A DNA stretch of 64,000 bases from a virus. Positions 1 through 64,000 of the stretch are shown here, piece by piece. The translations under genes and the position numbers were made by a program. Location of the stretch: the IMG/VR virus record IMGVR_UViG_3300029904_000002, positions 1-64,000 of that record; one strand, written 5' to 3'. The stretch's first letter is position 1. The number at the start of each line of letters is the position of its first letter. A model generated the notes under the pieces. It saw only the letters and a list, made by a program, of their open reading frames with translations, did no database searches and was not told the origin of the DNA.

Positions 1-18
1 CTGGGAAAGCATCTTCGA

Positions 19-90
19 TGGGCTATCGCCAAGCGGTAAGGCACAGGACTTTGACTCCTGCATTCGCTGGTTCGAATCCAGCTAGCCCAG
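19..90 (+). tRNA. tRNA-Gln (anticodon TTG)
   Basis: Hand-folded 72-nt cloverleaf: acceptor TGGGCTA/TAGCCCA, anticodon arm CAGGA-CTTTGAC-TCCTG, T-arm GCTGG-TTCGAAT-CCAGC. Confidence 0.85.
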
Positions 91-139
91 CTGATATGTA
101 GAGTAATTCCTCAAATCAATATGATGAACCTCAGTGAAA

Positions 140-152
140 GTATCGTCACTAA
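140..152 (+). promoter_or_regulatory. weak variant of the gAATCGTTAt promoter-like motif (GTATCGTCACTAA)
   Basis: ATCGTCA core as in the 1951 copy; 43 nt upstream of ATG 195; degenerate. Confidence 0.3.
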
Positions 153-194
153 GAAGGTCGAGAAAAGATGTAGTCATTAAGGAGATTGATGTAA

Positions 195-515
195 ATGAAA
201 AGAGTAATAAGAAGCAGTAAAGATCCTGACGTGATCAGAGATCTTACATACACTAAATCAGAATTAGGTGATCAGATACTTCCATATCTCTCAGATGCTG
301 AACATGAATTATCATTAAGGCATAAGATATGCAAGAGTGAGAATACCGTTGAATTTTACGAAGTCATAAAATCTGTAGGAGAAGTATTCTTAGATGATCT
401 AGATATAGATGACGTCAAAGATCACTTACATGATATATGGTACACAAATGAAGGTCTATCTAAATCGGATATCGTTCAAGATATAATAGAATATCTCAGG
501 GTGTCATTATATTAA
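195..515 (+). CDS. hypothetical protein, N-terminus MKRVIRSS
   Basis: ORF track 106 aa; GGAG 10 nt upstream of ATG; N-terminal octapeptide shared with ORFs at 1537 and 39043. Confidence 0.6.
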   Translation: MKRVIRSSKDPDVIRDLTYTKSELGDQILPYLSDAEHELSLRHKICKSENTVEFYEVIKSVGEVFLDDLDIDDVKDHLHDIWYTNEGLSKSDIVQDIIEYLRVSLY

Positions 516-526
516 CTTTTTCACCT

Positions 527-539
527 GCATCGTTAATAT
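527..539 (+). promoter_or_regulatory. gAATCGTTAt promoter-like motif copy (GCATCGTTAATAT)
   Basis: Intergenic, 12 nt after stop of 195..515, 30 nt upstream of small ORF ATG 569. Confidence 0.55.
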
Positions 540-568
540 GATTGTAGATAACATAGAAGGATATTCAC

Positions 569-688
569 ATGTCTCATTCACATAGAAAAATGCATGCATA
601 TGGAGAACGAGATCATGGAGGAAGCTACGTGTTAGATGATTATGAATTCTCTCATAATCATACAACTTCTGCAACTATTCGCAGATGA
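569..688 (+). CDS. small His-rich ORF, 39 aa (MSHSHRKMHAYGERDHGG...)
   Basis: Own translation; below the ORF-track cutoff; preceded by GAAGGA and a motif copy; could be non-coding. Confidence 0.3.
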   Translation: MSHSHRKMHAYGERDHGGSYVLDDYEFSHNHTTSATIRR

Positions 689-750
689 GAGAGAGGCATC
701 TTAAGAAGTATGACAGAAAAGCTTGTAAGAAACTTTGCAAATCAATTTTA

Positions 751-832
751 GCAGATATGGTGGAATGGTAGACACGGCAGACTCAAAATCTGCTGACCTT
801 GAGTCGTAAGAGTTCAAATCTCTTTATCTGCA
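751..832 (+). tRNA. tRNA-Leu (anticodon CAA), type II
   Basis: 82 nt: acceptor GCAGATA/TATCTGC, anticodon arm GCAGA-CTCAAAA-TCTGC, 14-nt variable arm, T-arm AAGAG-TTCAAAT-CTCTT. Confidence 0.85.
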
Positions 833-1020
833 TTACTTCAGCTTAGATGGTTTCTAAATCATGGGTTAGAATCTAAGTTTGAGTACGTAAACTCTGCACT
901 AGAGAACGATAAGTGGGTGCTCCGTTTAGAGTTGTTAGATCGAGTAAAGCAACAACCGTAAGTTTTCCTGTAGCTTACCTAACAAAAACTTGATGACACA
1001 TCGGAAAGACGATGGAGCTC

Positions 1021-1093
1021 GCTGGTGTAGCTCAATTGGCAGAGCAGCTGATTTGTAATCAGCAGGTTAAGAGTTCAAGTCTCTTCATCAGCC
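1021..1093 (+). tRNA. tRNA-Thr (anticodon TGT)
   Basis: 73 nt: acceptor GCTGGTG/CATCAGC, D-arm GCTC-AATTGGCA-GAGC, anticodon arm GCTGA-TTTGTAA-TCAGC, T-arm AAGAG-TTCAAGT-CTCTT. Confidence 0.85.
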
Positions 1094-1416
1094 AGTAGAG
1101 CTAATGGCCCACGTCTTTATAAGACGTCTTAAGGAAGCTTCTGCATTCGATGCAGGCTATGTCAAGAATGCAGCCGAAGGTGACACCGGATACAGTGGCA
1201 CAATCTGCGACATGTCAAGCAGTCACAATAACGGGTATAGCAGATGGCAGAAGGAAAGACTTCCGTAGTCTCGTGTGTAAGATTTCGTTATTGCTAGAGA
1301 TCTGAAGCGAATGGTAGGTTGCAGCCTGTTATAGCAGTAACAGGTGATTAATATGCAATACAAACTGATCACGTTAGAAATCAGGGTTATGGACTTGAGG
1401 CTTGTCCATAATGTAA

Positions 1417-1499
1417 GCGGATATGGCGGAATTGGCATACGCTGAGGACTTAAAATCCTCTGACTTCGAGTCATGTGGGTTCAAGCCCCACTATCCGCA
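1417..1499 (+). tRNA. tRNA-Leu (anticodon TAA), type II
   Basis: 83 nt: acceptor GCGGATA/TATCCGC, anticodon arm GAGGA-CTTAAAA-TCCTC, 14-nt variable arm, T-arm GTGGG-TTCAAGC-CCCAC. Confidence 0.85.
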
Positions 1500-1509
1500 T
1501 CGTTATAGT
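1497..1509 (+). promoter_or_regulatory. gAATCGTTAt promoter-like motif copy (GCATCGTTATAGT)
   Basis: Overlaps the last 3 nt of tRNA-Leu(TAA); 28 nt upstream of ATG 1537. Confidence 0.55.
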
Positions 1510-1536
1510 ATATGACAAAGATAGGAGGTGTATAAG

Positions 1537-1944
1537 ATGAAAAGAGTAATTAGGAGATCAATTCCAATTACAGGAGCTAAAATTCAATCAAAAGGAATCT
1601 TTTGGTACATTCCGGATGATGACAAATTATTAGCGTTTCCATATGATCCTGATCAGTTTCAGAATTCAATTTCTAGGAATGGTTTATCTTATACACACAA
1701 AAAGTTATGGCCTGAAATTTCTGGTAAACTCAAGAAATATCCATACAACTATTTTCCTAGAGGTAGAGTAGAAATTGATAATAAAGGAAGATCTGTAATT
1801 TATATGAATCCTAATATTCCAGATTCAGCTATTTCTGATATCCGATCTGAATTTGGAATAAGAAATGAATCATCTATCATAAAATACGATAGTAGTTCTC
1901 ATTATCTTTGTTATTTAGATGACAGATGGAAAGCTGATAAATAA
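1537..1944 (+). CDS. hypothetical protein, N-terminus MKRVIRRS
   Basis: ORF track 1528..1944; start moved to ATG 1537 (GGAGG at 1524-1528, 8-nt spacer); sits inside the tRNA array. Confidence 0.6.
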   Translation: MKRVIRRSIPITGAKIQSKGIFWYIPDDDKLLAFPYDPDQFQNSISRNGLSYTHKKLWPEISGKLKKYPYNYFPRGRVEIDNKGRSVIYMNPNIPDSAISDIRSEFGIRNESSIIKYDSSSHYLCYLDDRWKADK

Positions 1945-1950
1945 TTCTTA

Positions 1951-1963
1951 GCATCGTCATAAT
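1951..1963 (+). promoter_or_regulatory. promoter-like motif variant (GCATCGTCATAAT)
   Basis: 7 nt after stop of 1537..1944; next downstream gene is tRNA-Leu(TAG) at 2094. Confidence 0.45.
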
Positions 1964-2093
1964 AAGTGTAGAAAATAAATAGGTTGTAACCAAGATAGCT
2001 AGAATGAAATGCGAGTGTACTAGTTATCAAAAAGTTTTATAAAAAGATATTGAGAGATTCGCATACTTTCGATAAATCTTACCTATTTTACTT

Positions 2094-2174
2094 GCCGATG
2101 TGGTGTAAGGGAAGCCACGCTGGTCTTAGGAACCAGTGCCGCAAGGCGTGCAGGTTCGACTCCTGTCATCGGCA
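2094..2174 (+). tRNA. tRNA-Leu (anticodon TAG), type II
   Basis: 81 nt: acceptor GCCGATG/CATCGGC, anticodon arm CTGGT-CTTAGGA-ACCAG, 13-nt variable arm, T-arm GCAGG-TTCGACT-CCTGT. Confidence 0.8.
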
Positions 2175-2202
2175 TCCACATCTTATGATAATTCTACTTT
2201 CT

Positions 2203-2215
2203 GAATCGTTATAAG
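2203..2215 (+). promoter_or_regulatory. gAATCGTTAt promoter-like motif copy (GAATCGTTATAAG)
   Basis: Lies in the loop and 3' arm of a 10-bp inverted repeat CACATCTTAT (2177-2186) / ATAAGATGTG (2211-2220); tRNA-Asn lies downstream. Confidence 0.45.
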
Positions 2216-2450
2216 ATGTGTGAATAAAATATAAAAACTTTAGAAACATATTCAATAGGATTGATTCGGTGGATGTACATAGCTACAAAAGAAGTCGGTC
2301 AATTGAGAAATGTGCTAGTTTATACGATGTGTAACATATCAGCGTCAGTTACCTAGGCTGGTTTACTCGGGACACACATCTTAAGTTCTAGCAAAAAGCT
2401 TTACGCCTTTCAAATATGTATAATGACTGACTTAAAAAGTCAGTCATCAA

Positions 2451-2524
2451 TGCCTCATAGCTCAGAAGAGTAGAGCGCTTGACTGTTAATCAAGATGTCG
2501 CAGGTTCGAGTCCTGCTGAGGCAG
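2451..2524 (+). tRNA. tRNA-Asn (anticodon GTT)
   Basis: 74 nt: acceptor TGCCTCA/TGAGGCA, anticodon arm CTTGA-CTGTTAA-TCAAG, T-arm GCAGG-TTCGAGT-CCTGC; D-loop lacks the usual GG. Confidence 0.8.
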
Positions 2525-2792
2525 TTTGCTTGATAATCAGTTATCAAGCATAGGTACTTAGGTTTTGCCTATCTAAAGCTATAGTAGCCGAAGTGATTAG
2601 TAGGTGCAAAGATAGGTGTCTAATCGGGTTGAAATCTTGTTATTGTACCAAGATTCCGAAGACATAAAGGTACGTACAATATGATTAAGTTATCCTAGTT
2701 TGCTTAATCATTAAAAATAACTAGGTAGTTGCGGATCCTGTACTATCGCTAAATGCCGCTCAAGTTCAATACTAAAAGTTGAACATGATTTA

Positions 2793-2865
2793 GGCGGATT
2801 AGTCAAGTGGTCAAGACGACGCCCTTTCACGGCGTAAGCGCTCGGTTCGAGTCCGGCATCCGTCA
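2793..2865 (+). tRNA. tRNA-Glu (anticodon TTC)
   Basis: 73 nt: acceptor GGCGGAT/ATCCGTC (one G-U), anticodon arm ACGCC-CTTTCAC-GGCGT, T-loop TTCGAGT; one mismatch at the top of the T-stem. Confidence 0.7.
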
Positions 2866-3073
2866 TTTGCTCAAGTAACTGAGCAACTAATCAAATATAA
2901 CCATCTACGGTGTAGGCATATCAGTTACGTCCACGATATGCTGAGGTGTAAGAGGATGAATTGGGAAGATGGTCCGGAGGATGATTAGTTAAACGTTAGT
3001 CACACAATTGCTACTAGTGTGCACAGAGTCATTGAATGCAAACGATGGTAGCACATCGGCCATTGTCTCTGTA

Positions 3074-3142
3074 GGCAGTAGGTGTAAGGCGCACACGTAT
3101 ATCAAGGATATACGAGGGAAGGTTCAATTCCTTCTACTGTCA
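3074..3142 (+). tRNA. atypical 69-nt tRNA, anticodon unresolved
   Basis: Acceptor GGCAGTA/TACTGTC, 3-bp D-stem with loop AAGGCGC, T-arm GAAGG-TTCAATT-CCTTC. The anticodon hairpin GTATAT-CAAGG-ATATAC has only a 5-nt loop; forcing 7 nt gives TCAAGGA with C at position 33. Confidence 0.45.
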
Positions 3143-3364
3143 TCTGATTCTTGTCCGGTAGGTCCGAAGAATCAGGAAATGCGGATAACGTCAGATATGC
3201 AAGTGTCTGCAACGTAAACTTGAAGCATAAGTCTTGCAACTTATGTAGAGGCACGCTAAGTGGTGAGAGGTCAAAGGATCAGCTTATATGCGTAGCAAGT
3301 GATAGTATGCCTAAATCATTGAGTAAGCGACCTAGGAGCTGAAATATGATCAATACTATTGCGT

Positions 3365-3431
3365 ACATGTATAGTGTAGTGGTTAGCACACATAGAGATA
3401 TGTAGGAGTTGTTCGAATCGGCTTGCATGTA
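3365..3431 (+). ncRNA. tRNA-like element or tRNA pseudogene (anticodon loop reduced to a tetraloop)
   Basis: Acceptor ACATGTA/TGCATGT, canonical D-arm GTGT-AGTGGTTA-GCAC, T-arm AGTTG-TTCGAAT-CGGCT; anticodon position is ACATA-GAGA-TATGT; 67 nt. Confidence 0.45.
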
Positions 3432-3583
3432 TTGAGAATATCTATTCCAGATGAAGTCAAACTGGACATTATTGTATCATATGTGATGCATAAACGTGAT
3501 AAAATAGGGATCTAAGGGAGCTCCAACAAACAGCGGTCTATAATGTGATCGACCGTACAAAGTATAGATATTCTCATAATTAA

Positions 3584-3669
3584 GGGAGAGCGGTGATGAT
3601 GGCGGAATCACGGCAGACTGTAAATCTGTTACATTAGAAACGTTGCAGGTTCGACTCCTGCCTCTCTCA
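3584..3669 (+). tRNA. tRNA-Tyr (anticodon GTA), type II
   Basis: 86 nt: acceptor GGGAGAG/CTCTCTC, D-arm GTGA-(11 nt)-TCAC, anticodon arm GCAGA-CTGTAAA-TCTGT, 15-nt variable region, T-arm GCAGG-TTCGACT-CCTGC. Confidence 0.8.
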
Positions 3670-4033
3670 TTGAGGTAATCCTCACATGACGCATTGGGTA
3701 CAAAGTAATGCGTTGAAGGTCTAGACAAAATGTATAGAACATGTAATTATAACATGTTGCAAGGTTTGCAAAACTAGGCAAGTATGCATGTTAATTAAAT
3801 CTAATGGTAGAACCTTTGAAGTGTAAACATGTATTGAAACGTAATATATAAGTGAAAAATAGCTTAATTACGCGAATGTGAATATAGTACTTCATAAAAC
3901 ATAATTGAAATGTCTGATCAACATTCATGCATACGAATTTCAAATGAATAGGATGCATATCAAAACTGCATGGAGTGAAATTCATGTAGCTGTTCTCATA
4001 TAGAGGATATGCATCTGAAATTCTACAATAATT

Positions 4034-4107
4034 GGCTCTGTAGTTCAGTTGGTTAGAACGCTTGCCTGTCACGCAAGAGGTCGTCAGTTCGAATCTGATC
4101 AGAGTCG
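4034..4107 (+). tRNA. tRNA-Asp (anticodon GTC)
   Basis: 74 nt: acceptor GGCTCTG/CAGAGTC, D-arm GTTC-AGTTGGTTA-GAAC, anticodon arm CTTGC-CTGTCAC-GCAAG, T-arm GTCAG-TTCGAAT-CTGAT. Confidence 0.88.
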
Positions 4108-4109
4108 TT

Positions 4110-4195
4110 AGCTGTATAGTATAATGGTAGACGTCTAAAGATATCATTACACTCTATTGTTAAGAGAGATGCAAGTTCGATTCTTGCTGCAGCTG
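4110..4195 (+). ncRNA. tRNA-like element, 86 nt, non-canonical core
   Basis: Acceptor AGCTGTA/TGCAGCT and T-arm GCAAG-TTCGATT-CTTGC are canonical. The D region is weak, about 18 extra nt (4133-4150) follow, and the only anticodon-like hairpin is CTCT-ATTGTTA-AGAG. Confidence 0.4.
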
Positions 4196-4208
4196 GCTCA
4201 GAGATACG

Positions 4209-4275
4209 CCGGATGTTTTAGGGCGCTGGTGTAGGTCACCTTTAGGTGGAAGAGTTCGAATCTCTTAGGGTCCGG
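4209..4275 (+). ncRNA. tRNA-like element (T-arm plus closing helix only)
   Basis: T-arm AAGAG-TTCGAAT-CTCTT; closing helix CCGGAT/GTCCGG, extended by GATACG (4203-4208) / CGTATC (4284-4289); internal hairpin CACC-TTTA-GGTG; no cloverleaf found. Confidence 0.3.
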
Positions 4276-4309
4276 AACGCTAACGTATCTTGTGACAAAC
4301 CTATGACGA

Positions 4310-4384
4310 GGACCATTAGCTCAGTTGGTTAGCAGCATTTGTCTCATAAACAAAAGGTCCTGGGTTCGAGTCCCAGATGGTCCA
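4310..4384 (+). tRNA. tRNA with anticodon CAT (elongator Met or Ile2; not initiator-like)
   Basis: 75 nt: acceptor GGACCAT/ATGGTCC, anticodon arm TTTGT-CTCATAA-ACAAA (no GGG/CCC initiator signature), T-arm CTGGG-TTCGAGT-CCCAG. Confidence 0.8.
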
Positions 4385-4386
4385 TT

Positions 4387-4476
4387 GGGGTTACATAACT
4401 AGGATATGTTATGATCTACATGATTGAGCATGCTATACATCATGTAGATGATTCGGGTTTGATTCCCGAGCCCCTC
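4387..4476 (+). ncRNA. tRNA-like element with an 11-bp extended central hairpin
   Basis: GGGGTT/AGCCCC closing helix, T-arm-like CGGG-TTTGATT-CCCG, hairpin CATAAC-(8 nt incl. GG)-GTTATG, and an 11-bp stem ATCTACATGAT/ATCATGTAGAT with a 14-nt loop. Confidence 0.35.
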
Positions 4477-4515
4477 TCCGCTCGTTTTACATTTTGATAA
4501 GAAGGAGGAAACAAT

Positions 4516-4842
4516 GTGGAAACACGAAATGTGACGCAGTATCATGTTTATCTTCTAGTGCTAAACACATTCGGAAGAGCAGAAGAGGTGGGAATTGCTG
4601 CAGTTTCTACTGATTATGATCATCTTGTTAGCTGGTATCACGATCAGTTTGCAGAATCTAAATGGAGAGATGCTTCGGGATTCATCCATACTTTCAAGGA
4701 AGGCAGTCCTATAGAAAACTATAATCCTTGCTCGTCCATTGTTCTCAATCAATTAGGGTGTTTTGGAGACGGGATAAAAGATGAATGGGTTGATCAATCT
4801 TCATTTGAAACAATTCCAGGAAGATTTTATTTCTTAGGATAA
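4516..4842 (+). CDS. hypothetical protein
   Basis: ORF track 108 aa; GTG start 7 nt after GGAGG (4504-4508); the overlapping ATG 4514 frame stops after 6 codons. Confidence 0.5.
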   Translation: METRNVTQYHVYLLVLNTFGRAEEVGIAAVSTDYDHLVSWYHDQFAESKWRDASGFIHTFKEGSPIENYNPCSSIVLNQLGCFGDGIKDEWVDQSSFETIPGRFYFLG

Positions 4843-4866
4843 ATGGTATCACAGTATACCATCAAA

Positions 4867-4981
4867 AGGGGATTACGGTAATGGAATCCGCCAAATCTCG
4901 AGTTCTACTTTCTAGAAGATGAATGATGACAGAGGAGGGACTTGTATAACAAGTTTGATAGTTCGAATCTATCATCCCCTA
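4867..4981 (+). ncRNA. expanded tRNA-like gene, 115 nt
   Basis: Perfect acceptor AGGGGAT/ATCCCCT, D-arm CGG-TAATGGAAT-CCG, T-arm GATAG-TTCGAAT-CTATC. About 66 nt lie between the D- and T-arms, including hairpins TTCTA-CTTTC-TAGAA and ACTTG-TATAA-CAAGT. Confidence 0.5.
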
Positions 4982-5161
4982 TTAACTTAATTCATGGAGT
5001 ACAAGTGGTACCATTTGAAGGAGAGACTTGAAATCTCACACCCGTGGAGTTTACCCGAGGGAAATTTGAATTACAGTTACACGGAGTAAAGTAGCCATGC
5101 CCGTGTCAATACAACTGTACATTGTATTTGAGAAGCTTGCTAGCAGCACATGGTGAAGCCT

Positions 5162-5252
5162 GGAGGATTGTCCCAGTGGTATGAGGAACTGGAAACTGCA
5201 GTGATAAAAATTGTGACCAGAAAATGCGATAGTTCGAATCTATCATCCTCCA
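5162..5252 (+). ncRNA. expanded tRNA-like gene, 91 nt (paralogue of 4867..4981)
   Basis: Perfect acceptor GGAGGAT/ATCCTCC and a T-arm GATAG-TTCGAAT-CTATC identical to 4867..4981, D-arm TCC-(11 nt)-GGA; central CTGG/CCAG helix encloses 24 nt. Confidence 0.5.
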
Positions 5253-5408
5253 TTTAGAAAACCTAAAATACAAGGTCAACCCCATGTAGTCCTTTAGATG
5301 TACGTCAAAGTCTCTATAAAATAGAAGTGGGTCACAAGAACAGTTTAAGAAACTGCACAGTTATCGTAAGAATGGTCTGTTGCTAATTAAAACCTTGGTT
5401 TTCTATAA

Positions 5409-5497
5409 GCAGGATTACCCAAGTGGTTGAAGGGAGTGGTCTTGAAAACCACCAGGCGGATAGCATCCGTGCCAGAGTTCAAATCTCTGATCCTGCG
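5409..5497 (+). tRNA. tRNA-Ser (anticodon TGA), type II
   Basis: 89 nt: acceptor GCAGGAT/ATCCTGC, anticodon arm GTGGT-CTTGAAA-ACCAC, 20-nt variable arm with CGGAT/ATCCG stem, T-arm CAGAG-TTCAAAT-CTCTG. Confidence 0.85.
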
Positions 5498-5677
5498 TTT
5501 ACTTGTCAAGATCAACTATTCATACCTAGGCAATTTGAATAGAGAGTCTTAGGGAGACGATCTCCTACTTCGAGTGAAATAAAGAAGTGTGCAACATTAT
5601 GCGATATAGGTAGCTCTTATACGAATTGTGGAATATGATGCAGTCCACTGTATATTAGACGAAGACAAGTATTAAAT

Positions 5678-5831
5678 TTACATGTAGCTCAACGGTAGAG
5701 CATCCTGTATATCAGGAAGTGACGAATGATATATCAATAGACTGTTGATATGAATAAGTCAGATAAAATAATTGAATGATTTAGTCACAGGAAATTACTT
5801 CATAATCAAGGTTCAAATCCTTGCATGTAAA
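5678..5831 (+). ncRNA. interrupted tRNA-like gene, 154 nt
   Basis: Acceptor TTACATG/CATGTAA, canonical D-arm GCTC-AACGGTA-GAGC, T-arm CAAGG-TTCAAAT-CCTTG. TCCTG-TATAT-CAGGA hairpin is followed by a 70-nt insert closed by GTGAC (5719-5723) / GTCAC (5784-5788); CAGGA is repeated at 5713 and 5788. Confidence 0.5.
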
Positions 5832-6226
5832 TTAGAATACTAGAATAAAGGTCAAGGAAAGGTATCACCTGATAGACACCTAGACTACGTAGAAGGTAAA
5901 CCTGCATGTACGATCCAAAGTTCTATCTGATTCAGTATTCATCACAAAACCTGCCGTCAAGCCATTGCTTATTTTATCTACTATAGACGCACAAAAGTGC
6001 GATAGATGAATAGGCGAGGTGTAGTATATTAGGGTACAGTTCCGGCTTAAATTGACGTAAACCGTAAGCAGACGAGGACACAAAGTGAACAGTGCTATCT
6101 TCTCACAGTCGACACAGACCAACGGAGCTCGAATAAAGGTATCACTTAGTAGCGGAAACTCAAATCACTTACAAATGCTATTAAGTTCTGAGGGTCTTAA
6201 TAGAGAACTTCACACATTCCCGGTGA

Positions 6227-6269
6227 AGAGCTGATATTGATAGTTTTAGACTCTATTGATATCAGCTCT
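6227..6269 (+). terminator. 17-bp stem-loop at the end of the tRNA region
   Basis: AGAGCTGATATTGATAG / CTATTGATATCAGCTCT (2 G-U pairs), 9-nt loop, followed by TTTC; directly precedes a motif copy. Confidence 0.55.
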
Positions 6270-6277
6270 TTCACTAT

Positions 6278-6290
6278 GCATCGTTATATG
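6278..6290 (+). promoter_or_regulatory. gAATCGTTAt promoter-like motif copy (GCATCGTTATATG)
   Basis: After the 6227-6269 hairpin; 51 nt upstream of ATG 6341. Confidence 0.6.
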
Positions 6291-6340
6291 ATGTAGAAGA
6301 TAATATCAATGATTCAAGAGAATGTGAGGTATTTATTACG

Positions 6341-7054
6341 ATGACAAACAATTCTGTTTCAATAAATATGGATTCTGCATATCTTTTCAAGAAGGGAAAG
6401 AATGGAAGATTTGTTTCTTATGATGATTATGGTAAGGTAATTATTGCAGAAAATTGCATTAAACCTGGATACTACATGATAAATAAAATTGTTAGAGATC
6501 TTAAGAAGTGTTGCATAGTCGAAGTATCTGAAGAAGTGTTAGTTGATTACTACGAAGGAATGAGATATGATCAGTTCAAGAATCTTCTTAAGATGAGAGG
6601 ATATGAGATTGCTTATGAACTTCCTTTCAACAATCCTCATTCTAGAAGTTTACCAGTAGTCGAATATCAGATGGTTGCATACAATTCTAGATTGAATATT
6701 GTTATCATTACAGAAACATTTTCGTTGTATGATGAATATACATTCAATACCATAGACTGCTACTGTTACGGAACAAGTGTATTTGATAATATGAAAGCAC
6801 AGTTCGTAAGTCGTGGAGGTTCAGAAGAATGTGTATTCAATATTGGTACATATCATAATGTTACCTGGATAAAGCCTCTTCAGTTTGTAGAAAGCAGAGC
6901 ATGTAAAGATGCCGAGAAGGGTACTTTTGATCTTCCTAGTTGTTTTACATATGCAGATGATGATGTATGCAAACATCTTGATGAGTATAGGGATAGATTC
7001 TTAAGTTTGATTCCTGATGAACTCAGAATTTGGTTTAGATCTTATAAGGGGTAG
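6341..7054 (+). CDS. hypothetical protein
   Basis: ORF track 237 aa; no motif recognised. Confidence 0.7.
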   Translation: MTNNSVSINMDSAYLFKKGKNGRFVSYDDYGKVIIAENCIKPGYYMINKIVRDLKKCCIVEVSEEVLVDYYEGMRYDQFKNLLKMRGYEIAYELPFNNPHSRSLPVVEYQMVAYNSRLNIVIITETFSLYDEYTFNTIDCYCYGTSVFDNMKAQFVSRGGSEECVFNIGTYHNVTWIKPLQFVESRACKDAEKGTFDLPSCFTYADDDVCKHLDEYRDRFLSLIPDELRIWFRSYKG

Positions 7055-7058
7055 GTAA

Positions 7059-7244
7059 ATGGCAAAAGATAGAATTGAACCATGTAAATTTTATATTTGT
7101 GAAGGTCAGTGTACAAAGAATAGATCTGCAAGTCATAAAAGTTACTGCCAGAAATGTTCTAAGTATGTTCCTCGTGTACGCACGAAACATGCTAATCAGA
7201 AGAAGCAAAAGCTTGAGAAAATACGAGAAAATGAGGGGTACTGA
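7059..7244 (+). CDS. small basic Cys-rich protein (possible zinc-binding)
   Basis: ORF track 61 aa; CKFYICEGQC...CQKC plus a Lys/Arg-rich tail. Confidence 0.55.
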   Translation: MAKDRIEPCKFYICEGQCTKNRSASHKSYCQKCSKYVPRVRTKHANQKKQKLEKIRENEGY

Positions 7245-7247
7245 TGG

Positions 7248-7631
7248 ATGTGTGATGATACTGTATTATGGGAAGATCCTATAGATACTTATGATCTAGA
7301 TAAGTATTTTGGAGCTGCGGAAATAACTTCTAGACGATCAGGTCTTCCGATGAACATTCGATCTATTCATAGAACAGAAATTACGCATGATAGATTATGC
7401 TTAGAGCTCAGTGCAAATAGCCTTCATGTTGAGCTAGCAATGGGTTTAGAGTTATGTATCATCAATAGATCAAGACATATCACATTTCATGAATATGAGA
7501 TGATAGAAACATGTAGAACCTATATCCGACGTAATTTAGATTTATTTTACAAGCATCAATTAGATCTTACAGATAGCTTTGATGATAAAGATTTATTTGA
7601 TGCATTAGAAAGGAGAGGTGATTTTAAGTGA
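7248..7631 (+). CDS. hypothetical protein
   Basis: ORF track 127 aa; GAGGGG 9 nt upstream. Confidence 0.6.
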   Translation: MCDDTVLWEDPIDTYDLDKYFGAAEITSRRSGLPMNIRSIHRTEITHDRLCLELSANSLHVELAMGLELCIINRSRHITFHEYEMIETCRTYIRRNLDLFYKHQLDLTDSFDDKDLFDALERRGDFK

Positions 7632-7722
7632 AAAGAGTAGAAGGAAAGTATTCAACTGCAAAAATATTTACAGATAACGTAGATGATGGGTCTTAACAAT
7701 TTTAATATTAGGTGAATCATAT

Positions 7723-8586
7723 ATGGATAATAGAAGAAAGGGCTCTGTAACAGGGCGTATATGTATAACAGATGGAACCCATAATAAATTTGTACACGAA
7801 ACTGAATTGACTTACTATCTGAACAATGGGTGGAGAAAAGGAAGTTACAGGTATACAGGAGGTACAAAAATACCATGTAAAGTATGCGGTAAAATGATAT
7901 CTAAGTATGACGGTAAACATGGAATGTGCGCTAAATGTATGAAAGATACAGGATTCTATAAGAATCTATGGAAAGATGAAAATTATAGAAACAACGTTAT
8001 TTCAAGTTGTACGGGACTTAAGCGATCAGAAGAATTTAAGAAGAAACAAAGTGAACATATGAAAGAATACTATAAGAACCATCCGGAACGTAGACAAGCT
8101 CAGGGATTAGTATTCAGCAAAGCGTGGAAGGACGGTAAGCATGCAAAGATGACCGATACATATGGTATAACTAGAAGTATTGCTGAAAATATGATGTATG
8201 ATGCATTCCTTAAATTATTTGGTTCATATTATGTGTCCAGAAATCCTGTACAAGGTCCTGATGGGAGATGGTGTTATCCTGATGTGTTATTATTCGATTC
8301 TGTTATTGTAGAATATTACGGTGATTATTGGCATGCAAATCCACAGTTGTATCAATCATCAGATACATTAGCTAATAGTACTGCTCAGGATATTTGGAAT
8401 TCTGACGCAGATAGAGAAAAGCGTATTCTACAATCTGTAGTGAATGGATATAATAAATATATGTCTTCTATATCATCCATGATAATAATATGGGAGAGTG
8501 ATACAAGTCATCTTAAAACACAGAGTGATTGGGATGATTACATTGCAAATAGATTTGTAGGTTATGATGAACATGTATCTTGTTGA
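7723..8586 (+). CDS. free-standing homing-endonuclease-like protein (N-terminal DNA-binding/zinc module plus Vsr/DUF559-like PD-(D/E)XK domain)
   Basis: 287 aa; N-term ICITDGTHNKFV..ELTYYLNNGWRKG and CKVCG..CAKC; C-term YPDVLLFDSVIVEYYGDYWHANP resembles the Vsr/DUF559 nuclease core. Confidence 0.6.
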   Translation: MDNRRKGSVTGRICITDGTHNKFVHETELTYYLNNGWRKGSYRYTGGTKIPCKVCGKMISKYDGKHGMCAKCMKDTGFYKNLWKDENYRNNVISSCTGLKRSEEFKKKQSEHMKEYYKNHPERRQAQGLVFSKAWKDGKHAKMTDTYGITRSIAENMMYDAFLKLFGSYYVSRNPVQGPDGRWCYPDVLLFDSVIVEYYGDYWHANPQLYQSSDTLANSTAQDIWNSDADREKRILQSVVNGYNKYMSSISSMIIIWESDTSHLKTQSDWDDYIANRFVGYDEHVSC

Positions 8587-8640
8587 TATAAAGATAGCTG
8601 TTCTCAAACATTCTAAATATATCAGAAAGTAGGTGAATAC

Positions 8641-8856
8641 ATGATCAATGTAGATTTGAAGGAATTTTATGTAAACCCTTGTGAATCGTGTATATACAAA
8701 GGTGGATGTCCTCCGATGTGCATGAGTACTGAAGATTCAATAATCCCATCATTGTATGCATCTGATGACATCGCTTCTGCGAAGTACATTAATCTTCTAG
8801 ATAATTATGTAAAGCTTATACGAAATCTAGGATTCAATCCCGTGTTAGAAGATTAA
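8641..8856 (+). CDS. hypothetical protein
   Basis: ORF track 71 aa. Confidence 0.55.
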   Translation: MINVDLKEFYVNPCESCIYKGGCPPMCMSTEDSIIPSLYASDDIASAKYINLLDNYVKLIRNLGFNPVLED

Positions 8857-8867
8857 TCTTTATTTAG

Positions 8868-8893
8868 ATAGGCAGACCTTATGGTCTGTCTAT
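8868..8893 (+). terminator. stem-loop, 11 bp
   Basis: ATAGGCAGACC-TTAT-GGTCTGTCTAT followed by an A/T-rich tract; 12 nt after stop of 8641..8856. Confidence 0.5.
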
Positions 8894-8899
8894 TATTAT

Positions 8900-8912
8900 G
8901 AATCGTTATATA
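8900..8912 (+). promoter_or_regulatory. gAATCGTTAt promoter-like motif copy (GAATCGTTATATA)
   Basis: Immediately after the hairpin; 26 nt upstream of ATG 8938. Confidence 0.6.
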
Positions 8913-8937
8913 TTTATATAAGAAGGAGGTGAACATA

Positions 8938-9228
8938 ATGAAATTTATTCCATTTTATAGATGTGGATGCTGCAATGGTGCAATGACACAAGGTATGCCT
9001 GTTGAATTTGAGTCAGAAGAAGATTTACAGAAAGGAATGGAGAAAATGGTGCAAGGTCAAGTGTATGATTTTGTACCAGGAATTGAGAATACAATGCAGA
9101 CTCCGAACTCTATCCTACACTTTTGCACAGACGGAAGTGTAGGTATTGCGAAATTTGTAGGTTATCACAAACTTTCAGAGAAGGAGATAAAGTATTTTGA
9201 ATTGATGTCTGGAAATACTTCGGAGTAG
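8938..9228 (+). CDS. hypothetical protein
   Basis: ORF track 8929..9228; start moved to ATG 8938 (GGAGG at 8925-8929). Confidence 0.6.
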   Translation: MKFIPFYRCGCCNGAMTQGMPVEFESEEDLQKGMEKMVQGQVYDFVPGIENTMQTPNSILHFCTDGSVGIAKFVGYHKLSEKEIKYFELMSGNTSE

Positions 9229-9239
9229 AAAGGGGAAAT

Positions 9240-11234
9240 ATGAATTCATTAGAACGCGAACTTAGGCTTGCTGCACATCTTTATTATCAAGATGGCAATA
9301 GCTTCTTATCAGATGATGAGTTTGACAAAAAATGTGATCAATTAAGATCTGCTGATCCAAACAATTCTATATTTAAAGAACCTTCTTGGGGATACAATAT
9401 TAATAATGATTCAACAGTTGGAGAACGTTGTCCTCATAGATATGGATTAGTAACAGGATTAGGTAAAGCGTACACATACAAAGAGGTTCCGAATCAGTTT
9501 AAAGTTCATTGCATCGTAGGATCTCCAAAACTTGATGGAATGTCAATTGCACTGTATTATGAAAACAGTGTGTTGATTCAAGCATTAACTAGAGGAGATT
9601 ATAAACAAGGAATTGATGTAACAGATAAAGTTAAACTGATCATCGGCGATACTTTACCTTCACCTCATATTACTGGTGGGTTCCGTGGAGAAATCATAAT
9701 GTCGAAAGCTTCATATGAAAGATATGAATCTTGTCATGATAATATCAAAAACGCTCGTAATTCAGTTGCAGGTATCATTAACTCAAAAGAGATAACAGAA
9801 GATATCAAGTATCTTGATATTGTAGTTTACACTATACTTGCAGATGAATCATTACGTAAGGATATTGTTGATGAAGAAGGTATGCATTCTTATATGGTAT
9901 GTACACATATTGATTATACTGAAGCATATGAACTTTTGAATAAAAATTTTGAAAATGTTGCACCGTATTTTACGTTTACAGGTTTAAGTGAAGATAATTT
10001 CATAGATTGTATGTCGCATAAATTTTCTGAGTTATGTGCATATTATCCATACGAAGTAGACGGCATTGTAATTTCAACAAAACGCATCAGTATTGACAGA
10101 AATGGTCAGTTTAAGTATGATGAGATAGCAGTAAAATTCAAGTCAGAGACCGCGATAACAAAAGTAGAGAAAGTTGACTGGCAGATGTCTAAAACACATT
10201 TTGCTATTCCAGTGGTGTACATCCAACCTGTTGAACTTGATGGTGCAACTATAACAAAATGTACAGGTCTCAATGCTAAGTATATTAAAGACAACAAGAT
10301 TGAAAATGGTGCTGTAGTAGAGATTGAGAGACACGGGCAGGTTATTCCATATATCAATAGGGTCATCAACCCAGTATCTATTGATGATGTACTCATTACA
10401 AATTGTCCAGAATGCGGTGAGAAGCTAGAATGGGAGGGAGTACATCTGAAATGTATGAATCCTTTATGCGGCAACGCAATATTGCAAGATGCACTTATTT
10501 GGATCAATAATATCGCTCCTTTAGATAACTTTGGAGATAAACTTAGAATAAAGTTTCTTCAAAAATATATTTCAGGCGAGATATCCGTTGAATCTATAAT
10601 GGATTGCGAAGAGCTTGTGAAAATTGCCGTTTTGTGCATGGATGAGCATCCAAGTCCGCTGATCAGCAAGCAGCTTATTCTATTTTCAATGATGTGCAAT
10701 GCATTGTTTAACAAACCTGTGCTTGCTTCAGATGCTATTAAAGCATTGAATATTCCGAGATTTGGAGATATTACATCTGAAAAGCTTGCAAGCTATCCAC
10801 ACCTTGTCAAAGAAATTTTCTCTCTATCTCAAGCAGTCAATTCTGATGATACCTATGTTATTCCAGACAATTTCTTAGATGAACTCATTAGATGCATCGG
10901 AGTTGCAAACGGTCAGTCCATTATCAATAATATTAAAAAATTCTACAGATTACGATTTGTATACAATCGGATTGTTTGGAATTCATCATCAAATAGTGCA
11001 GAGGTAAAAGGTAAAGTAGCAATCACAGGAAAACTCAGTGTTAAACGATCGGAATTTGAGAAAGAACTTAAATTAGCAGGATGGTCAGTAGGAGAAATCT
11101 CTAAAGACTCAAAGTTCCTCATCACGGATAATCCAGATAGTTCATCTTCTAAGAATAAGAAAGCAGATGAGTGGGGCATACCAAAAATTACTGAGTATGA
11201 TTTCAGATTCAATTATCTTAAAGGAGATGAGTAA
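9240..11234 (+). CDS. ligA: NAD-dependent DNA ligase
   Basis: 664 aa; adenylation motif KLDG (SPKLDGMS), Cys4 zinc finger CPECG..CMNPLC, C-terminal BRCT-like region; length typical of LigA. Confidence 0.93.
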   Translation: MNSLERELRLAAHLYYQDGNSFLSDDEFDKKCDQLRSADPNNSIFKEPSWGYNINNDSTVGERCPHRYGLVTGLGKAYTYKEVPNQFKVHCIVGSPKLDGMSIALYYENSVLIQALTRGDYKQGIDVTDKVKLIIGDTLPSPHITGGFRGEIIMSKASYERYESCHDNIKNARNSVAGIINSKEITEDIKYLDIVVYTILADESLRKDIVDEEGMHSYMVCTHIDYTEAYELLNKNFENVAPYFTFTGLSEDNFIDCMSHKFSELCAYYPYEVDGIVISTKRISIDRNGQFKYDEIAVKFKSETAITKVEKVDWQMSKTHFAIPVVYIQPVELDGATITKCTGLNAKYIKDNKIENGAVVEIERHGQVIPYINRVINPVSIDDVLITNCPECGEKLEWEGVHLKCMNPLCGNAILQDALIWINNIAPLDNFGDKLRIKFLQKYISGEISVESIMDCEELVKIAVLCMDEHPSPLISKQLILFSMMCNALFNKPVLASDAIKALNIPRFGDITSEKLASYPHLVKEIFSLSQAVNSDDTYVIPDNFLDELIRCIGVANGQSIINNIKKFYRLRFVYNRIVWNSSSNSAEVKGKVAITGKLSVKRSEFEKELKLAGWSVGEISKDSKFLITDNPDSSSSKNKKADEWGIPKITEYDFRFNYLKGDE

Positions 11235-11600
11235 ATGAAAACAGTAGTTGATAGGTATAGAGATTATTGTAAAGATATGAAGTTCTTTGAAATCTTAAAT
11301 CTTTTACAGAATGGATATTCTTTAAAAGATTGTGCAGCAGAATTGAACATTCCATATTCTAGAACACAGGTGTATTCACAAAAACTGTCAGAATTCCACA
11401 GACTCTGTAATATGCAAAATGATGCTGATAGCATCGTCAATTTGGATATCAACTATAAAGATTTTTTGAAACTAGAATCAATGAGAATCAAAACAATAAG
11501 TCGACTCCGATCGTTACTCAGTGACCCTTTAAGTAGTGTTGATTTCAGCAGGAAACTATTAGGTAATTGTCGTCTTGCATTAGACGAATACGATAACTAA
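11235..11600 (+). CDS. hypothetical protein with helix-turn-helix-like segment
   Basis: 121 aa; LKDCAAELNIPYSRTQVYSQKL. Confidence 0.55.
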   Translation: MKTVVDRYRDYCKDMKFFEILNLLQNGYSLKDCAAELNIPYSRTQVYSQKLSEFHRLCNMQNDADSIVNLDINYKDFLKLESMRIKTISRLRSLLSDPLSSVDFSRKLLGNCRLALDEYDN

Positions 11601-11617
11601 AGAAAGGAGAATGAAGA

Positions 11618-11830
11618 GTGAGATGGATAAAAAAGCATGAGTCAACCGAATGGATAAAAACGTTTGCTATATTTCCTATTCGGATTGGCGATGAAGTACG
11701 GTGGCTCGAAACTGTCTATTATCATCAGCATATAGAAGGATACGATGACTTCACAGGCGAGCCATATTATGAGCCGGACAAGTTCTTAACCAAAGAGGAA
11801 TATGAGAGAGGCTTGAAAGACGAGTATTAA
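11618..11830 (+). CDS. hypothetical protein
   Basis: ORF track 70 aa; GTG start 9 nt after GGAG. Confidence 0.5.
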   Translation: MRWIKKHESTEWIKTFAIFPIRIGDEVRWLETVYYHQHIEGYDDFTGEPYYEPDKFLTKEEYERGLKDEY

Positions 11831-11894
11831 TTATGACTTGCTGACAGATGATATTTGTAAGTCGTTGTTTGGCGAAAGAAAGGAGAATGAAGAG

Positions 11895-12365
11895 ATGCCG
11901 TCCAAGAAAACTAAACTTCTTACACCGAGTCAAATGAAATGTAAGAAACCACGAGTTGTGAATTATTCTGGTGATCAAGAGAAGCAGCAGAAAGCTCGAG
12001 ATATTATCGTGCTGTATGTTGAATGTGGGCTAGGTTACAGCCCTATACGACACATCATTGGTCTTGCAAATGATAAGCTTGTTGAAGATGTTATCAGACA
12101 GCACATGCTTGGAAGAAATAATGTAGATGAAGAGAACGGTGAACTTATGTGCCCACAGTCGAGGTATCTAAGTGAATTTCAGAAAAGCATCATAATTCAG
12201 AAATCTCAAAGATATCTCACAGAGGAAGATCCATACATTGTAGATATGTTAGCAGACGGTAAATGGTCTGATGATCCTATCTGTGGGCCGAAGATATGCA
12301 AAGTATGTGGAACGAAGATTGAATCGACTTGGAAATATTGTCCAAGCTGTGCAACTAAATTATAG
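11895..12365 (+). CDS. hypothetical protein with C-terminal zinc ribbon
   Basis: ORF track 11838..12365; start moved to ATG 11895 behind AAGGAG; C-term CKVCG..CPSC. Confidence 0.55.
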   Translation: MPSKKTKLLTPSQMKCKKPRVVNYSGDQEKQQKARDIIVLYVECGLGYSPIRHIIGLANDKLVEDVIRQHMLGRNNVDEENGELMCPQSRYLSEFQKSIIIQKSQRYLTEEDPYIVDMLADGKWSDDPICGPKICKVCGTKIESTWKYCPSCATKL

Positions 12366-12376
12366 GAGGGGTATTT

Positions 12377-13411
12377 ATGCATTTTATCAAAAGTAACGCA
12401 ACAGAAATTAAGGAAACTAATCCCTACAAGAAAGTAGAGAAAATCGGAAGAATATGTTATAAATCAGAAGATAAGATAACTGAAGATAGTTGGAAAACGT
12501 TTGTAGGTAACCTCATTAAGCGTCAGCATTTTGCAATGCTTGAACATGCACGTCTATTCTTCTTGATACATATCAACGATGAAGATGGGTGTGCAGAGGT
12601 CAGAGGTATTGATCTTATGAATGATCTCAGCAAATTACCTTACGTGTATGCTGATTTCAGCGGGTACTCACATTGTGCAGAAGTAGGTGTGGATGTAAGC
12701 TTATCTCATATTTACAATGATAGGTGGAGGACTTATCCGTATAGTCAAACAATGACAATACTTGATGCATTTAGAATTGTGATTGAAGAATATTTTGAAT
12801 TTGATTTTGATGACAAAAAATTTTCTAAAAATCGAGTCCTTGATAATCTTAAGGAACTCCATAATCTTGAACTTGGTGATATTGAATTTAGAATGGATTG
12901 GGAATCATCTGATACACCTACTTGGAGCTATCCTGAGTGTGAATATGTTACAGTTAAATTTGATTGTGATCGAGGAGTGTCGCATGAACTTGTACGTCAT
13001 AGAGTTGCAGTAGCACAATCGTCTACTAGGTATTGCAATTACAGCAAAGAAAAATTTGGAAATGGTGATATTGCATTTGTGTATCCTCATGATTATGATG
13101 CTTGGTACAATGATGTAAAATTATTATTTGAACAAAATCTCAAAGAATGCGAGGATACTTACAACTATATGATCGGTGAAAATATGTCACCACAGCAGGC
13201 TCGTGCAATTCTTCCTAATGCACTTGCAACAGAGGTAGTTCTAACCATGAATCTCGCTCAGTGGAAGCATTTTATAGATCTGAGATACAAGGGAACAACA
13301 GGTGCACCTCATCCAGATATGAAGGATGTTGCTTCAATCGCATATGATGATATATTACATTCATATCTTGAAAACATATCAGATATCTACTTTGAACATT
13401 TGAATGACTGA
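12377..13411 (+). CDS. thyX: flavin-dependent thymidylate synthase
   Basis: 344 aa; ThyX signature RHRVAVAQSSTRY (RHRxxxxQSxRY); longer than typical ThyX. Confidence 0.88.
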   Translation: MHFIKSNATEIKETNPYKKVEKIGRICYKSEDKITEDSWKTFVGNLIKRQHFAMLEHARLFFLIHINDEDGCAEVRGIDLMNDLSKLPYVYADFSGYSHCAEVGVDVSLSHIYNDRWRTYPYSQTMTILDAFRIVIEEYFEFDFDDKKFSKNRVLDNLKELHNLELGDIEFRMDWESSDTPTWSYPECEYVTVKFDCDRGVSHELVRHRVAVAQSSTRYCNYSKEKFGNGDIAFVYPHDYDAWYNDVKLLFEQNLKECEDTYNYMIGENMSPQQARAILPNALATEVVLTMNLAQWKHFIDLRYKGTTGAPHPDMKDVASIAYDDILHSYLENISDIYFEHLND

Positions 13412-13425
13412 TTGTATATCAGATT

Positions 13426-13456
13426 ATCAGGTGTGAAATCTTCACACCTGATTTTT
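13426..13456 (+). terminator. intrinsic terminator
   Basis: 12-bp stem ATCAGGTGTGAA/TTCACACCTGAT, 3-nt loop, TTTT tail. Confidence 0.8.
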
Positions 13457-13467
13457 AATGTATCACA

Positions 13468-13480
13468 GAATCGTTATAAT
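13468..13480 (+). promoter_or_regulatory. gAATCGTTAt promoter-like motif copy (GAATCGTTATAAT)
   Basis: 12 nt after the terminator; 47 nt upstream of ATG 13527; no -35-like hexamer at 17 nt (TTTTTA). Confidence 0.65.
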
Positions 13481-13526
13481 ATGTGTAATCGACATAGAAT
13501 CAAATATCCATAGAGGAGGTATTAGT

Positions 13527-14561
13527 ATGAATAAGTATTATGAACCAGTAGATAAGATCTATGAACAGTTCAAAAGATTCAATCAGAAATCACAGATTGA
13601 GAATAATATTCAGAATGAATCATTTCCAGAAGTAGAACCTGGACTGCCTACACATAAAGTAGCTGAATTTGAAGAGATCAAAGTTGAATCTCAGCTTACA
13701 AAGCCGAAGAGTTGGTACTGGGAACTTGCAAGAAACTTCATGATTGCATATGTAGCATTAACTATTGTAACAGGTATCATGAATGTTATCATGTTTGCTA
13801 TTTGGATTTTCCTTCTTCCAGGCGCTGCTATCGTTGCAGCAGTACTTAGAGGTGTAAGAACTAAACAATTTTATACACTCAAGCAGCAGGATGTAGAAAG
13901 AATAAAAGCTTCTAAGGAATACAAAGATGAGTATCAGAGACGGTTAGACGATCAGAAAAATCGCCAAGGTGAATTTGATAAAGAATATGAAAATGCTCTT
14001 GCTCAATTCGACATTGATTGGAACACTTGGAAAGAACATAAGAAAGCGTGGGAAGCAGATCGTCAGAAACGATACGAGACAGCAAAAGCTGAAAGGGTAC
14101 ATGAAAGAGACGTACTTCGCCAGATGTTTGATGATTTCGGAAAGTTTCCGAAACAGTACAGATTTGAATCATGTGTAGCATATGTCCACGAGGTACTGTC
14201 CTCTTCAGATGCAGATATATCTACAGCTATTGAAATGTATGATCGTGAACGTCAGCGTCAGTTAGAATCTGAAAGAATTGATGCATTGAATAGGCAGGCA
14301 GATCTTCAGGCACAGAGAAATAGGGAGCTTGAATATCAGTCAGAACTTCAAGAACGCGCTAACGACACAGCCGAAAGACATAGAAGAGAAGCAGCAGCTT
14401 TAGGCGCTTACAACGCATATCAGAATCATAAGCAGACTAGAATGATGAAAGACGAAAGACGTGAAAGAGAACGTGCTAAAGCTCGAAATGAAAGAGATCG
14501 TAGAGATGCTAAGATCAAAAGAGCCGTAGATGAGTTTAATCGAAACTCTAGATATCACTGA
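13527..14561 (+). CDS. membrane protein with long charged coiled-coil C-terminus
   Basis: ORF track 13458..14561; start moved to ATG 13527 (GGAGG upstream); hydrophobic stretch FMIAYVALTIVTGIMNVIMFAIWIFLLPGAAIVAAVL; R/E-rich tail. Confidence 0.65.
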   Translation: MNKYYEPVDKIYEQFKRFNQKSQIENNIQNESFPEVEPGLPTHKVAEFEEIKVESQLTKPKSWYWELARNFMIAYVALTIVTGIMNVIMFAIWIFLLPGAAIVAAVLRGVRTKQFYTLKQQDVERIKASKEYKDEYQRRLDDQKNRQGEFDKEYENALAQFDIDWNTWKEHKKAWEADRQKRYETAKAERVHERDVLRQMFDDFGKFPKQYRFESCVAYVHEVLSSSDADISTAIEMYDRERQRQLESERIDALNRQADLQAQRNRELEYQSELQERANDTAERHRREAAALGAYNAYQNHKQTRMMKDERRERERAKARNERDRRDAKIKRAVDEFNRNSRYH

Positions 14562-14602
14562 TCCTTGTATAAATCTATCAAATATATCGGAGGTAGATTT
14601 AT

Positions 14603-14866
14603 ATGTCGAATCTACAATCATACTATCGGCAACTTCAAAAAGATGAGATGATAACGAGCAGATGTGAAGAAATCATAAGATTGTTTTTGGATCAGCGCAT
14701 GACCATAAGGTTGTGCGCTGAAAATATGTGTATGTCTAAATCAAATGTACACAAGTACATACACACTCAAATTAAAGACAGATATCCTACTGAATATGAT
14801 CAGATACGTAGAAAATTGCAATGGAATAGTAAACATCTGTGTATCAATCGAAAATATTGGAAATGA
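14603..14866 (+). CDS. SpoIIID-like HTH transcriptional regulator
   Basis: 87 aa; TIRLCAENMCMSKSNVHKYIH matches the SpoIIID pattern T.R..A.....SKS.VHKD from memory. Confidence 0.55.
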   Translation: MSNLQSYYRQLQKDEMITSRCEEIIRLFLDQRMTIRLCAENMCMSKSNVHKYIHTQIKDRYPTEYDQIRRKLQWNSKHLCINRKYWK

Positions 14867-14877
14867 ATCGTTAATAT
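14865..14877 (+). promoter_or_regulatory. gAATCGTTAt promoter-like motif copy (GAATCGTTAATAT)
   Basis: Overlaps the stop codon of 14603..14866; 32 nt upstream of ATG 14909. Confidence 0.6.
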
Positions 14878-14908
14878 ACATAAGATAAATAGATAGGAGG
14901 CACACATT

Positions 14909-15772
14909 ATGAAATGTTTTTATCATAACGATATGGACGGACATTGCGCAGGATATCTGGTGCGGAAATTTACAAACAATAATAATCCGGAAGATTATTA
15001 TGAAAGTGATTACTCAGGATTAAACCTTGAAGATGTAGAAATAGGGGAAGAGATTTACATTGTAGACTACAGCTTTACAGAAGCAACACTGCATGAACTT
15101 TTGTGGTTAATCAATTCTGGTTGTAAAATCATATGGATTGATCATCATGCATCTAGCTTAGATTTAGTTCGTAAATATCCTGAACTTAATGATCTTGATG
15201 GTATCAGATCCGATGAATGTAGCGGAGCTGCTTTGACTTATATGTATTTCAAAAATTGTACCTTTGATGATGTACCGGAATACGTCCAGCTTGTTTCTGA
15301 TTACGATACCTGGGCACACAAGCTGACAGATTCTGATGCATTTAAACTTGGAATTGATAGTCAGAAGAATGACGTATTTGATGATGTCTGGAAGAAATTA
15401 GATTCTCATCATGAATTGATATCCGGCGAATCATTTTTAGATGAGATCATACTTTCAGGATACATTATCAAATCTTATATAGATAACGATAATGAATCGT
15501 ATCTCAAATCCTATGGATTTGAATCTGAAATAGATGGAATCACAGTATATGCAGTAAATAAGTCAAGCAATTCTTGGATATTCGGAGATTTGATTAATTC
15601 GTATCCTGCAGTTGTTGTTTTTGTATTCAATGGATCGAAATGGAAATATTCAATATTCAGTTCAGATAATGGTGCAGATTGTCAGAAAATTGCAGAAAAT
15701 CACGGCGGTGGAGGACATAAGCACGCTGCAGGATTTACATCTGAAGAATTCCTGTTTCCTAAGGAGGTGTAG
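14909..15772 (+). CDS. DHH/DHHA1-family phosphoesterase (NrnA/GdpP-like)
   Basis: 287 aa; motif I HNDMDGH, motif III IDHHASS, DHHA1 motif GGGHKHAAG. Confidence 0.85.
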   Translation: MKCFYHNDMDGHCAGYLVRKFTNNNNPEDYYESDYSGLNLEDVEIGEEIYIVDYSFTEATLHELLWLINSGCKIIWIDHHASSLDLVRKYPELNDLDGIRSDECSGAALTYMYFKNCTFDDVPEYVQLVSDYDTWAHKLTDSDAFKLGIDSQKNDVFDDVWKKLDSHHELISGESFLDEIILSGYIIKSYIDNDNESYLKSYGFESEIDGITVYAVNKSSNSWIFGDLINSYPAVVVFVFNGSKWKYSIFSSDNGADCQKIAENHGGGGHKHAAGFTSEEFLFPKEV

Positions 15773-15774
15773 TT

Positions 15775-15999
15775 ATGAGTCTTATGAGTAAAGAAGAATA
15801 TCTTAAAACAAGACCTAAGATGACAGCGAATTACTTATCCTTACCTAAATACAGCAGTCCAGTATATAGATGTGATAAGTGTGGTGGAGGTATGTGTAAA
15901 AATCTATGGTATGGAGTCACTGTAGCTACTATGCCTCCTATATCTCAAAGCGTATTTAGATGTGATACTTGTGGATATACAGAAACTATTGATGATTAA
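15775..15999 (+). CDS. small double zinc-ribbon protein
   Basis: 74 aa; CDKCGG and CDTCGY. Confidence 0.55.
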   Translation: MSLMSKEEYLKTRPKMTANYLSLPKYSSPVYRCDKCGGGMCKNLWYGVTVATMPPISQSVFRCDTCGYTETIDD

Positions 16000-16014
16000 T
16001 GGGAGGTACCGTTC

Positions 16015-17226
16015 ATGCCTACTATAAGCAAAGGAAGTAAGACAGCATGGATGTTAAGACAGGGTGGTGATGCATTCGGTGTAATGCATCACTTCTATGT
16101 TATGGATGATGAAGATTTGTCATCAGAAGCAGAAGTTGCAGCATTCTTAGTTTCTACAGAATCTAAAGATTTAGATCTCGCAAAATATATTTTAGATGCT
16201 TGGATGGCAATACTTATTGAGAATATTGTACCTTACGATGGAGAGGAGCCTGAGATTGAATTAGCAATAGAATCAGCATTGTCAACTCTTCCATATTCTT
16301 TTCAGTATCCATTATCTACAACAGAATTGATTAAGATACATAGAGAATGCAACCAGTATGATAATGTAGGTTCTTTATATGATTTTGTAGATGATGTTCG
16401 ATCCGAACGGACTTCGTTATCAAAACGAATCAAAGATTCATTAAATCAGCAGTTTTGTAGATCAAGATATGGTGGGCAGTATAATACTAGACGGGGCAAT
16501 AAAGAATTATGGTTCCGAATTTCGTCTACTGGGTATAATTGGATTAACGACATTTATATCTGGACAGCAGACCATTATAGAGGGTTAGGGGCACAGACAA
16601 TCACTATCTGTCGTGATTATGAATCTGATTACGGAGATTCAGAAGGTAATGCGGAATACTTTTACACTGCAAGAGACGGTGCAGTATATCGCAATATGCC
16701 TATTATTGAATTCTTAGCTGAAGAACATGATACACGTCCTGTATTTGATTCTCGAGATCTCGGATATGCTCCTAATCCATATGATTTATTCAATGAAGGG
16801 TATACAAGAGAAGAATGCGATACTATTTTGGGATCAAAATTTTTAGATTTGGAGGCAGCTACAGACGATATGGTAATCAAAGAGAAAGAAGTTCGATGCG
16901 TATCAGAGGTACGTGCAAACTTGATACAGCAATATCCTACACGAACTCAAATACGTCTGAACAACATGTGTAATAAGATCAAAGAAATGTTTCCCGAGTT
17001 CACAAATGTTGATATCATAGAAATCAATCCTCGAGAAAATCGTTCTGGCAATATGGTTGCGTCGGAAGTTGTGTTCTACTGCAAATCTGATATCGAAGAT
17101 ATAGACGATCTAAAAGTCTCAATCATACTCAATAGAGGAATCAAGGATGCTACCGTCGGAGATGTTGTACGAAAGTTTCGTATAGAATACAACGATTTCA
17201 AAAAGTTCAAAGAAATTGAGGTGTAA
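16015..17226 (+). CDS. hypothetical protein
   Basis: ORF track 403 aa; GGGAGG upstream; no motif recognised. Confidence 0.7.
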   Translation: MPTISKGSKTAWMLRQGGDAFGVMHHFYVMDDEDLSSEAEVAAFLVSTESKDLDLAKYILDAWMAILIENIVPYDGEEPEIELAIESALSTLPYSFQYPLSTTELIKIHRECNQYDNVGSLYDFVDDVRSERTSLSKRIKDSLNQQFCRSRYGGQYNTRRGNKELWFRISSTGYNWINDIYIWTADHYRGLGAQTITICRDYESDYGDSEGNAEYFYTARDGAVYRNMPIIEFLAEEHDTRPVFDSRDLGYAPNPYDLFNEGYTREECDTILGSKFLDLEAATDDMVIKEKEVRCVSEVRANLIQQYPTRTQIRLNNMCNKIKEMFPEFTNVDIIEINPRENRSGNMVASEVVFYCKSDIEDIDDLKVSIILNRGIKDATVGDVVRKFRIEYNDFKKFKEIEV

Positions 17227-17232
17227 TGTTAT

Positions 17233-17436
17233 ATGTTTAGATGTCCTATGTGCGATTCATCCAACATAACGCAACGGATCATATATTGTGCTGGAAGCGC
17301 TATGAACCATGTAAAGTGTAGCTCATGCGGTTATGATAATACAAAGCAAGTTACACGTCTATCAACAACCACGTCTTCATATTTTACTAACAATAAAATA
17401 ATTTTCAGCAATAATACAACGTCATGTTTATTCTAA
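17233..17436 (+). CDS. small zinc-ribbon protein
   Basis: 67 aa; CPMCDS..CSSCGY. Confidence 0.45.
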   Translation: MFRCPMCDSSNITQRIIYCAGSAMNHVKCSSCGYDNTKQVTRLSTTTSSYFTNNKIIFSNNTTSCLF

Positions 17437-17444
17437 ACACTATC

Positions 17445-17466
17445 AACCTCCACTCTAGTGGAGGTT
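17445..17466 (+). terminator. stem-loop, 9 bp
   Basis: AACCTCCAC-TCTA-GTGGAGGTT, followed by CCTTTAT. Confidence 0.55.
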
Positions 17467-17564
17467 CCTTTATGTATGTTCATACAAACTTACACCTTTT
17501 ATAGAGATAGAAGTGAAAACATTTCATATCATGTACTTATTGTATAGATTGGAGGATAAGTCTT

Positions 17565-17795
17565 GTGAGACGTCCGGATATATGCGTTGAGATTCCTGGT
17601 ACATGTCAATACATACGTCCAGGTGATATAGTGAAGTTAGGAAGATTCGAAACTACTAGATGGCAAGTAGGATTCGGATGGTTTAGTTTTGATGAAAACA
17701 GGCCATTCTATGGTATGTATCTTACTAATATTCAATCTGGACAAGTAAAACCGTTGCTGAAAACAGACTTAGATGATATCTATATGATTGAGTAG
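17565..17795 (+). CDS. hypothetical protein, paralogous to the N-terminal domain of 17824..18483
   Basis: 76 aa, GTG start behind GGAGG; shared pattern G..V.L.RF..T.W.V..GW....GWYL..I.S....PL...DL..I. Confidence 0.55.
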   Translation: MRRPDICVEIPGTCQYIRPGDIVKLGRFETTRWQVGFGWFSFDENRPFYGMYLTNIQSGQVKPLLKTDLDDIYMIE

Positions 17796-17823
17796 TTAAA
17801 TCCTGATAAGGAAAGGCGGTGAA

Positions 17824-18483
17824 TTGACTGTCATGGCGGATAGAATCACACTTGATTCAGGCATACAAATTGTTGATGGTAGTATTGTCATCCTTGCTAG
17901 ATTTCCTGGTACTAAATGGGTAGTCCATAAGGGCTGGTATGCATATCAGGAAAATCAATATAATGGATGGTACCTATCTTCTATCCCGTCGCAGGCTACA
18001 ATGCCACTAATTGATTCTGATCTTATTGGAATTGTAGTTGTAGGCGGAGATTGTTCATGTCCGGATCAACCATTTCCGTCACCAAACCCTCCAAGACCAG
18101 GATGCGGGGGGATGTCACCTGAAATGACATGGGAATTGAATAGAGCTTGGATAACTGTAGACACACTGGAGCAGCTATCTAGGTTGAATCGAAGATTGGT
18201 CCCAGACGGTAAGATTGTCAGAGTAAACGACACAGGTGATGGCACAGCAAAATATTACAGATATGATCAAGCAAAGTCAATTTGGACCGAGGAGTATTTT
18301 GGAGTAGATACAACGAATTTTGTATCGAAGGACGATCTAGTCCAAGAAGTCAAGGACCAGCTTGATAATGCAGATTTTTCGCAAACAGTTGTAAATGTCA
18401 TCAAAGAAAATGACGAGGTTCATCAGACGATAAAAGAAGTCGCTGAATCAGATACAACATGGAAAGAATTATCAGAAGAATAG
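17824..18483 (+). CDS. putative virion/tail-associated protein
   Basis: 219 aa; TTG 17824 or ATG 17833 start; N-terminal domain paralogous to 17565..17795; heads the fibre gene block. Confidence 0.55.
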   Translation: MTVMADRITLDSGIQIVDGSIVILARFPGTKWVVHKGWYAYQENQYNGWYLSSIPSQATMPLIDSDLIGIVVVGGDCSCPDQPFPSPNPPRPGCGGMSPEMTWELNRAWITVDTLEQLSRLNRRLVPDGKIVRVNDTGDGTAKYYRYDQAKSIWTEEYFGVDTTNFVSKDDLVQEVKDQLDNADFSQTVVNVIKENDEVHQTIKEVAESDTTWKELSEE

Positions 18484-18496
18484 GAGGTAAACAAAT

Positions 18497-19993
18497 ATGC
18501 CAGTAATTGATACTAATCTGAATGTATCATTTGTACGGTGTACTTCTGCACAGTATACAGCATTGTCTCCAAAAGATGCAAATGCTATATATTTTGTGAC
18601 AGATACACGTGAAATTTATCAAGGTGAGAGTCTGTATTCTGGAAATGCTATTGAATTTACTACAGCTGTTCCAGAATTTGGTACTGCACAAGATAACAAA
18701 CTTTATGTTGTAACAGACGATACTGGAAAAGTAACATTCTATGTGAAAGGTGAAGACTCGATGATACCTGCAGGTGGAAGTACTGCTGTATCAATCGAAG
18801 ATCTTGATTCCATCTTAGATAAAGATGGTACAGCCTTAACAGAAGATGATACAAAGATTCCAACATCCGGTGCAGTTGTTGAAGCAATTCAAGATGCATT
18901 ATCTGGGTATAATGCAGCTATTGTAGATGTATCTGCTGATAGATCCGAGGACAACACCGGAACAGTTATCACATTTACACCTAAAGAGGGTGCGCCAAAA
19001 ACGGTAACTATCGCAGACCTGTTCCTATCTGCTGCAAGCTATGATTCAGAGAGTCATATTCTTTCACTTACAGTTACAGGTGCGGATGCTCCGGTAAGTG
19101 TAGATCTTGGAGAACTCATTCCTCAGGCAGTATCTACGTCAGATGTAGCAATGGCTGCTAATATTGTATGCACAGTAGATGTAGGTAACTACAAGAAAGG
19201 TGATACAATCGATATTTCAACAACTGAAAATCTTCAGAAATTTTTAGTTGGTATGCTATCACAGGACAGCAACCCGACAACTACTCAACCAAGTGCATCT
19301 ATTACACTTACAGGTGCAGGTGCTAAAGAAGTTGGTACAGAATTTACACCGAATTATTCAGCAAATCTGAATGTTGGTGCATATTCAAATAATGCCGAAG
19401 GTGCACAGCCTACAGGTGTTACGGCAACAGCTTGGAGTGTAACAGATACAGACGATAATTCAGCTGCTACTCAGACAGGTGCATTTGATGCATTCACTGT
19501 TGAAGATGCTACAAATTATCGTGTATCCGTAGAAGTTACACATACAGCAGGTAACATTCCTACAACTTTCTTAGGAGAGCCTTACCCAGCAGGCCAGATC
19601 CAAGCAGGTACAAAATCTGCAAATTCTTCATCTGTAACAGGTTACAGAATGGGATTCTATGGAGCTCTTACAGATAAGACAGGTACTGTTGATTCTGCGC
19701 TGATTAGATCACTTTCCGGTAAATCTAACAAGAAAGTTGCTAAAGGTCAGAAGTACACTATTTCTGTTCCAGCTGGTGTATCTAGAGTTATCTTAGCTTA
19801 CGATGCATCTATTGGTGATGTTGCATCTATTACATCTGCAGAAGAATTTGGATCTGAAATCAAAGATTCATTTGTAAAATCTAATGTAAACGTAGAAGGT
19901 GCAAATGCATACTCAGCAATTTCATACAATGTATATGTTAAAGATTTAGCTGCTCCGCAGGCTAATGCTACAACATATTCTGTAACTATTTAA
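18497..19993 (+). CDS. tail fibre / receptor-binding protein 1
   Basis: 498 aa; N-terminal adaptor motif KDANAIYFVTDTREIYQGESLY; Thr/Ser/Ala/Gly-rich composition. Confidence 0.75.
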   Translation: MPVIDTNLNVSFVRCTSAQYTALSPKDANAIYFVTDTREIYQGESLYSGNAIEFTTAVPEFGTAQDNKLYVVTDDTGKVTFYVKGEDSMIPAGGSTAVSIEDLDSILDKDGTALTEDDTKIPTSGAVVEAIQDALSGYNAAIVDVSADRSEDNTGTVITFTPKEGAPKTVTIADLFLSAASYDSESHILSLTVTGADAPVSVDLGELIPQAVSTSDVAMAANIVCTVDVGNYKKGDTIDISTTENLQKFLVGMLSQDSNPTTTQPSASITLTGAGAKEVGTEFTPNYSANLNVGAYSNNAEGAQPTGVTATAWSVTDTDDNSAATQTGAFDAFTVEDATNYRVSVEVTHTAGNIPTTFLGEPYPAGQIQAGTKSANSSSVTGYRMGFYGALTDKTGTVDSALIRSLSGKSNKKVAKGQKYTISVPAGVSRVILAYDASIGDVASITSAEEFGSEIKDSFVKSNVNVEGANAYSAISYNVYVKDLAAPQANATTYSVTI

Positions 19994-20015
19994 GAGTAAG
20001 GAGGTTGAATAAGTT

Positions 20016-21641
20016 ATGCCAAATGCATATAGTCCATCTCAGGTAAAATCAAAACTTGGTTGGTCAAACTCATTTGATAGAAACGCAGCTTTCCCGCTTG
20101 AGTTTGCAGCTTGGTTTGGATCATATGAAGATGCGCAAGCAGCTGCGCAAACAGCCGTAGAGGTAGGATCTACAGATTCTAAATATTATTACGGTATGCA
20201 GTTGTACGTATTTGACGGAACAACAGCGAGAACTTATCTCATTCAGGGAGATAAATCTCTGAAAGAGATCGGTGAAAATACACCTATGATGTTTGTAGAT
20301 TCTGAAGATGATTTATATCTTCTTGAGGATCTTGAAATTGGTCAGCAGGTACTTGTTGAAGGTACTGGAGAAATTTGGGTATTCAAGGGTGGACTTGCTT
20401 CTGAACCCAGCAATTGGGTACAGGCAGGATCAGGTTCTGATGTTGTATGGCAGGGCACAGAAGACAGAGTTATATTTCGTGCTATTGCACAGTCTGCTTT
20501 TGACAGCGTTGACCCGAAAGATGCAAATACACTGTATTTCATAACAGACGCTGGTAAGATCTACAAAGGATCGACAGATGTTACAAGCTGTGTAACAGTT
20601 GGAGCTATTCCAGAAGCATCGGCAGCTGTAAAGGGCAAATTATACATCGATTCTAATACATTTGCTATGGCAATCACCATGGACGGAGCATCTTGGATTC
20701 AGGCATCTCCAGGATATCTTACAGATGGTGTTGAATGGACAGCTGCTGACTCTAGTAAGCTCGCTACTATTGGACTTATCAAAAAGGGCATTCAAGCAGC
20801 TGTAGATGGAATCGATACAACAACGTATTTTGAAAAGTCTACAGGTACTGTAAAAGTAGGCGCAGAGGGTACTGGTGCTGTGCTTACCGGTGTTGCACAT
20901 GACGTCAAATACGATCAAGCTCAACTTAGAATCACAATTCCGGTCTACGGTGGAACGGATGTCGTAGTAGATATACCCAAAGATAAATTCGTAACAGCTG
21001 GACAGTTTTATGAAGACTACCCTGCAGAAGGCGAACCAACACATCATAATGTTATTGTGCTAACAATTGATGGGCAAGCAGAACCTGTAATTATACCAGC
21101 AGAAGCTCTTGTAGATGTCTATACAGCAGATAATACGGGAAAAGATGTAACATTAGTTATTAGCCAAGATAACAAGATCTCAGCTTCCGTTAAAATTGAT
21201 CCTACAGGTGGTAATGCGCTTGTAACATCTGAAAACGGTCTTAAAGTAGATGTCAGTGGTAAGATGGATAAGATTGCATCTGCTACAGGCACTAAGATCG
21301 CAATGACTACAGCTGACGGAGGTGTAAGTGAATCAACTTATACAATTACAGCTGATGGTGAAATGGGATCTGAGTCTACTGTAGTTCCTACAGCTAATTT
21401 GATAGCTGCTGCAATCTCAACTGCTATCAACAATGCAAATATCAGCAATAAGGTTGATAAAGTTGTAGGTACGGTAGATAACTTTGTAGGATTTGCAGCT
21501 GAAGGTGCAATCAAAGATTCTGGGAAGAAGTCAGGTGGGGCTACACTTGCTGAATCGCCGGATGCAAATACGCTTGCAACGGAAGCAGCAGTTAAAGCTG
21601 CTGTAGAGAACGCTCACATTACATGGGGTACAATCGAATAG
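20016..21641 (+). CDS. tail fibre / receptor-binding protein 2
   Basis: 541 aa; internal copy of the adaptor motif KDANTLYFITDAGKIYKGSTDV. Confidence 0.7.
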   Translation: MPNAYSPSQVKSKLGWSNSFDRNAAFPLEFAAWFGSYEDAQAAAQTAVEVGSTDSKYYYGMQLYVFDGTTARTYLIQGDKSLKEIGENTPMMFVDSEDDLYLLEDLEIGQQVLVEGTGEIWVFKGGLASEPSNWVQAGSGSDVVWQGTEDRVIFRAIAQSAFDSVDPKDANTLYFITDAGKIYKGSTDVTSCVTVGAIPEASAAVKGKLYIDSNTFAMAITMDGASWIQASPGYLTDGVEWTAADSSKLATIGLIKKGIQAAVDGIDTTTYFEKSTGTVKVGAEGTGAVLTGVAHDVKYDQAQLRITIPVYGGTDVVVDIPKDKFVTAGQFYEDYPAEGEPTHHNVIVLTIDGQAEPVIIPAEALVDVYTADNTGKDVTLVISQDNKISASVKIDPTGGNALVTSENGLKVDVSGKMDKIASATGTKIAMTTADGGVSESTYTITADGEMGSESTVVPTANLIAAAISTAINNANISNKVDKVVGTVDNFVGFAAEGAIKDSGKKSGGATLAESPDANTLATEAAVKAAVENAHITWGTIE

Positions 21642-21732
21642 GTTGTACCTCCACCCTCATGGGTGGTTATGAATCATTGATCCTTATATAAGATCACAAG
21701 ACGTTTGTATTCATATAGAAAGGAGATTAAAC

Positions 21733-22941
21733 ATGAGTTTAAACGGTGTTGACATTGCTAATTACCAGGCAGGTATCAATATTGCTGCAATGACTACAAC
21801 AGACTTCGTCATTGTAAAAGCTACACAAGGTACATGGTACACGTCACCATCATTTGTTAAGCAGTATTCTGATGCAAAAGCTGCTGGTAAGCTGCTTGGT
21901 ATTTATCACTATGCAGAAGGTAAAGACTACAAAGCTGAAGCAGATTACTTCTTGAAAACAATCGGTGATCGCGTAGGAGAGGCTATTCTTTGTCTTGACT
22001 GGGAAGGAACGGACAATGCAACTTTCAATTCCGGAAAAGATAAAACATGGGTTAAGAATTGGTGCGACTATGTTGCATCTAAAACCAATGTTAAGCCGCT
22101 TGTATATACTTCCAAAGCATATATGGGCAACCTTTCTGGAATTGGAGATTATGGTCTTTGGATCGCACAGTATGCAAACAATAATCCTACCAATTATCAA
22201 GCTACTCCTTGGAATGAAGGCGCATATTCTTGTGCTATTCGTCAGTATTCATCTACGGGTAGAATCAAAGGTTATAGCAGCAACATAGACTTAAACAAAT
22301 TCTACGGAGATGCTACAGCTTGGAAGAAATATGCTAACCCAGGAAACGCAAAACCTGTAGAGGGTGGATCTTCTAATCCATCTACTCCTTCTACAACACC
22401 TTCAGGATCTACGTTAGATCTCGTGTTAGGTGTAATGCAGGGCAAATATGGTGATGGAAATGCTCGTAAAGCTGCACTTGGTACAAAGTATAATGAAGTT
22501 CAGAATATGATAAATCATATTGCTACAGCGTCTGCTTCAACGCTTGCAAACGAAGTAAAAGCTGGAAAATATGGAAATGGTGATACTCGCAAAACAGTTT
22601 TAGGATCAAGGTATACCGAGGTTCAGAATATTGTGAATGCAGGATCTAAAAAATCGAATGATGAGATCGCTAATGAAGTAATCGCAGGTAAATGGGGCGA
22701 TGGAAATACTCGTAAGTCTAAACTTGAAGCTGCTGGATATGACTATGATGCGGTACAAGCCATTGTCAATAAGAAATTAGGAGCTTCAAGTTCTGGTAAA
22801 CAGTATTATACGATCAAGAAAGGTGATACACTATCCGGTATAGCTTCTAAATATGGTACCACTGTAAGTAAACTACAATCTTTGAACGGCATCAAGAATG
22901 CAAACGTCATTTATGCAGGTCAGAAGATTAGGGTGAAGTAA
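21733..22941 (+). CDS. endolysin: GH25 muramidase + 3 Cpl-7 (CW_7) repeats + LysM
   Basis: 402 aa; [24 protein letters not shown] (GH25); three [10 protein letters not shown]-type repeats; C-term [18 protein letters not shown] (LysM). Confidence 0.9.
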
Positions 22942-22942
22942 A

Positions 22943-23413
22943 TTGGACGGTCAGATAACGCTCAAACGTGGTTCATATGAACGTTATCAATCACTTGAGT
23001 TAGATACTGATACAATTTATTTCTGCGAAGATTGTGGTAGGATATTTGTAGGGGACATTGAATACTGTCCCCCCGTCAATTGGAACGAAGTTTATCCAAT
23101 AAATAGTGTGATCATATTCTATGACAATATGGATCATAGTAATCATTTAGGTCTTACATGGGAGAAGTGCTTGATAGGTCGTGTACCAGTAGGTATAGAT
23201 GAAAACGATGATTCTTTCAATTCTATAGGAGCTAAAATAGGGTCTAAGACCCATTCGTTAGTTGCTTCAGAATTACCTGAATTAACAAAAGACGCAGTAC
23301 CATTAGGTATCGACACATCTGGATCTCATGTAACTGGATATAGCGACACTAGCGCACCGCATAATAATATACAGCCTTCAGAAGTAGTGTCGTTCTGGAG
23401 AAGAATCAATTAA
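22943..23413 (+). CDS. tail-collar-like fibre protein
   Basis: 156 aa, TTG start; adaptor motif DTDTIYFCEDCGRIFVGDIEY; C-term ..HSL....LP.....H.NIQPS.V..FW.R resembles the phage tail collar domain. Confidence 0.6.
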   Translation: MDGQITLKRGSYERYQSLELDTDTIYFCEDCGRIFVGDIEYCPPVNWNEVYPINSVIIFYDNMDHSNHLGLTWEKCLIGRVPVGIDENDDSFNSIGAKIGSKTHSLVASELPELTKDAVPLGIDTSGSHVTGYSDTSAPHNNIQPSEVVSFWRRIN

Positions 23414-23431
23414 TAAAGGAGATGTAAAATA

Positions 23432-24826
23432 ATGCCACAGGTAGGACAAAATGTTAAGTTTTTAGCAGGACTTCATGCTAATTATGTAGACATTCCAAGT
23501 AAAGATCTAAATACTGTGTATTTTTGTACAGATACGCAGCAATTATTCGTAGGGGAAACAGAGTATACACGTCCTGTTAATCATGGAACGCAGTTACCGG
23601 AAGGGTATCTTCCTCCGAATTCTCTGTTTTATCATGAGACTGAAAGAGTGTTATACTTCAGTCAGGATGGAGCATCTTGGCAGTCTGTGTCAAACTTCTA
23701 TACGCATCCAACATTTACTCAGAGAGTTCTTGGTGATCAAACTGGTGGGCAGCTTACTTACGGTCAAACATTTAAGATCCCGAAGGTAACGGTAGATCAG
23801 AACGGACATGTTAGTGCTGGTGAAGACATTGAATTCACAATGCCTACTGCACAAGATATTCCAGACGTTCCAGATGTAGAAGCTGAAGTAACTGGATCAG
23901 GTAATGTAATCACAAATATCACAGCATCTGAACACACAGTTACTGCTGAAAAGGGATTTACTGCTGCATCTCAGACAGATTTAGATGCTGTTGAAGCAAC
24001 GGCAAATGCAGCTATGCCTAAATCAGGTGGTACATTTACAGGTGCTGTAATTGTACAAACTCCGACAGAAGACGGCCATGCTGCTACAAAAGGATATGTT
24101 GATCAAGAAGCTGCAGCTGCTGAACAGGCTGCTAAAGATTATGCAGATAGCATCTTAGGTGCCAACGATGCGATGGTATTCAAAGGTACACTTGGTACAG
24201 ATGGTACTGTTACAGCTCTTCCTACCACATATCAAACAGGTTGGACATATCGTGTAATCACAGCAGGTACTTATGCCGGACAGCAATGCGAAGTTGGTGA
24301 TCTGATTATTGCTATTGCAGATGCAACTGATGACGGATCTGATGCAGATTGGACGATCGCACAGACTAACATTGATGGTGCAGTGACACATTCAGCTGAC
24401 TTAACAGCTGACAATATCGTTGTTGGTAATGGTGCTGGTCAGGTTAAACCGTCAAGCACAAAAGTATCTGATCTAGCTACAACTGCAGATCTTGCTGGTA
24501 AAGTTGATAAAACTTTCGAGCTGAATGGTCATGCATTATCCGGAGATCATCTTGATCTTACAAAATCTGATGTAGGATTAGGAAACGTAGATAACACAGC
24601 TGATGCTAACAAAGTTGTTGCAAGTGCTGGTAAGCTGACAACTGCTCGTACAATTACACTTGAAGGCGATGCAACAGGATCTGCATCATTTGATGGATCT
24701 GCCAATGCAACTATCACAGTTGATGTTGCTAGAGCAACAGCGGATGCTTCTGGAAACAACATTGAAGACACTTATGCTACTAAAACAGAGGTTCAGAGTG
24801 CTGCTCTTAAATGGGGCGAGTTCTAA
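23432..24826 (+). CDS. tail fibre / receptor-binding protein 3
   Basis: 464 aa; adaptor motif KDLNTVYFCTDTQQLFVGETEY; one copy of the GQTFKIPKVTVDQNGHV unit that is repeated in the next gene. Confidence 0.72.
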   Translation: MPQVGQNVKFLAGLHANYVDIPSKDLNTVYFCTDTQQLFVGETEYTRPVNHGTQLPEGYLPPNSLFYHETERVLYFSQDGASWQSVSNFYTHPTFTQRVLGDQTGGQLTYGQTFKIPKVTVDQNGHVSAGEDIEFTMPTAQDIPDVPDVEAEVTGSGNVITNITASEHTVTAEKGFTAASQTDLDAVEATANAAMPKSGGTFTGAVIVQTPTEDGHAATKGYVDQEAAAAEQAAKDYADSILGANDAMVFKGTLGTDGTVTALPTTYQTGWTYRVITAGTYAGQQCEVGDLIIAIADATDDGSDADWTIAQTNIDGAVTHSADLTADNIVVGNGAGQVKPSSTKVSDLATTADLAGKVDKTFELNGHALSGDHLDLTKSDVGLGNVDNTADANKVVASAGKLTTARTITLEGDATGSASFDGSANATITVDVARATADASGNNIEDTYATKTEVQSAALKWGEF

Positions 24827-24856
24827 TCCTGATGAAGTAGTGTTGACCTAACGATT

Positions 24857-24902
24857 AAAGATCTGCTACCTTGTATATTTCCACGAGATAGCAGATCTTT
24901 TT
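24857..24902 (+). terminator. 12-bp stem-loop with T tail
   Basis: AAAGATCTGCTA/TAGCAGATCTTT, 20-nt loop, T-run. Confidence 0.55.
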
Positions 24903-24934
24903 ACATTAAACATAAATTGGAGGTGTTATCAAAA

Positions 24935-27304
24935 ATGCCTAGAGAAGAAGTAAGTTTCGCCAGAGGTACTAAGGCTACAATGCCGCAAAACAAAGTACCT
25001 GGAAGGCTTCTCATTGCTACAGATACAGGTGAAGCATATGTAGATGATACTACGACCAGCCGTGTGCAACTAAAAGACACAACAAAAGTATCTAAGTCGG
25101 GAGATACTATGTCAGGTCCTTTAAATATGGGATCAAATAAGATCACAAATGTAGCTACACCTACAGCGGATACCGATGCAGCAAATTTAGGATCTGTAAA
25201 ATCTGAAACAGCGAAGGTCAAATATACTGGTGGTACAGCAATAACTGTTGATGATGGTAACAAAACAATTTCACATAACACTATTGGTATTGCAGGAAGT
25301 GTAGGACCTTCTGCAAATGCAACACCAGCACCTGGTGGTACATTCAATGTACCTCAAATAACTACCGATGCACAAGGTCATGTTAGTTCGAAAACTAATC
25401 GAACTGTTACAATTCCGCAGTATTCTGCAGGAACAGGTCTAAGCATTAGTGGTACTGCAATCAGTCATGCGAATAACGGAACTGCTGGTTCATATGGACC
25501 TACAGGTAATGTTACTCCAGGTTATGGTGGAACTTTTGAGATTCCCCAGATTACAACCAATGCTCAAGGGCATGTAACTGCAATTACTATGCGGACTGTA
25601 AGATTGCCATCTGCTCAAGATATTCCTGAAGTAGAGACTTATACAGGTGTTTCACCTATCACAGTAAGCGGTACACAGATCAGTCACAACAATATAGGTA
25701 CTGCAGGATCTGTAGGTCCAACAGGTAATTCAACTGCTACTCATGGTGGTACTATTACAATTCCTTACATCACAGTCGATGCTAAGGGACATGTGTCTGC
25801 AAAATCTAACAGAACAATTACATTACCAGCTGGACCTGTTAACATGAGGGGTGCAACTTCAAGCGCTGCAGGTAGTGCAGGTTATGTTCCAGCACCTGCA
25901 GCTGGTGCGTCTAATAGATATTTGAGATCTGATGGAACATGGGCAGTGCCTGCAAGTACTACTTACACAGCTGCAAGAGGTCTTTCGTTATCTGGCACAG
26001 AGATTGGACACTCTAATTCAGCTATAACAGCAGGTAACAGAGGGCCAACAGCAAATGCAACCATATCTCCAGGAAGTACTTTCAGCGTTCCTCAAATCTA
26101 CTATGATGCATATGGGCATGTTACATCTTCTGCAACAAACAGAACGATGACATTGAATTCAAGTATCCTTGATACATCAGATATCTTGACATCACTGTCA
26201 AGTGCAACAAATAATACAAAGGTATTAGGTGCTAAACTTGTAGCTGATGCAATCAACGATTTGAACAGCCAAGTTAGTACATTAAATACGAATCTGTCTA
26301 ACGATATACAACGCAGAACACAATGTAATTTTGATATGAGTAATGTAATATGTGTTTCTGATTCATTTGGTGAAGGATATAATCCGGATGGAGCAGCTAC
26401 TGTACCATGGTGCGAACGATTGCAAGTATATTTTGATTATGATAACTGGCACAATATAGCAGAAGGCGGTATAGGATTCCAGCATGTATCAGGTAGTACT
26501 AGACATAATGCAGTTCAGTGCTGGAATGCTCATAAATCAGAAATAGCTTGGTTGAATAAAGCGACAACAGTAATTTGCTTATTTGGGCACAATGATAGGG
26601 ATCAATCTTCTGCAACTAGTGAGGATGCTGCCAGACTTACAGCATCTGTTAGATCTTTCTTCGATCAAGTGATGTCTGACTGCCCGAATGCTAAGATAAT
26701 TTGGATGATGAATCCTACCAATGTCATATTCAAACGGGCTATTATAGCTACTGTGTTACGTTGTCAGAACTTATATACAGGATATGACAAACTTACAGTA
26801 TTCGACTCCTGGTACTGGAATATATTTACACGACCTAACGGTATATATGAACAAATGCTATGGACTTCAGATGGAATACATCCAAATAGCTCTGGTCAAA
26901 CAATGATAGCTAGACAAATTTATCATGCAATGCATGGAGGTTGCCCATATAACAATACCTATGTACACTTAGCTGATGATATTTCAAATTCCAACTGTGG
27001 ATTATATGTATATGGTCCTGTAAGTACATTATACATTTCATACTCAAATTATGTGGCTCGAAGATCTAATACAATTGGTAGATTTCCTGCTAATATGTTT
27101 TATGGTAGTAATGCAGGACCTTATGCATCATATGCCGATACAGTTAATCTGAATGATGTACTTTGGGGAACTATTAACTATGGTGGAGATTATGGACGAA
27201 GCATTTACCTATTTCAACCTACTGTTAATCAATCAAGTTACCAGTCAGGTAATGTAAGAACTTGTATAACGCTAGATACGTTTGAATTTGCGTGCATAGG
27301 ATGA
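24935..27304 (+). CDS. tail fibre with C-terminal SGNH/GDSL esterase domain
   Basis: ORF track 24917..27304; start moved to ATG 24935 (MP.. like the other fibre genes); four ~63-aa repeats; ICVSDSFGEG (GDS block) and DGIHPN (DxxH block). Confidence 0.8.
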   Translation: MPREEVSFARGTKATMPQNKVPGRLLIATDTGEAYVDDTTTSRVQLKDTTKVSKSGDTMSGPLNMGSNKITNVATPTADTDAANLGSVKSETAKVKYTGGTAITVDDGNKTISHNTIGIAGSVGPSANATPAPGGTFNVPQITTDAQGHVSSKTNRTVTIPQYSAGTGLSISGTAISHANNGTAGSYGPTGNVTPGYGGTFEIPQITTNAQGHVTAITMRTVRLPSAQDIPEVETYTGVSPITVSGTQISHNNIGTAGSVGPTGNSTATHGGTITIPYITVDAKGHVSAKSNRTITLPAGPVNMRGATSSAAGSAGYVPAPAAGASNRYLRSDGTWAVPASTTYTAARGLSLSGTEIGHSNSAITAGNRGPTANATISPGSTFSVPQIYYDAYGHVTSSATNRTMTLNSSILDTSDILTSLSSATNNTKVLGAKLVADAINDLNSQVSTLNTNLSNDIQRRTQCNFDMSNVICVSDSFGEGYNPDGAATVPWCERLQVYFDYDNWHNIAEGGIGFQHVSGSTRHNAVQCWNAHKSEIAWLNKATTVICLFGHNDRDQSSATSEDAARLTASVRSFFDQVMSDCPNAKIIWMMNPTNVIFKRAIIATVLRCQNLYTGYDKLTVFDSWYWNIFTRPNGIYEQMLWTSDGIHPNSSGQTMIARQIYHAMHGGCPYNNTYVHLADDISNSNCGLYVYGPVSTLYISYSNYVARRSNTIGRFPANMFYGSNAGPYASYADTVNLNDVLWGTINYGGDYGRSIYLFQPTVNQSSYQSGNVRTCITLDTFEFACIG
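25223..26155 (+). repeat. four tandem ~63-codon repeats inside the fibre gene
   Basis: Units ..ISH.N.G.AGS.GP..N.TP..GGTF..PQITT.AQGHV......RTVT.P at aa 103-167, 169-231, 242-304, 350-413 of the ORF-track protein. Confidence 0.8.
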
Positions 27305-27314
27305 TCTATCATAA

Positions 27315-27350
27315 AATTAGGGCTACCTACTGATAGCCCTAATTTATTTT
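27315..27350 (+). terminator. intrinsic terminator
   Basis: 11-bp stem AATTAGGGCTA/TAGCCCTAATT, then TATTTT. Confidence 0.75.
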
Positions 27351-27398
27351 GATTCAGTTGAAATGTTTATTGTGTAATTCTTCTAGGATTTCATATTT

Positions 27399-27436
27399 AA
27401 TAGTCTATCGATTTTCATCGGTAGACTATTTCTTTG
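27399..27436 (+). terminator. second tandem terminator
   Basis: 14-bp stem AATAGTCTATCGAT/ATCGGTAGACTATT, loop TTTC, then TCTTTG. Confidence 0.7.
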
Positions 27437-27441
27437 TGATT

Positions 27442-27454
27442 GAATCGTTATTGG
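27442..27454 (+). promoter_or_regulatory. gAATCGTTAt promoter-like motif copy (GAATCGTTATTGG)
   Basis: After two terminators; 86 nt upstream of ATG 27540. Confidence 0.5.
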
Positions 27455-27460
27455 TACATG

Positions 27461-27497
27461 TAATCACTTCAATCAAATATAATAATCACTTCAATCA
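27461..27497 (+). repeat. 15-bp direct repeat TAATCACTTCAATCA x2, 22-bp period
   Basis: Copies at 27461-27475 and 27483-27497, between the promoter-like motif and the integrase relic. Confidence 0.7.
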
Positions 27498-27539
27498 TCA
27501 ACCAGAAAACTATCAATAATCCAAGAGGAGGTTGGCAGT

Positions 27540-27966
27540 ATGATTCTTGAAAATAAGATATATGATGTCATAAGGACGATGACACCTACTCTGAATACTA
27601 CACAGCTTCAGAGTTTGAAAGATACATTATTTGCAGTATTTGAAAACTGTGAAATTGTAGATAAATCAGAACATACAGAATTAGCAGTTGTCAATGACTC
27701 TTGGAAATATGACCTTCAGGATTTCCTAACATCTAAAACACTTGAAGGTAAAACGGATGAATATAGTAGGAAAGGCTGCAGGTATAAAGAAATCACATCT
27801 ACACAAAATGCGTCGTACTTCTATTACAAATGCCGTAAATAGAGGTATGCCGATACAAGAAGCTGCATTATTTGCCGGCCATGCATCTACGGAAACTACG
27901 TTGTTGTACTGGACAGCTGATCAAGAAGCTGTTAGGTATCATCATAAAAAATATTTAAGTGCATAA
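27540..27966 (+). pseudogene. internally deleted, frameshifted tyrosine recombinase (integrase relic)
   Basis: Frame 1 (27540..27842) has a SAM-like N-domain remnant (DLQDFLTSKTLEGK). Frame 2 (27742..27966) has only the C-terminal catalytic end HLHKMRRT..GH.S..TT..Y. The region that should hold the first catalytic Arg and Lys is missing. Confidence 0.7.
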
Positions 27967-27979
27967 GGAGGTGAAATTA

Positions 27980-28207
27980 TTGGCATATATCAAAGAAGTT
28001 ACACAAGAGAAAGGTTCACATGATTCCTCTATTCTTAACATCTCAAATACTGAGGATAGATCTTGTTTAATCTGCGGATCTAGAAATACCAATTCTAATA
28101 AAATACAGTTTAATCGTAAACATGGTAGAGGCAACATTGTTACATTCAATATTTGTAGTAGTTGTCTCAAAGAGCTTCGCAGGTCATTCATTAACCTGAA
28201 ACTGTAG
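27980..28207 (+). CDS. small zinc-ribbon protein
   Basis: ORF track 27959..28207; TTG 27980 lies 8 nt after GGAGG; CLICGS..CSSC. Confidence 0.45.
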   Translation: MAYIKEVTQEKGSHDSSILNISNTEDRSCLICGSRNTNSNKIQFNRKHGRGNIVTFNICSSCLKELRRSFINLKL

Positions 28208-28280
28208 TATACAACCTTGTTTACAGATAGAAATTGTGGATGATATCAAACACTTAGATTTGAGTCATTGCGAAATAATC

Positions 28281-28306
28281 AGGGCGATATCTGATATCGC
28301 CCTTTT
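28281..28306 (+). terminator. intrinsic terminator
   Basis: 10-bp stem AGGGCGATAT/ATATCGCCCT, loop CTG, TTTT tail. Confidence 0.75.
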
Positions 28307-28337
28307 CTTATATTAAATAGAAAGGAGCTGAAATGCT

Positions 28338-29969
28338 ATGGCTCGTGAATTATATAATCTTGGCCGCGTTACAGGATTTAGTGCATATGAAATATATGTG
28401 AAACAACATGCTTCTGAAGATCCTGTGAATCCACCTGCATCCGAACGTGAATGGCTTGCATCTTCATTAGCAATGGGTGCATCAATGCTACTTAAAATTC
28501 CAGCTAACACAGCTCATGGTGATTCAGATAACTGGGTACTTGATATACAGTTTCCGTCTGATACAATATTGTGCGCTGCAAATACCATTATTGCTTCATT
28601 CTTCAGAGGTGAAGGGGTATACAATGGTAACTGGGCAACACGTGTGTCAAGTTATGGTGATCTGATTTCAAATACTTCAGGGTCATCTCCTAATGGTAAC
28701 TTGAATCATGGGTCCACTATTCCACAAGGTACAATAGATGACTGGAACGAAAGAGAGAAAGCTACATTAGCAGATTACATGAAAATTGTAGATGGTATCA
28801 TTATCCATCCCGGAACTTGGTCAAATAGTGCTAAAACTCCTCCTCAAAAAGATTTTGCACCTAACATGGGAGATTATCCTAGAATACGTCTTCATATACG
28901 AGGACCTATCAATAATGATTTGCAAATACTACTTACAGGGTTCACTATACGCACGATTGTTAAAGGTATGACTGGACTTGACGGATCTACAAACACAACC
29001 GCCCCTCAAAATGGAGATTTCTTAGGACCTGGTCAATTCCCATGGGCAGCTAAAGTAATCTTCTCTGTACCAAGTTCTTATATTAGTTTCTTTGCTGCAG
29101 GAGCGTACAAACGTAAATTACCAACAAGTTCATCTTCTAGAGCAGTTAAAGATACGGCTGTTATCGATATGCAAACGAGTAGACCTGAGACATATTATGA
29201 GTCACAGCATCAAGCTGCTCGTGTTCAAGTAAATGTCGATGATTATACTACACTTGGAGATGGTACAGCAGTACTCACAGTGTATCAAAAATCTTCTAAA
29301 TTTCCTCCAGCTATCTGGGGAACATTTGTTGATTCTAAAGGCACAAATTATCTACATCCTCTTGATATTGTAGCACCAGGATCTGTAAAGATGTTTGAAG
29401 ATGCTACAGAAGAGGAATTGAAAGAATATGAAAATCTATTTGATGGAACATTTTCTATCAATAAGAATACCGAGGACGGTACGATAGAGATCATAGGACC
29501 TGACGGAACACTTGTACCGGCTGCTGAAGTATCTGTACAAGATGCTAACTATACTTCACCAACATCTGGGGCTACAAAAGCTAAGATACTTGTTACTAAG
29601 ACAGGTAAATTGACTGGGCTGTCATTATCAATGTCTTCAGGAGTAGGCAACACACAATACACCATCGGATCAGATGGTGCTAGCAATGCTACTATGGGAA
29701 ATACTTCATATGATAAAGGCTCACAAACTAAGTTATCGCCGTCTAGCTCTAATATAAATTGGGCAATGTTGCTTGAAGCACTCGCGAACAACAAGGCTAT
29801 AGATGTTTTGGGAGATAACATGAAAGCGTTGAAATCTGGATTGAATCAAACATTTCCATATATTCAATTCAAAAATGGGTTACGATTATACATTTCAAAT
29901 ACTGAGCCTACACCGAGTTCATCAATTCCTGTAGGATCTATTGGAATTGGATGGACAGCTGATGAATAG
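28338..29969 (+). CDS. putative virion structural protein
   Basis: ORF track 543 aa; AAGGAG upstream; Ser/Thr/Gly-rich; no family recognised. Confidence 0.7.
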   Translation: MARELYNLGRVTGFSAYEIYVKQHASEDPVNPPASEREWLASSLAMGASMLLKIPANTAHGDSDNWVLDIQFPSDTILCAANTIIASFFRGEGVYNGNWATRVSSYGDLISNTSGSSPNGNLNHGSTIPQGTIDDWNEREKATLADYMKIVDGIIIHPGTWSNSAKTPPQKDFAPNMGDYPRIRLHIRGPINNDLQILLTGFTIRTIVKGMTGLDGSTNTTAPQNGDFLGPGQFPWAAKVIFSVPSSYISFFAAGAYKRKLPTSSSSRAVKDTAVIDMQTSRPETYYESQHQAARVQVNVDDYTTLGDGTAVLTVYQKSSKFPPAIWGTFVDSKGTNYLHPLDIVAPGSVKMFEDATEEELKEYENLFDGTFSINKNTEDGTIEIIGPDGTLVPAAEVSVQDANYTSPTSGATKAKILVTKTGKLTGLSLSMSSGVGNTQYTIGSDGASNATMGNTSYDKGSQTKLSPSSSNINWAMLLEALANNKAIDVLGDNMKALKSGLNQTFPYIQFKNGLRLYISNTEPTPSSSIPVGSIGIGWTADE

Positions 29970-29981
29970 AGGTGATATGAT

Positions 29982-31079
29982 ATGAGTTGGAGTGGAACTG
30001 TCACAATTCATGAAGGTGCTCAACATTATACCGAAAATCCTCATATATCAATATCATTAAATGTGGGTGATATTACTCGAAGCGGTAATACTATATCTTG
30101 TAGAGCAAGTGCGTCTATCAGTGGACTGAGTGGTCAATCATATTTTGGATATGGAATTCAAGTATTTGCCCAGTTAGACAATGGATCTCGACAGACTTTA
30201 TTTACTAAACCAAACTCCCCTAGTCAATGGAGTTCAGGTGCATATTCAGGTAGTGCAACTTGTACATCTACTAATACTGGAACATCTGCAACATTCAAAA
30301 TACTTGCTAGATTCAATTGTACTTGTGCAGAGGCTGCTGGGGGCGCTGGTGGAGGTGACATCAATAATATCACTCCTGTAGTTGTATGGTCAAGATCATT
30401 ATCTGCACCGGCAGCAAACGTTACAGTAAAATTCAATCTTGATGGAGGTACTCGTACAGGCGGAGGTGCATTAACACAAAGCGTAGCAATTGGTGGCACA
30501 GCTACAGCACCTACATGTACGAGAACTCAATGTAATTTTGTAGGATGGGATAAACCACTTACTAATATTCAGTCTTCACAAACAATTACGGCCATATGGG
30601 ATTACATCATAAAGTATGATACATCAGAATTATATTACATAACACTTCCTGATCAAATCAAGCATAAGAATAAAAACCTTACACTTGATAGCACAAATCT
30701 GAGTTCTGAGAATCCAGGACATGAACATACAGGGTGGGCAACATCTAAGGGAGGTGCTCCGGCATATACACTAGGAGGAACATATACTCAAAATGCTCCA
30801 GATACATTATATCCTGCTTGGGACGTATCAAAAACAACATTTACCGTTATATTCGACTTAAAAGGTGGTACATCTTCAGGCGGAGGCGCTCTTACACAGA
30901 CTGTAGCATATGGTCAATCTGCCACACCTCCAAGCAATCCTACTAAATCCGGTAGGCGATTCATGGGATGGTTAGGGAATTACAAGAATGTCACAAGCGA
31001 TAGAACAATTTATGCAATGTGGGATTCAGCTCCGTTGTGGATATTTACCGGTACAGAATGGATACCGTTTGCTAATTAA
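29982..31079 (+). CDS. adhesin-like protein with three Listeria-Bacteroides (Flg_new / InlB B-type) repeats
   Basis: 365 aa; VTVKFNLDGGTRTGGGALTQSVAIGGTATAP..FVGW.. and FTVIFDLKGGTSSGGGALTQTVAYGQSATPP..FMGW.. match the repeat pattern from memory. Confidence 0.65.
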   Translation: MSWSGTVTIHEGAQHYTENPHISISLNVGDITRSGNTISCRASASISGLSGQSYFGYGIQVFAQLDNGSRQTLFTKPNSPSQWSSGAYSGSATCTSTNTGTSATFKILARFNCTCAEAAGGAGGGDINNITPVVVWSRSLSAPAANVTVKFNLDGGTRTGGGALTQSVAIGGTATAPTCTRTQCNFVGWDKPLTNIQSSQTITAIWDYIIKYDTSELYYITLPDQIKHKNKNLTLDSTNLSSENPGHEHTGWATSKGGAPAYTLGGTYTQNAPDTLYPAWDVSKTTFTVIFDLKGGTSSGGGALTQTVAYGQSATPPSNPTKSGRRFMGWLGNYKNVTSDRTIYAMWDSAPLWIFTGTEWIPFAN

Positions 31080-31093
31080 GGAGGTGACTGTAT

Positions 31094-31867
31094 ATGGCAA
31101 TTGCATACGATCCTAACACCGGGTGGTCAAACTTACTTGCATTCAATGTCGGATCTGATGCATATTCAGATAACTCTTACAGATCAGCAAGTGCAACATG
31201 GTTCCAAAGGTCTTGGTGGTCAACTAGTAGGTGGGCTAGGAAATATGTGAATATCAATGACATACCTGTTAAGATTACTCAGATGAACTTCCTAGCATGC
31301 GCAGGGCATTCAAATGGGAAGCAATTTGGAGCATCTCCTTCAGGTGGTCTGGTAGGACCTACAAATGGATATGGATGTACATTTACAGTTGATATATATG
31401 TAGTAGGAGGATCAAACGGTAATGAATCTCTTACAGCTGTATCTTCTCATACATTAGAATCTATCAATCAATACAATTGTGCATATGGAGGATTGGGAAA
31501 CGTATCAACATCTAACGACCAGACATCATTTGGGTCTGTAGCATATTTTGGACCTGGTACTGGCAGAGATTTAGATAGTCAAGGTCATAGACGATATAGA
31601 TATAAACAAGAGTTTATATTTGACGATGCACCTGGAATTCCTCCAGGACATTCAATGTTCGTACATGTTAGACCTACTAATTGGCCTAGTGGATCAACAA
31701 CAAATAACAGCATGCTTGTAATACAAAGTGCAGACCCATTTTTCGAAGCAACTATGGAACCTGCTGAGAGTCCATATATTTGGAGATTTGATGGAAAACA
31801 GTGGGTCAAAGACCTATATGCATTCAAATTTGACGGAAAGGCGTGGTTAGAATTAAAAGATCAATAA
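31094..31867 (+). CDS. hypothetical (probably structural) protein
   Basis: ORF track 257 aa; GGAGG upstream. Confidence 0.65.
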   Translation: MAIAYDPNTGWSNLLAFNVGSDAYSDNSYRSASATWFQRSWWSTSRWARKYVNINDIPVKITQMNFLACAGHSNGKQFGASPSGGLVGPTNGYGCTFTVDIYVVGGSNGNESLTAVSSHTLESINQYNCAYGGLGNVSTSNDQTSFGSVAYFGPGTGRDLDSQGHRRYRYKQEFIFDDAPGIPPGHSMFVHVRPTNWPSGSTTNNSMLVIQSADPFFEATMEPAESPYIWRFDGKQWVKDLYAFKFDGKAWLELKDQ

Positions 31868-32268
31868 TATTCTGTGGAAAATCTGACAGACCTCCTAAAT
31901 ATCAAGGAGGTCAAGCTGTTAATATCATTGGGAAGTATCTGTTCAAGCATATTGACGGAGCACACAATTTCAAAAAAGGAGCTAATACATATGACATCTA
32001 TTTTACTATATTGTATCAGCTCAAAGAAGACTATCGAACAGAGAAAGATAATGATATGCATGAAATGAATATCAACATATCGCTCACAACGTACTCTGAT
32101 AAGTTGAGAATGAATATAATTGAAATATCACCTAGAGAGAAGACATTAGGATTCAACACATTTTCTCTGTCTAAGTTTGATGATCTACAAGCTGGGTATG
32201 AACTTATCATGAATACATTGATGAAACGACTATCTAAAGAATATCAAAACTATGATTTTATATTTTGA
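31843..32268 (+). CDS. hypothetical protein, start uncertain
   Basis: ORF track 141 aa. No good SD at GTG 31843. The internal GGAGG (31906-31910) can pair with CCTCC (31891-31895), and no canonical start codon follows it. Confidence 0.35.
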   Translation: MVRIKRSIIFCGKSDRPPKYQGGQAVNIIGKYLFKHIDGAHNFKKGANTYDIYFTILYQLKEDYRTEKDNDMHEMNINISLTTYSDKLRMNIIEISPREKTLGFNTFSLSKFDDLQAGYELIMNTLMKRLSKEYQNYDFIF

Positions 32269-32611
32269 TTTCAGTGCAACCATTTTCTTCAAATAGATCA
32301 TTTGTAGGGTCAATCATGATTCTAAGAAAGCAGTCAGTTGATACAATTGTTCTATGATCATATATTCTGAAGTTAGTCGTATCATTAGATGGAATAACTT
32401 TGATATGATTAAAATCAGATGCAATAAGAAAATCTAAAATAGCAGGATGTATACATATGACAATATTATCAGATTCTACATTTCTGTAAGTTTTCTTGAT
32501 ATTTTGAATAGACGCAAAAATATAGAAGTCCAATTCATAAGCTTCCATCTTTACATCTTTGATAATGTCATTGTCTTTGCATCGAAATATAATTTGGTTC
32601 AATATAATCAC
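32258..32611 (-). CDS. hypothetical protein (one of only two minus-strand genes)
   Basis: ORF track 117 aa, GTG/TTG start; its 3' end overlaps the 3' end of 31843..32268 by 11 nt. Confidence 0.5.
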   Translation of the reverse strand: MIILNQIIFRCKDNDIIKDVKMEAYELDFYIFASIQNIKKTYRNVESDNIVICIHPAILDFLIASDFNHIKVIPSNDTTNFRIYDHRTIVSTDCFLRIMIDPTNDLFEENGCTEIKI

Positions 32612-32651
32612 AACCTTTCATTATAACGGACGGCATTCAATTTCTTCATTG

Positions 32652-32690
32652 ATCTGCAGTGGGTCTTATTAAGATCCCTGCAGATTTTCT
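32652..32690 (+). terminator. long stem-loop with T tail (+ strand terminator located beyond the antisense gene)
   Basis: ATCTGCAG/CTGCAGAT outer stem plus inner GGTCTT/AAGATC stem, followed by TTTTCT. Confidence 0.6.
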
Positions 32691-32694
32691 ATGT

Positions 32695-32707
32695 ATAATA
32701 ACGATCT
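32695..32707 (-). promoter_or_regulatory. minus-strand copy of the promoter-like motif (AGATCGTTATTAT on the - strand)
   Basis: Left arm of the palindrome ATAATAACGAT-CTAAGC-ATCGTTATTAT; points at the minus-strand gene 32258..32611. Confidence 0.45.
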
Positions 32708-32709
32708 AA

Positions 32710-32722
32710 GCATCGTTATTAT
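32710..32722 (+). promoter_or_regulatory. gAATCGTTAt promoter-like motif copy (GCATCGTTATTAT)
   Basis: Right arm of the same palindrome; 42 nt upstream of ATG 32764. Confidence 0.55.
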
Positions 32723-32763
32723 ATTCAAATAAGATATAACTATAAGATGAAAGGTGGATGAAT

Positions 32764-33264
32764 ATGGATATTAATATGAATGGAATCTATAAAATATCTG
32801 ACAAGATGACTATCAAAGAAGCTTGCAGAAAATATCGACCTAGTAGAGTAGGAATGGAATTTCATTGCATGAATTGGACATTCAAGCCTAGAGAATTTAG
32901 AGGCAAGATCTACATGGTTGATACTTATTGGTCCGCCGATTCATTTTCTATTGAAGTTGATGAAAATAATATAGATGATTTCAAACTTGTAGCAATTAAA
33001 GATGATATAACATCTGTAGATTCATCTAATTTGAAGTATTACAATAGCGCAGATATTATATGGTTAGCATTAGATTCGTTGGGTGAATCTCGTCCGTATA
33101 TCTTGAAAAGTACTAAGATGTCAGCTGAAATTAGTGTGAAGGTACTTAGAAGTGAAATTGAATGGCTATATTCCGAGATCGAATATAAAAAGTCTTTGAT
33201 ATCTAAAATCTTAAAAGGTAAAGATTCCAGATTTGATACCTTTAATATAGAAGATCAAAAATAA
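32764..33264 (+). CDS. hypothetical protein
   Basis: ORF track 32758..33264; ATG 32764 has better spacing to AGGTGG. Confidence 0.6.
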   Translation: MDINMNGIYKISDKMTIKEACRKYRPSRVGMEFHCMNWTFKPREFRGKIYMVDTYWSADSFSIEVDENNIDDFKLVAIKDDITSVDSSNLKYYNSADIIWLALDSLGESRPYILKSTKMSAEISVKVLRSEIEWLYSEIEYKKSLISKILKGKDSRFDTFNIEDQK

Positions 33265-33374
33265 CAGGTACAAACATTGTACCTGATTATATATATCAAC
33301 TTTTCATAAGACCAGTTATGTAATAACCTTGACGTCCTGGTCTAAAACAAAAAATAATAGGAGGTAAATTGAAT

Positions 33375-34124
33375 ATGAATAAGTTGAAATCAACCATTGT
33401 CAGTGAGATAGAAGATTACAAAATTCTTCTTAGGAATGTTCCTGCATTGACGATGGTTTTCTTTGTGTTGAGTGTAGTGTTCATGAATGTGTTCGCCGGG
33501 AAAGAGCTAATAAGTGTGGAATATCTTGCTCTTGACTGTGGATTTATTTTATCATGGATGAGCTTCTTATGTATGGATATGCTTACAAAAAGATTTGGTG
33601 CAAAAGCTGCTATCAAATTATCACTCTTATCTGTATTTATAAATCTTATCTGTTGCTTGGTATTTTTTATTGAATCAAAGATTGGCAATAACTGGTCTGT
33701 ATTTTATAACTATAATGATCCTATTGCAAACGATGCACTTAATGATACATTTGGAGGTACTTGGTATGTATTACTTGGATCGACTATTGCAATGATTATT
33801 GCATCTGTTGTAAATGCTATCATAAATCAAGCAATCGGAAATCGTATGAAGAAAAATAATTTCTTTGCATATGCACTCAGATCTTATGTATCGACTGCTT
33901 TCGGACAGTTTGTAGATAATTTTGTATTTGCTATGATTGTATCTGTCACATTCTTTGGGTGGAATATGACGCAAGTAATTATGTGCTCTATCACCGGTGC
34001 TGCTTGTGAATTGTTAGCTGAAGTTATTTTTTCTCCTCTAGGATTTAAGGCATGCAGAAGATGGGAAAGTTATGGAGTGGGACAGAACTATATCGACTAT
34101 ATGAATTCACAGAAATCTGCGTAA
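33375..34124 (+). CDS. YhhQ/VUT-family queuosine-precursor transporter-like membrane protein
   Basis: ORF track 33369..34124; ATG 33375 lies 10 nt after GGAGG; multi-pass hydrophobic; MDMLTKRFG resembles the D..TE.YG motif of YhhQ; adjacent to the que operon. Confidence 0.7.
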   Translation: MNKLKSTIVSEIEDYKILLRNVPALTMVFFVLSVVFMNVFAGKELISVEYLALDCGFILSWMSFLCMDMLTKRFGAKAAIKLSLLSVFINLICCLVFFIESKIGNNWSVFYNYNDPIANDALNDTFGGTWYVLLGSTIAMIIASVVNAIINQAIGNRMKKNNFFAYALRSYVSTAFGQFVDNFVFAMIVSVTFFGWNMTQVIMCSITGAACELLAEVIFSPLGFKACRRWESYGVGQNYIDYMNSQKSA

Positions 34125-34129
34125 TATGT

Positions 34130-34142
34130 GAATCGTTATATA
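34130..34142 (+). promoter_or_regulatory. gAATCGTTAt promoter-like motif copy (GAATCGTTATATA)
   Basis: 6 nt after the transporter stop; 26 nt upstream of ATG 34168; heads the que operon. Confidence 0.6.
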
Positions 34143-34167
34143 CATACAGATAAAGGAGGTAATTCAT

Positions 34168-34317
34168 ATGAGTAAATCAGAGATGAAAAAGAAACTTCAG
34201 AATTTTATTGATAATCTTATGAAGGATTATAATGATAAACTTGAGTGTTTTGTAAGAGATGAAGATGATATGATTAGAGAATTCAAGTCTATCATTGAAG
34301 ATTCAGATGAGGTGTAA
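34168..34317 (+). CDS. small acidic protein, 49 aa (MSKSEMKKKLQNFIDNLMKDYNDK...)
   Basis: Own translation; GGAGG 8 nt upstream; below the ORF-track cutoff; first gene of the que operon. Confidence 0.45.
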   Translation: MSKSEMKKKLQNFIDNLMKDYNDKLECFVRDEDDMIREFKSIIEDSDEV

Positions 34318-34320
34318 TAG

Positions 34321-35013
34321 ATGAGAGTAGTCATAACTGGAGCTTCTAGAGGAATTGGTCGTGCATGTGTTAAAAAATTTCTTGATGAAGGCCACGAAGT
34401 ATTTGGAATAGATGTAGAGAATGATCTCTATGCATCTAAAATATATTTAGGAGATAAAGCAGGTAACTATACACATCATTGCAGAAATGTGAAGTCAGAC
34501 AGAGCTCTGCCTCAAATCAGATGCGTTGACATACTGATCAACAATGCGGGAACACAAGATAATGATGCTATTGATGTCAATCTCAAAGGGTTAATTAGAA
34601 CCACAGAGGAATATGGATTGCAACCAAATATTAAATCCATCTGTAATATGGCAAGTGTTTCTGCCCATAACGGTGCAGAATTTCCTTACTACGTTGCATC
34701 CAAAGGAGGAGTATTGTCATACACCAAGTGGACTGCAAAGGAAATTGCAAAATATGGTGCTACATGTAATAGCTTATCTTTTGGCGGAGTTATGACTGAT
34801 TTGAACCAGTCTGTAATAGATGATGACGAAGCTTGGGAAGAGATAATGTGTATGACACCACTGAGAAAGTGGATGACTCCTGAAGAATGTGCAGAATGGG
34901 TATATTTCTTAACTGTTATAAACAAGAGTTGCACTGCACAAGATATTGTAGTTGACAACGGAGAATTATTTAATCATACATTTGTATGGAGAGAAGAGGA
35001 GGATATTTTCTAG
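34321..35013 (+). CDS. short-chain dehydrogenase/reductase (SDR)
   Basis: 230 aa; [10 protein letters not shown] cofactor motif; catalytic S...YVASK (YxxxK); ends 2 nt before queF. Confidence 0.88.
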
Positions 35014-35014
35014 T

Positions 35015-35518
35015 ATGAGTAGAAGCAAAGAAGATTTAGGCAATGTAACGTCTTTAGGATCTAATAAAACAAAGTACCCTACAGATTACGATCCGAGCGT
35101 ACTTGAATATTTTATCAATAAGCATCCTGAAAGTGATTATGTAGTTTCATTTGATGCTTATGAATTCAGTAGCTTATGTCCTAAAACTGGACAGCCGGAT
35201 TTTGCAAAGGTTGTGATATCATATATACCAAATTCTAAAATGGTGGAGAGCAAATCACTAAAACTATATCTGTTTAGTTTTAGGAATCATGGAGACTTCC
35301 ATGAGGATTGTATAAATATCATTATGAGTGATTTAATTTCTCTAATGGATCCTAAATATATTGAAGTTAAAGGAATATTTAGTCCCAGAGGAGGAATTTC
35401 AATATTTCCATTTGTAAACTATGCAGACCCTAGATACCAATATCAGGAATTTGCAAAGCAGCGTCAGTTAGATGCATTAAGAGATGCATCAAACAGAACT
35501 GTACGTTATGATATGTAA
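35015..35518 (+). CDS. queF: NADPH-dependent 7-cyano-7-deazaguanine (preQ0) reductase, type I
   Basis: ORF track 34952..35518; start moved to ATG 35015 (167 aa); motif [14 protein letters not shown]. Confidence 0.88.
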
Positions 35519-35598
35519 TGGTTAATTCTGCACAAGACAGTGCTGTCACCCTAGCTTGTGCAGTCTTAATAAATATTAAAAACAGGAGGTTTCAAACT

Positions 35599-36309
35599 AT
35601 GAAACAGCGAAAAGCAATAGTATTGAATTCAGGAGGAGCTGATTCCACAACATGTGTAGGAATTGCAGTTGATTCTGAAAAGTACTCAGAAGTAGCTACA
35701 GTAAGTGTACTGTATGGGCAGACGCATCAGAAAGAACTCAAATGTGCTCAGAATGTGGCTAATCATTATCATCTTAATCACTATGAATTAGATCTTTCAT
35801 CTGTACTCAGGTTCAGTAATTGTTCTCTTCTTAAAGGAAGTACAGAATCAATCCCTGAAAAAAGTTATGCAGAGCAGATTGCAGAAAATGGAGAAGGTAA
35901 AGTATCAACATATGTTCCGTTTAGGAATGGTCTCATGTTATCCTCTGTTGCTGCACTAGCACAGTCGATTTGGTCCGAAGATGATGTAGATATCTTACTA
36001 GGAGCTCATGCAGATGATGCTGCTGGTAGAGCGTATGCTGATTGTAGTGAGGAGTTTACATCTGCGATGAATACTGCAATCATCATAGGAACTTACGGAA
36101 AAGTAAGAGTAGTTGCACCGCTTGTAAATATGAATAAAGCTGAAGTCATTAAAGCGGGATTGGACTTAAATGTTCCATATGAACTTACCACAAGTTGCTA
36201 CAAAGGTGGAGATAAAGCATGTGGAAAATGCGGAACATGTATTGATCGTCTTAATGCATTCCATGAAAATGGTGTAGAGGATCCTATTGAATATGAGGAG
36301 GATAATTGA
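35599..36309 (+). CDS. queC: 7-cyano-7-deazaguanine synthase
   Basis: ORF track 35518..36309; ATG 35599 behind GGAGG; SGGADS PP-loop; C-terminal zinc Cys cluster C..CGKCGTC. Confidence 0.9.
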   Translation: MKQRKAIVLNSGGADSTTCVGIAVDSEKYSEVATVSVLYGQTHQKELKCAQNVANHYHLNHYELDLSSVLRFSNCSLLKGSTESIPEKSYAEQIAENGEGKVSTYVPFRNGLMLSSVAALAQSIWSEDDVDILLGAHADDAAGRAYADCSEEFTSAMNTAIIIGTYGKVRVVAPLVNMNKAEVIKAGLDLNVPYELTTSCYKGGDKACGKCGTCIDRLNAFHENGVEDPIEYEEDN

Positions 36310-36311
36310 GT

Positions 36312-36641
36312 ATGTATTATGTAAGAAAAGAATTGGAAGTTTCAGCAGCACATAAATTGGAACTTGATTATGAATCTCCGTGCACAAATATGCATGGACA
36401 TAATTGGAAAATAACAGTATTTTGTAAGTCTGATGAAGTCAATCAAAACGGTATGGTTATTGACTTCAAGGAGATTAAAAAGTCTGTTCATGCAGTTATG
36501 GATCATAAATATCTTAACGATGTATTTGATTTCAACCCTACTGCAGAAAACATTGCAAAATGGATTGTTGATTCAATTCCATGCTGCTATCGAGCAGAGG
36601 TTGAAGAGAGCTCTAATAATTGGGCTGCATATGAGGAGTAG
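36312..36641 (+). CDS. queD: 6-carboxy-5,6,7,8-tetrahydropterin synthase
   Basis: 109 aa from ATG 36312; VSAAHKL..C..MHGHNWKI signature. Confidence 0.9.
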   Translation: MYYVRKELEVSAAHKLELDYESPCTNMHGHNWKITVFCKSDEVNQNGMVIDFKEIKKSVHAVMDHKYLNDVFDFNPTAENIAKWIVDSIPCCYRAEVEESSNNWAAYEE

Positions 36642-36647
36642 ATCGAT

Positions 36648-37304
36648 ATGGAAGAATTAATCAAAGTTTCTGAAATCTTTAGGTCCATAGATGGAGAGGG
36701 TATCCGAACAGGATACCCTGTAACCTTCATACGTCTATATGGATGTAATCTTAAATGTAGTTACTGTGATTCTTCATATGCAACTACATATGGTGATTAT
36801 ACATTGATGAGTATATCAGATATCGTAGAACATGTAGATTACTTTGGTTTACACAGAATCACATTAACAGGAGGAGAACCGCTTGCATGCGATCAATGTT
36901 ATGATTTGGTAACTGCATTAACTGATGCAGGATATGAAGTAAATATTGAGACTAATGGAAGTCTTTCAATACTTCCATATGTTGATATGAAAAATGTGAT
37001 CCTTACTATGGATTATAAGTGTCCTTCATCTAATATGGAAGATAGAATGAATAGATTGAATCTTCCTCTATTAAGATCAAAAGATGTTCTAAAGTTTGTA
37101 GTAGGATCTAAACTTGACCTATCAACTATGCTTGCAGTGGTTAATGGATATGATATTAGTGCAAACATCTTTGTTAGTCCCGTATTTGGAGAGATAGATC
37201 CTAAAGAAATTGTAGATTTTCTTATCTGTAATGAAGTTGAAAATGTTCGTATTCAACTTCAGTTGCACAAGATAATTTGGGATCCAAATATGAGAGGAGT
37301 GTAA
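36648..37304 (+). CDS. queE: 7-carboxy-7-deazaguanine synthase (radical SAM)
   Basis: 218 aa; CNLKCSYCDS cluster motif; position between queD and folE. Confidence 0.88.
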   Translation: MEELIKVSEIFRSIDGEGIRTGYPVTFIRLYGCNLKCSYCDSSYATTYGDYTLMSISDIVEHVDYFGLHRITLTGGEPLACDQCYDLVTALTDAGYEVNIETNGSLSILPYVDMKNVILTMDYKCPSSNMEDRMNRLNLPLLRSKDVLKFVVGSKLDLSTMLAVVNGYDISANIFVSPVFGEIDPKEIVDFLICNEVENVRIQLQLHKIIWDPNMRGV

Positions 37305-37307
37305 GAT

Positions 37308-37934
37308 ATGAAAGATGGATTGAATAAGGAGTACTGGGATACTCAATTGATAAAATCTATAGTTCCAGGAGAAGATCCAAATGTTGTCATAGAAAAATGC
37401 GTATATAACATATTACTTGCATTAGGAGAAAATCCAGATAGACCTGGATTGGTTGAAACTCCTAAAAGAGTGAGAAAAGCCTATCAAGAAATATTTAGCT
37501 CAATCGATAAATCTAATGAAAGAATAGCTGAGGAAAACTCGAAATCATTTGATATTGAATCTAATGATCTTGTAACAGAGCTTCATATTCCATGCTATTC
37601 TATGTGTGAGCATCATTTACTTCCGATGAAACTCGATATCAGTATCGGTTATCTTCCTAAAGGTAAAGTTTTAGGCCTTTCTAAGATGGCTAGAATTGCA
37701 GACGCTGTCTGCAGGAGACCTCAGCTTCAGGAGAGAATTGGACATGATATTGCGGACATCATGATGAAAGCAACTGGTAGCGAAGATGTAATTGTAGTAA
37801 TATCAGGAGAGCATTATTGCATGACAATGCGCGGAGTTAAGAAACCTGGGACTTATACAAGAACAGCAGCTATGAGAGGTAAATTTGATACTGATCATGC
37901 ACTCAGACAAGAGTTCTACAATCTTATAGGTTAG
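37308..37934 (+). CDS. folE: GTP cyclohydrolase I
   Basis: 208 aa; CEHHLLP motif. Confidence 0.9.
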   Translation: MKDGLNKEYWDTQLIKSIVPGEDPNVVIEKCVYNILLALGENPDRPGLVETPKRVRKAYQEIFSSIDKSNERIAEENSKSFDIESNDLVTELHIPCYSMCEHHLLPMKLDISIGYLPKGKVLGLSKMARIADAVCRRPQLQERIGHDIADIMMKATGSEDVIVVISGEHYCMTMRGVKKPGTYTRTAAMRGKFDTDHALRQEFYNLIG

Positions 37935-37937
37935 TAT

Positions 37938-37950
37938 GAATCGTTATTAA
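37938..37950 (+). promoter_or_regulatory. gAATCGTTAt promoter-like motif copy (GAATCGTTATTAA), nested in a terminator
   Basis: 4 nt after the folE stop; its 3' end forms the base of the 37949-37979 hairpin; 49 nt upstream of ATG 37999. Confidence 0.55.
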
Positions 37951-37980
37951 GTGTGATACATGCGATATGTATCACACTTT
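37949..37980 (+). terminator. 12-bp stem-loop with T tail
   Basis: AAGTGTGATACA-TGCGATA-TGTATCACACTT, then TCTTTAT. Confidence 0.65.
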
Positions 37981-37998
37981 CTTTATGGAGGAGTGAAT

Positions 37999-38811
37999 AT
38001 GAATAACATTGATAAAATACTTCAATATCTACAACTTGTATCAAAACATCCTATCATTGTAGATGATCAGATATATGATAGGTGTTTAAAGATACATAGA
38101 ATACAACTTTCTAATACATTTTTCTTGACAGATGGATGTAATTCTTGTGGATGCTGTGATGTTCCTGAAGATAATGTATATGTTCAGTTTGAATATGATC
38201 GTATTATGAATATAAGTGAACCTGAATATCATTCATACAATAAACTGCTTGATATGAATCAACTTCAACGATTGCGTGATGGACTGAAGCAGGAAATGCA
38301 TACAATTAATTTTAAGCGTGTACCTGTATATGTTTTCAAGTTAGAGAAGCAGCATCTGTATTTATCGCAAAAGCAGAAGGTTGTTGAAAGATGTACCTGG
38401 TCCTTTAGCCCTGATAGAGATCATCCGGAAGAACCTACAGATAAATTTACAACGTATTATTGTCATATTCATCCAGTCACATCAATCACTTGTAAGATGC
38501 CGCATCTTAGATTTTTAAATAATTCTAAATCTGATTGTTGCAGAATCGGAATATATCAGTTTGGAAGAAATTGGGCAACTAAATGTCCTATCATATTTAA
38601 AGATCCTGAATCTGAGTCTGTCTTCAGTGCAAACAAGAAAAATCGACTTGATAAACTTGAATATCTGCAGAAAGTTTCGGAGGAGCTTGGAATAGATACT
38701 TATTTACCAAATATAATCCAATTTGTATCAAAAATATCCTTCAATAACTACAGAGATTACTTGAATGTAGATATTGTAAACACACAATCTAAATCGAAAA
38801 GATTATTCTGA
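37999..38811 (+). CDS. CxxCxxCC (YkgJ/UPF0153-like) putative Fe-S or zinc protein
   Basis: ORF track 37960..38811; ATG 37999 behind GGAGG; motif CNSCGCC; further Cys/His-rich segments; not TGT-like. Confidence 0.6.
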   Translation: MNNIDKILQYLQLVSKHPIIVDDQIYDRCLKIHRIQLSNTFFLTDGCNSCGCCDVPEDNVYVQFEYDRIMNISEPEYHSYNKLLDMNQLQRLRDGLKQEMHTINFKRVPVYVFKLEKQHLYLSQKQKVVERCTWSFSPDRDHPEEPTDKFTTYYCHIHPVTSITCKMPHLRFLNNSKSDCCRIGIYQFGRNWATKCPIIFKDPESESVFSANKKNRLDKLEYLQKVSEELGIDTYLPNIIQFVSKISFNNYRDYLNVDIVNTQSKSKRLF

Positions 38812-38819
38812 GGTATATC

Positions 38820-39005
38820 ATGAAACATAAAGGTTTGATACAATTTATATTCTATACTGCTATGTGCATACTTGGTGCATTTGTTGTATTATCTATATGC
38901 ATGTATATTCCTCTAAGATATTTACTTCCAACACTTATTATCACTGCTACTGCTTGGTCAATATTAGAAGTAATCCTTGGAGAATATATTTTCAAAGATA
39001 GATAG
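38820..39005 (+). CDS. small membrane protein
   Basis: 61 aa, two hydrophobic segments. Confidence 0.5.
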   Translation: MKHKGLIQFIFYTAMCILGAFVVLSICMYIPLRYLLPTLIITATAWSILEVILGEYIFKDR

Positions 39006-39042
39006 AACCTTCAATATTTTATATGAAGGAGGTCTCTGTCAA

Positions 39043-39444
39043 ATGAAAAGAGTTCTCAGATCGAGTTTAAATGTTCCGAAAGATTTTGAGATCATAAGAT
39101 GCATGTTTGCAGATGCATCTGATAGATCTAATATATTTGCAGCAATCAGCACTAAAGAAATAACAAAGAATATGGTCCGTGCAAAATCTTCTAATATATG
39201 GAGTTATGCTATTAATGTTAGGAATGCTAAGGACAGTACGGGTGATATGTATATTCAGTTTAAAGGAAGAGATGGTGGACCTGATGATATTTATATGTAT
39301 TTCGATGTCCCAATAAGAATATACAGAAGATTTGTAACTGCTACATCGAAGGGCCACTTTTTTTGGCAGTATATTCGAAACAATTATAAGTACCGAAAGC
39401 TTACAGGGAATAAACGAGGTGTGCTTCCTAACGCAGTTAATTAA
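39043..39444 (+). CDS. KTSC-domain protein, N-terminus MKRVLRSS
   Basis: ORF track 38977..39444; ATG 39043 behind GGAGG; SSNIWSYAINV..YMYFDVPIRIYRRFVTATSKGHFFWQYIRNNYKY matches the KTSC pattern. Confidence 0.72.
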   Translation: MKRVLRSSLNVPKDFEIIRCMFADASDRSNIFAAISTKEITKNMVRAKSSNIWSYAINVRNAKDSTGDMYIQFKGRDGGPDDIYMYFDVPIRIYRRFVTATSKGHFFWQYIRNNYKYRKLTGNKRGVLPNAVN

Positions 39445-39458
39445 GTAGGTGGTAAATC

Positions 39459-39617
39459 ATGCAGATAACAGTAGTTCTAATAATTGCTTTAATCCTCGGA
39501 GTTGCAAGTTTGTTTCTGCTTGTTAAGGGTTCAAGAAACGAATATGATGATTATCAATCAGATGAAGATCAAATAAAATATTTAGAAGAATGGCGTAAAG
39601 ATCACAACAAACTTTGA
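39459..39617 (+). CDS. small single-pass membrane protein, 52 aa
   Basis: Own translation MQITVVLIIALILGVASLFLLVKGSRNEYDDY...; below the ORF-track cutoff. Confidence 0.4.
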   Translation: MQITVVLIIALILGVASLFLLVKGSRNEYDDYQSDEDQIKYLEEWRKDHNKL

Positions 39618-39639
39618 TGTGAAAGGAGCTGATAGTTCA

Positions 39640-40113
39640 ATGGATACTATTCTTCAAGAGATTTCAAAAGAAGATGCATTGAAAAGATACTTGGAAGGTG
39701 AAGATATACAGGTTCTTCGACCTACAACAAATGGTCGTCTTGCGATGTGGTCAATGAGTGAATTATTTCAAGGATCTAGGTTTCTTGTAGAATCAAACAA
39801 TAAGAAATCAATTCATGGAGTTATCAAGTTAGAAGACCCTGGATTTGAAAATATCATCGAAGATCTATTTGAGCATTCAAGTAGTGCTGATCAGACTTCT
39901 AATGAGGACATACATCAACAAATTCAAGGATCTGAATTAACACATAAGGGTGATTGTATCATTGATACAGAAGATAAACCTCGTAAGAGGAGAATTCGCA
40001 TTGATTTAGGAAAATTAAAATCTCTTAGAGATGCAGGATGGAAACAGAAAGATGTAGCAGAAGAATTGCACTGCTCAATTCAGTCAGTTCGAAACTATTG
40101 GAATAAGGTATGA
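39640..40113 (+). CDS. hypothetical protein with C-terminal HTH
   Basis: ORF track 39619..40113; ATG 39640; C-term WKQKDVAEELHCSIQSVRNYW. Confidence 0.55.
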   Translation: MDTILQEISKEDALKRYLEGEDIQVLRPTTNGRLAMWSMSELFQGSRFLVESNNKKSIHGVIKLEDPGFENIIEDLFEHSSSADQTSNEDIHQQIQGSELTHKGDCIIDTEDKPRKRRIRIDLGKLKSLRDAGWKQKDVAEELHCSIQSVRNYWNKV

Positions 40114-40115
40114 TA

Positions 40116-40143
40116 ATAGCACAGAATGTGTTCTGTGCTATTT
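40116..40143 (+). terminator. intrinsic terminator
   Basis: 11-bp stem ATAGCACAGAA/TTCTGTGCTAT, loop TGTG, then TTTCT. Confidence 0.7.
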
Positions 40144-40152
40144 CTATGTATT

Positions 40153-40165
40153 GAATCGTTAAATT
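40153..40165 (+). promoter_or_regulatory. gAATCGTTAt promoter-like motif copy (GAATCGTTAAATT)
   Basis: 10 nt after the terminator; 44 nt upstream of ATG 40209. Confidence 0.6.
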
Positions 40166-40208
40166 ATGATGTAATTACATACATTATCATATGATAGGAG
40201 GAAACAAC

Positions 40209-41189
40209 ATGGCGAAAGACTACATATATGTAGGAGAGACACCTTGGGGTAAACTTGGCACTCTATATGAAGACAGCAAACCCAAGACTTCTCAAGAAAT
40301 TATTCAAGCAGCGGATCTTGATTGGAAAGTCGGTGCAACTCGCATGTACACACAGTTTCATCAGCAAGTAGACAGATGGCACTGTATCTACAAAGAAGAT
40401 GAGGTAAAATCTGTAATCGGAGCTGTAAACGTAGCTTATCCGAAACTCATTCAGAATGACGAAACATTTAAGTTAATTGAAAGCATGCTTGGTAACAAGA
40501 TCGAAGTTGAAACTTGTGGGCATGTAAACGGAGATGAAAAAGTATTTGGATGTTTCAAAGTTATGGATTCGTTTAAACTATTTGATGATGACGTAGATCA
40601 GTATCTTGTAGTGTTGAATGAGCATCTGAAGGTAGATGGTAAGATAACAATTCTTTATACACCTGTAAGGATTGTTTGCCAGAATACACTTGCATATGCA
40701 TTGAATAACAATGTATTTAAAGTAAGAGTAGCTGTAAGTCCAGATGTGCAGATTAATCAGCAGATGTGTTACAGTATAAATGATCAGATAGCTATTGCAT
40801 CTTCACAGCTTACAGGTAGGTCTTCAAAATACTATAAGGTGAGAATCGGTCGAGATGAGGTTGAGCATTTCTTGGATGATATGTTCCCCATTATGGAAGA
40901 TCCAACAGGATCTCATGCCAAAGCAAATGAGCAGCAGGAGATTGCCCGGGAGACATTCTTATCACAGTGCATGAATAGACCGGACCTCAATAATTATAGA
41001 GGTACTGGATATCAGCTGTTCCAAGCATCTATGGACTTCTTCCAGCATTACAAAACAAGTTCTGACAAAGTATATGATTTAACATACAGAATGTCATTAC
41101 TTCCAGGCCAGGGATCTGATTCTGCAAATACCTCAATGAAGAAAACAATAACATTCTTGAATAAGCTGATAGATAAGCAGGCAGCATAA
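40209..41189 (+). CDS. DUF932 / TIGR03299-like phage-plasmid protein
   Basis: ORF track 40191..41189; ATG 40209; N-term ETPWGKLG and internal PVRIVCQNTL match the family pattern from memory. Confidence 0.65.
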   Translation: MAKDYIYVGETPWGKLGTLYEDSKPKTSQEIIQAADLDWKVGATRMYTQFHQQVDRWHCIYKEDEVKSVIGAVNVAYPKLIQNDETFKLIESMLGNKIEVETCGHVNGDEKVFGCFKVMDSFKLFDDDVDQYLVVLNEHLKVDGKITILYTPVRIVCQNTLAYALNNNVFKVRVAVSPDVQINQQMCYSINDQIAIASSQLTGRSSKYYKVRIGRDEVEHFLDDMFPIMEDPTGSHAKANEQQEIARETFLSQCMNRPDLNNYRGTGYQLFQASMDFFQHYKTSSDKVYDLTYRMSLLPGQGSDSANTSMKKTITFLNKLIDKQAA

Positions 41190-41237
41190 TCTAGATAGTA
41201 GAACATTACAAGAGCGGAGATTGAAATATATCTCTGC

Positions 41238-41993
41238 TCAAATACTTTCGTAAACATCTAAACTATCATGCAATTGTTTGTAAAGATCTGCTTCTGCTCG
41301 AGGTAGCTCTTTCTTCAAGTCATAAAAATCTATTCCAAACATATCCGACATTGCTTGAAGTTTTTTATCATCAAGTTTACATTCATTCTCAATCATTTCA
41401 TGTATCAAAAAATCATGTATAGAATCATAATTATCTGACATATCCCTAAATAGATCAGGCTTAGCAGCTTCAATATAAATCTCGTGTGTTTCAAGATCAG
41501 CAGAGTATAATGATCCAAATATTGCTTTCAAAGAATTCATCTCATCTGCAGTCAATTTAACTATTGGATTTGATAGATCTTCGTATGTAACTTTTGCCCA
41601 ATGCTTATCAAGTTGTTTCGCTACTTTCATACATAAAGAGCGACGAACTGAATACTTAACTTCATCAAGTTCTCGCTCCATAACTTCTGTTATTCTCGGT
41701 TTAAAGAATACGGTAAATGACAAATCGGCTCTATATTTAGGAGTCCAACGATACTTCCACCACATGGTCAACCAAGCATAAATAGCAGTATTAAGTTTAT
41801 CTTCGTACGACACATATTGATTATTCACAAACTTATGCGACGCTACATATCCAAAAAACGCATAATTGAGTTCTAATATCTGATCACGTATATCATGCCG
41901 AGATTGTCGAGCCTCTAACTCCATAGGTAGTTGATCATACAGTTCTATTGTCTTTTGTTTTATTTGTTCGTTCGTCATATACTCTGCCTCCAA
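41238..41993 (-). CDS. sigma-70-family-like factor (phage sigma candidate)
   Basis: 251 aa; ILELNYAFFGYVASHKF....YEDKLNTAIYAWL resembles region 2; C-terminal LDDKKLQAMSDMFGIDFYDLKKEL resembles a region-4 HTH. The gene call is solid; the function is tentative. Confidence 0.5.
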   Translation of the reverse strand: MEAEYMTNEQIKQKTIELYDQLPMELEARQSRHDIRDQILELNYAFFGYVASHKFVNNQYVSYEDKLNTAIYAWLTMWWKYRWTPKYRADLSFTVFFKPRITEVMERELDEVKYSVRRSLCMKVAKQLDKHWAKVTYEDLSNPIVKLTADEMNSLKAIFGSLYSADLETHEIYIEAAKPDLFRDMSDNYDSIHDFLIHEMIENECKLDDKKLQAMSDMFGIDFYDLKKELPRAEADLYKQLHDSLDVYESI

Positions 41994-42295
41994 GTTAACT
42001 CACACATACTACAATTTAATCGTTCAAATATTACATCATACATATATTATATAATATTCAACACAGAAATTATAGATGTTTCGTAAAACTTATATAAAAG
42101 ATTATATGATGAATTAGATCATCAACGTGTGCATCATATGTACATGAACTACATCAAAGATTTCAACTTGATAAATACATGACATTTGTTTAATATCTAG
42201 AAACATCAGTATTCTATTTAGAACTTGGTAAATTCTATAATTATCAATGAATATCTTATATCCAGAAATTTAAAGAAATTAGTTAAAATTAATCA

Positions 42296-42383
42296 ATTGA
42301 ATTTCTGGAGTATTTCATAGATTACCTGATTGATGGTGTGCATAGCAATTATGAACTAGGGAGATTTATGAAATTGAATTTCT
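42296..42383. repeat. 11-mer ATTGAATTTCT x2 (42296, 42373) with a 9/11 copy at 42570
   Basis: Direct repeats in the most AT-rich part of the 1.26-kb non-coding region. Confidence 0.5.
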
Positions 42384-42439
42384 ATGAATTTAATTGTAAT
42401 TCTAAGAAAATTAGCAAATTCAGCGGTTGAGCTCGTGTA

Positions 42440-42449
42440 CGCACGTGCG
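42440..42449. promoter_or_regulatory. GC-rich perfect palindrome CGCACGTGCG (possible operator)
   Basis: Isolated GC-rich island (GTGTACGCACGTGCGCGTAT) in otherwise AT-rich non-coding DNA. Confidence 0.3.
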
Positions 42450-42702
42450 CGTATAGAGATCATAGATCTCAAATAATAACAATCAAAGATTGTAAATATA
42501 ATAAATTATTTTCCTCTTAAAGAAAAATAATTAATACACGAATACTAAAGAATAGAGCGAGGGCGGAAGTTTGAATTTCACAGTGAGTAGCTCACCTAAA
42601 GGTTCGCCTCAAATAAAAACTAGCCATAGCTGGTCACACTCTTTTTATTCTATCCGTTGATATTTCTACTAGTTCGCAGATGTGAATTGATGCTTCATGT
42701 CA

Positions 42703-42715
42703 GAATCGTTAAACA
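42703..42715 (+). promoter_or_regulatory. gAATCGTTAt promoter-like motif copy (GAATCGTTAAACA) with no CDS downstream
   Basis: Orphan copy in the non-coding region, 173 nt upstream of the sigma-A-type promoter. Confidence 0.4.
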
Positions 42716-42875
42716 TAGTTGATAACAACTTCACTCCGGCAATCGAACTTTCGTTTTCAACGGTGTGGTGGTCATGGAAGTTATGTGCAGTACATATGAA
42801 ACGCAGTGAATTCAGTTGAATCTTAGTCGATTAGATGGCAGAAATAAACTTTTTCAAAAAATTTTAAAAATGGTA

Positions 42876-42904
42876 TTGACTTCTCAACAATTCGATGCTA
42901 TAAT
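42876..42904 (+). promoter_or_regulatory. near-consensus sigma-A-type promoter
   Basis: TTGACT, 17 nt spacer, TATAAT, with TG at the extended -10 position (TGCTATAAT). Confidence 0.75.
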
Positions 42905-42969
42905 TTATGATGTAGTCAACGATAGATGGATAAGAAGGTAACCTAGTAGTTAACATCGCGATATAGCGA

Positions 42970-42997
42970 TTGACATGAACGGTGACATTTTTATCAT
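42970..42997 (+). promoter_or_regulatory. second sigma-A-type promoter candidate
   Basis: TTGACA, 16 nt spacer, TATCAT. Confidence 0.45.
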
Positions 42998-43080
42998 CTA
43001 TCAAAAGTTGACTCACACATATTTGATTCTTCTAGATGATCAACTAGGAGACGAGTACAATTGAATATGTTTAGAAGCAT

Positions 43081-43235
43081 GAAGCCGATGAGACTCACCC
43101 CTTCGTCATTTGTTTTATGCTATCTAGTAAGGTGTAGGGCTAAATGCCCTGACCGACATAGGAAAGGGTGAGTCCTATATCTAGATAGTATAAAAGAATT
43201 GACGAAGGGAATCTCATCGGCTTTTTATTTTTTTC
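43081..43235 (+). ncRNA. ~145-nt multi-helix RNA ending in a U-tract (complex terminator, riboregulator or early ncRNA 3' domain)
   Basis: Nested helices 43081-93/43212-24 (13 bp), 43099-108/43200-209 (10 bp), 43117-27/43181-91 (11 bp). These are capped by hairpins AGGGC-TAAAT-GCCCT and ATAGGA-AAGGGTGAG-TCCTAT. Followed by TTTTTATTTTTTT. Confidence 0.6.
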
Positions 43236-43254
43236 ATCTCAGGAGGTACTACAT

Positions 43255-44466
43255 ATGTTTTTTATGAATTATGGTGGTCTGGAAAACACATCAGTCAAGA
43301 TGCTGAAGTATGCAATGGATTTGCAACATGTGGAAGGTACTATGTATGCGAGCACCAAAGAAAAAGTGGAGAAAAGTATTGACAATCTAGAAAAATCTTT
43401 AGAGATCATGAAAGAATTTCTAGAAGCTCATAAGGATGACAATACCAAAGGGGGCGGAAATCGTCGAAATTCTTTCGATTATGACGAACTAGATAAACGA
43501 TATGTTACAAAGGAGGAGTTTAACAAGTTAGATAAAAAAGTTGATGATGTGCTTGATAAACTTGGACAACTATTAGATAGGTCGGTATCTGTAGCATGTG
43601 ATGCTGTTGAAACTGTGAAATCTGCTATAGTTCCTGATGAATATGACCCTAAGTTTGCATCAACGGCTGAATCAAAACCATATATAGACCTTCCTGCTAC
43701 TGCTACTAAATCTGAAAAACATAAGAAAGCAAAGGACCTTCGTAAGCTCATGAGACGTAATCATGAGCTTCTTAACAATGTGCCAGAAGAAATCGGAGCA
43801 GCTACCGGATTTAAAGAGATGGTGGAATGCACGGAGCTCATAAAGCATTGGTTTAATTGCAGATTTCATCCTAGCAACTATCCTTCTAAAGGATTCAATG
43901 CTGATAATATATACAATTACACACAGCAGATAATTGGTGCATATGTATACTATTGGAATCAAGGTGTTGTAGCGAAGAAGAATTTCATTAGTGAGTTCAA
44001 TGCTTGGTGTGATGGAATTAAGTCCGGTAAACCAAATCCATATGTATTACCTTCGATAGTAGCCGATATCAAATATACTCCCGAATGGTTTAAGCAACAC
44101 AGGATGTTCACTGATAGGAATGGAACTGCAGTTGCATTGATGTACGCAATATCTAATGCGATGTCACGCTATAGTGCTAGTTATGAAGAATTTTCTGATT
44201 GTTACCTTAATAGAAATCCGGATAACCGAAAACGTTTAGTAGATCTTATCGACAATGATATTTATGATAATATAGATAATGTGCATGACCAAGATGAATT
44301 CTTCAAATTTATCTGTAATGGTCGTAAGTTCATTAGAAACTTAGAAACATTTAAAAGTGAGGGGCAAAGGTACTTTACTTCAATAGCTGAGATTGGGGAC
44401 CCATCTCAATCTGACGATCGTTATAATATACCAGAGATGTTAGATCAAGAAGTTTGTTTTGCCTAA
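43255..44466 (+). CDS. hypothetical protein (first gene of the replication block)
   Basis: ORF track 403 aa; GGAGG 9 nt upstream. Confidence 0.7.
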   Translation: MFFMNYGGLENTSVKMLKYAMDLQHVEGTMYASTKEKVEKSIDNLEKSLEIMKEFLEAHKDDNTKGGGNRRNSFDYDELDKRYVTKEEFNKLDKKVDDVLDKLGQLLDRSVSVACDAVETVKSAIVPDEYDPKFASTAESKPYIDLPATATKSEKHKKAKDLRKLMRRNHELLNNVPEEIGAATGFKEMVECTELIKHWFNCRFHPSNYPSKGFNADNIYNYTQQIIGAYVYYWNQGVVAKKNFISEFNAWCDGIKSGKPNPYVLPSIVADIKYTPEWFKQHRMFTDRNGTAVALMYAISNAMSRYSASYEEFSDCYLNRNPDNRKRLVDLIDNDIYDNIDNVHDQDEFFKFICNGRKFIRNLETFKSEGQRYFTSIAEIGDPSQSDDRYNIPEMLDQEVCFA

Positions 44467-44480
44467 GGAGGTTATGAACA

Positions 44481-46334
44481 TTGGCAAAATATTACATAAC
44501 AGCTTGTGAGATGTTCTATGCTAACCTTTTTGATGTACAGTGCGTTAGAAAACATCTTGCTAAGATACAGTCTATATGCCCTGAATTTGTACAAGCATAT
44601 ATGGAATCAACATTACCTCACAATAAACGTAGAGATTATGGAGTTACTACCCTCAACTATCTTGTTTACAGTATTGTGAATGGGGATACAATTTCTAAAC
44701 CTGTCAAACTCATACAAGATTGTCCTTATGATGAATCTGAGATGAAGTCATGTTTAGGATCTGCATATGTTACAAGAGACACATTCAATTGGTTCATTGA
44801 TGATGAATCAGCTAAAATTACATCACCTGACGAAAATGTTTCTACAAATGATCAATTAGATTCTGATGCTGATGATATTCCGAGGAAGATTGAACATCAG
44901 AAAACTTCTGCAGTACTTGCTTCTGACGTGAACATTATTTCACAATCATCAGATTCTGTACAGCGAGAATTTACTGGATACAAATCAACTCTTGCAGACA
45001 TTGATTTAGAGTTTAGAAGTTTCCCAATTAGAGACGTGAGTAAGTTGTGGGGAACATGTTATGATGATTGTGGTCGTGAAATGAAAGTCTATTATTCGCA
45101 TCCGATCATACCTACAAAGCAGAATGAAATTACAATAACTACTCCATATGATCAGATTTCTGATATGGATGTGATCAAATTATTCCCAGATCATTTTATA
45201 CGTACTCGACTTGATATCATGTATGAACCTCAAGAAGGATTTACAGTTCATCCTAAACTTGGATTTATCCCCAAGATAACAGGATTTACCGAAGAACAGG
45301 TCATTGACAATATTATCAAGTATCCTCGTTTTTGTCACATATTTCGAATGATAGATGATCCTGATAAGTTTAGAGGTGAAAAACGTATCTCGTTTATCAG
45401 CAGAATTGAAGTCGATGGTGAGTTACTTCGTCTAAAGGAAGCTATTAACACAGTAGAAGATATGAAGAATCTCCCAGATATTAATGTATTTTATTATGAC
45501 TATATAATGAGACGATATCTGCTAGAACGAGATTATCATACAGTTGAACATAAGTATCCTTTAGATGGATATCTCCAACCATTTACCGTATTATTTATGA
45601 CGCCAGAAGAATATGCACAATTTGGATATACAGATGTCTTAGATCTTGCCAAACAGTGTGTGAAACATCGGGTTCAGTTCTATCAAAGCATTCATCCATT
45701 GACTAAGATGAGGTTTGCTTCAGAGCAGGTACCAATTCCTGAGTCTATTGAAAAAAGGGATTGCATATTCGCAGAAACTTGTAATAAAGTCAGATGTGAT
45801 TACACCTGTGGGCAAGATGTCATGTATAATTACATTTGGAAAAAATCTGGTATAAGAAAGATTGAAGGCATATATGATGAATCTAAATTGATTGAGGATT
45901 TCAATATGCTATCAAAATATGCTGGAGACTTAGTGTGCATAGAAACACCAGATGTGATTAAAAAGACATCTGAATACACATACATATATGCTTGTAAACT
46001 TCGAGGTGTGAATGCAAACTTAGTTCATATAAGCTATTCTGCATATATACAGCAAATACGTGATAGCTGGACATATGGAGGTACGGAAGAGCTTGAACAC
46101 TTGCAATTGAGACTGCGAAAATGGACAGTTGCAATCATATCTGGAATTGATTATTGTATGTTCAAAGATTTTGAAGCACAAACACTTCTAAATATCATTG
46201 ATACAAGAAGACTTGCAGGACTTACTACTATCATTTTAACTCGAAGCTTGACAAATATTCATGGTAATAGCATATTTCTAAGTCCTCTCAAAGAACAGCT
46301 CAAGGAGGTACTTGTATATGATAGAATCCATTGA
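44481..46334 (+). CDS. hypothetical protein, possible helicase loader / initiator
   Basis: 617 aa, TTG start 9 nt after GGAGG; overlaps the DnaB-like gene; no Walker A seen; function inferred from position only. Confidence 0.6.
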   Translation: MAKYYITACEMFYANLFDVQCVRKHLAKIQSICPEFVQAYMESTLPHNKRRDYGVTTLNYLVYSIVNGDTISKPVKLIQDCPYDESEMKSCLGSAYVTRDTFNWFIDDESAKITSPDENVSTNDQLDSDADDIPRKIEHQKTSAVLASDVNIISQSSDSVQREFTGYKSTLADIDLEFRSFPIRDVSKLWGTCYDDCGREMKVYYSHPIIPTKQNEITITTPYDQISDMDVIKLFPDHFIRTRLDIMYEPQEGFTVHPKLGFIPKITGFTEEQVIDNIIKYPRFCHIFRMIDDPDKFRGEKRISFISRIEVDGELLRLKEAINTVEDMKNLPDINVFYYDYIMRRYLLERDYHTVEHKYPLDGYLQPFTVLFMTPEEYAQFGYTDVLDLAKQCVKHRVQFYQSIHPLTKMRFASEQVPIPESIEKRDCIFAETCNKVRCDYTCGQDVMYNYIWKKSGIRKIEGIYDESKLIEDFNMLSKYAGDLVCIETPDVIKKTSEYTYIYACKLRGVNANLVHISYSAYIQQIRDSWTYGGTEELEHLQLRLRKWTVAIISGIDYCMFKDFEAQTLLNIIDTRRLAGLTTIILTRSLTNIHGNSIFLSPLKEQLKEVLVYDRIH

Positions 46335-47688
46335 ATTGCAAGTAATTTCTAAAATACTCACATCTCAAGATGAAGATGATGTCAACAAACTTCTGAGTTT
46401 TGATGACACATACTACTCTGTATTCAGACGTCATATACAGTTCATTTTTAATCATAAAGCTCGATATGGTGTAATACCTGATGTATTTACATTTTTAAAT
46501 GAGTTTCAAGATATTGAAACACTAGTAGATGTACAGGAACCTGTTCAATATTTATGCAATCAGCTACGTCTAAATAAGAAGAGAATCATACTTGTTGAAA
46601 CGGTAAATCGCATAAAAGACGCAGACGAATCTCAGATTGATAATGTGTGGGGATACATACGTGCACAAGTAAGTCGTGTAGATGTACTTGAGAATACACA
46701 ACCTATGGATATTGTACATACTACTCAAGAACGATCTGATATGATTCAAGAGTATAATAGACGTCCTAGAATACCGACAGGTATTCCTGAAATTGATGCA
46801 TGTATGTATGGTGGTATGTCAACGGTAGAAGAATTAGTTGTATTAGCAGCTAGGACGAACAGTGGAAAGAGCTGGCTATGTACTAAGATGATGGAATCGG
46901 CTCAACGTCATGGATTTCCTGTATTATATTATTCTCCTGAGATGCAAGCAGCTATGTTAGCAACAAGATTTGATACATGGAGAGCAGGATATGGAAAATT
47001 CAAAAATTCAGATATCTTCAGAGGACAATATAATGAAGAGTATCTCAAGTATCTGAGTAACTTACAAACTGAATCAACTCCAGCTTTCATACTCGAAGAT
47101 AAAGATGTTGAAAATGGAGTTGTGAATGCTACTAAGTTGCAAACATTTATTCATCAACACAAGATACAATTACTCATAATTGACGGCCTATCATACATGG
47201 AAGATGAGCAGCATGCAAGTGCTACTCATGAACAGTATAAGAATATATGTGCATCACTTTTCAAGATGTCAAAAACTGAAGGCTGCGTAGTTGTTATTGC
47301 TATGCAAGCAAATCGAGATACAAAGAAAAACAAATCTGATGAAGATGGAGTTGATCCATTCCCATCGTTATATGAACTTGAAGGATCTGATCATCCAGCT
47401 CGAATAGCTACTCAAGTATTCTCTATTCGTAATGTTTATGATCAAGGTCGTCTTGACATTAGGATGGAGAAATCAAGGAATGCTGCTAATAATAGATCTG
47501 TATTTTCATATCGATGGGATCCAAATAATGGAGAGATGTCATTGCTGGATGATACTACGTCAGATTCTATTTCTAATTCGATTAGTCCAAATGTAACTCC
47601 TGTAGTAGTAACTACTAAGATACATAAAGACGATGATAATGATCTAATCGATGACGACGATGAGTTTGAAGAAGGGATCAAATTCTAA
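46318..47688 (+). CDS. dnaB: DnaB-family replicative helicase
   Basis: ORF track 46312..47688; ATG 46318; Walker A ARTNSGKS; Walker B LLIIDGL. Confidence 0.88.
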   Translation: MIESIELQVISKILTSQDEDDVNKLLSFDDTYYSVFRRHIQFIFNHKARYGVIPDVFTFLNEFQDIETLVDVQEPVQYLCNQLRLNKKRIILVETVNRIKDADESQIDNVWGYIRAQVSRVDVLENTQPMDIVHTTQERSDMIQEYNRRPRIPTGIPEIDACMYGGMSTVEELVVLAARTNSGKSWLCTKMMESAQRHGFPVLYYSPEMQAAMLATRFDTWRAGYGKFKNSDIFRGQYNEEYLKYLSNLQTESTPAFILEDKDVENGVVNATKLQTFIHQHKIQLLIIDGLSYMEDEQHASATHEQYKNICASLFKMSKTEGCVVVIAMQANRDTKKNKSDEDGVDPFPSLYELEGSDHPARIATQVFSIRNVYDQGRLDIRMEKSRNAANNRSVFSYRWDPNNGEMSLLDDTTSDSISNSISPNVTPVVVTTKIHKDDDNDLIDDDDEFEEGIKF

Positions 47689-48677
47689 TGGATGTAGTAG
47701 GATTATTGAACTATATGAGTTCACAAGGTTTGTTGCGATTGAATAAAATAACAGGTGATTACTACAGTGTATATTGCCCGTTTCATAATGGTGGTCAAGA
47801 ACGAAGACCTTCCGCAGGTGTTCTGTTACATGATCAGTACAGAAACGGACAGCATTATCCTGAAGGTATGTTTAATTGTTTCACATGTCATACCGCAGGT
47901 AACATAAATCAGTGGGTATCAAAATTATTAAGTGAACGAGTAGTTTCTGATGATGTAAAGAAATATATACAAGAACAAATAGGCACTCGTGTGAACACAG
48001 AATCTGGTAAGCTATTCTCAGAAGATATTGGGAAAGCTTTGCAAGCAAAATTTGCAATCAATTCTATGCAGAGCATCATTCATAATAATCAAAAATCTTA
48101 TATAGATGAAACTGAGTTAGCTCAATATAGGCTCACTGTTCCGTATATGTATGAACGTAAGTTAACAGATGATCTTATAGAAAAATATGACGTAGGAGTA
48201 GATCTTCATTATATCCCTAAGGGTGGTAATAAAGAAATTCCATGTATAACATTTCCTGTACGAGACAGAACTGGTAAATCGTTATTTATTGTAAGAAGAG
48301 CAATTCCCATAAAGCGATTCTACATGCCTGATGATATACAGAAACCTGTATATGGGTTGTATGAATTACCTAAGAACTGCAAATCAGTTGTAATTGTGGA
48401 AAGCTGTTTCAATGCACTTACGTCTGTCAGATATGGTAGGCCTGCTGTTGCATTGTTAGGTACAGGTACTCCTTATCAAATTGAGCAGTTAAAACGATTA
48501 GGTGTAAGAGAATTCATATTAGGGTTTGATCCGGATGAAGCTGGAGAACGTGCAACTCGTAGACTTAAAAAAGCTCTAAAGTCTGTTGCACTTATTTGGC
48601 AGTTTTCTGGAATTCCTATTGGTAAAGATATAAATGATCTATCGGAAGAAGAATTTAGATCATTAGAAATAATTTGA
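47688..48677 (+). CDS. dnaG: DnaG-type primase (CHC2 zinc finger + Toprim)
   Basis: 329 aa; CPFHNGG..CFTCH; Toprim VVIVESCFNALT and GFDPDEAG; start overlaps the dnaB stop. Confidence 0.88.
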   Translation: MDVVGLLNYMSSQGLLRLNKITGDYYSVYCPFHNGGQERRPSAGVLLHDQYRNGQHYPEGMFNCFTCHTAGNINQWVSKLLSERVVSDDVKKYIQEQIGTRVNTESGKLFSEDIGKALQAKFAINSMQSIIHNNQKSYIDETELAQYRLTVPYMYERKLTDDLIEKYDVGVDLHYIPKGGNKEIPCITFPVRDRTGKSLFIVRRAIPIKRFYMPDDIQKPVYGLYELPKNCKSVVIVESCFNALTSVRYGRPAVALLGTGTPYQIEQLKRLGVREFILGFDPDEAGERATRRLKKALKSVALIWQFSGIPIGKDINDLSEEEFRSLEII

Positions 48678-48691
48678 GGAGGGAATTATAG

Positions 48692-48952
48692 ATGAAATTG
48701 TCAAAAGAAACTAAGTTAGGTCTAATCTATCTCAAAAGAAAGATATTGTCACGTGCATATGATGTACCAATTTCACATGTATCTGAAACATCTGTTGTTA
48801 ATGTTGAAGATATTGAGGACATATTTGATAATATATTGACAGAATCAGAGTTATCAGATAAAGATAGATTTAAACATGAAATGCAAAAAGATATCGAAGA
48901 TCTTTTCAGATCATTAACACCTGAAGAAGTTGCGGCAATGAATAAGCGTTAG
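48692..48952 (+). CDS. hypothetical protein
   Basis: ORF track 86 aa; GGAGGG upstream. Confidence 0.6.
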   Translation: MKLSKETKLGLIYLKRKILSRAYDVPISHVSETSVVNVEDIEDIFDNILTESELSDKDRFKHEMQKDIEDLFRSLTPEEVAAMNKR

Positions 48953-48966
48953 GAGATTATGTAAAT

Positions 48967-49005
48967 TAGGTCATGTATAGCAGATTGTACATGACCTATT
49001 AATTT
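48967..49005 (+). terminator. intrinsic terminator
   Basis: 11-bp stem TAGGTCATGTA/TACATGACCTA, 10-nt loop, T-rich tail. Confidence 0.65.
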
Positions 49006-49018
49006 GTTATATATTTGA

Positions 49019-49034
49019 CCATTAAATACGAATC
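49019..49034. repeat. left copy of inverted repeat (CCATTAAATACGAATC)
   Basis: Reverse complement recurs at 49966-49983 (16/18 match, 14-bp perfect core CATTAAATACGAAT). Confidence 0.5.
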
Positions 49035-49099
49035 TGCAATCAAACATAGATAAAGTAAGCTATTTAGAAACATCACGAAAAATTCTGTATATAAAAGAC

Positions 49100-49372
49100 A
49101 TGAGATACACATTTTCTAATATTGCAGGATATGGATACCAATATGTAGATATTACAGCAGATGTCAACTCGTTTGGAGGATTATCAGATGTATATGCAAT
49201 GACTCCATTTCAAGGAAATCAGCAATCTTGTATGCCTTACTTATATTCAGCTACTTCTGGGTCAGGGCAATGGTTGTATGTGTATAATTCTAGTCAACAC
49301 ACAGTATCAAGTTGTATTGTTATAGTGAGTACTTCTATGTATGAATCGTTATTATATGTGAGAAAGGTGTGA
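49100..49372 (+). CDS. hypothetical protein (no obvious SD)
   Basis: ORF track 90 aa. Confidence 0.4.
   Translation: MRYTFSNIAGYGYQYVDITADVNSFGGLSDVYAMTPFQGNQQSCMPYLYSATSGSGQWLYVYNSSQHTVSSCIVIVSTSMYESLLYVRKV
49343..49355 (+). promoter_or_regulatory. gAATCGTTAt promoter-like motif copy (GAATCGTTATTAT)
   Basis: In the last 30 nt of 49100..49372; 24 nt upstream of ATG 49379. Confidence 0.5.
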
Positions 49373-49378
49373 TATCTC

Positions 49379-49936
49379 ATGAAAATAAGCAAGAATAAGA
49401 GAATATTTGGAACATCTATACCTGAGTCACATATAATAAATGTTGATGTAGATGTGTATTATTATTCAGAAAATGTAGCAGTTAATTCTGCTACAGATTT
49501 AGCAGAAATTCCAGATAACTATGACGAGTACTTTAAACAGAGTCCTGGATTTACAGAATTTGAATCATTTCTTCATACCGCTGTAAATATTCTTAATTTG
49601 AAAAATTGTACTATTAAGAAACAGGAGTGGTCAGATAGAAATAATTCTTTATCCTATTACATATTATTCACAACTCCAGAAAATGATAATGAAATATACA
49701 TGATATTCTTGAGATTATCTGATCATTACATCGACATTAGAGATTCAAAGATTCGTCAGAAATATCAAAAATATGTTGAAAGATTGACCAAGCAATATGT
49801 AGAGGAGTTGAATGATGGGGATACTAAAATATATGTAGAGACACAACAGATTGTTGTAGGGTCTCGTCAAGCACCAACTTATTCTAGAGCTGGTAAGTAC
49901 CTTAATAATCTTATCGATGAGTATATAGAGCAATGA
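49379..49936 (+). CDS. hypothetical protein
   Basis: ORF track 185 aa. Confidence 0.6.
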   Translation: MKISKNKRIFGTSIPESHIINVDVDVYYYSENVAVNSATDLAEIPDNYDEYFKQSPGFTEFESFLHTAVNILNLKNCTIKKQEWSDRNNSLSYYILFTTPENDNEIYMIFLRLSDHYIDIRDSKIRQKYQKYVERLTKQYVEELNDGDTKIYVETQQIVVGSRQAPTYSRAGKYLNNLIDEYIEQ

Positions 49937-49965
49937 CGTAAAAATCATTGCTCTTATTTTTTTTT
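49928..49965 (+). terminator. intrinsic terminator
   Basis: 9-bp stem GAGCAATGA/TCATTGCTC, then TTATTTTTTTTT. Confidence 0.8.
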
Positions 49966-49983
49966 AATTCGTATTTAATGATC
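49966..49983. repeat. right copy of inverted repeat (AATTCGTATTTAATGATC)
   Basis: Reverse complement of the 49019-49034 element. Confidence 0.5.
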
Positions 49984-50031
49984 ATTGATTTTCTACAAAT
50001 ATTACGAAATGATTAAGTTTTGTGATCGGGC

Positions 50032-50060
50032 TTGACTTCTCATCAAAATCGTTATACAAT
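50032..50060 (+). promoter_or_regulatory. sigma-A-type promoter that contains a copy of the AATCGTTAT motif
   Basis: TTGACT, 17 nt spacer, TACAAT. TTGACTTCTCA.CAA is shared with the 42876 promoter. AAATCGTTATACA (50046-50058) spans the spacer and the -10. Confidence 0.65.
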
Positions 50061-50134
50061 ATATATGTAAAATAAATAACACATAAGTATCAACACACAT
50101 CAATAAATATCAATAGTCCAGGAGGATATAAATT

Positions 50135-50752
50135 ATGAGTAGAGAATTTTACGAAGCAAGAAGATTATTCATCAATCACATCAATTACACTGACCCATAT
50201 TCTTATGAAGAATGGGTTGCACTTCCTGACGATCATAAAACCGTTGCGTTATATATCCAGTATTTCAACGAAATTATCTTAGCTTGGTATAAAACCAAAT
50301 CTTTTTACGCTTCAGAAGAAGAGGGCGTAGAAACAGTTCTTCAGTACCTTCATAAAAATGTTCCAATTCTTGAAGAGAATAAGAAGAAATTCAATGAGCG
50401 ATATATCTACAGAGTAGCGTATAATTGCTTATATTGCATCAGTCATGATAGATTGATTGATAAAGCAAGATGGGAGCTTGAAACTTCTAACATTTGTCCG
50501 ACATCGGATGGTGAAATCAATATGTTTGATTTAATAGAAGACAACGATGCTTCTTCAGAATTTGATCTTTCTGATAGAGCTATCAGAGCTAAGTTTTGGG
50601 AGATCGTTGATTCTGACCCTGATATGGCTGCATTGGTAAATAATATCCTTAACGGTGAGAAGCTTGGATTTAGAGGTAAGAGAAAAGAAGCTGCAATGGA
50701 GAACTTAAAAGCAAAACTTGAAGTTTTCAAAGTTTACTTTTACAACGATTAA
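50135..50752 (+). CDS. ECF-sigma-like protein (second phage sigma candidate)
   Basis: 205 aa; YIYRVAYNCLYCISHDRLIDKAR resembles ECF region 2 (WLYRIA.N...D..R); C-terminal helix weakly resembles region 4. Confidence 0.4.
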   Translation: MSREFYEARRLFINHINYTDPYSYEEWVALPDDHKTVALYIQYFNEIILAWYKTKSFYASEEEGVETVLQYLHKNVPILEENKKKFNERYIYRVAYNCLYCISHDRLIDKARWELETSNICPTSDGEINMFDLIEDNDASSEFDLSDRAIRAKFWEIVDSDPDMAALVNNILNGEKLGFRGKRKEAAMENLKAKLEVFKVYFYND

Positions 50753-50810
50753 AGTAGTAATACATACATTAATCAAATGATATCAATAGTCCAAGAGGAG
50801 GTAATCAAAA

Positions 50811-51101
50811 ATGTATGCATATGCAAAAGCAAAATATCTAATGTCATCTCGTCCTAAGAAATCTAGGTTAGCTGGAGACCTTAACAGAACAGAATCTGTT
50901 AAACACATGTTTGATAGACATGATATTCCATATACGACTGGTTGTGATAAGAAAGGAGCAACTTATCAGAAAGCTCTCACGAATTTTGTTCGGAGTAAAT
51001 CTGATGAAGATCTCAAAGAGCTCATGAAGGATTGCTACAAAGGTGTTCCTACAGACATTGCTTTCAAGGCTGAAAATGAGTACCGCGGACGTCATATGTA
51101 G
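50811..51101 (+). CDS. hypothetical protein
   Basis: ORF track 96 aa; its 5' UTR shares TATCAATAGTCCA with the 50135 gene. Confidence 0.6.
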   Translation: MYAYAKAKYLMSSRPKKSRLAGDLNRTESVKHMFDRHDIPYTTGCDKKGATYQKALTNFVRSKSDEDLKELMKDCYKGVPTDIAFKAENEYRGRHM

Positions 51102-51110
51102 GAGGTGCAA

Positions 51111-51311
51111 ATGATGAAATTGAAATTTACGGATTTAACATTTGAAAAGATTCAGGATTATGATCCTTTCAATGAGAGAGCAAACGCAATTGGCATGGTC
51201 ACAAGCTGGGTGGCTAGAAATCCATTTGGAAATTCTGTAGCATTTGGAGATACAAAAGCTGAATGTGAGAAAGATGCTAGAAGATGGATCAAATATGGTC
51301 AAGGGAGGTGA
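51111..51311 (+). CDS. hypothetical protein
   Basis: ORF track 51105..51311; ATG 51111 or 51114 behind GGAGG. Confidence 0.5.
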   Translation: MMKLKFTDLTFEKIQDYDPFNERANAIGMVTSWVARNPFGNSVAFGDTKAECEKDARRWIKYGQGR

Positions 51312-51316
51312 TAAGA

Positions 51317-51757
51317 TTGTCACAGACAATGGTTTCTCAAAGAGCACATTTTGAGTGTGCTTATATCTACAAAAGAAATGATAAGTATATCTTGAATGCA
51401 CACGACTACAAGGTAGAAGTTACCGTCACTTCACCTGATAGGGTGTCACCTGTAATTATATCATTTGAAGATCTGAAATCTGCAGTAGTGTCTGCACTTC
51501 CACATCAGAAATTTCTCATTTCTAATAAGGAGGGATCAGATAACTCAATTGATTTATCACTAATAGGTATATTTGCACAGTTTGATACAGGTCTGTACTG
51601 CGTCATTCCTGATTACATATGTGCAGAGACGCTTGTCAATTACATTGCTTCTAAGATTGATGATAATCTCTTAGAATATGGGTGCTTATTGTGGCAGGTA
51701 CGGTTGATAGAATCATCAGATTCTTATGTTACATGGAATCGTGCGTCTAAACTTTAG
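51317..51757 (+). CDS. degenerate PTPS/QueD-fold paralogue
   Basis: ORF track 51284..51757; TTG 51317 lies 8 nt after GGAGG. Aligns by eye to the phage QueD (FECAYIY..NAHDYKVEVTV..ISFEDLK..ESSDSY vs VSAAHKL..MHGHNWKITV..IDFKEIK..ESSNNW), but two of the three metal-binding His and the Cys are replaced. Confidence 0.5.
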   Translation: MSQTMVSQRAHFECAYIYKRNDKYILNAHDYKVEVTVTSPDRVSPVIISFEDLKSAVVSALPHQKFLISNKEGSDNSIDLSLIGIFAQFDTGLYCVIPDYICAETLVNYIASKIDDNLLEYGCLLWQVRLIESSDSYVTWNRASKL

Positions 51758-51760
51758 GTA

Positions 51761-51773
51761 GCATCGTTAATAT
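51761..51773 (+). promoter_or_regulatory. gAATCGTTAt promoter-like motif copy (GCATCGTTAATAT)
   Basis: 4 nt after the stop; 48 nt upstream of ATG 51821. Confidence 0.6.
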
Positions 51774-51820
51774 AGATGAATCAAGTAATATCAAAAAATG
51801 AGTATCAAGGAGGATTATTC

Positions 51821-52585
51821 ATGGCGTTCAAATCAATGGATGAATACAATGAAGAGAAGTATGGAGGGCTATTTTCACTTCGTAACGACAAAGATTATGC
51901 AGATGTAGTATTCTTATATCGTAGCAGAAGAGATGTGCTCATATGCGATGCACATTACATTAAATCTGCAGATTACAGCGGATATGTACATTGCTGCGGA
52001 AAAGGCTGTCCGGTATGTGGTAAAGGAATTCGTGTTCAGACAAAACTTTTCATTCCGCTCTATAACTACTCCACAGGTAGAGTTGAGTTCTGGGATAGAA
52101 ATGTCCGGTTCGAGAATCAGCTTGTTACTGATGTATTTGACAGATATCCAAATCCGTCAGAGGTTGTATTCCGAATTACTCGAAATGGTGCATATGGAGA
52201 TATCAATACAACATATTCAATTGTTGCAAAAGGTGCAAACTCTCCGGAGAGTGGATGCAAAACATATTCACAGATCTTAGCTGAGAACAATATCTTATTC
52301 CCTGATTATTATTCACAGGTAATTAAGGAGTACTCACCTGGTGAGCTTTATGCTATGCTTAATGATTCTACGGGATATGACGCAGCTCAGCAACCTTCTG
52401 GAGGATATTCAATGCCTAACTATCAGGTGTCTCCTCGTAGAGCTGCAAATCCTGCACCTACGGGGTCTGAACTTGAACAGTTTACACCTACTATACCGGA
52501 TGGTGATGACGATAATACGGTTCCGTTTACAGAAGGAAATGATTCAGAAATCCCTCCGGAACTGACAGAGCCTGTAAAATTTTAA
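51821..52585 (+). CDS. single-stranded DNA-binding protein (zinc-containing, acidic C-tail)
   Basis: ORF track 51776..52585; ATG 51821; CCGKGCPVCG; acidic tail DGDDDNTVPFTEGNDSEIPPELTEPVKF; located before the polymerase. Confidence 0.6.
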   Translation: MAFKSMDEYNEEKYGGLFSLRNDKDYADVVFLYRSRRDVLICDAHYIKSADYSGYVHCCGKGCPVCGKGIRVQTKLFIPLYNYSTGRVEFWDRNVRFENQLVTDVFDRYPNPSEVVFRITRNGAYGDINTTYSIVAKGANSPESGCKTYSQILAENNILFPDYYSQVIKEYSPGELYAMLNDSTGYDAAQQPSGGYSMPNYQVSPRRAANPAPTGSELEQFTPTIPDGDDDNTVPFTEGNDSEIPPELTEPVKF

Positions 52586-52600
52586 ACTGTTGATATTGAG

Positions 52601-52625
52601 GTCGGCTACAAACGTTGTAGTCGGC
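52601..52625 (+). terminator. stem-loop, 11 bp, weak T tail
   Basis: GTCGGCTACAA-ACG-TTGTAGTCGGC; related to the 58563 hairpin (GGCTACAA..TTGTAG). Confidence 0.45.
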
Positions 52626-52638
52626 CTTAATTTATGTA

Positions 52639-52651
52639 GAATCGTTATTAC
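52639..52651 (+). promoter_or_regulatory. gAATCGTTAt promoter-like motif copy (GAATCGTTATTAC)
   Basis: After the hairpin; 32 nt upstream of TTG 52683. Confidence 0.6.
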
Positions 52652-52682
52652 ATGATATCATACAGAAAGGATGTGAATAGCA

Positions 52683-55286
52683 TTGAGATTATTTAGCTCT
52701 GCTCAAGCAGATAAAATCAATCGAGTAGCTGAACGAACGAAAGATTCTATTCAAGCGCCTAAAAAAGTAAGTGCTAAGAACATTTCAAGCGAATTGGAAC
52801 GAATATCTAAGCAGGTGCTTGAATACTTCAAAGATTCTGATGCTATCTTGATTGAGAGTAGAGAACAGCTTCACGATTATGTGACAAAATTGATTGAATC
52901 TGGATATGCAGGTATAGATACTGAGACGACTGGTCTTGATCGTATTCATGATACTATTGTAGGATCCTCACTTTACTATCCTGGAGGAGTTGAATGTTAC
53001 ATACCTAATAAGCATCTTGTCCCGATATTCGATCAGCCCTATAAGGGTCAGCTTACATATGAAGATGTACAAGAAGAGTTTCAACGTATTGCAGATTCAA
53101 GTGTGAAGCTGATCTTCGCGAATGCTGATTTCGACTTGGCTATGATCTTCAAAGATTATAAGGTGGATCTTGTCAAAAGGTGTTATTATGATGTTATTAT
53201 CGGGTGGCGTGTGATTCGAGAAGGTGAACAGCATTATGATTTGAAAGGATTATATAATCGGCATGTATTGAAAGGAAAGGGAGATCCTAAGAAATTTAGT
53301 GATTTTTTCTCTCCTCAGCTTTTTCCATATTGTAAGCCTCACATAGCAAAGTTATATGCTGCACACGATGCTAAAATAACATTTGAGGAGTTCAAATTTC
53401 AACTTCCGTTTGTTACAAAATCTAATGAAAAGTGTATATCAAATCATCTTGAGCGTATAGCTGATCTTGTCTGGGAAGTTGAAATGCCTATGATTGGAGT
53501 ATGCCAGCAGCTACATCGTAATGGTATATACTTAGATAAAGATATTGCAAAAGCACTTCAGGATAAGTATCATTCCGAACGGGATAAAGAATTGAAAATA
53601 CTGCAAGATATGGTTCAACAGATAATTGATGAAAGAGGATACACAGTTCCGTCGTCGATCAAAAAACCATTTTTGTCTGGTTCCGACTTCAATCCTACGT
53701 CTCCTCTTCATGTTAAGTATCTTCTTTATACACTGATGGGGATACCTTCCGATGGTAAGAAAGAGGGAACTGGTAAAGATGTTCTAAATGAACTTAATCT
53801 TCCTGTCACTAATCAGATTTTGAAAGTAAGATCTTATGGAGTATTGATCAATACATTTGTAGACAAGATGCCTAAAATAACAGCTACAGATGGTAGAGTG
53901 CATGCTACATTTAGGCAGGTCGGTGCAGATACGGGTCGCATGTCATCTGCAGATCCAAACTTGCAGAATATTCCGTCTCATGCAACAGATATACGTCATA
54001 TGTTTAAAGCATCTCCTGGATACGTTATGATGTCTAGCGACTATAGTCAGCAGGAACCAAAGTTGACAGCATTTGTAAGTCAGGACAAGAAAATGTTTGA
54101 AGCATTTACGCATGGTAGAGATATATATGCTACTATTGCGTCTATCGGATTCAATGTACCTTATGAGAACTGTCTTGAGTTTCATCCAGAGACTCATGAG
54201 TATCAGCCCGATGGTAAAGCTCGTCGAGGAGAAGCTAAGACTGTGCTTCTGGGAGTACTTTATGGTAGATCTATACCATCTATTGCAGAGCAGTTGTATG
54301 GTAAACGAACAGATATGTCAGATAAAGAAAAAGTAACTGCTGCACAGAAAGTCTATGATTCAATCATGAATGGATTTCCATCACTTAGAAACGCAATGCT
54401 GTCCGCACAGGATCACGCAAGAAAGTTTGGATATACAGAAACTATTTTAGGACGACGACGTCATCTTCCAGATATGCAATTACCTGAATTTGAATTCAAA
54501 CCGATGCCTGGATATGTCAATCCTGATATAGATCCACTTGATCCTTCTACATTGAATCAGAAGGAAGAGATTCCAAAAAGAATAACAGATGCTCTTTTAA
54601 AAGAGTTCAAAGGTTACAAATATTTTGGCCAGATAGTGAAACGTACAAAACAACTTGCTGAAGAACACATTCGTGTTATCAACAACCGTGCAAAGATAAA
54701 CGATGCTACTCGGCAGTGTCTAAACGGCGTTATCCAAGGCTCAGCTGCTGACATGACGAAGTTAGCATTACTTAACATATATGAGAGCGATGACTGGGAA
54801 CGACTTGGTGGTCGTCTACTGATTCCGATTCATGATGAAATTCTTTGTGAATTTCCTAAGGAAAATTATGAAGAAGGTGCAAAGCTTCTTAGCAAGCTGA
54901 TGTCATCTGCAGGTAGTTTTCTTCCTTTTCCTATCAATTGTGATGTAGAAGTTACAACAAATTGGTATGGCCTTGAATATCCTTGCCCATATAAGCAGCC
55001 GGAATCACTCGATACAGTAGATCCTGATGAGATCAAATGGATTCAGTACATGCTATTTGAATGCGAGTATTCTCTGCCTAAACATAAAGAAATGTTTGGT
55101 GAAGAATTCCGAGGTGACATTGCAAAAGGTGTAGACGGTGTATACTCAGATGAGATAAAATCCATGATTGATGATTACAAATCTAAGTGGAGAATTGAAT
55201 CGGACAAGGATTTCATAAACATGATCAAAACACATGTTATCGATGGAGTTACACCTTATGATCAGATGCACCGTGAATCGTTATAA
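52683..55286 (+). CDS. polA: family-A DNA polymerase with 3'-5' exonuclease domain
   Basis: 867 aa; Exo I GIDTETTGLD; motif A SSDYSQQEPK; motif B RRGEAKTVLLGVLYG; motif C PIHDEIL. Confidence 0.95.
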   Translation: MRLFSSAQADKINRVAERTKDSIQAPKKVSAKNISSELERISKQVLEYFKDSDAILIESREQLHDYVTKLIESGYAGIDTETTGLDRIHDTIVGSSLYYPGGVECYIPNKHLVPIFDQPYKGQLTYEDVQEEFQRIADSSVKLIFANADFDLAMIFKDYKVDLVKRCYYDVIIGWRVIREGEQHYDLKGLYNRHVLKGKGDPKKFSDFFSPQLFPYCKPHIAKLYAAHDAKITFEEFKFQLPFVTKSNEKCISNHLERIADLVWEVEMPMIGVCQQLHRNGIYLDKDIAKALQDKYHSERDKELKILQDMVQQIIDERGYTVPSSIKKPFLSGSDFNPTSPLHVKYLLYTLMGIPSDGKKEGTGKDVLNELNLPVTNQILKVRSYGVLINTFVDKMPKITATDGRVHATFRQVGADTGRMSSADPNLQNIPSHATDIRHMFKASPGYVMMSSDYSQQEPKLTAFVSQDKKMFEAFTHGRDIYATIASIGFNVPYENCLEFHPETHEYQPDGKARRGEAKTVLLGVLYGRSIPSIAEQLYGKRTDMSDKEKVTAAQKVYDSIMNGFPSLRNAMLSAQDHARKFGYTETILGRRRHLPDMQLPEFEFKPMPGYVNPDIDPLDPSTLNQKEEIPKRITDALLKEFKGYKYFGQIVKRTKQLAEEHIRVINNRAKINDATRQCLNGVIQGSAADMTKLALLNIYESDDWERLGGRLLIPIHDEILCEFPKENYEEGAKLLSKLMSSAGSFLPFPINCDVEVTTNWYGLEYPCPYKQPESLDTVDPDEIKWIQYMLFECEYSLPKHKEMFGEEFRGDIAKGVDGVYSDEIKSMIDDYKSKWRIESDKDFINMIKTHVIDGVTPYDQMHRESL

Positions 55287-55287
55287 A
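55275..55287 (+). promoter_or_regulatory. gAATCGTTAt promoter-like motif copy (GAATCGTTATAAA)
   Basis: Overlaps the last codons of polA; 41 nt upstream of ATG 55328. Confidence 0.55.
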
Positions 55288-55327
55288 CATTGTAGTACAA
55301 TATCAATTTCAAAAGGAGAATAATTAT

Positions 55328-56431
55328 ATGGAATTTAAGACAAACACACAGCCGTTATCAGATGCACTGAATCTTGGAATTGTAAATGCTAATGTATCTA
55401 AATTTTATCAGCCTAGCTGCTTAGCACATCTTACAGCTAAGAGAAACAAGTTGATTATCAATTTAGAGGCTGAGAGGTTACTTACTCAGATTACAGTGTC
55501 TGGCATGGGTTCCGAAAACGGCGAAGCTTCTATCTTTGTAGATAACTTGAAGCTTAAACAGCTTGTGAATAGCTTTGATACAAATACTATAGATATGATG
55601 TTTGAAGAGGATGGTCTTACATTAAAATCTGGTAAAGCTAAATTCACGTTATCTAAGATGGTAGAGGAGGAAGTAGCAATTCAGAAGCCTGCTATGCCAT
55701 TTGAAGATGATCCTCAGATTGAAGTATCTAAAGATGATTGGAAATTCATCAGCGATAAACAGATGTATGCTATCGCAATGAATTACATACATCCTGTATA
55801 TACAAGAGCTTGGATGGGCGACAAAGGTGATGTCATTGTAGGTGATTATGATAGCAGCTTGTTTACACATTCTACTAAGAATACATTAGGCATCACATGT
55901 CTTTTGAAAGATACTATTGTTAATTTACTTAACAGCCTTCCAGAAGGATCTAAACTTTACAAACACGGTAGATCATATATCGTAATTGTTAATACAGAGG
56001 GTTACGAGATGGTGACAGAGTTTACACCGGAATATGAAGATGAAGAAGGTTCTATTGGAAACTACAACTCTGATATCATATTAGGCATCTTTACTAAACC
56101 TGAGGAGCATATCACATTCAATCCTTCTGTCATAAATAAGTTTCTTGCTCAAGCTGATATCTTAGCAGAAGGGTCTGATGATATCATTGATGTATCGTTT
56201 GGGCATGATAAGCTTTCATTTAATGGAGATCGGGTAGATTATAGTGTAGATGTCACCGGATCCTGTATGCCATTTGAATTAAAATTCAAGTCAAAAGCTT
56301 TGAAGAGTGTACTGTCTCGATATGATGGAGAAAAGATGAACCTTGCACCGCTTAGCAATGGAGATGAGATTGCAGGTATTACAGTTTGGTCTGATGAGCT
56401 TGTAACGTCAATCGCAGGAGTTGAAGAATAA
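55328..56431 (+). CDS. dnaN: beta sliding clamp-like protein
   Basis: 367 aa (beta-clamp length); N-terminal pattern MEFKTNTQPLSDALNLGIV..; context next to polymerase and clamp-loader genes; not verified by search. Confidence 0.6.
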   Translation: MEFKTNTQPLSDALNLGIVNANVSKFYQPSCLAHLTAKRNKLIINLEAERLLTQITVSGMGSENGEASIFVDNLKLKQLVNSFDTNTIDMMFEEDGLTLKSGKAKFTLSKMVEEEVAIQKPAMPFEDDPQIEVSKDDWKFISDKQMYAIAMNYIHPVYTRAWMGDKGDVIVGDYDSSLFTHSTKNTLGITCLLKDTIVNLLNSLPEGSKLYKHGRSYIVIVNTEGYEMVTEFTPEYEDEEGSIGNYNSDIILGIFTKPEEHITFNPSVINKFLAQADILAEGSDDIIDVSFGHDKLSFNGDRVDYSVDVTGSCMPFELKFKSKALKSVLSRYDGEKMNLAPLSNGDEIAGITVWSDELVTSIAGVEE

Positions 56432-57228
56432 TGGCATTCAGAGAAGCAAATCTTGAGCATTTGGCAAAATTTAATTCATCAGGATCTATGTATTTATTAG
56501 ATGCATACAATAAACAACTGGATGATGATATTAGTGGGAGGGCGTCTATGCCCTCTCACAAAACATTTGCACCTTCCGCACTTCGATGTAAGCGTAGATC
56601 ATGGTTTAGACTTCGAGGTACGCAACCTGATAAGCCTAGGTCTACGGATAGAATATTAGAGTTTACAGCAGACGTCGGTACAGCTTGCCATTCAATGGTA
56701 CAAGAGCGGTTGATACGAGCTTTGAAATCTTCAGATCAATTTGAATGGATTGATGTTGTAGGATATCTTCGTAGTGAAGGATTTTTTGACCGTCATGATA
56801 TCAGAACTTTACGAAATGGATATGAAACACAAGTCGAATTTAAAAATCCACCAGTAAGGTTTGCTGTAGATGGGTTACTTCGTTACGATGATGAATATTG
56901 TTTATTCGAGATAAAAACTTCAGAATATTCAGTTTGGAATGATTTGACAGACCCTAAAGAGGAGCATATTGATCAGTTTAAAGCTTATTGTACATTGTTA
57001 GAATTGAATAGAGGATTCTTCTTCTACGTAGATCGACAATATGGAGGTATCAAATGCTTTGAATTGAATGTGTCACTTCAAGATCAGGAAGAAATCCGCA
57101 CAATGTTTACCGAAGTTCAACAATATGCCGAATTTGGAATCGCTCCTGATCCTCTGCCTACAGGTGACAAATGGTGTACACCTAATTTTTGCCCATATTA
57201 TGAAAAGTGCAAGCAGTTCGGGAGGTGA
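56431..57228 (+). CDS. Cas4/RecB-like PD-(D/E)XK exonuclease with Cys cluster
   Basis: 265 aa; FEIKTSE core; one N-terminal Cys (RCKRR) plus C-terminal CTPNFCPYYEKC. Confidence 0.7.
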   Translation: MAFREANLEHLAKFNSSGSMYLLDAYNKQLDDDISGRASMPSHKTFAPSALRCKRRSWFRLRGTQPDKPRSTDRILEFTADVGTACHSMVQERLIRALKSSDQFEWIDVVGYLRSEGFFDRHDIRTLRNGYETQVEFKNPPVRFAVDGLLRYDDEYCLFEIKTSEYSVWNDLTDPKEEHIDQFKAYCTLLELNRGFFFYVDRQYGGIKCFELNVSLQDQEEIRTMFTEVQQYAEFGIAPDPLPTGDKWCTPNFCPYYEKCKQFGR

Positions 57229-57233
57229 TTTAG

Positions 57234-57536
57234 TTGTTCACAATAGAATTTCCATATGACATAGGAACATTTGTTCAAGTCAATAATAGTATGAGAGGTG
57301 AATCTCCAAAGCCTAAAGAATGCTGGGATGACTTAGGAGATATCGGCATTATTGAGTTCTATAATTGTGTAGATAATTCACAGACTGATGACAAGTTTGT
57401 AGTTGTTGTGTCCGGCTATGAGCAATCATGGTGCGGAGAGTATCTACTTCGTGAGATACGATTGCTAACGGATGATGAAATTGCAATCGTTAAAAATGAT
57501 AATATCATCAGAGATGAGGAGGTAGAAGATGCCTAA
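57234..57536 (+). CDS. hypothetical protein
   Basis: ORF track 100 aa, TTG start. Confidence 0.5.
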   Translation: MFTIEFPYDIGTFVQVNNSMRGESPKPKECWDDLGDIGIIEFYNCVDNSQTDDKFVVVVSGYEQSWCGEYLLREIRLLTDDEIAIVKNDNIIRDEEVEDA

Positions 57537-58554
57537 TTTAGCAGCAAAGTATAGGCCACGAACTTGGGATGAAGTTGTTGAGCAAAAGATGGTCATTCAT
57601 ATGGTTAAAGGATTGATTGATAACGAATGTATGGATGTTCGCAACTTCTTGTTTACAGGCCCTGCGGGGTGCGCAAAGACGACGATTTGTAGGATACTTG
57701 CAAATGTTCTCAATGAAGGTAAAGGGGAACCTATTGAAATTGATGCAGCTTCTAACAGCGGTGTAGATAATATGCGAGTGATCATTGATCAAGCACGCTC
57801 ATATCCTGTGGGCACAAAATGGAAAATTTTCATCATAGATGAAGTTCATTCCTTTTCTAATGCAGCGTGGCAAGCAGCTTTGAAGACATTTGAAGAAGTC
57901 CCTGCACGTACAATATTTTTGATGGCTACAACAAACCCTGAAAAGATTCCACCTACTATATTATCACGTGTTCAGCAATTTCGATTATCAAAGATATCGG
58001 TAGAGGGAATTGAGAATCGGCTTAAGTATATAGTTGAGCAGGAGAATAGCGAGGGTCAGAATATTACATACACCCAAGATGCAATTAGTTATATTGCTAA
58101 GATGGCAAATGGTGGTATGCGTGATGCAATTACATTATTGGAGAAGGCAATAGCAAGTGATTCAAACATTACATCACAATCTTTGATGACGTCTTTAGGT
58201 CTGCCTAACTATGATCAGTTTTTTGAACTTCTTCAAGCTTATGCATCAAAGGACAATGCTGGTATTGCAAAGATTATAGATGAGGTATATAATTCAGGTG
58301 TGAATTTTGCAAAATGGATGACTGATTTCCATGCATTTACAATCAATGTAGTGAAATATATACTTTTGAAAGACATATCCAAAACTATGATACCTGGACA
58401 TTATGAGGATAAGATCAAGCCGTATGGCAATGCACATCTTATGATTTGTTTAAAACTTGCATCTAAACTTGTCAAGTTGAACAATGAGTTACGATTCAGT
58501 CAATATCAACAAGAGCTTACTCTCACATATCTCTGTTCCGTAGTTAAGAAATGA
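57529..58554 (+). CDS. dnaX: clamp-loader AAA+ ATPase (DnaX tau/gamma-like)
   Basis: 341 aa; Walker A GPAGCAKTT; Walker B IIDEVH; sensor SRVQQF. Confidence 0.82.
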   Translation: MPNLAAKYRPRTWDEVVEQKMVIHMVKGLIDNECMDVRNFLFTGPAGCAKTTICRILANVLNEGKGEPIEIDAASNSGVDNMRVIIDQARSYPVGTKWKIFIIDEVHSFSNAAWQAALKTFEEVPARTIFLMATTNPEKIPPTILSRVQQFRLSKISVEGIENRLKYIVEQENSEGQNITYTQDAISYIAKMANGGMRDAITLLEKAIASDSNITSQSLMTSLGLPNYDQFFELLQAYASKDNAGIAKIIDEVYNSGVNFAKWMTDFHAFTINVVKYILLKDISKTMIPGHYEDKIKPYGNAHLMICLKLASKLVKLNNELRFSQYQQELTLTYLCSVVKK

Positions 58555-58562
58555 TTTGTGAA

Positions 58563-58583
58563 GGGCTACAAATATTGTAGCCC
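58563..58583 (+). terminator. stem-loop, 9 bp, no T tail
   Basis: GGGCTACAA-ATA-TTGTAGCCC. Confidence 0.4.
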
Positions 58584-58596
58584 TGAAATACTGTTT

Positions 58597-58609
58597 GCAT
58601 CGTTATATA
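58597..58609 (+). promoter_or_regulatory. gAATCGTTAt promoter-like motif copy (GCATCGTTATATA)
   Basis: After the hairpin; 23 nt upstream of ATG 58632. Confidence 0.6.
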
Positions 58610-58631
58610 TTGATAGATAGGAGGATTGATA

Positions 58632-59207
58632 ATGAATTTCGACTTAATTGAACAAAAGTATCAGAAGGATATTGATGCTGTCATCGATTATGAGAATGAT
58701 ATTTACAATCATCTGTTTGCAGATGAATTTTCCGAGATTTTGAAACTGTCTGACGCAATTAAGCAATCGGGGTATCGATCACCTTCAGACGAAGTACTGG
58801 AACTCATCTTAATAGATGTGCCATTAAAACTTTTTGATGTGGCTGAGAGACTTAATCAGCTTGAGCTAACACTTCAGGTACTTAAGTTAGAGCTCAAAGA
58901 AAAGAAGATACAGCTTAAGCATTGCGACCATGTTCAAAATCTAAATTCTACAGAGACATCCGATTATATCACGTCAAAAACTATTGAGGATGAGCTTATG
59001 ATCTGCGTGTACACTAAGTTGATTGAAAGGGTGAATTCGCAAGTTTCATATTCTAAAGAGCTTATAATGAGCGCTAAAAAGCTATGGGATCGCAGAAAAG
59101 AAGCTGAATCTGTTATGCCGGTATCACCGGTTGATCCTACCTCTGTTCCGTATAATCCTACAGAGAGCAGAAAGCGACCTGTTTATGGGTCAACTGATGC
59201 GGTATGA
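58632..59207 (+). CDS. hypothetical coiled-coil protein
   Basis: ORF track 58626..59207; ATG 58632 lies 7 nt after GGAGG. Confidence 0.6.
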   Translation: MNFDLIEQKYQKDIDAVIDYENDIYNHLFADEFSEILKLSDAIKQSGYRSPSDEVLELILIDVPLKLFDVAERLNQLELTLQVLKLELKEKKIQLKHCDHVQNLNSTETSDYITSKTIEDELMICVYTKLIERVNSQVSYSKELIMSAKKLWDRRKEAESVMPVSPVDPTSVPYNPTESRKRPVYGSTDAV

Positions 59208-59219
59208 GAGAGGTGTTAT

Positions 59220-59384
59220 ATGTTATCAGATGTGAAACGAGTATTAGAGTGCCTTCACTGTAAATATTTTGATTATTGTATAAACAATATATCTAACCCA
59301 AAAGATAATCAAGATGGTACATGTTTAACTAAAGACTTATTGGATATGAAGGATGGTAAAAATGTCAAGAGCAGAACTTCGTAG
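59220..59384 (+). CDS. small Cys-containing ORF, 54 aa
   Basis: Own translation MLSDVKRVLECLHCKYFDYC...; AGAGG 6 nt upstream; overlaps the next gene by 23 nt. Confidence 0.35.
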   Translation: MLSDVKRVLECLHCKYFDYCINNISNPKDNQDGTCLTKDLLDMKDGKNVKSRTS

Positions 59385-59769
59385 AGCTGCTAAAGCTTCT
59401 AAATTGTCAAACAAAACATACAACATGACTGCACAGCAACTTAAAGATATGGAAGATAAAATATACAAATCTGCATATGATAAAGCTCGTGAGGATATCA
59501 TGAGTCATATAGATCGTTTAGGGGACGAAATGTTCAAGATGATGCTTGTTATCCCTACTAATCTTCTTATTGAAGATTATTGGAAGAAGTCAGCTAAGAC
59601 ACGAATCCCAAAATTTGTAGATGATTGCTTGAGTTTATATGAAGCATGGATTCAGGGTGTTGTTAATATGGATGAAATGGTCAAATTAACAGAGGAGTAT
59701 TCCGGAATAAAGATGGTAGAAAAAGATACTCCTACATGGAGATCTTTGCGTCGTAATGGCCAAATGTAG
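59362..59769 (+). CDS. hypothetical protein
   Basis: ORF track 59353..59769; ATG 59362 is better spaced from GAAGGA. Confidence 0.6.
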   Translation: MSRAELRRAAKASKLSNKTYNMTAQQLKDMEDKIYKSAYDKAREDIMSHIDRLGDEMFKMMLVIPTNLLIEDYWKKSAKTRIPKFVDDCLSLYEAWIQGVVNMDEMVKLTEEYSGIKMVEKDTPTWRSLRRNGQM

Positions 59770-59780
59770 ATCGTTATAAT
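59768..59780 (+). promoter_or_regulatory. gAATCGTTAt promoter-like motif copy (AGATCGTTATAAT)
   Basis: Overlaps the stop codon; 20 nt upstream of TTG 59800. Confidence 0.55.
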
Positions 59781-59799
59781 TATTATAGGAGGTGCTAAA

Positions 59800-60939
59800 T
59801 TGGCAACATTCGAAGATATTATTAAACGAAAACAAAAAGACTGGGGAGAGTCTATCATGGATATACATTCTAGAGATTCAAAGATTCCATTGAGTTCTCC
59901 TCAGTTTGTATGGTCGTTGTATGGTGGAATACCAAGAAATAAGATGACAGAGTTTTTTGGATGTCCAGGTGGAGGAAAGAGTACAAGTGCAATTGATGCT
60001 TGTAAAAATGCTGTCCAGCTGTTTAAACAGGAATTTGATGCACAGGTAGATAATTTGAGATTAGCTGCATCTAAGGGCAATAAACAAGCATCGATTGAAC
60101 TTGAGGATCTTGTAGATAGAGGTCCTAATAAAGTGTTCTACCTAGATTTAGAGCATTCATTTGATGAAGAATGGTCAAAAGTGTTAGGTATCAATTCTGA
60201 TGAAATATATATCATGCAACCACCGGATGCTCCAGCAGAAGAGATACTTCAGATGATTCAAGAGATGGTAGAAACAGGAGAAGTTGGATTACTTGTAATT
60301 GATTCTATTCCATCTTTAGTTCCTCAGGCAGAACTTGATAAGAAATATGGAGAACGTACCGTAGCTTCATTAGCAGGATTATTGACAGTTTTCTGCAGGA
60401 AAATGACACCTCTGCTAACTCGATATGAGTGTACTATGCTTGTCATTAATCAGATTCGTGACAACATGGATAATCCATATGTAGTTAAGACTCCTGGAGG
60501 GGAAGCACTTAAATTCTATTGCTCACTAAGAGTAGAATTTCGTCAAGGTAACCCAGTTGATTTCTTAGGCAATGAGCTTCCAATGAGTACAGAAGATCCT
60601 GCGGGATACATTATCAAGACGAAGATTCATAAACAGAAGAGTGCACCTAATAACCGTAAATCAGCGTCGTATTATTTGATGTGTACAAAGGGTATAATGC
60701 CTATGTTTGATTATGCACAGCTGGCCATAAAACGATATGGTATCATTTCTAAATCAGGTGGATGGTTTACACTTACCGATCCAGACACAGGTGAAATTTT
60801 GCAGCAGGATGGTAAAACAGTTAAGATTAATGGGCTTGCACGTGTATATCAGTACCTTGAGAATAATCCTGATTATTATGAAAAAATCCAAAAATACATT
60901 ATGAATGATCTCAATAATTCGGATCCGGAGGTGGTGTAA
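59800..60939 (+). CDS. recA: RecA-family recombinase
   Basis: 379 aa, TTG start 7 nt after GGAGG; Walker A GCPGGGKST; Walker B LLVIDSI. Confidence 0.88.
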   Translation: MATFEDIIKRKQKDWGESIMDIHSRDSKIPLSSPQFVWSLYGGIPRNKMTEFFGCPGGGKSTSAIDACKNAVQLFKQEFDAQVDNLRLAASKGNKQASIELEDLVDRGPNKVFYLDLEHSFDEEWSKVLGINSDEIYIMQPPDAPAEEILQMIQEMVETGEVGLLVIDSIPSLVPQAELDKKYGERTVASLAGLLTVFCRKMTPLLTRYECTMLVINQIRDNMDNPYVVKTPGGEALKFYCSLRVEFRQGNPVDFLGNELPMSTEDPAGYIIKTKIHKQKSAPNNRKSASYYLMCTKGIMPMFDYAQLAIKRYGIISKSGGWFTLTDPDTGEILQQDGKTVKINGLARVYQYLENNPDYYEKIQKYIMNDLNNSDPEVV

Positions 60940-61481
60940 TGTCTACAAAGACTTATTCTAATAAACAAGAGAAGATAATTTCAGAAGCGCTTGGATGGCA
61001 GACAGTTTCAGCGAGTGGCGCAAGAAATTTTAGCCCCGGAGATGTCAAATCTCCGAATTGGCTCGGAGAATGTAAAACTCATACTTCTGAAGTATCATCC
61101 ATTGTATTCAGAGAAGATGTTTGGATGAAGATTGAAGCAGAGGCAGATTCTGAGCATAAGGATCCTGTTTATTTTGTAGATAATGGTACTCAGACAATTA
61201 CAGGTACTTGGGCTATGTTTGATTACAAAAGATGTTCAGGTAGCTTTGAATATTTTGTGATCGACAAGACGAACTGTTCTGATTTATCTCGATTGATTAG
61301 AGGAAGCGTAAACATCATATTTGATAATATTGATCTACTTTATGAATATCGAAAGATCAAAAGAATGAATTTAGCTGCAGGTCTAGATGTTTGCACCGTT
61401 ATATCAGTTCCGCTGAAATCCAACAAAGATATTGTCATCTGTCCTCTAACAGAATTTATAGATATGTTTGGGAGCAAATAA
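60939..61481 (+). CDS. putative PD-(D/E)XK nuclease / Holliday-junction resolvase
   Basis: 180 aa; SASGARNFSPGDVKSPNWLGECKTH resembles the SG...D-(x)n-ExK nuclease core; follows recA. Confidence 0.4.
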   Translation: MSTKTYSNKQEKIISEALGWQTVSASGARNFSPGDVKSPNWLGECKTHTSEVSSIVFREDVWMKIEAEADSEHKDPVYFVDNGTQTITGTWAMFDYKRCSGSFEYFVIDKTNCSDLSRLIRGSVNIIFDNIDLLYEYRKIKRMNLAAGLDVCTVISVPLKSNKDIVICPLTEFIDMFGSK

Positions 61482-61483
61482 GT

Positions 61484-62404
61484 ATGAGAAGTATTCAAGA
61501 TGTAGGTATGGAGATCTTTAAAAGATCTCCTAAAAAGTTTTATGTATTTTGTGGATCTGAATATGGTATCAAATTGAAATATTTAGAAAATCTGAAAGAT
61601 TTTTATGATGGACATTATGAATCATATGATTCAGTTCAAGATGTATTAGATTTGATGAAAGTTAAGCGTATAATTCCTCTTGTTCCGTCGTTGTACGTTG
61701 TAAGGTATGATGATTCATTCATATCAAGTTTATCTGATAAATCTGCATCAAAGATTGAATCTTGTAACATCGTAGGTACCATTGTATGCTTATATGAAAA
61801 TCCTAAGTATTTATCTAAATTAGATAAATACTTAGGAAATTATACCGTATCTATAGATATGGTATCGCCACAGTTTGTCAAGAAATATCTGCATACTGAT
61901 TTCGCAGGAGTAGCTGATAAGGTAGTAGATATTGCTGTAGAGTGTGGAGCTAATTATTACCAGAGTAAGATGATCTGTGCAGCTTTGAAATCATTAGATG
62001 CATCAGAAATCTTGAATTCAGATATCACTTCAATATACAAATTGTTTGGGCATGAATGTAAATCAACAGAAGCGATGCTTAAAGAATGCATAGCTTCGAG
62101 AAATTTTAAGCATTGTATGAAAGTCCTCGGAGAATACGACAACTACGATACTATATATTACACAATTTTACAAACATTGATTGATATCGATAAATGCATG
62201 TCAAGCAAATATGCACAGTCTGATATCCAGAAATACGTGAAAAAGTGGAAACCGGAAGATGTCTATAATATGTTTGATATCACATATTCGGAACTTAAGC
62301 GATCAAGATCAATGTCTACCGATATTAAAATGAGTATAATCTATTTGATGAGTATACTTGTATTTAGCCCAATTCCGAGAAAGGAGCAGCTATATGATAT
62401 TTGA
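61484..62404 (+). CDS. clamp-loader delta (HolA)-like subunit
   Basis: ORF track 61391..62404; ATG 61484; N-term KKFYVFCGSEYGIKLKYL resembles the HolA start; context. Confidence 0.5.
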   Translation: MRSIQDVGMEIFKRSPKKFYVFCGSEYGIKLKYLENLKDFYDGHYESYDSVQDVLDLMKVKRIIPLVPSLYVVRYDDSFISSLSDKSASKIESCNIVGTIVCLYENPKYLSKLDKYLGNYTVSIDMVSPQFVKKYLHTDFAGVADKVVDIAVECGANYYQSKMICAALKSLDASEILNSDITSIYKLFGHECKSTEAMLKECIASRNFKHCMKVLGEYDNYDTIYYTILQTLIDIDKCMSSKYAQSDIQKYVKKWKPEDVYNMFDITYSELKRSRSMSTDIKMSIIYLMSILVFSPIPRKEQLYDI

Positions 62405-63167
62405 AAATCAAAAATCTGCTATGGATCAGCTTAAACAACTTGGACAATCTGATAGACACAGTGTCATGATTGAAGGACTTGAAGGATGTGGAAAAACTAC
62501 ATTGGCACAAACTTACAAACATCTTGTAGCGTGTTCTGATTTTACACTTGTTGAGCCAAATGTCCAAGCTTTAAGGAATGCAATAGATAGTTGTTATAAC
62601 CTATCTACAAAATCATTGATATGCATTGAAAACTTAGATTCAGGTGTAGCTGCAGCATCTTATACAATACTGAAATTTCTAGAGGAGCCAGCTGAAAACA
62701 TCTATATTGTTGTGACTTGCAGAAATAGATACAGAATTCCAGATACAATAATTAGTAGAAGCACCGTGGTGACAATAGATCCTCCAACTACCCAATCAAT
62801 AATAGAATATGTCGATTATAAATATCCTGATGAAGGTATTAAGTCTCATAGCTTGTTTCGATGTATAAAAACATTTTCTGATGTAGATAGAGTAGCTCAA
62901 ATGAATAAAGATCAGATAGACTATTTTCAAACGTTTTCTCATCTTGATTTCAGTGAGTCCGTGTCTAATATGGCATGGAAACTGATGCATTACCCTGATA
63001 ACACAGATTTGTATATACCATTTGTAATACGGTACATCATGAATCTGACGCATAATACACATGTACATAGATGTGGAGTAGAATGCTTAGATGATTTATC
63101 TACAGGAAGAATTGCTGCACATGCAGTTGTTAGCAAATTTTGTATGGATCTAAAGTATACGGAGTAG
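62394..63167 (+). CDS. clamp-loader delta-prime (HolB)-like AAA+ subunit
   Basis: ORF track 62358..63167; ATG 62394; GLEGCGKTT P-loop, SRSTVV sensor. Confidence 0.65.
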   Translation: MIFENQKSAMDQLKQLGQSDRHSVMIEGLEGCGKTTLAQTYKHLVACSDFTLVEPNVQALRNAIDSCYNLSTKSLICIENLDSGVAAASYTILKFLEEPAENIYIVVTCRNRYRIPDTIISRSTVVTIDPPTTQSIIEYVDYKYPDEGIKSHSLFRCIKTFSDVDRVAQMNKDQIDYFQTFSHLDFSESVSNMAWKLMHYPDNTDLYIPFVIRYIMNLTHNTHVHRCGVECLDDLSTGRIAAHAVVSKFCMDLKYTE

Positions 63168-63175
63168 TGATAAGT

Positions 63176-63532
63176 ATGGTTGGAGATATTTTCTTATTTA
63201 TTGTGTCAGGTATTTGCATATTGATGAACATTGCACTAGTTGGATCTATCATCAAAGTATCTGCTGCATATCAATCTATGCTTACTAAATATAATGATCT
63301 TGCAAATAAGTATAGTATTGCAGATCGTACTATAAGATCGTTGAAAGATGCATTGAAGCACAGCGAGTTCAAAAATTCATTTATACAATCGTTAAACATT
63401 GATTCTGTAGATGATACTGTATTAGACGCACTTAAAATTGCGATGAAACAATCTCATCCGGACAATGGAGGGTCCTCAGAAGACTTCATAAGATTTCGTG
63501 AAGCACTTAACAAGTACTCATCAAATCGTTAA
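63176..63532 (+). CDS. membrane-anchored J-domain-like (DjlA-like) protein
   Basis: ORF track 63140..63532; ATG 63176; N-terminal TM IFLFIVSGICILMNIALVGSII; C-term LKIAMKQSHPDNGGSSEDFIRFREALNKY with an HPD tripeptide. Confidence 0.55.
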   Translation: MVGDIFLFIVSGICILMNIALVGSIIKVSAAYQSMLTKYNDLANKYSIADRTIRSLKDALKHSEFKNSFIQSLNIDSVDDTVLDALKIAMKQSHPDNGGSSEDFIRFREALNKYSSNR

Positions 63533-63535
63533 TAT
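63523..63535 (+). promoter_or_regulatory. gAATCGTTAt promoter-like motif copy (AAATCGTTAATAT)
   Basis: Overlaps the stop codon; 33 nt upstream of ATG 63568. Confidence 0.55.
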
Positions 63536-63567
63536 GTGTAGATATTTAAGAAGTGTGAGGTGTTTGT

Positions 63568-64000
63568 ATGAATATTGAGATATTTACATGTAGATCATCA
63601 TTTGATTTACATCTTTGGGATGATGATAGTAAGCTTCCAGAGTATAAATTAAAGATGTCAGATTTTCAAAATTTGATGCATTCAAGACATCCAAAATTGA
63701 TTTTTGAGCATGTTTATGATCGACTATGTAGATACTGGTCAGCTTGTAGTATTTCAGGATTTGATGAATCTGATACCATTGTGATTATAACATATCAAGA
63801 AGTGGTTTTTGACGCATGCACATTATTCATGAGCAATGTTAAGAAATATGATAGCAAAGATCAGCTACATATGAATGTACACGTAGTTGACAACCATCGG
63901 GAGCTATTCGTTGCAAGTGTAACATCTACAGGAAAGATGATTGCACCTGTAGGATCGGATTTTACTGAGATATTTGATTCATTTACATATGGAATGGATC
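63568..64000 (+). CDS. hypothetical protein, 3'-truncated by the window edge
   Basis: Own translation MNIEIFTCRSSFDLHLWDDDSKLPEYKLKM...; open to the last base; GTGAGGTG upstream. Confidence 0.55.
   Translation, partial: MNIEIFTCRSSFDLHLWDDDSKLPEYKLKMSDFQNLMHSRHPKLIFEHVYDRLCRYWSACSISGFDESDTIVIITYQEVVFDACTLFMSNVKKYDSKDQLHMNVHVVDNHRELFVASVTSTGKMIAPVGSDFTEIFDSFTYGMD

Follow-up and report, generated by a model that had tools for sequence, protein, structure and literature searches.

An RNA element at positions 43081-43234 of the 64-kb stretch of viral DNA analysed here (the window) carries a hairpin loop whose complementarity to a distant segment of the same strand has been kept by selection, and part of that segment covaries with a second, mutually exclusive partner as well. 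The element is a real + strand RNA-level feature and, as far as the sequence collections show, represents a new family of structured RNAs that is restricted to a single clade of large gut phages. Judged from its sequence and setting, its most likely role is that of a leader-terminator preceding the replication operon. The best overall explanation, which we adopt tentatively, is that this leader-terminator RNA uses the pairing between the loop (L) and its target (T) as a programmed co-transcriptional folding intermediate. The chief alternative role for the T-L pairing is an intermolecular contact.

The window is a portion of a large phage genome. Nine tRNA genes are found at its start, in a cluster 39 kb from the element, and it also encodes an NAD ligase and an endolysin whose amidase and LysM parts point to a Gram-positive host. 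The element closes a 1.26-kb gene-free stretch, partly AT-rich (GC 0.24 at 42000-42400), that separates a leftward gene (41238-41993) from a rightward gene beginning at 43255. Within this stretch lies the top sigma-70-type match obtained when 32-52 kb was scanned against the consensus (42876-42904, + strand; TTGACT, 17 nt, TG-n-TATAAT, here TGcTATAAT; 11/12 plus the TG). It is preceded by an A/T-rich stretch and located 170 nt upstream of the outer helix of the element, and both hexamers and the TG are kept in all relatives. Transcription would be expected to start near 42910-42912. On the other side of the element, a Shine-Dalgarno (SD) sequence (AGGAGG, 43241-46) and the ATG at 43255 (together 43241-43257, + strand) mark the first gene of the replication operon (43255-44466). 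The module downstream encodes two proteins of unknown fold, a DnaB-type helicase, a primase, a family A polymerase (PolA), and a clamp-like protein. Consensus scans detected no promoter-like site between the U-tract of the element and the SD, and no separate sigma-70-type promoter for the replication operon was found by such scans at 32-52 kb. On the + strand, the next terminator-like site follows at 49927-54, and a similar promoter that shares the -35 context comes next at 50032. By these consensus signatures, the operon (43255-49936) would be reachable only via read-through of the element, and since no separate operon promoter was found, the element would act as a leader-terminator gate.

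On the + strand, 43081-43234 comprises a rod of three helices (P1, 13 bp; P2, about 10 bp; P3, 15 bp), with two hairpins at its tip and a U-tract after it. Its minimum free energy (MFE) is -82.6 kcal/mol, compared with -40.9 +/- 3.7 for dinucleotide shuffles (z = -11.3), so that the fold is far above chance expectation, and no inverted repeat in the window is longer than the one its arms form. Elsewhere at 32-52 kb, the terminator-like sites are simple hairpins. An initial sequence-only reading had described an elaborate rod with junction hairpins that stands apart from the terminators around it, and this description, coordinates included, checks throughout. P1 is the outer helix and terminator stem, with its 5' strand (GAAGCCGAUGAGA, 43081-43093) paired to its 3' strand (UCUCAUCGGCUUU, 43212-43224) over 13 bp. 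Pairing of the 5' strand reaches 100% in 11 sequences, no version departs from the core AAGCCGAUGAG, and the 3' strand, the terminator arm, is kept in all 11 versions, as is the U-tract that directly follows it (UUAUUUUUUU, 43225-43234). An asymmetric internal loop (CUCAC, 43094-98, opposite AA, 43210-11) lies between P1 and P2 (43099-43108 / 43200-43209, 10 bp), and a weak segment containing two mismatches, U.U and an invariant G.G (43112/43196), lies between P2 and P3 (43113-43127 / 43181-43195, 15 bp). The 5' strand of the P2-P3 rod (43099-43127) covers 29 positions and has no indel in any relative in the alignment used below (A4); the opposing 3' strand (43181-43209) is paired in the same structural alignment. 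The first hairpin, H1 (UAGGGC-UAAAU-GCCCUG, 43134-43152; stem 43135-40 / 43146-51), has a loop that varies in sequence among relatives. The second, H2 (43158-43178), has an invariant stem (AUAGGA / UCCUAU, 43158-63 / 43173-78) and a loop, AAGGGUGAG (43164-43172), whose last seven positions (43166-43172) form the pairing strand L. The target T, CUCACCC (43094-43100), has its first 5 nt in the internal loop, and its last 2 also open P2.

The two hairpins had been taken to emerge from a three-way junction, and this part of the model stands only in part. Both hairpin stems are paired in relatives (H1, 94.8%; H2, 100%), but RNAfold favours an "extended rod" isomer in which the 5' arm of H1 pairs with the 3' arm of H2, and the extended-rod alternatives are 100% and 87% paired. 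Because the H1 and H2 stems are identical in most relatives (AUAGGAC / GUCCUAU), covariation does not distinguish the three-way junction from the extended rod, and the one change that favours H1 over the extended rod is an A-U to G-C double change.

Relatives were sought through both the RNA and its neighbours. Among GenBank phages (50,697 records), blastn at distant sensitivity gave no DNA match to 42400-43400 and tblastn gave no relative of the downstream 403-aa protein, while the DnaB protein reaches only ~30% identity there. In metagenome assemblies, on the other hand, the 403-aa protein has 20 relatives (48-98% identity), and the element is present in every relative contig, in 11 distinct versions. 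These contigs are 126-165 kb long or fragments of such, have a uniform gene order, and, where labelled, are all from human gut. Pattern scans of IMG/VR returned only the same two contigs, with 29 further 15-mer matches attributable to chance, and a JGI metagenome pattern scan returned two ENA gut contigs of the same class. Scans of GTDB (one genome per species) gave none and then 23 chance matches, which have high GC, no U-tract and no shared motifs. An alignment-based locus search added no members, and a literature search did not find the P1 sequence. Rfam 15 at the gathering threshold matched only tRNAs, and at E <= 10 it gave only sub-threshold chance matches (for example, MIR7996 at 27 bits with a threshold of 119, and Clostridiales-2 at 21 with a threshold of 58.6) and no riboswitch or leader family; the sequence-only reading, too, had matched the fold to no riboswitch class. 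A covariance model of the element found one copy only in the window, scoring 173 bits on the + strand versus 69 on the - strand.

MAFFT misaligned the variable part of the element, and covariation was assessed on a structural alignment (A4) that was fixed by hand, N-padded, and left unchanged by the tool. On this hand-fitted alignment, whose 11 sequences in five classes amount to few independent events, the rod together with H1 and H2 is paired in 97.3% of 590 cells, and 7 pairs are changed on both sides. The covariation score of the nested structure is 0.205 versus 0.102 for shuffles, none of 500 of which reaches it, and sliding the partners by 1-3 columns lowers pairing to 38-49%. The compensatory changes looked for in relatives are thus present among the 11 versions. 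The P2-P3 rod taken separately is 96.1% paired on A4, with 5 pairs altered on both sides. P2 varies freely with compensation, and hardly any sequence change is seen in P1, P3 or either hairpin stem. The P1 side tolerates a 7-bp extra helix in class C, and the rod mismatches are conserved: the G.G is invariant, and a further mismatch shifts by one position. By hand count ~34 of the 590 paired cells are G.U pairs, which are compatible with the + strand only; together with the strand asymmetry of the model score, they indicate an RNA read from the + strand.

Two further explanations were weighed. One places the structure in the DNA, as a single-strand hairpin or a cruciform formed at an origin of replication beside the replication genes, with a ColE1-like variant in which the G-rich RNA loop pairs with the C-rich DNA strand. 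The gene-free, partly AT-rich location next to the replication module would suit such an origin, and covariation is blind to the difference between RNA-RNA and RNA-DNA pairing of the same sequences. However, a + strand transcript is what the G.U pairs, the much higher model score on that strand, the strong promoter upstream and the U-tract point to, and we regard a DNA-level role as very improbable. The other is that the rod serves in RNase III processing or stability, being cut to free the leader or protecting the 3' end. A long, nearly perfect duplex (an imperfect rod of ~40 bp) with conserved mismatches is what such an explanation calls for, and phage early transcripts are commonly processed at long hairpins (T7, lambda). 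This role is compatible with the other readings but leaves the T-L covariation unexplained, and as the main function it seems to us quite improbable.

The complementarity first noticed between the H2 loop and CTCACCC proved to be more than a coincidence of one sequence. GGGUGAG (43166-72) is the exact complement of CUCACCC (43094-43100), and within 64 kb this 7-mer, in either form, occurs at these two sites only. Other loop targets in the window were rejected, as CTCACCC is found nowhere else in the 64 kb. A proposed connection to a hairpin at 42583-96 was also abandoned: its AGCUCACCUAAAGGUUCGC is unchanged in relatives with an altered loop class, its 5' arm is not conserved, and the site is upstream of the promoter. 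Among relatives, T and L fall into five covarying classes. Class A (the window, L037, L046, and L055) has CUCACCC and GGGUGAG; class B (L002, L040, L042, and others) has CUCUCGCC as T and GGCGAGAG as L; C1 (L034) has CCCUUCGC and GCGAAGGG; C2 and C3 (L035 and L036) have CCCACGC and GCGUGGG; and class D (L047) has CCCUCGC and GCGAGGG. Cognate T and L match over 7-8 bp in every class and most non-cognate combinations over 3-5, the exceptions being the C1 loop against class A targets and the pair L035/L036, which are close relatives. Shuffled loops equal the observed match length in 0.5-5% of trials per sequence. On A4, T-L is 94.3% paired over eight pairs, 5 of the 8 being changed on both sides, with a covariation score of 0.66 versus 0.20 for shuffles (0/500) and 27-54% pairing in slid controls. 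All H2 loops open with two unpaired purines (AA; AG in L036), followed by 7-8 nt complementary to T that adjoin the 3' arm, and the predicted T-L duplexes have energies of -11 to -14 kcal/mol. Taken together, the sequence comparisons indicate that the loop-target complementarity is a selected pairing. The five classes diverge while P1, P3 and the H1/H2 stems stay invariant. A 36-codon open reading frame at 43061-43171, considered as a leader peptide, was rejected on finding a stop after 4 codons in class B relatives.

The selected pairing is difficult to reconcile with an ordinary terminator that happens to have an unusually long stem and an incidental loop complementarity. P1 (about -20 kcal/mol) is G+C-containing, is followed by UUUUUAUUUUUUU, and is kept in this arrangement in 11 versions; P1 and the U-tract would suffice for termination. 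The five covarying T-L classes contradict this simplest view, as does the retention of junction and rod across phages whose flanking proteins are about 50% identical, and we consider it scarcely credible. Where the U-tract had been reported just before the replication genes, the terminator-like helix with its U-tract does directly precede the DnaB, primase and PolA operon. A consensus scan for terminators with short loops (3-8 nt) is silent at the element because the P1 stem encloses 118 nt.

The pairing module acts as a cassette that recombines independently of the flanking genes. In the window, the leader and the downstream gene are nearest to those of L034-36 (96% and 85-87% nucleotide identity), yet its element shares only 76% identity with the L034-36 elements. 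With the elements of L037, L046, and L055 the figure is 97%, whereas the flanks of these loci reach 74-78% and 69-71%. One sample contains class B and class D phages together.

Some positions of T are shared with the rod. Columns 31-33 of T covary both with columns 142-144 of the 3' strand and with columns 100-102 of the loop, so both pairings are maintained and are mutually exclusive there; in classes other than A, the last 3 T nucleotides are the first pairs of P2. In the finished fold T adjoins a 29-bp duplex (about 80 A) at its base, and L is carried by a 6-bp hairpin at the far end, with only 8 nt joining L to the 3' strand. With T and L at opposite ends of the rod and so short a connection, T-L within one molecule is, on geometric grounds, impossible once the rod is complete. 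Melting P2 to allow a cis pseudoknot gives a state 10-33 kcal/mol above the rod, with no pseudoknot penalty included. The static pseudoknot suggested by the sequence-only reading is therefore untenable, and an equilibrium cis switch operating without a strong external partner was ruled out by the same net cost. The suggestion that the target lies in an internal loop applies to only two classes of the five, A and B, in which an open internal loop contains five T bases. In C1, C2, and D, an imperfect purine-rich stretch of the 3' strand pairs with most of T, and in C3 (L036) T is within a G-C-rich helix. T is thus buried in the mature rod in 4 of the 6 versions examined (C1, C2, C3, and D). By modelling, the nascent chain before synthesis of the 3' strand is the one state predicted to expose T in every class. 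When the chain is truncated after H2, the MFE structure includes T-L in 3 of 6 versions (A, B, and C1) and not in C2, C3, or D. In all versions L precedes the 3' strand in transcription order by about 30-40 nt.

A segment with two covarying partners has a precedent. In the type I toxin mRNAs, including hok, doubly covarying nucleotides marked a conserved folding pathway with metastable hairpins (PMC6733600, citing Gultyaev et al. 1997 and Nagel et al. 1999). The match between the pattern of T partners and that of hok-type mRNAs, together with exposure of T in the nascent chain, leads us to favour a programmed co-transcriptional intermediate. In this proposal, transcription from the promoter at 42876-42904 would produce two leader domains and then the rod with its junction. 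Since L is made about 30-40 nt before the competing 3' strand, T-L should be the earlier of the two pairings to appear in the nascent chain. L would then be displaced as the 3' strand zips up the rod from the junction outward, the 2-3 shared nucleotides serving as the strand-exchange point. P1 and the U-tract would constitute an intrinsic terminator 20 nt before the first replication gene; stopped transcripts would yield a stable rod-shaped small RNA, and read-through transcripts would reach the replication genes. The analysis shows the structure, its covariation, the two partnerships of T with their steric and energetic exclusion, and the promoter and terminator signatures; termination, the order of folding, and any effect on read-through are inferred from sequence signatures and the comparison of relatives. 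As long as T-L stayed closed, it would tie the 5' strand into a loop around which the RNAP-bound 3' strand could not wind beyond about one turn, and on this topological reasoning closure of the rod would be delayed. The delay may in turn help to set the number of polymerases that read through, an effect in which we place low confidence. The best alternative duplexes for the P1 strands have energies of -4 to -12 kcal/mol, against about -20 for P1, and no alternative partner recurs consistently across relatives. With no partner to sequester its strands, P1 can nucleate while T-L is closed, so that an effect of T-L on termination is doubtful and forms the weakest step of the explanation. A transient pairing in cis also gives no obvious reason for the five classes and the exchange of cassettes.

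The main rival to a folding intermediate is an intermolecular kissing interaction, in which the exposed H2 loop would pair with T of another molecule to give dimers, rings or chains of an RNA made abundantly and early; in a variant, finished RNAs would pair with nascent leaders. The five classes would on this view be orthogonal specificities. We consider it possible but distinctly less likely than not to be correct. In its favour, T-L is impossible in cis in the finished fold on grounds of both geometry and energy, and the loop is built like a kissing loop, with two unpaired purines and then 7-8 pairing bases stacked on the 3' arm that would form duplexes of the strength given above. Target and junction are always 29 positions apart, whereas a 7-bp insertion is accepted on the P1 side; the classes, which are largely orthogonal, are swapped as cassettes, and two of them occur together in one sample. 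An invariant palindrome (UGAUCA) in a leader hairpin loop would fit self-association as well, and the covarying loop-to-internal-loop pairs of pRNA, ROOL and GOLLD proved to be intermolecular (PMC5066667, PMC12286853). On the other hand, T is open only in A and B; it is mostly paired in C1, C2, and D and lies within a G-C-rich helix in C3, so that the gain from invading a mature molecule would be roughly offset by the cost. This reading also gives no role to the T-P2 overlap, which covariation has kept on both sides. Moreover, P2 varies as much as T-L, so that diversity need not mean selection for specificity. The stronger claim that T-L is a class-specific intermolecular recognition code, by which the terminated RNA self-assembles or docks on nascent leaders, we regard as unlikely. 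If it were true, the five orthogonal classes, exchanged among phages in 130-nt cassettes, would let co-infecting relatives distinguish their own replication-control RNA from that of a competitor, which would amount to an RNA-only incompatibility system in lytic phages.

Upstream of the element, the 170-200 nt from the promoter to P1 are also conserved and structured, with a whole-leader MFE z of -12.3. An RNAalifold consensus of 13 sequences contains, on the + strand, a leader hairpin (HP-I, 42912-43016) with invariant base helices (GUAGUCAAC-GAUAGAU / AUCUAUC-AAAA-GUUGACU) and an apex that differs by lineage. It is followed in the consensus by a second domain (43017-43070) in which the helix ACAUAUUUGAU / AUUGAAUAUGU encloses a smaller hairpin, HP-II (43028-35 / 43044-51). 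HP-II has two compensatory pairs (C-G to U-A; U-A to C-G) and U.G pairs that fit the + strand, and its nearly invariant loop (AUGAUCAA, 43036-43) contains the palindrome. The linker at 43051-43080 is almost invariant; a promoter motif noticed within it (GAGTACAATTGAATATG) was dropped, as its other matches resemble RBS-ATG contexts. There was no sign of class-specific pairing between the interior of the 3' domain and the leader, because the cassette is exchanged without a change in the leader. The element is thus predicted to be the 3' domain, or 3' third, of a structured transcript of roughly 330 nt. The earlier proposal that it might be the 3' domain of a noncoding RNA holds to this extent: the larger transcript of which it would form part appears to be conserved and structured.

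A promoter, a long structured leader, a terminator and then an operon is the classic arrangement of an attenuator, in which a protein or ligand acting at the junction or leader would decide between termination and read-through. The element has the position of such a device, between promoter and operon with no other promoter detected by consensus scans, and the invariance of P1, P3, the H1/H2 stems and the 43051-80 linker exceeds what pairing needs, as in a protein-binding site, and holds between phages with a flanking protein only about 50% identical. This explanation nevertheless lacks an antiterminator pairing for either P1 strand. A controlled attenuator was the main proposal of the sequence-only reading; in the form of a ligand-sensing riboswitch or attenuator with a competing antiterminator it fares poorly, the P1-strand alternatives being no better than -6 to -12 kcal/mol versus about -20. 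It also lacks an Rfam riboswitch or leader family even at E <= 10, and the cassette class does not track the neighbouring protein. The downstream 403-aa protein, moreover, has no recognisable fold or domain: it has no Pfam or PHROG family and no PDB sequence match, and its AF2 model is all-helical (pLDDT 67) with no PDB or BFVD fold match. The 617-aa protein likewise has no match in PDB. An externally controlled attenuator is in our opinion an unlikely explanation.

The element defines a new, well-supported family of structured RNAs in uncultivated phages of the gut (~160 kb), and from its position it would be expected to affect expression of the whole replication module. It combines two uncommon features, a segment with two partners kept by covariation and a pairing module that exists in several independently recombining versions. 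Should T-L prove to be a folding intermediate, it would join the few natural cases that are neither toxin mRNAs nor riboswitches, and would be located within a terminator stem. Should it prove to be intermolecular, the element would be a second pRNA-like self-associating phage RNA and a ready-made source of orthogonal 7-8-bp kissing pairs for RNA nanotechnology. The whole system spans only 155 nt and lends itself to direct tests in vitro.

Comparison with known systems places the element beside several types of RNA. Like intrinsic terminators, it has a G+C-rich stem base (GCC/GGC), a U-tract that follows directly, and a complementary A-rich stretch upstream, but the loop of an intrinsic terminator has 3-8 nt and that of the element is a conserved 118-nt folded domain. 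Structured leaders upstream of replication genes are familiar from plasmids, as in the rep leader attenuators of pT181, pIP501 and pAMbeta1 and the repZ pseudoknot of IncB/IncI. These leaders share with the element a terminator or long-range loop pairing directly upstream and an RNA-RNA specificity that can be diversified. However, the rep attenuators need an opposite-strand counter-transcript and a preemptor/terminator alternative, and neither signature was found for the element; in particular, a scan for the antisense promoter of pT181-type control detected no minus-strand promoter-like site at 42900-43300. ROOL, GOLLD and OLE are, like the element, structured RNAs encoded by phages or prophages, and their covarying loop-to-junction pairs proved to be intermolecular bridges in RNA-only assemblies (PMC12286853). 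They are 500-800+ nt long and often beside tRNA islands, whereas the RNA of the element is predicted to be about 330 nt, and their Rfam models did not match the element. The phi29-type pRNA is likewise a phage RNA with a closing helix, a three-way junction, and a hairpin loop complementary to an internal loop; the pair differs between phages yet stays complementary, and it is not formable within one molecule (PMC5066667). The same covariation between phages of a hairpin loop and an internal loop is seen in the element. However, pRNA pairs over 2-4 bp and the element over 7-8 bp, and the pRNA target is an open internal loop, as it is in classes A and B of the element only. pRNA belongs to ~20-kb protein-primed podoviruses and binds the prohead, whereas the element is found in ~160-kb phages, neighbours replication genes, and ends in a terminator; its contigs of 126-165 kb, with DnaB, primase and PolA, are unlike the small protein-primed genomes of phi29-like phages. 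Phage_pRNA gave no Rfam match to the element at E <= 10. Finally, hok and the element have no sequence or family relation, and the hok intermediates mask the SD or start codon in a toxin mRNA, whereas the element is a terminator-ended leader with no SD involved. What the hok and type I toxin mRNAs share with the element is a segment with two covarying, exclusive partners, the earlier of which is replaced by a stabler fold (PMC6733600).

In classes B, C and D of the element, which differ from the class A of the window in the sequence of the pairing between the loop of hairpin H2 and its target, the stem of hairpin H1 has the same sequence as that of H2, AUAGGAC/GUCCUAU (window 43134-43178). Because the two stems are identical, the three-way junction can rearrange into an extended rod containing two internal loops. 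RNAfold favoured this extended-rod isomer over the three-way junction. A G.G mismatch in the middle of the rod (43112/43196) was found to be invariant. The second rod mismatch (43109-43111/43197-43199) is U.U in class A and C.A in the other classes, with the U.U lying one position further along the rod.

The first two genes of the replication operon that follows the element (window 43255-46334) encode proteins of 403 and 617 aa, neither of which has relatives in Pfam, PHROG or PDB. The predicted fold of the 403-aa protein is all-helical and is without a fold match. In several public assemblies of related gut-phage contigs (loci L040, L044 and L047), its gene is overcalled by 13-18 codons, giving products of 416-421 aa, and these overlong calls begin at an ATG within the RNA element. 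Further downstream, a second promoter-like site (50032-50060) lies directly past a simple terminator (49927-54) and has the -35 context TTGACTTCTCA in common with the promoter at 42876. The window opens with a cluster of nine tRNA genes (19-4384), which lies 39 kb away from the element.

Conserved blocks are also present 5' of the promoter (42590-42800), among them AGCUCACCUAAAGGUUCGC, the sequence ACUCCGGCA...GGUGGUC and, in relatives, a hairpin GCCCACC-ACAAG-GGUGGGC. Still further upstream (42420-42560) lies a near-palindrome rich in GC, ACGCACGTGCGCGT, and after it come three hairpins in succession, one of them AAUUAUUUUC...GAAAAAUAAUU. Compensatory changes in these hairpins among relatives, all Watson-Crick, include GAGAUC-AUA-GAUCUC versus GUGUAUC-AUA-GAUACAC and CAAUC-AAA-GAUUG versus UAAUC-AUA-GAUUA. 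Together with the AT-rich stretch at 42000-42400 (GC 0.24), this region could be a replication origin or encode another RNA.

Within the leader itself, the helices at the base of the long hairpin at 42912-43016 (GUAGUCAACGAUAGAU/AUCUAUCAAAAGUUGACU) are invariant, and its apex is completely different from lineage to lineage. The motif TTGACT occurs three times around it: as the promoter -35, as an inverted copy (42916-22) and at 43008-13. A second strong sigma-70-like match (TTGACA, 16 nt, TATCAT; 42970-42997), of which other lineages retain only part, falls within this hairpin and could be a tandem promoter with a start near 43004.

The next leader hairpin, HP-II (43028-43051), shows two compensatory stem changes, in the related loci L034 and L035, and carries a nearly invariant 8-nt loop, AUGAUCAA. 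The loop centre, UGAUCA, is a 6-nt palindrome that at the DNA level is also a GATC/BclI site. With A's on either side of this palindrome, the loop resembles a self-complementary dimerisation loop in its build.
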